DNA from: a virus
Lineage: Duplodnaviria > Caudoviricetes
Reading direction: 5' to 3' (one strand)
DNA: 24,604 bases
Virus record (IMG/VR): IMGVR_UViG_3300025131_009348
Coordinates: 1-24,604 of that record
Position numbers and translations under genes: made by a program. The notes under the pieces were generated by a model that was not told the DNA's origin, made no database searches, and saw only the letters and a program-made list of their open reading frames with translations. This document shows, piece by piece, positions 1 to 24,604 of the stretch. The number at the start of each line of letters is the position of its first letter. The first letter of the stretch is position 1.

Positions 1-459
1 GGAAGGTTTAATTCCTGGAAGAATACCCTAACATTTTTCAAAAATAATGATTATGCATTCAAGTCTGAAGGCTATTGGATACTCTCAGATATTTATAATT
101 ATCTTTACCCTTACTACTACAAGATAAAATACTACGTTTTTGGAAGAGGACTTGGATTCTTCTCAGACTTTTATTACAGAGTTTTTGGAGGAGAGGCCAA
201 AATGAGGCAAGTTCATAATGAATTTCTTGAGTATAGTCTTGCTTTTGGATTAATCGGAGTCATCGCAGCTCTGTGGTTTTTTTGGTCACAGAGAAAGAAG
301 ATAATAGAAGGAGACAGGTTATTCCTTTATTCATTCCTAGTGTCTTTGGCCAATTCTTTTGGAAATTTTCCTTACCATATTGCAAGTACGTCCTTGGTCG
401 GAATCATGTCATTAAGCATGATCCTAAAAGGGAAGGAAGGAGAGACCTGTGGCGCATAA
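1..459 (+). CDS. O-antigen ligase (WaaL/Wzy_C)-family membrane protein, 5'-truncated
   Basis: Frame is open from base 1: GRFNSWKNT...YVFGRGLGFF...QVHNEFLEYSLAFGLIG followed by hydrophobic helices; matches the R-x-x-x-W / G-x-G-x-G / HN-x-x-L...G-x-x-G pattern of Wzy_C. Confidence 0.8.
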   Translation, partial: GRFNSWKNTLTFFKNNDYAFKSEGYWILSDIYNYLYPYYYKIKYYVFGRGLGFFSDFYYRVFGGEAKMRQVHNEFLEYSLAFGLIGVIAALWFFWSQRKKIIEGDRLFLYSFLVSLANSFGNFPYHIASTSLVGIMSLSMILKGKEGETCGA

Positions 460-1510
460 ATGGACTCAAAAGGCCCTAATTGACGATTGCTTGGCAGAGT
501 TGTGGTCTACATCCTCAGACGCTACTTTCTTGGCCAAAACAATAGGATTTATAGATAGGATCCAAGATGATTTAATCCAGGAGATTCCTATCCCTCATTA
601 TCAATTAACTTTAAAAAAACTACTTCCTACTGAGCAGCAAATTATAAATCTTTCTCCAGATAAACCTGCAGCTCCTACTGTGGCACTTGCTTCAGGAGGG
701 ACTCTCACTGATACGACTACGTATAAAGTCCTAGTGACTTTTGTAATTTTTGATGAGGATGGAAAAAGATATATTGAATCTGAGGCAGGGACAGAAAGCT
801 CCGAGCTGCTGGCCACATCTGCAAATAGGACTATCAGTGTGTCAGGTATTCCTTTGTATCCAGGAAATACTGGAGTAGCTCCAAAAACAATCTACAGGAG
901 AGTTTATATAGCTAAAAAAGAAAGTGGTGAGTCTTCCTTTGGAGAGTTTTTATTCGATCAAGAAATAGCAGATAATCTTACGAGTACTGCTATAATATCC
1001 TCTGAGGCTACATCCACAATAACTCCTCCAAGCGATACTGAAGTAGATGAGGTATCTAATGAACAGATGCTATGGTCTACTGGATCTGGATATTTGAGGA
1101 GGGTAGACAAGGACAGACTCAGGAGATTTTCTCCTGATACATCTCAATCAAGCGAGACTCCATTTGATTTCGATTTTGAAGGCATTGATTCTATCTATCT
1201 TTATCCTACTCTTGCTGCAAGCGCCACAAATGCTCAAAGGACTCTGATATACACAGTCCAGAGAAGACCTCATGAAGTTTTTTATGAGTCGAGCAGACTT
1301 ATGGATATGCCTATCTCATGGAAGACAGCACTAATAGCTGGAGTAAAATGGCTTGGATATGACCATAGAGATAGAGAGGGTTATAAATCCAGAGAGCTTA
1401 TTTATCAAGATTATAAGGAAAGACTTAAGAGAAAACATAGAAGGACAAGAGGTCGACCTTCCTCAGTCGTAGATATGGAAGGTGACGTTGACGGTTTTGA
1501 GGTACACTAA
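449..1510 (+). CDS. Putative head-tail adaptor (tail tubular protein A-like) with inserted Ig-like domain
   Basis: GTG start with GGAAGGAG RBS; position before nozzle; adaptor-like helical N-terminus and 'SIYLYP...MDMPISWKTALIAGV' C-terminus. Confidence 0.65.
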   Translation: MAHKWTQKALIDDCLAELWSTSSDATFLAKTIGFIDRIQDDLIQEIPIPHYQLTLKKLLPTEQQIINLSPDKPAAPTVALASGGTLTDTTTYKVLVTFVIFDEDGKRYIESEAGTESSELLATSANRTISVSGIPLYPGNTGVAPKTIYRRVYIAKKESGESSFGEFLFDQEIADNLTSTAIISSEATSTITPPSDTEVDEVSNEQMLWSTGSGYLRRVDKDRLRRFSPDTSQSSETPFDFDFEGIDSIYLYPTLAASATNAQRTLIYTVQRRPHEVFYESSRLMDMPISWKTALIAGVKWLGYDHRDREGYKSRELIYQDYKERLKRKHRRTRGRPSSVVDMEGDVDGFEVH

Positions 1511-3411
1511 TGCCTTTACTAAAGAGAGGATTAAATTCCTGGAGATTTTCGGACTTGCCTGTCTCGTACAAGGTAAATCCCAAAAACCGCTCTACAGACG
1601 CTAGGAATGTCCTTTCTAATCAAGGAGTCCTAGAGACTCGACCTGGATATACAAGATTTAATGATACGACTATAGAAGAGGGAAGGGATGTTACATCACT
1701 CTCTGCATTTAAGGACTTGTCAGACAATCTTTTGACAATTGCCAAAGTAAACACTTCTCTCTACAAAGTCCCGACATCGGGGGCATCTACTGCCATAAAG
1801 ACAGGGTTAACTGTCAGCAAAAAACATAGGGCCGTCACGTTTAGGGACAGGCATCTCATCGTAGTTGAGGGAGATGGCGTCTTTCAATGGGATGGGACTA
1901 CGTTTGGAGCATTAGGACAAGCTGGAGGCTCAGCTCCCACAGTAGGATCTTCAGGCGCAGGGAATACTCTCACAGCAGCAGACTATAAAGTAGCCTACAC
2001 CTTCCACTCTACTACTACAGGATTCGAATCTAATTTGTCGACTGCGAGCGCTTTGGTCACTGTGGCATCTGGAGAGCAGATAGATATATCTGGAATGGAT
2101 ACCTCAGTAGGAAATTTTACAATAGATAAAAAAAGGATATACCTCAAAGATATTACCAATAATTCTGCTTGGATATTTTGGGATGAGATAGACTTGGGGG
2201 ATGCCGCAGATACTATAGACGATGACCCTCTAAGCACTGATACCGCTCCGACCACTAACGGGACTCCTCCAGCAGATGCCAAATTTATAGTTACATTTGG
2301 GAAGTCTATTGCTTTGGCAGGAGTGAGCGCAAATCCTTCAGATGTTTTTATTAGCGAGCCATATATCCCAGATGCCTTTGACAACTCCAGGACATCAAAA
2401 ACCATTAAGGCCAGTGGGAAAGGGCCTGTGACTGGGTTAGGAGTAGGCTTTTACGATAATGACAATCTGAGGCCATTCCTCTGTATTTTTAAAAGGAATT
2501 CTGTAGAAGTTTATTCTGAGATTGGAGGAATAAAGGACTTGGGACCTGCATCTACCAGCATAGGTTGTATTGGCCATGACACGATTGTAGAGGAAGCAGG
2601 TATTGTAAAATTTATGAGCACTACTGGCTGGTATGAGATAGCTAATGGGCAGCTAAGAAAAAGGAAAGTTAAAGGGAGAGTCGTCCCTGCTGAGATAGCC
2701 GATGGAGATTTAATTGATATATTTACTAGGCCGGGATATGTCTACGAACTTAATAAGACAAATTATTCGAATTTCTTCAGTGTCTTCTTTCCAGGATTTA
2801 AAGGCAATTACATGACATTTATCTCTGAGGGAGTAAGTACTACCCTGAGTAAGTGCTATAATTATGAGTTTGATGTAGGGGGGTTTAGGCCTCTGGAATT
2901 TGCTCTTAACTTTTTTGATGCCGTCCATGCCGAGTTATCTACTGGAGAGGATGCTGTCCTTTTAGCAGGTGCTAACGGATTTATCTATAAGTACTCTATG
3001 GCAGAGGATAAGCATGATGTAGATATAGACAATGACTCAGTAGATATAGATGCCTTTTTTGATATGTTTTGGTTTACGGGGCAAGACTTTGAGTCATCTT
3101 ATAATTTTGGCTCCCATATAGTTAGGGCCGTAGAGGGAGATGACGACATCACAGTCAACGCCCACTTAGACTATGCCCAGAATACTTCTACTTCCTCCTC
3201 ATTTAGCAGGACAGCCGATGGTTTTCAGCTTGGCGTGTCAAAGCTTGACGAGGGAGTCCTTACAGATGGTCGAAGGGTAACTAGGAATATTTCAGAAATA
3301 TTGAGGACAGGACAATCTTTACTTTTAAAGTACAGTCAAAGCGCCACAGATGCTAATATGAGTTTAATAGAGGGGCAAGTCCATGTCTCAAAAAATGGAT
3401 GTCCTAATTAG
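1510..3411 (+). CDS. Putative tail nozzle / tail tubular protein B (P22 gp10-like stabilisation protein)
   Basis: 633 aa, beta-rich; N-terminal 'DARNVLSNQGVLETRPGY' typical of nozzle proteins; TAATG coupling to the adaptor. Confidence 0.7.
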   Translation: MPLLKRGLNSWRFSDLPVSYKVNPKNRSTDARNVLSNQGVLETRPGYTRFNDTTIEEGRDVTSLSAFKDLSDNLLTIAKVNTSLYKVPTSGASTAIKTGLTVSKKHRAVTFRDRHLIVVEGDGVFQWDGTTFGALGQAGGSAPTVGSSGAGNTLTAADYKVAYTFHSTTTGFESNLSTASALVTVASGEQIDISGMDTSVGNFTIDKKRIYLKDITNNSAWIFWDEIDLGDAADTIDDDPLSTDTAPTTNGTPPADAKFIVTFGKSIALAGVSANPSDVFISEPYIPDAFDNSRTSKTIKASGKGPVTGLGVGFYDNDNLRPFLCIFKRNSVEVYSEIGGIKDLGPASTSIGCIGHDTIVEEAGIVKFMSTTGWYEIANGQLRKRKVKGRVVPAEIADGDLIDIFTRPGYVYELNKTNYSNFFSVFFPGFKGNYMTFISEGVSTTLSKCYNYEFDVGGFRPLEFALNFFDAVHAELSTGEDAVLLAGANGFIYKYSMAEDKHDVDIDNDSVDIDAFFDMFWFTGQDFESSYNFGSHIVRAVEGDDDITVNAHLDYAQNTSTSSSFSRTADGFQLGVSKLDEGVLTDGRRVTRNISEILRTGQSLLLKYSQSATDANMSLIEGQVHVSKNGCPN

Positions 3412-3420
3412 GAGAAATGT

Positions 3421-4590
3421 ATGAGTCAACTAAAAACAAATATAATGCAGGGAATGGGCATACTCATCATGGGATTGCTTGCTCTTATATATAATAAGCC
3501 TGCCTACCCTGCTGCTTGCAGCACAATATCGAGAAATAACAATTCTGCTAACAGTATCCTTACCTCATCAAAATATAATACAGACGTGAATACAGTCTAT
3601 ACTGAAGTCAATAAGATTTATAATGGTAGCTGCACTCTCCCAACTGACTCCCTTCCTGTTATTACCAAGTCAGAATTGTCTGCGACAGATTTTCAAGCAT
3701 TATTCTACTCAGTCAAAGATGGATGTGAGGTCACATATGATTCTCCTTCTCAGGTGAATGTAGCTCCGTGTAGGTTAGCAGTTAATGGAGATTGGGTTAA
3801 TAAGACTGCAAGTAGCACAATTGGCTTTGGGGATGGAGGCAATAACCAAGTATCAGGAGAGATAGTCTCTCAGGTCTACTATGTCTATGCAAAGGATGGA
3901 TCCTCAGGGACAGGGCTTCACTTTGTAGTAGATGTCACAGCTCCATCGGTATCATTTGGAGAGTTAGCAACGAACGCTACTGGGTCGTTCCATAAAGCAC
4001 TAGGAAGCTTCTACAATGATAACAATTCAAATATCGCATCTAACTCTGTCCAGTCATGGGTTAATCATAAGTTTAACCCTGAAAGGAGTGCTGGTTTTTT
4101 TGGGAGTGTGAAATGGGAATCTACGACTAACTGTAGATGGGTAGGGACATCAACATCATACACTGATTATCCAGCAGACAGTGATTGTGATGATACAAAA
4201 AGGACAGTTAAAGGGATATACAATACAAGCGGCTATCAAGTAGGCCATGTTGACGGTAGACAGCCTCAAATTCTTTTCTCATTTATGCCAAAGGGACATT
4301 ATAGGATAGTTGGGAGGGGTCGGTTTTTGACAAATGCTCAGGCCACATGCAAATGGAGATTTTCAGATGGAACAAACAGCACTGTCACTCTAACTGCAGG
4401 AAAAGGTGGTGCAGCAGAAGATATAAACTTTGTCTATTTGGATGGATCTATAGATTATTTAGCAGATCAAACCAATGTTACATTAATAGTTCAGCACGAT
4501 AAAGTAGCAGGGACAGCATGTGACATATATTTGGCAGGGGACGCATCCGAACTTGAGATAGCAGTTTATTACTCTCCGTTTGCTTATTAG
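3421..4590 (+). CDS. Putative tail fibre/receptor-binding protein with N-terminal signal-peptide-like segment
   Basis: GGAG RBS; position after nozzle; Ser/Thr/Gly/Asn-rich; fibre-like 'YYVYA...TAP...LGSFYND' segment; hydrophobic N-terminus GILIMGLLALIY ending in PAYPAA. Confidence 0.6.
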   Translation: MSQLKTNIMQGMGILIMGLLALIYNKPAYPAACSTISRNNNSANSILTSSKYNTDVNTVYTEVNKIYNGSCTLPTDSLPVITKSELSATDFQALFYSVKDGCEVTYDSPSQVNVAPCRLAVNGDWVNKTASSTIGFGDGGNNQVSGEIVSQVYYVYAKDGSSGTGLHFVVDVTAPSVSFGELATNATGSFHKALGSFYNDNNSNIASNSVQSWVNHKFNPERSAGFFGSVKWESTTNCRWVGTSTSYTDYPADSDCDDTKRTVKGIYNTSGYQVGHVDGRQPQILFSFMPKGHYRIVGRGRFLTNAQATCKWRFSDGTNSTVTLTAGKGGAAEDINFVYLDGSIDYLADQTNVTLIVQHDKVAGTACDIYLAGDASELEIAVYYSPFAY

Positions 4591-4598
4591 GAGTATTT

Positions 4599-4964
4599 AT
4601 GAAAGTTTTACTAATTTTAATCTTCCCTACCCTTTTGCTGGCCATGCCTAAAGAGGAGTATCGTAGGAGAGTAGATAATATTTTCGAGATTCATAAAATC
4701 ATTATAGATAAAGACTTGAATGTCCCCGATGTCCAAAAATACAAAGACCGCATTGTAAATACCAAAGACTTGGCAACTCTCCAAATGCTTGAGGCAGAGG
4801 AACTAAAACTTCGTAATGAAGATAAAAATAAAAATCATATGGCAATCTGGAAGAAGAAGAGGAAAGCAAAAACTTTTTTAAAAAATCTTGATGTAGATGA
4901 GCTTTCAGACCCAGTAAAAAAGAAATTATTTTTTAAAGCTTTAATAAATCTTCTCAAGGAGTAG
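4599..4964 (+). CDS. Hypothetical exported protein in the tail-fibre-chaperone position
   Basis: GGAG RBS; MKVLLILIFPTLLLA signal peptide; charged helical body. Confidence 0.6.
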   Translation: MKVLLILIFPTLLLAMPKEEYRRRVDNIFEIHKIIIDKDLNVPDVQKYKDRIVNTKDLATLQMLEAEELKLRNEDKNKNHMAIWKKKRKAKTFLKNLDVDELSDPVKKKLFFKALINLLKE

Positions 4965-4967
4965 GAC

Positions 4968-5609
4968 ATGGGACTATTTAGAGGTTCTCCAGCAGATGTG
5001 CTTTTTGGTAAAAAACAGGCCCCGACAGGTACTCGGACCATCCCTTTCTCCAAACAAGAGCTATTTGAAATATCGGCTCGGCAAGGAGCTTTGGCAGGTT
5101 TAGATAAATCCCTAAGACCAGACATAGAAGGTAAAAGTCTTGAGCCAGATGTTGAGGCATTTAGAGGCGCTCTCTTTGGCCAAGTAAAAGGAAGAGAGAG
5201 AGAAGAGACTAGAGCAGCTAGAGGCTTATTTGGAGATCAAAGTAGACGACTCCGAGATATAATCGCTCAAAGAGGGCTAGGGACATCTGCAGTCGGGATA
5301 AGTCAGCAATTGGGCATAGACAAAGACTTAAGCGAAAATTTGGCCAATATTAGGGCCAGATCAAGAAGCCAGCTATTCCAGCTCCCACTTGCTCTAATAA
5401 GAGAAAGAGAAAGGTTAACTGCTGGGAGAAGAAAGAGACTGGCCGATTTTGCTCAATTAACTAAAGTTAGAAGACCACAGCAAGTAGCAACTCAAAGACC
5501 TAGTAGAGAAGGAGGACTATTTGATATAGCGATACCTTCAGCTAGGACAGTAGCTTTATTTGCTGGAAGTGGTGGCGCAAAAGCCGCTACAGGTGGGGCA
5601 GGAGGTTAG
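4968..5609 (+). CDS. Putative DNA ejection/pilot protein
   Basis: Helical, Gln/Arg/Ala-rich, 'AQRGLGTSAVG' motif, Gly-rich C-terminus; position after tail genes. Confidence 0.55.
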   Translation: MGLFRGSPADVLFGKKQAPTGTRTIPFSKQELFEISARQGALAGLDKSLRPDIEGKSLEPDVEAFRGALFGQVKGREREETRAARGLFGDQSRRLRDIIAQRGLGTSAVGISQQLGIDKDLSENLANIRARSRSQLFQLPLALIRERERLTAGRRKRLADFAQLTKVRRPQQVATQRPSREGGLFDIAIPSARTVALFAGSGGAKAATGGAGG

Positions 5610-5610
5610 T

Positions 5611-6696
5611 ATGCCAAGTACAGTCGATAGAATAGTAGCAGGACTCAATGCTTTCAATAGAGATATTGAGAGGCTCCAAAGAGAGAGGAAAGAGGAGCGT
5701 AGGCTTGGTTTAGCTGAGACTGAAGCAAAAGAAAAGAAAACTGCAAGACAAAGAGCACTCGAGGTCTCTTTGGCCAAAGAGGGAGCTACTCCTGAGGAGA
5801 TATCTCAATTTACTGGAGCTGAAATACCAGGGACAGTTAGTCCTTTGCTTGGAGGTATATCAAAAAGAAAACAGGAAGAGACTGCTGGGAAAAAATTATT
5901 ACAAGCCGCTCAATTAGCAAAGGCCAAGAGAAAAGACTCTCCTGCTAAAGCAGGTAAGTTAGGCCTTACTCCAGGTCAAGAAGCATTAGATAAAGCATTT
6001 GCTAAAGATTTGGCAGAATTTGAGGCAGGAGGAGGGAGTGCAGATGTGGCCAAAGGTCTTTCTCAGCTCCAAGAAGCAAAAACTGCCTTAGAGACTACTC
6101 CTGGATTGACTGGAGTAGATCAAGGATTTGTCCAGTCGATTCCATTTGTAGGACCTGGAATTAGGAAAGCCTTTAGCCCTGAGTCAGTTAATGTCCAGCA
6201 ATCAATTGAAGAAGTCGTACAGAGAAATTTAAGACTCGTACTAGGCGCTCAGTTTACTGAGAAGGAAGGAGAGAGATTAATTGCAAGAGCATTTGATGAG
6301 ACTCTCCCTCAAGATATTAATGCTAGAAGGGTAGAGAGATTGATGACCCAGATACAAAATGCTGCTGAAGCCAAGCAAGCAGCAGCAGATTACTTTAGAG
6401 ACAATGGGACATTAAGAGGATTCCAAGGAAAGATTTTTGGGATTAAAGACTTCCAAGATGCAGTAGCAGATGAGGGGCCGGGATTTGATACTACCCAATT
6501 CCAGGCAAAAATTCCTGGAGTAGATATTCAAAACATCCAAGCAGCTCCTCCATTACAAGACCAAATTATTCCATCTGCTCAAGCAGGAGGACAGCAAATA
6601 CCATTAGCTCCAGGAGTAAACATTACTGACCCTGTACGTACACAGCAACGTAGACAAAGGATACTGGAGCTTCAAAGGAAAGCAGGAGGGATATAG
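5611..6696 (+). CDS. Putative internal virion/ejection protein
   Basis: ATG at 5611 follows GGAGG (5601-5605), a better start than 5560; helical Ala/Gln/Glu-rich; 'LGAQFTEKEGERL' segment. Confidence 0.6.
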   Translation: MPSTVDRIVAGLNAFNRDIERLQRERKEERRLGLAETEAKEKKTARQRALEVSLAKEGATPEEISQFTGAEIPGTVSPLLGGISKRKQEETAGKKLLQAAQLAKAKRKDSPAKAGKLGLTPGQEALDKAFAKDLAEFEAGGGSADVAKGLSQLQEAKTALETTPGLTGVDQGFVQSIPFVGPGIRKAFSPESVNVQQSIEEVVQRNLRLVLGAQFTEKEGERLIARAFDETLPQDINARRVERLMTQIQNAAEAKQAAADYFRDNGTLRGFQGKIFGIKDFQDAVADEGPGFDTTQFQAKIPGVDIQNIQAAPPLQDQIIPSAQAGGQQIPLAPGVNITDPVRTQQRRQRILELQRKAGGI

Positions 6697-6697
6697 G

Positions 6698-8722
6698 ATG
6701 CCGCTAAATGAAGCAGAGCAAATCGAACTCCAGCAATTGCAAGAAGAAGAGGCCCAGGCCATACAGGCTCAAGGGCAAGAGGCGCAATCAGGACTTACTC
6801 CCGAGGAAGACTTTGAACTTCAGTCTTTACTTCAAGAGGAGCAGCAAGCTCAAACACAATTATCTCAAGCACAACCCGAACCTGCGCAAGAGGACCCATT
6901 AGCTCAATTTTCTGGGAATCCAGAGGCAGAGTTAGGTCCTCTTAATAGGCTTCAATTCTCTATCGAGCCTTTGGAGTCAAATAGGAGAGCATTTCTCATT
7001 AAAAAATTTGGAGTAGAGAATGTCCTTAGAGATGAGTCAGGGAATCTTTTTCTTCAGCAGTCAGGACAAATTAGACCACTAAATCAAGCAGGCTTCTCTC
7101 AGGCAGATATGGCCGAATTTTTGGGAGCAATTCCAGAGATAGTCGGAGCAGGGATAGGGATGGCAGCAGGCACTCCTGGAGGGATTCCCACTATGTTGGC
7201 TGGAGGAGCGGCTGGAGGAGTAGCTGGAGCAGCAGCAAGACAAGTCGTGAGCGGTCTTTTGACTGAAGTCCCTCAAGTGGATTTGCTGGATCCGTCTTCT
7301 GGAGAAAGAGCAGGAAATCTCTTATTGAGTGCTGGGCTCGGAGCATTTGGAGGGGCCATAGGAGCTGCTTCTAAGCAATTAGTCCAGGGAGTAGGTAAAT
7401 TTATTGGCCCAAAGATAACCAAGAGAGCTGCTGAGCTGACCACTCAAGCCGATGAGTTTGGTATCAAGCCTACTATTGGCCAGAAGTTTGGAGGCATAAT
7501 AGAGAGACAAGAGAAGATATTAGAGAAGATACCTTTCTTTGGACGCAAAGTGAGAAAAGAAATCTCTGAGCAGAGCAAGAAAATATATGAGACTCTCAAG
7601 CAAGAGATTGGAGATTTTACAGGCATTGATAGAGTAGGGCCTGAAGTAGGGGCCGGGCTTAAGAAAGTAGTCACGTCAAAGATAGAGTCTATTAAAATGG
7701 GAGCCAGAGAGTTATTTGAGGACTTTGCTGAAAGAGGGAAGGATACCATCCTCAAAACTAACCAAGTCAAAAACAGCTTCCTCAATCGAATCGAGAAGTT
7801 TGGAGTTTATGATACTAAGGGACAGCCAGTCCCATTTAGTCCTAAGACAGCAGGACTTGAGCAATCTGAGTATAACGCAATCAGAAAAGTCTTAGACCCT
7901 ATAATGGAGGATTTGAAAGAGACTCAGGTTAATGCCGTGGGACTCAATAATATTAGGAAAAGTTTAGATAAGGCCATCACTGTATTTCAGACAGAGGGAA
8001 GGGTAGCAGGAGTCAGTGACGTTGCGATGCTTAAGATAAGATCCTCCTTTATGGATTCAGTCGAGAATGCCCTGGAGAAAAGAGGAGATGAGCTACTCCT
8101 CCAATTTAAGACGGCCAGGCAGATGTGGGCAGAGGCCATGAAGAATACCAAGTTAGCAGATGACTTAGGAGTCAATCTTGTCAATACGAAGAAAGTTTTG
8201 GCAGATGAGAAGGTATTGAGGAGAGTTATATTAGACTCAAAAAATTACGAGAAAGTCGTAGAATTGGTAGGAAAAGAGGATGCTGCTCAATTGGCAATAA
8301 AGGCCTTAGAGGACACGGCCAGAGTGACTGCTGGAGCAGGAGACCAATTCTCAGCAGCTAAGATTCTCACATTCCTAAATAAAAATAATGAAGTTTATAA
8401 AAGGGCCTTTGGAAAAGAAAAGGTCAATAAGCTGGCAGGTCTCCTGGATTTCGCTAAGCAGAATCATGTCCCAGTAAATCCATCCATGACAGAGGTAACT
8501 CGACTCCAGGAAATGAATCTCAGGACATTAGGGACAGGAATCACTTTAGGGACTTTCAGGGCATTACTTGAAGGGGCCTTAAAAATGCCTGCCAAAATAG
8601 GGACAGGCGCTCGAGCATTAATTCAGACAAGAGGACAGGAGCCAAAAAGAAGACTGTCATTCCCATCTGAAGAAGAGGAAGAAAAACCCAAAAAGGGTCT
8701 AAATATAAATAAGAGAAAATAA
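6698..8722 (+). CDS. Putative large internal virion/ejection protein
   Basis: 674 aa; Gly/Ala-rich hydrophobic stretches (GAGIGMAAG, GGAAGGVAGAAA), acidic Gln-rich N-terminus with an L-x-x-x-E-x-x-EL repeat; last gene before lysis region. Confidence 0.6.
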   Translation: MPLNEAEQIELQQLQEEEAQAIQAQGQEAQSGLTPEEDFELQSLLQEEQQAQTQLSQAQPEPAQEDPLAQFSGNPEAELGPLNRLQFSIEPLESNRRAFLIKKFGVENVLRDESGNLFLQQSGQIRPLNQAGFSQADMAEFLGAIPEIVGAGIGMAAGTPGGIPTMLAGGAAGGVAGAAARQVVSGLLTEVPQVDLLDPSSGERAGNLLLSAGLGAFGGAIGAASKQLVQGVGKFIGPKITKRAAELTTQADEFGIKPTIGQKFGGIIERQEKILEKIPFFGRKVRKEISEQSKKIYETLKQEIGDFTGIDRVGPEVGAGLKKVVTSKIESIKMGARELFEDFAERGKDTILKTNQVKNSFLNRIEKFGVYDTKGQPVPFSPKTAGLEQSEYNAIRKVLDPIMEDLKETQVNAVGLNNIRKSLDKAITVFQTEGRVAGVSDVAMLKIRSSFMDSVENALEKRGDELLLQFKTARQMWAEAMKNTKLADDLGVNLVNTKKVLADEKVLRRVILDSKNYEKVVELVGKEDAAQLAIKALEDTARVTAGAGDQFSAAKILTFLNKNNEVYKRAFGKEKVNKLAGLLDFAKQNHVPVNPSMTEVTRLQEMNLRTLGTGITLGTFRALLEGALKMPAKIGTGARALIQTRGQEPKRRLSFPSEEEEEKPKKGLNINKRK

Positions 8723-8874
8723 TGGATATCTCAGTTAAGATGGCCATAGAAATAGTAGAGAGGATAGGCTTTCCCATCTTAATCTGTATGTGGTTTATGT
8801 TCCGCAATGAGAAGAAGCAAAATAAGATATTAGAGATATTGGATGATATCTCTTCTCATTTGGAGGGAGAATAA
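8722..8874 (+). CDS. YvrJ-like small membrane protein, candidate holin (50 aa; below ORF-track cutoff)
   Basis: MDISVKMAIEIVERIGFPILICMWFMFRNEKKQNKILEILDDISSHLEGE; GFPI + TM + coiled tail; TAATG overlaps on both sides. Confidence 0.7.
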   Translation: MDISVKMAIEIVERIGFPILICMWFMFRNEKKQNKILEILDDISSHLEGE

Positions 8875-8999
8875 TGGACTGGGTAATAATAACTGTAATA
8901 CTTGTCGTCATGCTTGCCTTCAATATAAAATGCGATTATCATTTTTACAAAAAAGCTAATCAATGCAAGAGTAGGATTACTAAACTTAAAAAAGGATAG
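8874..8999 (+). CDS. Small single-TM protein (41 aa) in lysis region
   Basis: MDWVIITVILVVMLAFNIKCDYHFYKKANQCKSRITKLKKG; GGAGGG RBS, TAATG coupling. Confidence 0.6.
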   Translation: MDWVIITVILVVMLAFNIKCDYHFYKKANQCKSRITKLKKG

Positions 9000-9002
9000 G
9001 TA

Positions 9003-9569
9003 ATGGTAAATTTAATTCAAAAGCAGACAATGGTCTGTAAAGAGACTTACGAAGTAGCGGTACTTTTCAAGGATGTAATGGATTCCATTACAGATGCCTT
9101 GAAAGACGGGAAGTTTGAGGCTCATGAAATCCCTAAGCCAATCGTGGCGGCCATGGGTAGACTTGATGCTGCTGTAAAAGACATCAAGGGAGTAGGGGCA
9201 GAATTCCAGGAGCATTCAGCTCTTGCTGTAAATTCCCTGACAGCTCCCCTTCTAGAAGCTGCTGACAATCTTATTCGAGTGCTAACTGGAAAAGAGGCCG
9301 TAGACGAGACTCTTTCTCTGGCCGCTGCAGATGCAGGCCTTGGGGCAGCAAAAAACGCCCCGACAGAAGGGCCAGCAGAGGTGCACTCTCTAGCTGCTTC
9401 TGCAGGACTTGGCACTGTGAAGGAAGTTGAGAAGCCTCAAAAGAAGAAAAAGAAAGCTGGTAAGAAAGTGGCAAAATCGAAAAAGAAGGGCAAGAAAAAA
9501 GCAGCTAAAAAGAAGGTAGCAAAAGCTGGAAAAAAGAAGAAAAAAGCCAAGAAAAGAAAAGTAGCTTAA
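9003..9569 (+). CDS. Hypothetical protein with histone-H1-like Lys/Ala-rich C-terminal tail
   Basis: Amphipathic helical N-terminus; C-terminal ~45 aa mostly K/A/G/V; internal SLAA-(x)-x-AGLG repeat. Confidence 0.8.
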   Translation: MVNLIQKQTMVCKETYEVAVLFKDVMDSITDALKDGKFEAHEIPKPIVAAMGRLDAAVKDIKGVGAEFQEHSALAVNSLTAPLLEAADNLIRVLTGKEAVDETLSLAAADAGLGAAKNAPTEGPAEVHSLAASAGLGTVKEVEKPQKKKKKAGKKVAKSKKKGKKKAAKKKVAKAGKKKKKAKKRKVA

Positions 9570-9574
9570 TTAAA

Positions 9575-9988
9575 GTGGCAGGTATTGAGAGCTTCCAGAT
9601 TATCGCTAAACCAGAGGTAAATCTGGAAGATTTCTTCCAGCTCAATGCCTGCCTCTATGCTGTCTACATTGCTGTAGTCAACTATGCTGAAGAAAATAGT
9701 CTCCCAATATGTATTACTTCCATTGCAACTGACTTAGTCAAAAATAGGACATCTTGGACTCATGTAGAGTTTAGGGGGATGGACTTATCTATAGAGGGAT
9801 GGAGTGAGCTGCATATTAACAGAGTATGCTTCCATATAAACGATAGATTTAAGGAATGGAAGACAGGAAAACTCGGGAAAAAGAAGGAGTGGACAGTGAT
9901 AAAGTGCCATAAGGCAAAGAATGGTAAGCGTCATTTACATTTGCAGGTAAATAGACTTTCCAGTCTTAGCCCTGGTATAATATATTAA
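9575..9988 (+). CDS. Endolysin, peptidase M15 (Hedgehog/DD-peptidase fold)
   Basis: 'ITS' then S-x-x-H-x6-D (SWTHVEFRGMD) and C-terminal H-x-H (RHLHLQV) zinc ligands; lysis-region position; GTG start. Confidence 0.75.
   Translation: MAGIESFQIIAKPEVNLEDFFQLNACLYAVYIAVVNYAEENSLPICITSIATDLVKNRTSWTHVEFRGMDLSIEGWSELHINRVCFHINDRFKEWKTGKLGKKKEWTVIKCHKAKNGKRHLHLQVNRLSSLSPGIIY
9952..9981 (+). promoter_or_regulatory. Candidate sigma70 promoter (TAGACT-N18-TATAAT with extended TG)
   Basis: TAGACT 9952-9957, TG 9973-9974, TATAAT 9976-9981; predicted TSS near 9988. Confidence 0.6.
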
Positions 9989-10080
9989 ACTCATAATGAG
10001 GGCCCGAAAGGGAGTCTTAAGGAAGAGGCCGAGCAAAGTCCTCCTAGGGATAGCTCGTTAAGGAGAGTAAGTTGAGTTTA
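9986..10080 (+). ncRNA. Candidate structured 5' leader / small RNA
   Basis: TAAACTCA (9986-9993) pairs with TGAGTTTA (10073-10080); inner CCC-GAAA-GGG tetraloop hairpin and CGAGC...GCTCG hairpin. Confidence 0.4.
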
Positions 10081-10434
10081 GAGGAAAAATATCTGAAAAC
10101 CTACCCAGAAGAAAATGCCCTCATAAGTAAAGCAGCAGCAGATCCAGTCTCCTCAGTGAGTAATGCAATCGACTCCGTGGCCAGACTTGCTATGAAGATA
10201 ATTGACAGAAGTCATACAATTCCTCAAAAAAAGAAAGATGAGTTTAAAGAGCTTTACTTTGAATATCTCAATGCCAAAAACCAAATGAAAAAAGAGGCAA
10301 GGGCAGGAGAGAATCCTTATGGAGATGTAATCCTGGAGCTTGCTGAACATGCTATAAAAAAGAAAAATGAATTTGCTAAATATTCTGACATATGGGCAAA
10401 AGAATTAGATGCCGAACCTCCTAATGAAAATTAA
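10072..10434 (+). CDS. Hypothetical helical protein in lysis region
   Basis: TTG start with AAGGAG RBS; 120 aa ORF. Confidence 0.7.
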   Translation: MSLEEKYLKTYPEENALISKAAADPVSSVSNAIDSVARLAMKIIDRSHTIPQKKKDEFKELYFEYLNAKNQMKKEARAGENPYGDVILELAEHAIKKKNEFAKYSDIWAKELDAEPPNEN

Positions 10435-10888
10435 CAATCACGACCATCCCTTGTACTCAACCTGGATGTCTATGAGAAATAGATGCAGTAATCCTAATAA
10501 CTCAAGGTATGAAGATTGGGGAGGTAGAGGGATTAAGGTATGTAAAAGATGGGATGACTTCTCACTATTTGCAAAAGATATGGGAGAAAGACCTGAAGGC
10601 TGTACTCTTGATAGGATAGATAATTCAGGGGACTATACTCCTGAGAATTGTAAGTGGTCTACTTTTTCGGAGCAGTCAAATAATAAGCGAATTTTAGTTA
10701 CAAATAAGTCTGGATACAATGGGGTCTGTTTTGTAAAAAAAAGTAGGAATTGGAATGCAAGAATCACAATTGAAGGTATTAGATATGAGATTGGCAGATT
10801 CGAGTCAGCCTTGTATGCTTATCTTCAATATTGCAAAGTATATCTTGAATGGTATGGATACTATCCAAAGGAATACAAATGGGCATGA
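10424..10888 (+). CDS. HNH endonuclease with C-terminal AP2 domain
   Basis: YSTWMSMRNRC...GGRGIKVC.RW...TLDRIDNSGDYTPENCKW...EQSNN, then NKSGYNGV...WNARITIEG...IGRF; start 10424 or 10409. Confidence 0.9.
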   Translation: MKINNHDHPLYSTWMSMRNRCSNPNNSRYEDWGGRGIKVCKRWDDFSLFAKDMGERPEGCTLDRIDNSGDYTPENCKWSTFSEQSNNKRILVTNKSGYNGVCFVKKSRNWNARITIEGIRYEIGRFESALYAYLQYCKVYLEWYGYYPKEYKWA

Positions 10889-11178
10889 TTACTAGAATTT
10901 TTTTTATGTTATATCTTGTTTTTGCTGTATCTTGCGCTCACTCTTCAGGGGCCAAGCCTCCTTACAAAGATTTCCCAAATAGATCTATAGAGCAATCTCT
11001 TTGGAAATTTAAGGATGAGACTACCCTTCTTAAGAAGAAATGCCGTCACTGGAAAAGGGATAATACATGCCGAAAAAAAGACCAATATTTTGTAGAAATC
11101 CCTGTCAGTAAAGCTGCAGGACTTGATATGTACGTAATCGACCTCCAAACCCTAATCTATTTTCTAGATCAAATTTAA
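10879..11178 (+). CDS. Lipoprotein, candidate outer-membrane spanin
   Basis: AAGGA RBS before ATG 10879; hydrophobic stretch with lipobox AVSC; end of lysis region. Confidence 0.6.
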   Translation: MGMITRIFFMLYLVFAVSCAHSSGAKPPYKDFPNRSIEQSLWKFKDETTLLKKKCRHWKRDNTCRKKDQYFVEIPVSKAAGLDMYVIDLQTLIYFLDQI

Positions 11179-11188
11179 GGAATAAAAA

Positions 11189-11800
11189 ATGGCCAAGAAG
11201 AAAGCAGCTAAAAAGAAGACTGTCCGTAAGCCTAAAGGTGAGAAGGTAATTCAAATCAAATGCGAAGGATCCGCTAAGCTTCCAATAGAGGCCATGACGA
11301 TAATCCAGGGGAATCTAAAAGACCTTACGGAGAGTGCGTATGAAAAGCTTAGGTCTAGAATATTAGAAAAAGGATTCTCATTTCCTATCTTTATTTGGAG
11401 ATGCAAAAAGAAGAATAATATTATTGATGGGACTCACAGAAAACTAGTCCTAGAGAAGCTAAAAGAAGAAGGATGGAAGATTCCTCCTATTCCTGTAGCT
11501 TATATCTCAGCAAAAAGCCTTAAAGAGGCAAAAGAAAAACTCTTAGAGGTCTCTTCCAGTTATGCAAAAGTCACTATGGAGGGATTTGATGAGTTTACTG
11601 CAGACCTAGAGCTAGAGGACTTTAAAGATAATATTGATCTACCTAACTTTAGGATTCCAGACTTGCCTCCTTTAAAAGAGTCAATCGAGGAAGATGAGGA
11701 GAGTGAAGAAGGAGATGAGGAATCTCCAAGCACAAGCAAGGCAAAAGTTATTCAGACCTGCCCTAATTGTGGGCATGAATTTCAATCTCCAAATAGCTAA
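11189..11800 (+). CDS. ParB/sulfiredoxin-like domain protein with C-terminal CxxC
   Basis: LRSRILEKGFSFPIFIW...IIDGTHR motif; TCPNCGHEF at end; Lys-rich N-terminus; coupled to methylase. Confidence 0.85.
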   Translation: MAKKKAAKKKTVRKPKGEKVIQIKCEGSAKLPIEAMTIIQGNLKDLTESAYEKLRSRILEKGFSFPIFIWRCKKKNNIIDGTHRKLVLEKLKEEGWKIPPIPVAYISAKSLKEAKEKLLEVSSSYAKVTMEGFDEFTADLELEDFKDNIDLPNFRIPDLPPLKESIEEDEESEEGDEESPSTSKAKVIQTCPNCGHEFQSPNS

Positions 11801-12969
11801 TGATAAAACTTCATAATGATTATTCTTGGAATGTCTTAAAGGAAATGAAAAAAAATTCCATTGACTCTATAGTAACTGACCCTCCTTATGGTTTAGGCTT
11901 TATGGGTAAGTCGTGGGATAAAGTCCTCCCTCCTCTTGAGGTATGGGAGGAATGTTATCGAGTGCTCAAGCCTGGAGGATTTCTTGTGGCCATGAGTGCA
12001 TCCAGGACATTCCATAGATTATCAGTACAAGTAGAGGACTTAGGATTTATTGTGCATCCTATGGTCGGCTGGATTTATGGCTCAGGATTTCCAAAGGCCA
12101 CAGACTTGTCTAAACAATTTGATAAGCAGGCAGGAGCCAAAAGAAAAGTAATAGGTAAAAAGGAATCTGGATGTTTTAGCTTAAAGGAGGAGTCTCGTCA
12201 TACGATCGGAGCAAGCATTGCCAAGGAGGTTGATATCACTGTTCCATCAACCTCCTTGGCAAAAAAATGGGACGGCTGGAAATATGGATTACAGGCACTC
12301 AAGCCAGCTCTCGAGCCTATAGGAGTATTTCAAAAACCTCCATTGTCCCCAATGACTAAAAATGTAAAAAAGTATGGAGTGGGAGCAATGAATATTGATG
12401 AGTGCAGAGTCAGTACCGATGGGAAAGATAAAGAGAGACATTTAAGAGAGTGGGATAGAGTCCAGTCTAAGCAAAAAAAAGAAGGAATGTTCGAAAAATT
12501 GGGTGAGATTGATTTAAATGATTATGTAAAAGATTATGTAAAAGATGGAAGGCATCCTGCTAACTTAATTCATGACGGCTGTATGGCAGGAGAGAATTTT
12601 AGATATTTTAATGCTACTCCTTTCTTGTATTGCCCTAAGCCCAGCAAGAATGAGAGGAATAAGGGATTAGATTTTTTTGACCTTAAGGAATCTAATTACG
12701 GTAAAAACTTTTCTGGATCCGATAAAGGTACAATAAGTAATTCCAAGCATCCTAATCAAAATAGTCATCCCACAGTCAAGCCGATTAAATTGATGGAATG
12801 GTTAATTAAATTAGTGACTCCTCCAGAAGGGATTGTATTGGACCCATTTTTAGGGTCAGGGACTACTGGAATAGCAGCTAAGCAGAATAGATACTCTTTT
12901 ATCGGTATAGAGAAAGATAAAGATTACTTTAAAATTGCTGAGGGAAGGATAAGCTCAATCCTTATTTAG
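11800..12969 (+). CDS. DNA N6-adenine/N4-cytosine methyltransferase (beta class)
   Basis: IVTDPPY catalytic motif near the N-terminus; HPTVKP and VLDPFLGSGTTG SAM-binding motif near the C-terminus. Confidence 0.95.
   Translation: MIKLHNDYSWNVLKEMKKNSIDSIVTDPPYGLGFMGKSWDKVLPPLEVWEECYRVLKPGGFLVAMSASRTFHRLSVQVEDLGFIVHPMVGWIYGSGFPKATDLSKQFDKQAGAKRKVIGKKESGCFSLKEESRHTIGASIAKEVDITVPSTSLAKKWDGWKYGLQALKPALEPIGVFQKPPLSPMTKNVKKYGVGAMNIDECRVSTDGKDKERHLREWDRVQSKQKKEGMFEKLGEIDLNDYVKDYVKDGRHPANLIHDGCMAGENFRYFNATPFLYCPKPSKNERNKGLDFFDLKESNYGKNFSGSDKGTISNSKHPNQNSHPTVKPIKLMEWLIKLVTPPEGIVLDPFLGSGTTGIAAKQNRYSFIGIEKDKDYFKIAEGRISSILI
12520..12546 (+). repeat. In-frame 12-bp tandem duplication (GATTATGTAAAA x2 + GAT; DYVKDYVKD)
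   Basis: Read directly from sequence. Confidence 0.9.
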
Positions 12970-13348
12970 TCACATCCCCAAAAGTAATATTATTGTTATT
13001 GGTAAAGTTAGCAGGCTTTCTGTTATCCTCTGCCTTTCTTAGGGATACATCCTCAGTAGGTCCAAAAGCAGTCACTCTCCCATCTTTGAATTTGACAGCA
13101 TACCAAACCTCTTTACGGTCAAAGAGAGTCAATCCAAAGGTGATAACATGGACCATAATATGATTCTCTTTAGGGACAGACATTCCGTAATTGTAGAGAA
13201 TGTATGGAGAGTCAGCAGATGTACTGTCTGGGTCTCCCAGCCTCTCAGTTACCTGGTCTTTGGTCATGCCTAAACTAATTTTATTTAGGTCTTTAGGGGT
13301 AGAGGCGCATGATACTGCCAGAAATAAAGATAAAATCAATACTTTCAT
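12962..13348 (-). CDS. BamE/SmpA-OmlA-like outer-membrane lipoprotein
   Basis: MKVLILSLFLAVSC lipobox; ISLGMTKDQV...LGDP motif; VKFKDGRV strand; GGAGGA RBS; the only credible minus-strand gene. Confidence 0.8.
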   Translation of the reverse strand: MKVLILSLFLAVSCASTPKDLNKISLGMTKDQVTERLGDPDSTSADSPYILYNYGMSVPKENHIMVHVITFGLTLFDRKEVWYAVKFKDGRVTAFGPTEDVSLRKAEDNRKPANFTNNNNITFGDVTK

Positions 13349-13377
13349 AATATCCTCCTAGGTAGGATATTATACCA
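13347..13377 (-). promoter_or_regulatory. Extended -10 promoter (TGGTATAAT) for the lipoprotein gene, overlapped by a 10-bp inverted repeat (operator-like)
   Basis: Minus-strand TGGTATAAT at 13377-13369; ATAATATCCT (13347-13356) / AGGATATTAT (13364-13373). Confidence 0.6.
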
Positions 13378-13489
13378 TATAGCGTTATCTTTATATACTA
13401 TAATTCCCGGGTATAAATAGGGTTTATTTAGTATTTACTTGCATTGCCTTATGTAGTACAGGATGTATATAAATCCGAGGAGTGCATAA

Positions 13490-13669
13490 ATGTTTCAAAA
13501 ATCTGAGATCTGGGATGTATGTGAGCATTGTGGGATAGAATTCGAAGGAATCATCCCATCATGTAAATGTTATGGTTTATCCCAGAAAGAGCTATTTGTT
13601 CTAAAAGAGCAAGAAAGGAAGAGAAGAGTTGAAAGGTCTAGAGTGGCGAAGGATAAGGGAATATCCTAA
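13490..13669 (+). CDS. Small Cys-containing protein (59 aa; CxxC...CxC), first gene of the rightward early operon
   Basis: GAGGAG RBS; MFQKSEIWDVCEHCGIEFEGIIPSCKCYGLSQKELFVLKEQERKRRVERSRVAKDKGIS. Confidence 0.65.
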   Translation: MFQKSEIWDVCEHCGIEFEGIIPSCKCYGLSQKELFVLKEQERKRRVERSRVAKDKGIS

Positions 13670-14210
13670 TTATTTTGTGAGCAATAAAGGGGATGTCTAT
13701 AGCCTTGGGTTTACAGCAGCTAAATCTAGGATTCTTAGGCCTGCTAAACTTAAAATAGGGTATTTGGCCGTAGTTCTATGGAGGGATGGGAAAAAGAGGA
13801 CATCCTATATTCATAAGCTTGTAGCTGAGGCATTCTTACCAAAGAGAGAGTGCAGACAAGTAGCCAATCATATTGATGGAGATAAGCTTAATAACTGCTT
13901 TGAAAATTTAGAATGGGTTAGCTATTCAGGGAATATATCCCACGCCTACTATCATGGATTAAGAAATAAAAGGGCCAAAATAACTGGGAAAGAATATACA
14001 ACTATAGATAGACTATTTTTTGAAGAAAATATGACCCCAAAAGAGATAGCAATAATTTACAATGTATCTGATACTACAGTAAGAGATGTCTTAAAAAGAA
14101 AGTTAAAAGGAAACCCTTTCCAAAGCCCACGATATATAGAATTAATACGCAATCGAATATTAGTCAGGAGGCAAAATGAACGACTTAGTAAACTCAGAAG
14201 TAAAAATTAA
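13629..14210 (+). CDS. NUMOD4-HNH homing endonuclease with C-terminal HTH
   Basis: EWRRI.EYPNYFVSNKGDV; HKLVAEAFL...NHIDGDKLNN..ENLEWVS...N; EIAIIYNVSDTTV. Confidence 0.92.
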   Translation: MKGLEWRRIREYPNYFVSNKGDVYSLGFTAAKSRILRPAKLKIGYLAVVLWRDGKKRTSYIHKLVAEAFLPKRECRQVANHIDGDKLNNCFENLEWVSYSGNISHAYYHGLRNKRAKITGKEYTTIDRLFFEENMTPKEIAIIYNVSDTTVRDVLKRKLKGNPFQSPRYIELIRNRILVRRQNERLSKLRSKN

Positions 14211-14988
14211 CTCAGCAATAGAAAAAGCCCTCATGGTCGGGGATTTATCTAAGTTAAATGAAGTGGATCGGCTAAGCTATTTTAAAAACATTTGTACCTC
14301 TTTGGGCCTTAATCCCCTTACAAAACCTTTCCAGTATATCACTCTCCAGGGCAAGCTCACATTATATGCGACTAAGGCCTGCACAGACCAGTTAAGGAAG
14401 CTTCATGGAATATCCATAGAGATAAAAAATCAAAAGGTTGAGAATGGCCTATTTACAGTCACAGTGGAGGCTACAGATAAGCATGGCAGGAAAGATAGTG
14501 ATTTGGGAGTCCTGCCTCTAGGCAATAAACAAGGAGATTATTTGGCCAATATAATTATGAAGACCGTCACTAAGGCCAAGAGAAGAGTGACCCTTTCTAT
14601 CTGTGGGCTCGGCATGCTAGATGAGTCTGAGATAGAGTCTATCCCCAGGAATCAAGTTGAGATAATAGACAACCCTAAAGAGATAGAGCCTCCCTCTCCA
14701 GAAGTTGAGGCATGTACAGGCAAGATATTGGAGCATCTAGGATTTCTAACTCAAGGTAAGAATATCCAGGAGAAAGGAGAGTTTTTGCAGTTATGGACGG
14801 GAGTCAAAAAAGCCAACGACCTAAAGACTAAATCTCTCAATGAGCTTAAAGGGATAGAAGAAGCAGTCTACAAGGAAGTCAAAAAGAAATGGGATGAGTC
14901 AGAAATAGAAGAAGAAAACCCAGATACAAATTCAATGAAAGGAAAGACAGCTAAAGACTGCACTTTTAAGCTGCCTGAGGAGGATTGA
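14176..14988 (+). CDS. Putative single-strand annealing recombinase (RecT/Red-beta-like)
   Basis: CTSLGLNPLTKPFQYI and IMKTVTKAKRRVTLSICGLG..DESE resemble Bet/RecT LNP and M..K.A...A..G.Y..EE motifs; AGGAGG RBS. Confidence 0.6.
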   Translation: MNDLVNSEVKINSAIEKALMVGDLSKLNEVDRLSYFKNICTSLGLNPLTKPFQYITLQGKLTLYATKACTDQLRKLHGISIEIKNQKVENGLFTVTVEATDKHGRKDSDLGVLPLGNKQGDYLANIIMKTVTKAKRRVTLSICGLGMLDESEIESIPRNQVEIIDNPKEIEPPSPEVEACTGKILEHLGFLTQGKNIQEKGEFLQLWTGVKKANDLKTKSLNELKGIEEAVYKEVKKKWDESEIEEENPDTNSMKGKTAKDCTFKLPEED

Positions 14989-15341
14989 TGACAGTCACTA
15001 CTTGGTATACATGCAATGGGTGTGGGAAAAGCTCATCTCACCAAGGGATAAAAAACGGATATGATGAGTTTTTTAATGTCATTAAAATCGACCTAACTAA
15101 CTATATCGCCTTTAGTAGTGGATGGGTTCCAAGTCAAAACGAGATAGAGATACATTTCTGCAATGAATGCTACTCCAAGATACAGAAATCCTCTTTGAAG
15201 GTATCTACTGGAGAGAGTTTTCAGAAAATAGTTAGAGAAAATCTAAAAATAAAAGAAGAAAAAAATGATCTGCAAAGGAAGTTTGACTCATATAAGGCTA
15301 AGATAAGTGGAATCATTCAGGCCGGAATAAAAAAAGGATGA
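14985..15341 (+). CDS. Hypothetical zinc-finger protein with C-terminal coiled coil
   Basis: YTCNGCGK...HFCNEC; overlaps upstream stop. Confidence 0.75.
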   Translation: MMTVTTWYTCNGCGKSSSHQGIKNGYDEFFNVIKIDLTNYIAFSSGWVPSQNEIEIHFCNECYSKIQKSSLKVSTGESFQKIVRENLKIKEEKNDLQRKFDSYKAKISGIIQAGIKKG

Positions 15342-15344
15342 TTA

Positions 15345-15638
15345 ATGTACCCAGATAAGAAAGTAGAAGTAGGGGATTTGAATAAGAGACTTGCTGACTT
15401 ATTTAAAGAGTATATGGCAATCCATCTAGACGTAAGTCGGAAAGAGTATGAAGAGATGGGAAGCTATGAATCTCTTGGACCCGATGCTATGTGTGGATTT
15501 ATGATAAATACTCTAAATACAGTCATGCATGTCATATATAAGGAAAAAGCAAAAAAGAAGATTTTTAGAAGACAGATTTACAATAGCTTTATGAGATTGA
15601 TGAGTCATAAAGGAAAAATAGTAATTGAAGGAATATAG
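15345..15638 (+). CDS. Hypothetical protein
   Basis: Tightly packed in operon, AAGGA RBS. Confidence 0.7.
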   Translation: MYPDKKVEVGDLNKRLADLFKEYMAIHLDVSRKEYEEMGSYESLGPDAMCGFMINTLNTVMHVIYKEKAKKKIFRRQIYNSFMRLMSHKGKIVIEGI

Positions 15639-15934
15639 TGGAAAAACTCCTTAGGATAGCAGTAGATATCCATACTCTTAAAGTTTATGGAAAAGCATTA
15701 ACTCAAAAGATAAAAAAATCAGAATTTGAAAAAAGACTCAAAGTGGTCTATTTGAATGCCATTGTAGATATTGCCGATACGATAACTAATGACCATAAAA
15801 CACAGCCTTTTAACTGCATTGGAGAGATATTAGGAGAGTTAGCAAAATTGGGAGTGATGGCAGAAAAAAAGATAAATAAGGACAGGAATGACTGTTATAT
15901 GATTCCGAAAGGACTAGAGGAGTATATTAAATGA
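15638..15934 (+). CDS. Hypothetical protein
   Basis: TAGTG stop/start overlap. Confidence 0.7.
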   Translation: MEKLLRIAVDIHTLKVYGKALTQKIKKSEFEKRLKVVYLNAIVDIADTITNDHKTQPFNCIGEILGELAKLGVMAEKKINKDRNDCYMIPKGLEEYIK

Positions 15935-16338
15935 TGGACGGAGTAAGTGAAGAATTAAAAAAGGCAATGACCCAGATTGATAAGATTATCAAAAGATTTG
16001 ATATCAATGCCTGCATATTTTTAGCAGACGGAAAGGGTAACGGAGAGTTTAAGAATTATGCTGAAGAGCCTACATGGTCAATGATTCGATTCCTTTCTGA
16101 TAAAGGAGATGGGAAGAGAAGAATGCATTTAAAATCCCACACGAAAACAAAGCCAGAAGAATCAAATAGGACAGTCAATTCTCTTTATGTACTTAGAGAC
16201 ATGGTAGGGCAAATGTTTTTAAGGGAAGATCAAATGATAAAAGAAATAGAAAAGAGGATAGAAATCCAAAAAGAAGAGGGAAAGATAATAAGCCATGAGG
16301 ATTATCTTAGTGCCAAAGAAAAGAAGGATAAAAAATGA
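15931..16338 (+). CDS. Hypothetical protein
   Basis: GAGGAG RBS, ATGA overlap. Confidence 0.75.
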   Translation: MMDGVSEELKKAMTQIDKIIKRFDINACIFLADGKGNGEFKNYAEEPTWSMIRFLSDKGDGKRRMHLKSHTKTKPEESNRTVNSLYVLRDMVGQMFLREDQMIKEIEKRIEIQKEEGKIISHEDYLSAKEKKDKK

Positions 16339-16628
16339 GTGATTTCTATATATGGATTTTTCTTTTTGTTCTGAGACTTGTAATGATGCCTTCTGTGAAG
16401 AGTTTTTGGAGGCATCAAATGAGCAGGATTGATGAGTGGTCTTACCATGTAGGAATTCTTCTGGGAATGTCCAGCCTAGGTGAGATTAGAGGCTATCACT
16501 CAGATAGGAGTGGGCCAGAAGAGGCAAAAAAGAAGCTTGAGGCATTAGACTTTGCCTTGAAAGATATCGCAGAAGATTTTTATAAACCCTCTCCAGAATA
16601 TGTGCTACATTGCAAATCAAGGGAGTAG
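16335..16628 (+). CDS. Hypothetical protein with hydrophobic N-terminus
   Basis: ATGA overlap; stop codon lies within the tRNA gene; an internal ATG (16419) after GGAGG is an alternative start. Confidence 0.6.
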   Translation: MSDFYIWIFLFVLRLVMMPSVKSFWRHQMSRIDEWSYHVGILLGMSSLGEIRGYHSDRSGPEEAKKKLEALDFALKDIAEDFYKPSPEYVLHCKSRE

Positions 16629-16693
16629 CTCAGTGGTAGAGCATCGGGTTTTGATCCCGAGGGTCGCTGGTTCGAATCCTGCCTTCCTTGCCA
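16619..16693 (+). tRNA. tRNA-Gln (anticodon TTG), CCA encoded
   Basis: Acceptor AAGGGAG/CTTCCTT, D arm GCTC-AGTGGTA-GAGC, anticodon arm TCGGG-TTTTGAT-CCCGA, T arm GCTGG-TTCGAAT-CCTGC, G73 then CCA. Confidence 0.92.
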
Positions 16694-16705
16694 TAGAGGT
16701 ATAGA

Positions 16706-17458
16706 GTGACTCCTTTCAAAAATAAGCATCAAAAAATCAAAATCCCAGAATTCATAGCTGTAGGAGATATAGCAGGAAGATTTGATGAGCTTATGAATCT
16801 TATCGAGAAAGCTCCAGATGTCCCATTAATCTCACTTGGAGATACAAATGATAGAGGTCCTAAATCTAAAGAGGTACATGAGTACCTAATGAGCAGAGAG
16901 GATTCATATACTATTTTTGGTAATCATGAGCATATGTTTTATGATTTTTACCGTCCTTTAGGCAGCCGAGGCTTTTATGATAGAGAGCTTTGGAAGGCCT
17001 TCAATGGAGGGATAAATACTCGCTGGTCTTATGGAGAAATGCCTTTCTATTTGAATGACTCTGGAGCTTTTGAAAAAGGCCCTATCGGAGTCGATATGGA
17101 AGCAGTAAATAAGACGCTGGATTGGTTTGAGACTCTCCCATGGATAATTGAGACAGAGGATTGCTATCTTTCCCATGCTGCTCTTTTCAAAGACCTATCA
17201 ATTGATAGATGCCTAAACGAGGGAAAGTGGGCAGGAGATAGTTACAGGATGGGTACATCAATTCTATGGAATTATCCTTCTTTTCCAAAAGAGAGAGAAA
17301 AATTTCAGATCCATGGACATCATGCAAATGATACTCCTGTCTGGTATGGAGAGAAAGATTCTAGATGGGGCGTGGATCTGGATACATCAAGAGCTGGAGT
17401 ACTTACTGGAATGCACTGGCCATCAAAAGAAATTTTCATATCTGAATATATCTCATAA
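16706..17458 (+). CDS. Calcineurin-like metallophosphoesterase (PPP family, lambda NinI/PrpA-like)
   Basis: GDIAG, GDTNDRGP, GNHE, SHA, HGH motifs; GTG start with GAGGT RBS. Confidence 0.9.
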   Translation: MTPFKNKHQKIKIPEFIAVGDIAGRFDELMNLIEKAPDVPLISLGDTNDRGPKSKEVHEYLMSREDSYTIFGNHEHMFYDFYRPLGSRGFYDRELWKAFNGGINTRWSYGEMPFYLNDSGAFEKGPIGVDMEAVNKTLDWFETLPWIIETEDCYLSHAALFKDLSIDRCLNEGKWAGDSYRMGTSILWNYPSFPKEREKFQIHGHHANDTPVWYGEKDSRWGVDLDTSRAGVLTGMHWPSKEIFISEYIS

Positions 17459-17526
17459 GGCCTATGCTTCGTGGCCTAAGATTTCTCTGGCCATCCAAAA
17501 ATAAATCCTTTTAAATCTTAGAAATT

Positions 17527-17562
17527 AAAAAAAAAGCCCCGACTCATAATCAGGGCTTTTTT
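17527..17562. terminator. Bidirectional intrinsic terminator-like hairpin
   Basis: A9-GCCC-13 nt-GGGC-T6; gives T6 on + and T9 on -. Confidence 0.75.
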
Positions 17563-17572
17563 GATATCTTTT

Positions 17573-17960
17573 ATGTGAGTGAAGCACAATAAAGATGGAC
17601 ATGAATACCCATCTATTTACCACTCACATTCAAGAAATCAAGCAAAATTTACTAGAAGAAAAGATTTAATAAAGGGCCTAGGGGGCAAGGGATACTGCCT
17701 ATAGGGAAGCAATGAGGCCCATGCGAACCTTACAATGTATCTGGCCGATGTGCGATGAGCGACAGGTATTGTCGTATTATAAACTGCGTATCGTTCGACC
17801 ACTCCAGAAGTCCACGGAAAGACTGCTGCGAAGCAGACAAGGAATGAGGGCATACACCCGTATAGGAGTGCGAGGAGACCAGCTCGTAGATAACAGGAAT
17901 AGCTTAAGGTTTGAAAAATTCAAACTGCTTTCCTAGGCTGGATGGCCTTCTATGCTCAAA
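17573..17960 (+). ncRNA. Candidate structured non-coding RNA / replication origin region
   Basis: Dense inverted repeats: ATGTGAGTG/CACTCACAT, AGATGG/CCATCT, GGGCCT/AGGCCC, CGACA/TGTCG, CTGCT-GCGA-AGCAG, GTTTGAA/TTCAAAC; no convincing ORF. Confidence 0.5.
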
Positions 17961-17987
17961 GCTCAAGGTATTGCGAGTAGTTAAGTA

Positions 17988-18017
17988 TTTACAAACGTAA
18001 TACAACCCATATATAAT
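17988..18017 (+). promoter_or_regulatory. Sigma70 promoter TTTACA-N18-TATAAT
   Basis: TTTACA 17988-17993, TATAAT 18012-18017; predicted TSS about 18023-18024. Confidence 0.7.
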
Positions 18018-18022
18018 GATTT

Positions 18023-18098
18023 TGAGAGGACAGCTCAATCGGTGAGAGCACTGGCCCCACCAGCTAGAGGTTTGTTGGTTCGAATCCAACCCTCTCAA
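18023..18098 (+). tRNA. Degenerate tRNA-like element (nominal anticodon CAC, non-canonical)
   Basis: Acceptor TGAGAGG/CCTCTCA, D arm GCTC-AATCGGTGA-GAGC, anticodon arm CTGGC-CCCACCA-GCTAG, T arm GTTGG-TTCGAAT-CCAAC; lacks U8, U33, purine 37 and CCA. Confidence 0.75.
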
Positions 18099-18119
18099 TA
18101 TTTCAAATGGAGAATTAAG

Positions 18120-18308
18120 ATGGGAATGGCACTTGCCAATAAAATTAAAACAAATCTCTGCAAAGTTAAGAAGAAGAAAAAGAAGAGGACTATTTCCACC
18201 AGAATAGATCCAGATGTCCTAGAGTCTCTTGATAAGAGATGTAAAAGGGATGGATTGATAAGATCTGCAGTAATTGAAGAGCTGGCCAGGGAATATGTAG
18301 CATCATAG
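18120..18308 (+). CDS. Ribbon-helix-helix (CopG/Arc-like) DNA-binding protein
   Basis: TISTRIDPDVLESLDKRCKRDGLIRSAVIEELAREY; GGAG RBS before ATG 18120 (the 18042 start runs through the tRNA-like element). Confidence 0.85.
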   Translation: MGMALANKIKTNLCKVKKKKKKRTISTRIDPDVLESLDKRCKRDGLIRSAVIEELAREYVAS

Positions 18309-18545
18309 ATGATTAAAGTAGTCGATTTATTTTTTCCTAAGAGCAGGAAGACATGGGAAAACTTCACAGAGCTGAAAAACCATGGCGCACATTACAATAG
18401 AGCAAGAGAAGGATTGATAATAAGAGGGTTAAGAGAAGACAGTGACCTTTTTTCATTATTTAAAAATCTGAAGCTTAAATTCAGAAAGGAGAATGCCCGT
18501 GAAGTAGTGCCTAGAAAGGAATATCATCCTTATAAAGATGACTGA
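18309..18545 (+). CDS. Hypothetical protein
   Basis: Starts directly after the RHH stop. Confidence 0.7.
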   Translation: MIKVVDLFFPKSRKTWENFTELKNHGAHYNRAREGLIIRGLREDSDLFSLFKNLKLKFRKENAREVVPRKEYHPYKDD

Positions 18546-18669
18546 TGAAAATGTAATGCAGGCCTGGATTCTTCTGGGCCTCTTAATTTTAATATATACA
18601 TTCCATAATCTTAAACGTAATATTTTCCAGAATGACAAATCAAACCCTTTTGGAGGCCGCAATGATTAA
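18538..18669 (+). CDS. Small single-TM protein (43 aa)
   Basis: MTDENVMQAWILLGLLILIYTFHNLKRNIFQNDKSNPFGGRND; fills the gap and overlaps both neighbours. Confidence 0.55.
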   Translation: MTDENVMQAWILLGLLILIYTFHNLKRNIFQNDKSNPFGGRND

Positions 18670-19123
18670 CAGCTTAGTCAGTATTATTTCTATCCTATTC
18701 CTAGTCTTAGCTCTAGGAGGATGCGCTTCTAAAGCTAAACAAGTTGACATGGAGAATATTGGTATGGAAAAGAAGCTCAAAGAAGATCCCGAGACAATTG
18801 GAATGATATTCTTCTCTACAGGAGATTCTGAAGTCCATGAAAGATTCATATACACGCTAAGGAATGCCATTGATGCTGCGAAAGCTAACCCACATGTAAT
18901 TATCAGTTTGGTCGGACATAGTGATGCTAGAGGAGATACTCCTCTCAATTATAAGCTATCAGAAGACAGAGCAGTAAGCGTAAGGGGAAAACTCATGAAC
19001 ATGGGCCTAGAATCCCACAGGATTGAAATTAACAGCATAGGCAACGCTATTCCACTAGATCCAGGTCAAGGACATTCTCCATGGGCAAGGAATAGGAGAG
19101 TAGATATCAGGATCAAGTACTAA
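18662..19123 (+). CDS. OmpA-family (Pal-like) peptidoglycan-binding lipoprotein
   Basis: GGAGG RBS before ATG 18662; lipobox LGGC; GHSDARG...N..LS..RA..V and NRRVDI motifs. Confidence 0.92.
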   Translation: MINSLVSIISILFLVLALGGCASKAKQVDMENIGMEKKLKEDPETIGMIFFSTGDSEVHERFIYTLRNAIDAAKANPHVIISLVGHSDARGDTPLNYKLSEDRAVSVRGKLMNMGLESHRIEINSIGNAIPLDPGQGHSPWARNRRVDIRIKY

Positions 19124-19348
19124 ATGACTCCCTCAATCGCAATCTGCTTAGCTGTAGCGTATTTTGCTGCTATCTATCTAGGTGTCTGGATGGAAAGATT
19201 TTCCTGGCTTGCCAGAGGCGATGGACAATCCCCTCATAAGTGCGGAGATAAATTCTACTACATTATTGAAGAAAAAGAATTCGTAAAAATTTATACAAAA
19301 AGGAGATTATATGAAGATAGTAAATCTAAAAGGACAATGGGCAATTAG
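19124..19348 (+). CDS. Small membrane protein
   Basis: N-terminal TM helix; abuts upstream stop. Confidence 0.65.
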   Translation: MTPSIAICLAVAYFAAIYLGVWMERFSWLARGDGQSPHKCGDKFYYIIEEKEFVKIYTKRRLYEDSKSKRTMGN

Positions 19349-19703
19349 ATCTAAGTATGCTGCAGTCGAGACTCTCAATGATGATACAAATGAGATGGAG
19401 ACTAAATTATTCAAGAAATTCCTAGACTCTCCCATATTTATCGCAAAGATTAAAAATGATATAGTCTACTTCTTTGAAGGTGACGATAAAGTCCTTACCG
19501 AAGAAGAAGCTACTAAAGCAAAGCACTTTCCTAAAGCATTTTACGATGACTCAAACTGGCAGAGATACGAGGGATTTATTGGAGAGGCACCTATCCCAGA
19601 AGGATATCAGATAATGCTCAATTGCCCTAAGACTACCAAAAAGGTCCCTCAGGAGAGTGAAGAAGGAGTAAGAGACCCTCAAGTAGGTATCCAGACTCGA
19701 TAG
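19311..19703 (+). CDS. Hypothetical protein
   Basis: AAGGAG RBS. Confidence 0.75.
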   Translation: MKIVNLKGQWAIRSKYAAVETLNDDTNEMETKLFKKFLDSPIFIAKIKNDIVYFFEGDDKVLTEEEATKAKHFPKAFYDDSNWQRYEGFIGEAPIPEGYQIMLNCPKTTKKVPQESEEGVRDPQVGIQTR

Positions 19704-19705
19704 GT

Positions 19706-20089
19706 ATGAATAGAGCACAGAGGAGGCTCTCTGGCCGAGAAGGTAGGAGGGTACAAAAATTGCCATTCAACGAATTTTCAGATGTGACTCAAGAATCTAG
19801 AAGAAAGAGCTTGGCGCTGGGAGGCAATCCCAACTTTAGGGCAGATAGAGTCTGGCAAAATAATAAATATATCGTTCAAGTCTTTTACAATTGTGTCAGG
19901 AAAGAAAATATCTATACTAAAGTAATGGTACGTAGATCCGATTCCAAGCCTATTTGCTCATGGTCGGACTTATTTAGAATTAAAAATGAGCTATTTGGGG
20001 AAGAGGTAGATGCCATACAATTTCTTCCTAGAAAATCAGAGCTTACCGATGTAGCTAATCTATATTGGTTTTGGATTGAGAATGGGTAA
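19706..20089 (+). CDS. Hypothetical phage protein with W-x-DL-x-x-IKNELFGEE motif
   Basis: WSDLFRIKNELFGEEVDAIQFLP..SELTDVANLYWFW resembles a widespread uncharacterised phage family; MNRAQRR N-terminus. Confidence 0.8.
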   Translation: MNRAQRRLSGREGRRVQKLPFNEFSDVTQESRRKSLALGGNPNFRADRVWQNNKYIVQVFYNCVRKENIYTKVMVRRSDSKPICSWSDLFRIKNELFGEEVDAIQFLPRKSELTDVANLYWFWIENG

Positions 20090-20165
20090 TTGCAGATGTG
20101 TATATGATAACAATGGGAAGTTATTATTTAGGTGCGACTCATGCAAAAGAAATGGAGTTCGATAA
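20082..20165 (+). CDS. Micro-protein with CxC...CxxC (27 aa)
   Basis: MGNCRCVYDNNGKLLFRCDSCKRNGVR; overlaps upstream stop and is TAATG-coupled to the next ATG. Confidence 0.45.
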   Translation: MGNCRCVYDNNGKLLFRCDSCKRNGVR

Positions 20166-20500
20166 TGTCTTTTTATAATTACTGTATTGAAAATAACCTG
20201 AGGGCCTTACATGCTATTGGATCTCCTACTCTTAAGCACATGGAGAGACTTTATATTGCAAAAGAGTCTGAGCTAGGACAAAAGGCCCAGGAGATATATC
20301 AACTAAAAGAAGAGATTGAAGATTTGAAAAGGGAGAGAGATGGATTATTACGAGATGCTAGGAATAGCGAAAGATGCGACCCAGAAGGAGATAAAAGCAG
20401 CTTACCGGAAATTGTCGAAGATCCATCATCCAGACAAGGATGGGAGCCCGAAAGTGATGGGACAGGTAAACGAAGCTTACCGGATACTCTCAGATTCTAA
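20165..20500 (+). CDS. Hypothetical coiled-coil protein overlapping the J-domain gene
   Basis: ATG 20165 coupled to upstream TAA; heptad segment EIYQLKEEIEDLKRERDGL. Confidence 0.6.
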   Translation: MSFYNYCIENNLRALHAIGSPTLKHMERLYIAKESELGQKAQEIYQLKEEIEDLKRERDGLLRDARNSERCDPEGDKSSLPEIVEDPSSRQGWEPESDGTGKRSLPDTLRF

Positions 20501-20951
20501 AAAGAGAAAAGATTACGATGACGGCAAGCCTGAAGAGGTAGAGGAAAATAAGGCAAGAGGTCTTGTCATGAAAGTCTTCTCAGATGTCTACCCTAAATTT
20601 ATTGAGGATCCTAAAAAGAATAATATCTTAAAGATGGTTAGAGAATTGCTTATGGACCAGGTGACTAGAGCGATAGAAGGGATAGAAGCGTCAAATAAAA
20701 TGATAGAAAATACTGAGGAGAGTTTAAAAAGGCTCGAAGATTCTCCTTTACTGGAGGGCGCTCTCCAAACCACAATAAACCAATTGAATAATGAGAAAAT
20801 CCGCTGGGATGAGGACAAGGAAGAGGCCGAGGAGGCATTGGGATTGATTGAGGATGGAAAATATAAGATAGACAGAGAGGCTTCTCTATCTGACTTCGGT
20901 GCGCAAGACAGTCAGGTAAGGGGAGGAGTGTTTGGAAAGAGGTATTTCTAA
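20340..20951 (+). CDS. J-domain (DnaJ-like) protein with helical C-terminal domain
   Basis: DYYEMLGI..DAT..EIKAAYRKLSKIHHPDK...VNEAYRILSD..KRKDYD. Confidence 0.95.
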   Translation: MDYYEMLGIAKDATQKEIKAAYRKLSKIHHPDKDGSPKVMGQVNEAYRILSDSKKRKDYDDGKPEEVEENKARGLVMKVFSDVYPKFIEDPKKNNILKMVRELLMDQVTRAIEGIEASNKMIENTEESLKRLEDSPLLEGALQTTINQLNNEKIRWDEDKEEAEEALGLIEDGKYKIDREASLSDFGAQDSQVRGGVFGKRYF

Positions 20952-21094
20952 TGAGGCTTTTGTTAACGATTGTTGCTGCTTTTTTTGGAGGAGTTTTCCT
21001 TTATGATACTCCAAAAGAGACAATTCTCGGAATGTCGCTATTGTGTGTGGCTACATCCCTTCTTATGAGAGGATTGGAGGAGATATGGAAATGA
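20951..21094 (+). CDS. Small two-TM protein (47 aa)
   Basis: MRLLLTIVAAFFGGVFLYDTPKETILGMSLLCVATSLLMRGLEEIWK; TAATG and ATGA couplings. Confidence 0.65.
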   Translation: MRLLLTIVAAFFGGVFLYDTPKETILGMSLLCVATSLLMRGLEEIWK

Positions 21095-21357
21095 AATATG
21101 AGAAGCTTAAAAAAACAGAATTGATTAAGCTTGTTAAGTATGAACAGGGGATGACTGCTAAGCTAGAAAAAACTGTCCAGAAAGTACAAGATAAAGCTGA
21201 GCAGAATTTTGACAAGCTTCATAAAGCAGAAAGAAGGCAAAACACAATCTATAAAGAGATTGAGAAATATAGTAAGAATCTAGGGCTTGAAAATTCCGCA
21301 GATGACCTTATCAAGGCATGCTTAAACTGGAAAAATGAAATTGATGGAGTAAATTAA
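21091..21357 (+). CDS. Hypothetical coiled-coil protein
   Basis: GGAGGA RBS at 21076-21081 favours ATG 21091 (or 21085) over 21043. Confidence 0.7.
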   Translation: MKYEKLKKTELIKLVKYEQGMTAKLEKTVQKVQDKAEQNFDKLHKAERRQNTIYKEIEKYSKNLGLENSADDLIKACLNWKNEIDGVN

Positions 21358-21378
21358 TATTAACCAAGGGAGTCAGTT

Positions 21379-21696
21379 ATGAAAAAATTAATCTTTATTT
21401 TATTAGCATTTGCTTTTGCCTTACCTCAGGCCCATTCCACTCTTACCAAGGATACTGTCTCAATTGCTGTCACAGCAGAGGCAGATGTAGATTCTACTGC
21501 TGCTGAAGAGTCTATAAATATCCTAGACCAGGATACTTTGATTACCTCAGTAGCATTCACTTCTGGAGGGACGACAGTGACTCTTACAAATGCTGCAAAT
21601 GTCGTCACTATTTCAGACGGGTCTAATTCGACTACGATAGCCGATACCAATTTTACAGGTATAGCTGCCACGGTAATAGCCTATCTCGCACTATAG
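21379..21696 (+). CDS. Small secreted Thr/Ala-rich beta protein
   Basis: MKKLIFILLAFAFALPQAHS signal peptide; GGGGAG RBS. Confidence 0.8.
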   Translation: MKKLIFILLAFAFALPQAHSTLTKDTVSIAVTAEADVDSTAAEESINILDQDTLITSVAFTSGGTTVTLTNAANVVTISDGSNSTTIADTNFTGIAATVIAYLAL

Positions 21697-22074
21697 ATGG
21701 TTAATGGCTTAGATTATTGGTGGAAAAGAAATAAAAAGACCACTCGTTATTTTAAGAGAATTACCTCTATGAAGAGAAAGATTATTCTATCTTTAATTAA
21801 GAGGATAAGAGTCCTTATTCAGGAAAGAGACAATTATAAAGCGGCATATGAGAAGGCTTTTCAGAATATGATAGCTGCTAAAAATGGCAGAAGGTCGAAA
21901 GTCAGAGCCGCATTTGATTCCAGGAAATCTCGCAATAATAGGTACTCTATGAGAGCGTTTGCAAGAGATTTGGACATAGATGTGGCGGCTTTATCCAGAG
22001 TCTTAAGTGGGCAGAGTAGCTTTAGCCAAAGAACGTGGGACAAAATCAAAGGACATCTAATTGACTGTAATTAA
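21697..22074 (+). CDS. HTH protein resembling the N-terminal domain of TIGR02147-family proteins
   Basis: RKSRNNRYSMRAFARDLDIDVAALSRVLSG.....RTWDKI. Confidence 0.75.
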   Translation: MVNGLDYWWKRNKKTTRYFKRITSMKRKIILSLIKRIRVLIQERDNYKAAYEKAFQNMIAAKNGRRSKVRAAFDSRKSRNNRYSMRAFARDLDIDVAALSRVLSGQSSFSQRTWDKIKGHLIDCN

Positions 22075-22423
22075 GTTTGAATTACCAAGCCTCCCAAAAC
22101 TGCTTAATAAGTCTCTCAGGACTTATTATAAGAAAAGAAATAATGAGAATGCCAAATGGTACTCGGACATAAAGATAGTTGTAGGAAGAAAGAGGCCCAA
22201 AAAACCCTTTAAAAAATTTACTTTAAAGCTGATAAGGTATTCAAGCCAAGTCCCGGATTATGATGGGCTAGTAGGTTCGTTTAAGCCAATTGTAGACGGG
22301 TTAATTCAAGCAGGTGTTATTGAGGATGACAGCTACAGCATGTCAGGCCCATGGATAGTAAAGTGGGAGAAGATATCTCCTAAAAAAGGAAAGATTAAGG
22401 TTGAAGTCATTGGAGAAGATTGA
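22061..22423 (+). CDS. rusA: RusA-like Holliday junction resolvase
   Basis: PDYDGLVGSFKPIVDGLIQAGVIEDDS matches D-x-D...K...D-x-L...G...DD; TTG start. Confidence 0.8.
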   Translation: MTVIKFELPSLPKLLNKSLRTYYKKRNNENAKWYSDIKIVVGRKRPKKPFKKFTLKLIRYSSQVPDYDGLVGSFKPIVDGLIQAGVIEDDSYSMSGPWIVKWEKISPKKGKIKVEVIGED

Positions 22424-22565
22424 TTCTTTTATAGACAGGAGCATAGGACTCTTTTGCGTGGCCTTTGGGTATGCCGTATGCCTATTGTTAATCATTCCGA
22501 TATTTAGGCATTTGGCCCTACTGGTAATTGACTTCTATCATCCTTACTTGGAGGGATTCAGATGA
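22410..22565 (+). CDS. Small membrane protein (51 aa)
   Basis: TTG start; MEKIDSFIDRSIGLFCVAFGYAVCLLLIIPIFRHLALLVIDFYHPYLEGFR; ends in ATGA overlap with next ORF. Confidence 0.45.
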   Translation: MEKIDSFIDRSIGLFCVAFGYAVCLLLIIPIFRHLALLVIDFYHPYLEGFR

Positions 22566-22666
22566 GTGATTTATACAAGTTTTTTATTGAATTCTGGCAA
22601 GTACATGTAGGACTAAGTCTTATTGCAGCAGGGTCATTCTTAATCTCAATATGGATATCTAAATAG
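22562..22666 (+). CDS. Small membrane protein (34 aa)
   Basis: GGAGGG RBS; MSDLYKFFIEFWQVHVGLSLIAAGSFLISIWISK; TAGTG coupling. Confidence 0.6.
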   Translation: MSDLYKFFIEFWQVHVGLSLIAAGSFLISIWISK

Positions 22667-23082
22667 TGGAAGTAGAGCTAGGGAAGAGATTAATTTGGGT
22701 CAGGGAGCGCCTCTCTTTGAATTTAAAGGAAGTTAGTGACGGAGTCGACATCCCTTTGACTACTTATTGGAATAGGGAGAATGGAAGGCCATCAAGGAAA
22801 GGAGCATCTCTAGAGATTTTTAAGATACTCAGATTTTATTCTCGGTTATGGGCCCATAAATTTAAAGTCCATTTTCCAGTTTATGACGGAGAAGAAGTTA
22901 AGGAGATTAATGCAGAGTTTATTTTATTCGGTAAGAGTGCTACACTGAGCAATGCAAGCAAATACATAGAATTGATCGAAGAAGATTTTAGGGCCAGGGA
23001 GATTGAGTATGTTAACTATATTCAAGAATTAGAGGCAAAACTGTATGGGAAGGAAGAAAGAGAAAGGGCCAGCAGTAGTTAA
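22666..23082 (+). CDS. XRE-family HTH transcriptional regulator
   Basis: LGKRLIWVRERLSLNLKEVSDGVDIPLTTYWNRENG...INAEFILFG. Confidence 0.8.
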   Translation: MEVELGKRLIWVRERLSLNLKEVSDGVDIPLTTYWNRENGRPSRKGASLEIFKILRFYSRLWAHKFKVHFPVYDGEEVKEINAEFILFGKSATLSNASKYIELIEEDFRAREIEYVNYIQELEAKLYGKEERERASSS

Positions 23083-23434
23083 TTGGGACAAGCTCGAAGC
23101 ATACTGCCAATATGACATAAGTTTGAGGACAGCAGCATCTATGCTGGATATGAGCTATGATACTCTCCGCAGAAGAATCCTGGAAAAATATAATATCTCT
23201 TGGGGCGATTATAAAAAGCAATTTCTTGACCAAATGGCATTCAGGCTCAAGAATAAAGCATTAACTATGGCACTCTCTGGAGATAGGACTATGCTAATAT
23301 TCAGCCTTAAGAATATGGCAGGCTGGTCTGACAAAACAGAGACTACGCATAAGGCAGAAAGCATCGAAGATTTAGTACAAAAATCAAAGCAAGAAGATAA
23401 AAAACCTAAACTTATCCAGGGAGGAAAAAAATGA
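23045..23434 (+). CDS. terS: Terminase small subunit (HTH type)
   Basis: MGRKK, HTH (AASMLDMSYDTLRRR), ALSGDRTMLIFSLKNMAGWSDK typical of TerS. Confidence 0.75.
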   Translation: MGRKKEKGPAVVNWDKLEAYCQYDISLRTAASMLDMSYDTLRRRILEKYNISWGDYKKQFLDQMAFRLKNKALTMALSGDRTMLIFSLKNMAGWSDKTETTHKAESIEDLVQKSKQEDKKPKLIQGGKK

Positions 23435-24309
23435 ATCTTAGTCAAATGAAGGAAATTGCCAGGTCTAACGGAATTGAATTCCATAATAATGCCACGGCAA
23501 AAAAAATGAGGGAGGTACTTGAGGAGCATAATATCCCTATACCTGAGACAGATTTGATTAATGAGAAAGTAAATAATTACAGTGATAATATCCCTCCTGC
23601 AGGAGAGGCAGGAATGGATATGGACAGTGGTCATATATCTGGAGGAATTATCCCTGAGCACCATCCAGAAAATTATAACCCGAATGCAGACACAGTAGAG
23701 ATGGACTTCGATGAGGAAGAGGATGACGATGATTATGTAGATCCATCTTACCAAGTAAGGCCTGCTAGACAGAAAAATGGGCTCATGGAAAAATTCAAGT
23801 GGTTTATGAAGCAATATAGGGAAGTGACTAGAAGAAAAAAAGACCCTATGAGAGAGGCAAATCTCAATATCCTCCATAAGGAAAAGGAAGTTATTAAAGC
23901 AAAGGCCATCAAGCAAGGTAACTCTCAAGTTTACAGGAAAATGCTTGAATGGGAGAGGTCTAGAAGGCTAATTAAAGTCGTGGATGAGTATGCTCTAAAT
24001 GAGATGGAGTCTGCAGAAATTAATGATATCTGTGTATGCTTCAATCAAATGGTATCTGGTCGAAAAGTAAAATTGGGCCAAGAATGTAGATATCGATATT
24101 ATTTTGATGATAGCAGGCAGGATGACGTCTATATGGTCTACGTTGAGAGGACTATAGAGCCAGAGGAGCAGATAGCTCCGACTTTAGAGAGAAAGCTTAG
24201 AATGGGATTTGTCCCTGAGCCAAAAGACTATGCTGAGCCTAAGACTCTCATTCATAGCTTTACTTTGGTAGCCACAGAGTTTGATAGACATTTTAAAATC
24301 CAGGATTAG
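23431..24309 (+). CDS. Hypothetical protein with N-terminal HeH/SAP-like motif and acidic linker
   Basis: GGAGG RBS, ATGA overlap; LSQMKEIARSNGI....ATAKKMREVL; DFDEEEDDDDY. Confidence 0.8.
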   Translation: MNLSQMKEIARSNGIEFHNNATAKKMREVLEEHNIPIPETDLINEKVNNYSDNIPPAGEAGMDMDSGHISGGIIPEHHPENYNPNADTVEMDFDEEEDDDDYVDPSYQVRPARQKNGLMEKFKWFMKQYREVTRRKKDPMREANLNILHKEKEVIKAKAIKQGNSQVYRKMLEWERSRRLIKVVDEYALNEMESAEINDICVCFNQMVSGRKVKLGQECRYRYYFDDSRQDDVYMVYVERTIEPEEQIAPTLERKLRMGFVPEPKDYAEPKTLIHSFTLVATEFDRHFKIQD

Positions 24310-24311
24310 TC

Positions 24312-24604
24312 ATGAGTTTTTTAGATGGGAATAAGGAGGATGGTAAGCACTATTGGCTTACTCCTCCCGAGTTAATGAAAGATTTGAATCAAGAATTCCA
24401 TTTCGACTATGACCCCTGCCCATATCCCTTGCCTGAAGGGTATAATGGACTCATATCAGATTGGGGGCTATCTAATTGGGTCAATCCTCCATTTGGGTCA
24501 TTTCTCATGGATGGAAAGAAGAAAGGACCCACTGCTTGGGCCAGGAAATGCATTGAGGAATACAAGCAAGGTAAAAAAGTAGTGATGGTTTATCCAATTG
24601 ATAA
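24312..24604 (+). CDS. Phage DNA N6-adenine methyltransferase (phage Dam family), 3'-truncated
   Basis: MSFLDGNKEDGKHYWLTPPEL...EFHFDYDPCP...NGL..DWG..NWVNPPF...WARKCIEE; open to the window end. Confidence 0.88.
   Translation, partial: MSFLDGNKEDGKHYWLTPPELMKDLNQEFHFDYDPCPYPLPEGYNGLISDWGLSNWVNPPFGSFLMDGKKKGPTAWARKCIEEYKQGKKVVMVYPID

Follow-up and report, generated by a model that had tools for sequence, protein, structure and literature searches.

Leader-bearing tail fibre and capsid cement proteins predicted in a marine podophage: a possible periplasmic step in virion assembly

To our knowledge, assembly of tailed phages is regarded as an entirely cytoplasmic process. Why, then, does a gene in the tail-fibre position of a phage begin with what reads as a Sec-type signal peptide? 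We addressed this question in a viral window, by which we mean the whole stretch of 24,604 nucleotides that was analysed. A first-pass annotation had proposed that the fibre and its neighbour are exported, oxidatively folded, perhaps glycosylated by a WaaL-like enzyme of the same operon, and attached to particles at or after lysis. Taken as a whole, that interpretation was partly supported: the leaders and the cysteine pairs held, and the enzyme was found to follow a different protein.

Genome setting of the fibre gene

The window is part of the genome of a short-tailed phage (podophage) of ~35 kb. A longer record (G001; 40,127 bases) holds the same sequence, and the last 127 bases of the window recur at its start, which gives this unit length. 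The sequencing runs containing the window were marine, and no RNA run was listed among the holders of the window stretch. From leader style and GC content, our impression is of a host among the Bdellovibrionota. Located 5' of the window are, in order, genes for terminase, a P22-like portal, scaffold, an SU10-like capsid protein, a 196-aa protein, and a 405-aa membrane protein. Pfam matches to SU10_MCP, P22_portal, and SU10_adaptor were obtained, and the closest cultured relatives by capsid were Myxococcus phages Mx9 and Mx8 (25-27%), with a similar gene order. The order portal, scaffold, capsid, cement, adaptor, nozzle, fibre, and ejection genes is shared with phages of the SU10, P22, and Mx8 type, which have adaptor-docked trimeric fibres (PMC9509320). 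The present locus differs from them in the leaders and paired cysteines on fibre and cement and in the WaaL-like gene within the operon.

All structural genes of the window lie on the + strand. The 3' part of the gene for the 405-aa protein, a WaaL/O-oligosaccharyltransferase-like polytopic membrane protein, occupies positions 1..459, where the gene ends; in the record L001 of this phage the entire gene spans 5822-7039. It is followed by a leaderless tail adaptor like SU10 gp11 and T7 gp11 (449..1510; Pfam SU10_adaptor, E 7.9e-5, below cut-off), the presumed fibre docking site, and by a leaderless tail nozzle (1510..3411) assigned by position, size, PHROG 511, and a profile match to 8jov chain A (E 0.001). 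After the fibre gene and its partner come three leaderless genes for internal virion (ejection) proteins (4968..8722; assigned by position, the largest matching PHROG 342 internal virion protein) and a holin-like gene (8722..8874; PHROG 4898 holin, E 2.4e-4). From motif readings with no family match, we take 9575-9988 to be a candidate endolysin and 10879-11178 a lipoprotein with a spanin label. Together with the holin-like gene, these suggest ordinary lysis, which would mix the periplasm with the cytoplasm.

Several other features were observed in this phage and its relatives. A 188-aa protein 3' of the holin (9003-9569) has a Lys/Ala-rich, histone-H1-like tail, and its N-terminal part is homologous in many relatives. 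A leader-bearing protein of 105 aa is encoded at 21379-21696, with a weak match to NCBIfam BLB8/JUQZ-1 below cut-off. In L022, also from this phage, two leader-bearing proteins are encoded 3' of the terminase gene, one of 272 aa (2343-3161; PHROG 8198, listed as unknown) and one of 113 aa with 4 Cys (3172-3513). A GNAT acetyltransferase gene between the fibre and ejection genes (L003 11062-11397, as Mx8 p53) occurs in many relatives and is absent here. A promoter scan gave hits at chance level only.

Domains, leader, and cysteines of the fibre

The fibre gene (3421-4590) encodes 389 aa and is preceded by an AGGAG ribosome-binding site with 6-nt spacing to the ATG. Pfam, PHROG, and PDB sequence searches with the fibre itself were without match, as was the comparison of its anchor sequence with solved fibres. 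We describe it from a monomer structure model (59 sequences; mean pLDDT 69, low at residues 233-271), for which the best Foldseek matches were phage receptor-binding proteins and fibres. Directly after the leader lies a segment that had been read as anchor-like; it is conserved, with L47, N53, and other residues invariant, and corresponds to residues 32-71 (3514..3633), modelled as an extended strand followed by a helix at 49-68. Residues 91-224 (3691..4092) form a beta-sandwich shoulder resembling the middle domain of BPP-1 Mtd (1yu0 residues 50-188; Z 9.5, rmsd 2.5, 104 aligned), the match ending at 224. PF21916 was indicated for this domain by Atlas features on the fibre (0.92) and by Pfam on the relative L021. 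The head, residues 221-389 (4081..4590), is an exchangeable C1q/TNF-like jelly roll that matched 6z6v, 9h38, and 1wck at Z 9.8 and the tip of Bdellovibrio Bd2734 (8okw) at Z 8.8. Such a head is likely receptor-binding and, together with the Mtd-like domain of the monomer model, points to a trimer-forming adhesin fold. The fibre lacks the C-type lectin head of Mtd, having the C1q/TNF fold in its place; the anchor and leader here are also the fibre's own.

The head type is common to few relatives. Among relatives the anchor is retained while the remainder is exchanged; one of them has a Collar domain and three match PHROG 24210 tail fibre. A conserved N-terminus with swapped heads is the usual tail-fibre pattern (PMC10386132), and fibres of this kind dock on two adaptor subunits in SU10 (PMC9509320). 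The tail operon of this phage showed no second candidate for a fibre. The earlier description of the protein as fibre-like was thus upheld by structure matches, slot, conserved anchor, and variable heads, and the gene 3' of the nozzle is predicted to encode the podophage tail fibre or receptor-binding protein.

Exported fibre-like adhesins are already known in Bdellovibrio, as MAT fibres (PMC10769870). They share with the present fibre a signal peptide, a mosaic trimeric adhesin architecture, and a TNF-like disulfide tip (8okw, Foldseek E 1.3e-4). MATs are chromosomal cell-surface adhesins with a beta-rich N-domain of ~130 aa (PMC10769870), whereas the present gene lies in a phage tail operon and its product has a 40-residue helical anchor.

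The leader (residues 1-31; 3421..3513) contains Lys5 and the hydrophobic core GILIMGLLALIY, followed by NKPAYPAAC, and the best 11-residue Kyte-Doolittle mean of the core is 2.87. The Lys-containing n-region and hydrophobic core first proposed are present, and the h-region is uninterrupted. The proposed PAYPA-A cleavage site is atypical, with Pro at -1 if cleavage is at the family-homologous position and Tyr at -3 for the alternative Y-P-A|A-C. Among 112 leader-bearing family members, 109 have a canonical small-x-small site 1-4 residues before the Cys, and this fibre is one of three atypical ones. The unusual letters are real, since window positions 3450-3628 were reproduced without any difference in run X9. 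As for a true start downstream of the hydrophobic segment, extra Met residues occur at 9, 12, and 17, and no conserved start codon was found between the hydrophobic core and the anchor. A lipoprotein (SPase II) reading was also tried and rejected: in 67 of 112 members the residue before the Cys is Thr, a polar c-region intervenes, and this Cys covaries with another one.

Conservation of the leader was assessed with a hydrophobicity heuristic rather than SignalP. A first homologue search returned 3 proteins, in each of which the leader ends just before the conserved Cys. Wide searches yielded 116 proteins with the anchor near the start, after two anchor-less repeat proteins were dropped, and a hydrophobic leader lies directly 5' of the invariant first Cys in 112 of them. 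The same loci provided controls, with a hydrophobic N-terminus in 0/34 nozzles and 0/31 adaptors, and the leaders are therefore not due to chance. By this heuristic, then, the signal is conserved in homologues, a check suggested in the first-pass annotation. The four exceptions comprise one mis-called start (L078 shows a longer leader), one borderline case, and two proteins starting inside the c-region. Leaders were short and unconserved in sequence, and conservation begins exactly at the predicted mature end. The fibre gene lies between the nozzle and ejection genes in all relatives, and a leader-bearing fibre follows 33 of 34 distinct nozzles (loci retrieved via fibre or nozzle).

An even number of cysteines is a mark of disulfide-bonded exported proteins. 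In the mature fibre, Cys occupies 8 positions (33, 71, 102, 117, 238, 256, 310, and 367), and mature Cys counts are even in 104/116 fibres versus 15/34 nozzles and 17/31 adaptors, 14 of the latter being Cys-less; these sequences are related and not independent. C33 and C71, the predicted disulfide clamp of the anchor, covary, and the single discordant row is probably this protein's own Cys71, placed one column off. C102 and C117, in the shoulder, are both present in 56 of 59 rows and both absent in 3. For the CxxC pair the corresponding counts are 54 and 5, and neither pair has a discordant row. The head pairs C238-C256 and C310-C367 covary in 4 proteins. The proposal of four plausible pairs thus gained covariation support for each. 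Paired cysteines alone are no proof of export, because disulfides of phage tails can form spontaneously in air (PMC13576161).

One fibre, in L046, has the same anchor (E 1.9e-12) and the same slot, no leader (an in-frame stop lies 15 nt upstream), and neither anchor Cys. In a quick tree, L046 was nested among leader-bearing phages (SH-aLRT 99 with L049), and no close relatives of it were found; it is a single record, 63% complete, and the sole leaderless fibre control. Judged from its sequence, L046 shows joint loss of leader and disulfide while the protein stays in the fibre slot. Since it is leaderless, in the same slot, and nested among leader-bearing phages, a cytoplasmic origin is compatible with this anchor, which is what one would expect if the protein belongs to the virion.

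A parallel was found in a cultured phage. Mx8 p64 and the Mx9 putative tail fibre, which are 98% identical, have a leader before a podophage fibre anchor, as here. Their anchor belongs to a different family, its profile match to the present anchor not being significant, and phages BUCT555 and ppBjS10J-1 encode leaderless homologues of it. The structural region of Mx8 that was examined contains neither a WaaL-like gene nor one for an exported cement. Leader-bearing fibre-like and Cys-rich proteins are encoded there at L071 28744-31330 (Mx8 p64, p66, and p67). Mx8 p64 is a parallel, not a proven homologue, and a cultured test case for the export step.

The partner gene (4599-4964), an open reading frame as earlier described, encodes a helical protein of 121 aa without Cys, predicted to be exported. 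Its signal peptide was confirmed by the same heuristic (Lys2, core 2.97, 15-residue leader), and its cleavage site, L-L-A|M, is only partly canonical. The claim that it occupies the fibre-chaperone position was sustained as to location, directly 3' of the fibre and with a leader, but the gene is not obligatory: a leader-bearing small gene stands at this position in 9 of 30 assessable relatives. The proteins of this slot differ in their N-terminal parts and end in a long helix and a short helical hairpin. Tfa chaperones have a comparable layout, a small gene after the fibre with a variable N-domain and a helical C-terminus (PMC9608196). Pfam, PHROG, Atlas, and fold searches with the partner gave no match, and a profile search brought up 6 short proteins, none of them assigned to a family. 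The one clear homologue (L002, 34%) accompanies the same head type, and partner similarity correlates weakly with head similarity (rho 0.29, p 0.035, n=10 loci; nozzle control not significant), which linkage would also explain. We regard the partner as a candidate, optional Tfa-like fibre chaperone, with even odds.

The capsid cement protein and its enzyme slot

The 196-aa protein encoded after the capsid gene (L001 5232-5822, outside the window and directly 5' of the WaaL-like gene) was modelled with a lambda gpD-like beta-tulip fold, with Z 13.6 to 8qsy, 11.4 to 9ocb, and 10.7 to phi29 gp8.5. Fold and gene position after the capsid gene identify it, on the model, as a beta-tulip capsid cement; a weak PF09956 match was seen on the cement of L005. 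The cements of HFTV1, Sf11, TW1, and Pam3 and phi29 gp8.5 have the same fold (Z 10-13.6) and the same post-capsid position, whereas the cement here differs from lambda gpD-like beta-tulip cements in its leader and two covarying Cys pairs. In Mx8 and Mx9 the cement slot is filled by p49 and p82, respectively, which, unlike the present protein, have neither leader nor Cys, and the comparison gave no support for homology to Mx8 p49.

Among cement homologues, 40 with a leader have a mean of 4.2 Cys with two covarying pairs, versus a mean of 1.1 in 9 leaderless ones from distant phages. From these sequences, the cement is likely exported in the same manner as the fibre and would be a second exported virion part. 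Leader and Cys are gained or lost together, as far as sequences tell, in both protein families, and the predicted export is toggled gene by gene among outer virion parts, with none seen on adaptor or nozzle. The cement of this phage has, unlike its relatives, a 26-residue insert after the leader with a second A-x-A-like site (LPSAKA) at its end. Terminator-like hairpins lie 3' of the capsid gene (L001 5146-5167) and early in the WaaL-like gene (5853-5879), and may step down expression; the one between the capsid and cement genes is odd for a stoichiometric cement and counts against our best reading.

The neighbouring membrane protein was placed in the WaaL/O-OTase (GT-C) class on its sequence: the family is polytopic, Pfam Wzy_C was detected in 12 of 12 members tested (3 above the curated cut-off), and an alignment to WaaL 7TPG (E 0.072) places the invariant R255 and H325 at the Arg and His stretch of that protein. 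An H-N/S-E/D/S motif is present in 26 of 32 WaaL-like proteins. O-linking OTases have the WaaL fold and work in the periplasm (PMC12800693). Wzy_C, many membrane helices, and conserved Arg and His are shared with WaaL ligases and with the OTases PglL, PglS, and TfpO (PMC12800693), from which the present enzyme differs in being phage-encoded, within a virion operon, 350-415 aa long, and linked by gene context to a capsid protein. The Wzy_C domain itself is silent on the acceptor.

We compared the distributions of these genes, because the enzyme had been thought to serve the exported fibre. Leader-bearing fibres without a WaaL-like gene occur in L018, L019, L063, and L027, and also in L167 and L169. 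Genome-wide checks bore out the absence: records G002, G003, and G006, which are 96-100% complete, have leader-bearing fibres and no such gene (a 12.6-bit fragment in G002 was put down to chance). Cement, too, is missing from the whole of G002 and G003. Conversely, the enzyme is kept beside the leaderless fibre of L046. The expected co-occurrence of leader and enzyme thus failed in both directions, and the claim that the enzyme serves the fibre was rejected. It tracks the exported cement instead. Of 34 nozzle/fibre-defined rows, 32 were assessable, with cement and WaaL in 28, neither in 3, cement only in 1, and WaaL only in 0; in an overlapping capsid-defined set (30 assessable of 33 in-clade rows), the corresponding counts were 25, 4, 1, and 0. 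This distribution, in which the WaaL-like gene never occurs without cement, is suggestive and no proof, because adjacent genes can be lost together. An apparent stepwise loss was observed in the close relatives L167 and L169, which have cement without WaaL and a 75-aa hydrophobic remnant only.

The occupant of the slot is itself exchanged. In L122, L123, L125, and L126, the slot before a ~90-aa gene holds a soluble enzyme, with PF01973 in the two scanned; this family also includes MptE kinases. PF01973 is the Maf flagellin glycosyltransferase domain, cytoplasmic and using CMP-sugars (bioRxiv 10.1101/2020.06.03.131540). The neighbouring 90-aa gene, which is homologous (HH probability 97%), supports the synteny of the slot. 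A leaderless cement-like gene lies beside the enzyme in L122, L123, and L125, and its product gave a weak profile match to the exported cement (HH probability 26%, E 7e-4); L126 has the Maf-type gene and no cement gene before it. The head-operon Maf-type genes are located at L123 9456-10700, L125 5210-6277, and L126 8956-10158, and these phages are candidates for cytoplasmic virion glycosylation with nonulosonic acids. The slot swap is stronger evidence than the co-occurrence counts. We lean slightly towards a slot for cement glycosylation with the enzyme matched to the compartment, Maf-type for leaderless and WaaL-type for exported cement; taken by itself, LPS remodelling by the WaaL-like enzyme seems rather unlikely. 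In the ~90-aa operon gene, which is absent from this phage and leaderless in most relatives, a clear leader was seen in 3 of 28, apparently gained at L017 6820-7161, L056 7462-7794, and L108 8383-8709.

Proposed assembly route and alternatives

Starting from features observed in the sequences and models (slots, folds, leaders, paired and covarying cysteines, and leaders that come and go together with Cys), we propose that fibre and cement are exported via Sec, folded in the periplasm with disulfides, and bound to particles at lysis, with a probability of roughly 0.7. Both proteins would pass through Sec and be cleaved by signal peptidase, their cysteines would be oxidized by the host Dsb system, and the fibre would trimerize in the periplasm, where help from the 121-aa partner in some phages is an open bet. 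Holin, endolysin, and spanins would then merge the compartments, such that at or after lysis the 40-residue anchor could dock on the adaptor and the cement on the capsid of a particle whose head and tail are finished. Lambda gpD, T4 Soc, and the fibres of T4 and T7 can join finished particles in vitro. Somewhat favoured as a further step, the WaaL-like enzyme would place an undecaprenyl-linked host glycan on the exported cement, not on the fibre, giving a sugar-coated head. The likely benefit would be that the phage could draw on disulfide-stabilized adhesin folds and on glycans of the periplasmic pool. A more elaborate picture, a two-compartment particle with cytoplasmic head and tail core, periplasmic fibre and OTase-glycosylated cement joined at lysis, and a compartment-matched enzyme cassette, is offered tentatively and is short of an even chance.

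Three other explanations bear on the same observations. The leader might be an uncleaved or slowly cleaved membrane anchor that tethers fibres to the periplasmic face of the inner membrane until lysis. This phage in particular would suit such a reading, with its confirmed letters placing Pro at -1 of the family site and Tyr at -3 of the alternative one, but the canonical sites in 109 of 112 relatives, and leaders that are short and unconserved up to the predicted mature end, make it improbable. Doubtful to a similar degree is the idea that fibre and cement are not virion parts and serve as secreted adhesins or decoys masking the receptor, the WaaL-like enzyme altering LPS in the manner of serotype-converting phages. 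Bacterial surface adhesins with signal peptides and TNF-like tips are indeed known, namely the Bdellovibrio MAT fibres (PMC10769870), to which the 8okw match points, Wzy_C leaves the acceptor unspecified, and the phage has other envelope genes, for BamE-like (12962-13348, - strand) and OmpA/Pal-like (18632-19123, + strand) lipoproteins, possible exclusion or envelope factors. Against these stand the lack of a second fibre candidate in the tail operon, the nozzle/ejection slot kept in all relatives, a capsid-cement fold with no evident periplasmic role, leaderless versions in the same slots, and a WaaL-like gene never kept without cement. The receptor-blocking alternative raised in the first-pass annotation is accordingly unlikely, given the fibre slot and the exported cement.

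Least probable of all is that the working fibre is cytoplasmic, translated from an internal start or consisting of molecules left unexported, with an incidental leader and disulfides acquired from air after lysis. L046 shows a cytoplasmic anchor to be possible, oxidation by air has been discussed for cysteines of virions (PMC13576161), and the Met residues within the leader could serve as starts. However, no start codon is conserved between core and anchor, a useless leader would not persist in 112 of 116 diverged proteins, and leader and Cys are co-gained and co-lost in two protein families.

Precedent for export of virion proteins comes from filamentous phages, whose coat proteins pIII and pVIII carry signal peptides and form disulfides in the periplasm; such phages are put together at the membrane while being extruded, whereas the present one is a portal-tail phage with a holin. 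In the literature searched, which covered few subscription papers, no description of tailed phages with exported fibres or cement was found, and the parts consulted of a phi24B preprint and a Klebsiella dsbA screen (PMC13412088) describe no exported virion parts. The parts described here have known folds, and it is the assembly route that would be new. The locus also supplies natural controls, in the joint loss of leader and Cys and in the enzyme swap within one slot. If the proposed export and attachment are true, the periplasm would be a second assembly compartment for tailed phages, infectivity would depend on host Sec and Dsb, and the disulfide-rich adhesin folds common to phage fibres and Bdellovibrio surface fibres would be explained. 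They would also open a new route of virion glycosylation with host envelope glycans, which may provide camouflage, stability, or defence against grazing.

Follow-up and report, generated by a model that had tools for sequence, protein, structure and literature searches.

Non-coding phage elements sharing a covarying base-paired core, tentatively proposed as RNA-based replication origins unrelated to ColE1

The non-coding block at 17459-18020 of the window (by which we mean the whole 24.6-kb stretch of DNA analysed here, from a tailed phage seen in marine metagenomes) belongs to a small family of elements, so far uncatalogued, that occur in non-coding DNA of phages and have in common a covarying base-paired core. 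Our best explanation, to which we give a probability of roughly 0.45, is that these elements are a new family of RNA-based, initiator-free origins of replication unrelated to ColE1; origins of this kind are already known, and it is the family of elements that is new. Support for a Rep-less RNA-based origin is circumstantial, coming from conservation among the homologues, covariation and genomic position. A preliminary description of the block had likened it to a ColE1-type origin and offered a novel ncRNA as the alternative. The likeness to ColE1 was not borne out; the block is nevertheless a real uncatalogued non-coding element with no Rfam match and five divergent copies, one in the window and four in distant contigs that are phage or phage-like. 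The features of the block and its flanks are as follows.

16706-17458, plus strand: upstream gene, NinI-like metallophosphatase (Pfam PF00149, phrog_246)
17489-17497, plus strand: 5' arm of a long-range inverted repeat, pairing with 17939-17947
17522-17645, minus strand: candidate antisense RNA of ~120 nt, a long hairpin (UUCA apical loop) plus terminator
17527-17562, minus strand: intrinsic terminator-like hairpin with a U9 tail (on the plus strand, U6 and a C-A mismatch)
17561-17590, plus strand: weak sigma70-like promoter, TTGATA-18-CACAAT, 9/12
17674-17720, plus strand: GGG...CCC stem
17800-17870, plus strand: conserved three-way-junction core, from covariation in five copies
17894-17936, plus strand: variable hairpin between core and 3' block, predicted in all five copies
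17939-17971, plus strand: conserved 3' block GGATGG..CT..TA..AAA.CTCAAGGTAT, containing the 3' arm of the long-range repeat
17988-18017, plus strand: strong sigma70-like promoter, 11/12, for the downstream tRNA and ribbon-helix-helix (RHH) gene; right end of the element
18022-18099, plus strand: degenerate tRNA, called Val, anticodon CAC; a neighbour outside the conserved element
18120-18308, plus strand: RHH (CopG-like) gene (PF01402)

Identification of five divergent copies

An alignment of capsid proteins gave 21 viral loci, three of them the window phage or near-identical to it, and one genome locus. A blastn search with the block found no homologue in 17 records, but among nine gaps inspected there was one, from G012 (a complete genome), that matched the block in a 15-mer at all but one base and in words downstream of it. 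When this gap was aligned to the block the z-scores were 3.1-3.4 (1, 4 and 7 of 500 shuffles). Viral contigs scanned with a pattern yielded 15 loci, namely the window phage, G012, new non-coding copies in G023 and G024, and 11 matches within coding DNA that are due to chance, while the metagenome pattern scan returned seven, comprising two repeats, one new copy (L263) and four chance matches. The distinct copies number five (window, G012, G023, G024 and L263) and are about equally divergent, at 55-61% in a lenient global alignment. Leave-one-out HMMs recovered each copy with E-values of 2e-5 to 5e-12, a test that is not fully independent as the core had served as search pattern. By inspection, the terminase and portal of G023 are unlike those of the window's family, and for this reason the element likely moves between phage lineages.

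A scan with a 15-mer near the 3' end of the block gave nine loci, eight of them by chance. Scans with the two half-cores gave 120 and 62 loci in 128 distinct contexts, 108 of which lay in stop-free frames of at least 130 codons; neither the 20 contexts outside those frames nor an HMM search of all loci yielded a new member, and weak model matches at L151, L044:14061-14131 and L269 were set aside as lying within coding DNA. In 401 genomes from the phylum of G022 the pattern matched once, by chance, and blastn of the homologues and of the block against plasmids and phages gave chance-level matches only (for the block, pieces of 30-56 bases). Searches with the neighbouring proteins led to the same phage only, and contigs from sequencing runs carried no variant letters within the element.

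The Rfam comparison called for in the preliminary description found no known family for the element in the window (E≤1) or in the four homologues (E≤5); the only above-threshold matches in the window were two tRNAs, and three sub-threshold matches were to the terminator hairpin. Covariance models for RNase P, tmRNA, group I and II introns, ribozymes, riboswitches, GOLLD and ROOL gave no match. Likenesses by eye to RNase P, the group I intron, tmRNA, the hammerhead and the TPP riboswitch were rejected, with key pairings and Rfam matches missing in each. Consistent with an uncatalogued motif, the core word did not occur in the full-text literature searched, and six supplementary files of PMC10690425 were without a match; three further files of that paper may hold the motif.

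A covarying three-way junction

The core has the order AGAAG-UCCAnGGAUGGA-AUGA inside a covarying helix, H1, and its small stem is invariant. In the window H1 is formed by 6 bp between 17800-17805 and 17865-17870 and encloses AGAAG, the small stem, AUGA and a hairpin at 17848-17859, and 21 nt are inserted in the window core, containing a hairpin with a GCGA loop (17823-17836). Covariation in homologues had been proposed as a check, and it was found: over the five copies 28 of the 30 cells of H1 are paired, with pairs 1-4 varying while pairing is kept (two to three pair types each), pair 5 invariant and pair 6 holding two C-A cells. With the 3' strand anchored on a CG motif picked post hoc, when the copies had already been seen, no other of the 120 orders of the 3' strands paired as well as the true one, shuffling of columns gave P 5e-5, and slid registers left only 12-14 cells paired. 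We counted these pairs by coordinate, the automatic covariance model (R1) having a shifted register that came from a poor MAFFT alignment. H1 is ambiguous on its own as to strand, having two C-A cells when read on plus and one when read on minus, and folding z-scores of the core were significant in none of the five copies. The core, of ~65 nt, is compact, and its unpaired residues are invariant and its peripheral hairpins variable.

Hairpins, promoter-like sites and the 3' block

The hairpins and words listed in the preliminary description are all present where it placed them, i.e., the A9-hairpin-T6 at 17527-17562, the long hairpin (full arms 17561-17581/17621-17641), the GGGCCT (17674)/AGGCCC (17715) stem with G5 at 17681, GCGAAC at 17723, GACAGGTAT at 17761, the GCGA hairpin, AGGAGTGCG at 17864 and ATGCTC at 17952. 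The whole block folds better than its shuffles (z -4.0, 0 of 100 as good), which is due to the 5' hairpins; for 17670-17945 alone z was -1.2, with 24 of 200 shuffles as good.

The region 17522-17645 folds to -46.1 kcal/mol on the minus strand (z -7.5) vs -35.4 kcal/mol on the plus strand (z -6.1). Together with the U9 end and the lack of a minus-strand gene for 4 kb to the left, the minus-strand fold suggests a putative antisense RNA, for which we found no clear promoter in the window. The antisense fold is the better one in three of the five copies, and the module is strong only in the window, being weak or absent elsewhere.

On the plus strand, inspection by eye places a GGG...CCC hairpin 125-170 nt ahead of the core in each of the five copies. 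The weak promoter-like site of the window has same-strand counterparts 170-290 nt before the core in L263 (10/12), G012 (11/12) and G024 (9/12) and none in G023, so that four of the five copies have such a site upstream, where chance would supply about one per region. The upstream parts are common pairwise, L263 with G012 and G023 with G024. We think it likely that the element is transcribed on the plus strand into an RNA of roughly 400 nt, and read-through from the operon of the metallophosphatase gene could supply a long transcript.

A strict pattern for the 3' block, set after the copies had been seen, occurs in three of the five copies vs 2 of 1806 background windows, and looser blocks are found in G012 and G024. 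This block is a candidate primer end. Equivalents of its long-range partner, some 300 nt ahead of the core, form 10 bp in L257 and 12 bp in L263, the latter including changed pairs; in the three copies with the pairing, which are those with the strict 3' block, 4, 0 and 0 of 100 random windows were as good, and G012 and G024 have no clear partner. Because the partner lies upstream of the promoter-like site or overlaps it, and in the window also lies beyond the terminator hairpin, it need not share an RNA with the core.

The CopG-like gene had been cited as consistent with an origin. It does not belong to the conserved unit, as it has its own promoter at 17988-18017 and the other four copies precede different genes; G024 likewise has a promoter 3' of the element, and the genes on that side differ in every copy (tRNA/RHH, HNH, DUF3268-like, loader-like, and one without assignment). 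The tRNA behind the strong promoter of the window has C at positions 8 and 33 and an acceptor-stem mismatch, and may be a decoy or a pseudogene; none of the other four copies has a tRNA beside it.

Comparison with ColE1

The alignment to ColE1 with shuffled controls that had been suggested gave results at chance or marginal level. In local alignments of the block to the ColE1 reference (NC_001371) under four scoring schemes, with 300 shuffles each, z was 0.54, 1.66, 2.16 and 0.73, and 97, 22, 8 and 72 of the 300 shuffles reached the score. Spacings also differ, GCGAAC and GACAGGTAT being 79 nt apart in ColE1 vs 38 nt in the window, and GACAGGTAT and AGGAGAGCG 32 nt vs 103 nt. ColE1 has two G6 tracts, one in the middle stem-loop and a second just before the origin; G6 runs lie at 928 and 1175 of NC_001371, whereas the window block has only the G5 at 17681 and all five copies of the element lack a G6 run. 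One word ascribed to ColE1 in the preliminary description, CACTTCAAGAACTC, is absent from the NC_001371 record. The ColE1-like words GCGAAC, ATGCTC, AGGAGTGCG and the CAAGAA word are kept in none of the four homologues, and GACAGGTAT occurs with one mismatch in two of the four, at other places. The window has no match to Rfam RNAI at E≤1, and the predicted antisense fold is one long hairpin plus terminator, vs the three stem-loops of ColE1-family RNA I. Among 72,556 plasmid records none matched over more than 6% of the query, the family HMM and CM do not match ColE1, and the conserved core is absent there.

The proposed resemblance to the ColE1 family is thus not supported by alignment scores, spacings, RNA I, the G6 runs or the fate of the words in homologues. 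A diverged RNA II/RNA I origin captured by a phage, for which the short words in the same order, the 5' A-run hairpin and the one lenient scoring scheme (z 2.2) might be cited, is largely refuted and very improbable given the missing plasmid and RNAI matches, family models that miss ColE1, the absence of the core from it, and words lost in the four homologues. What the element has in common with ColE1/pMB1 RNA II, whose primer and RNA I mechanism is outlined in PMC12966454 and PMC3035462, is that an initiator protein appears to be missing, that the structured non-coding sequence is several hundred nt long, and, in the window copy only, that a minus-strand hairpin-terminator lies at the 5' end. 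It differs in having no significant sequence similarity, RNAI match, G6 tracts or Rop, in its other conserved core, and in being found in phages, not plasmids.

Genomic position and replication genes

All five copies lie in the early-to-late stretch. In the window, G012, G023 and G024 the element sits between the early genes and the terminase, on the late strand; the L263 contig is not long enough for a terminase to be seen. In the matching stretch of capsid relatives, G005 has an O-like initiator (phrog_345, E 2e-23), G019 an initiator (E 0.001-0.002) and a DnaB-like helicase, G009 a helicase and a RepB primase, and L042 a DUF5906 helicase-like gene, and the element is absent from all four.

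The preliminary description had remarked on missing replication genes, which a 24.6-kb window could not show, and none were detected in the whole unit either. The window is identical to positions 10,682-35,285 of G001 (40,127 bp, rated 100% complete), the first 127 bases of which are repeated at 35,159, indicating a circular unit of ~35.2 kb. We scanned 52 proteins of this genome against PHROGs and 40 against Pfam and detected no polymerase, primase, helicase, initiator or integrase, a scan that a very diverged initiator could escape. The matches obtained were to terminases, portal, capsid and internal virion proteins, and to two HNH nucleases, methylases, a ParB-like protein, RusA, the NinI-like phosphatase, RHH, and OmpA and DnaJ domains. 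G012 also had no replication gene among the proteins scanned, so neither of the two complete carriers of the element has a detected one. Scans of relatives covered accessory-region proteins of ~110 aa or more and some shorter ones (90, 23 and 46 proteins); two complete relatives, G006 and G018, have neither the element nor a detected replication gene, and G021 is an incomplete relative. Mutual exclusivity of element and initiator over eight genomes (a 2/0/4/2 table) was not significant (p 0.21, calculated by hand). Of the gaps in the two relatives lacking both, that of G018 (L050:2378-3132, 755 bp) has short direct repeats of a GGGACA word and is possibly another type of origin, and that of G006 (L044:14170-14677, 508 bp) is hairpin-rich and unrelated to the element core.

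In L263 the element ends 10-20 nt before an ORF of 188 aa. The annotated Atlas clusters nearest to this ORF (score 0.93) have G39P_N or lambda P in 10-15% of their members. It had no Pfam or PHROG match, its only listed homologue was itself, tblastn in phage records found none, the best Foldseek E-value was 0.055 on a pLDDT-59 model, and BLAST showed no similarity to the loader-like ORF of G005. A G39P/lambda P-type helicase loader is a lead only. The gene order O-P is typical of lambdoid phages, and the element with its loader-like ORF in L263 recalls the initiator-loader pair of G005.

Proposed function and alternatives

Several features of the RNA-based class are found here, i.e., no detected initiator in the window unit or G012, and an ORF-free, conserved, structured region behind a promoter-like site in four of the five copies (9/12 in the window). 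As an origin, the element would act as follows. Host RNA polymerase would transcribe through it, and the plus-strand RNA of roughly 400 nt would serve in place of the usual initiator gene: once folded, it would stay bound to the template through its 3' part, forming an R-loop close to the conserved 3' block. One-way synthesis would then be begun by RNase H and Pol I of the host or, in phages that encode one, by a helicase loader. The window copy would have priming damped by the ~120-nt antisense RNA, whose end is at the U9 terminator, much as RNA I acts in ColE1. The element would thus work like the origins of ColE1, the MRB plasmids or phage c2 without descent from ColE1. Four-fold-site skew has no flip at the element, and skew cannot separate origin types. 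A more specific version, which we regard as unlikely though attractive, is that RNA-primed origins of a further family, evolved independently, come and go in the lambdoid initiator slot of different phage lineages, and that in at least one of these the fork passes to a phage helicase loader of the P/G39P type, an RNA thus standing in for protein O. Replication genes are not seen in many small uncultivated phages, and a conserved RNA element alternating with initiator modules would explain how some of these replicate. If the elements are origins, they would add an independent family, with a ~500-bp replicon, to the few RNA-based origins known, and the coupling of such an origin to a helicase loader of the phage would, if true, be a new pairing; even otherwise the core is an uncatalogued structured RNA motif with covariation.

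The element might instead be a cis-acting leader RNA, such as an HK022 put-like antiterminator, an attenuator or a riboswitch, that controls the delayed-early and late genes downstream. It is always on the strand of those genes, behind a promoter-like site in four of five copies, and in G012, G023 and L263 the distance from the 3' block to the next ribosome-binding site and gene is at most ~10-45 nt; alternative pairings of that block could act as a switch. HK022 put RNA is ~70 nt long and promoter-proximal. We consider a leader unlikely, given downstream genes that differ in every copy, the separate promoter after the element in the window and G024, and the lack of a terminator directly after the core. 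Quite unlikely, too, is a trans-acting non-coding RNA or ribozyme, with the three-way junction and its invariant purine-rich joiners as a catalytic or protein-binding core. It would fit the compactness of the core, in which unpaired residues are invariant and peripheral hairpins vary; a tRNA follows the element in the window, and the GA/G-C/GA arrangement recalls a hammerhead core. However, the hammerhead CUGA is missing, there is no Rfam match to a ribozyme or large ncRNA at E≤1 (window) or E≤5 (four homologues), the other four copies have no adjacent tRNA, and the constant position in the replication stretch would be left unexplained.

An origin-associated signal that acts as single-stranded DNA, e.g., a primosome or primase assembly site or a single-strand origin, would account for the covariation and G-T pairs as well as RNA does, and the long-range partner lies outside the predicted transcript. 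The window insert moreover contains a GCGAAGC mini-hairpin, which is very stable in DNA. Against such a signal stand the promoter-like sites at similar distance in four of five copies and the lack of a detected rolling-circle initiator to expose a single strand, and we judge it improbable. That the block is ordinary intergenic DNA with a terminator and promoters, or a 74-codon ORF (17712-17936), and has no special function is scarcely credible: the ORF does exist and the core folds no better than shuffles, but a covarying core conserved in five unrelated contexts refutes this unless the homologues are artefacts, and the ORF has no family match and no same-strand counterpart of at least 60 codons over the core in the other copies.

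Other RNA-based origins

If the preferred reading as an RNA-based origin is right, three further systems invite comparison. The origin of phage c2 (a Lactococcus Ceduovirus), with its PE1-T transcript, is described in PMC7150918 as supporting replication without phage proteins, and as there presented it likewise belongs to a tailed phage, is non-coding, and is bounded by two promoters where the early genes meet the late ones. It differs in that no DNA match was found in 50,697 phage records, that the present family has a covarying junction, and that an origin role is here only predicted. Cluster A mycobacteriophages have, in the account of PMC7157519, non-RepA RNA-based prophage origins beside a parABS cassette; shared with these are an integrase-less phage and an RNA-expressing region that alternates with a protein initiator among relatives, while in the window phage a ParB-like gene beside a methylase is all that is seen of such a cassette, ParA being absent, and there is no DNA match. 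The MRB plasmid origins of Vibrionaceae, as characterized in PMC3035462, are marine and RNA-based, and MRB/PAGEV resembles the element in its ORF-free ~500 bp, an inverted repeat flanked by A and T runs, and a two-stem-loop antisense RNA, for which the window has a candidate. There is, however, no plasmid match, neither the window nor the four homologues match Rfam PAGEV or Vibrionaceae plasmid origins, and the antisense module is here strong in the window only.

Other observations on the window phage

Past one genome length, G001 (C1:35159-40127, L007) contains a diverged second copy of the terminase region, and this record likely joins two strains. One relative of the window phage is in a Myxococcales bin, where it may be misbinned. 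A 270-aa protein (14176-14988) has more than 7,400 homologues and no Pfam or PHROG match; its gene sits among the early genes, where relatives carry RecT-like, ERF or AAA_24 annealing proteins, the last of which we take to be Sak4-like. Host-like envelope and chaperone genes lie at 1-459, 12962-13348, 18632-19123 and 20340-20951, the types being an O-antigen ligase-like membrane protein (in 10 of 12 records), a BamE-like lipoprotein, an OmpA domain and a DnaJ domain. An HTH protein (22666-23082), which may be a late regulator, and a 292-aa protein without assignment (23431-24309), both encoded next to the terminase genes, are conserved there in 9 of the 12 records compared.
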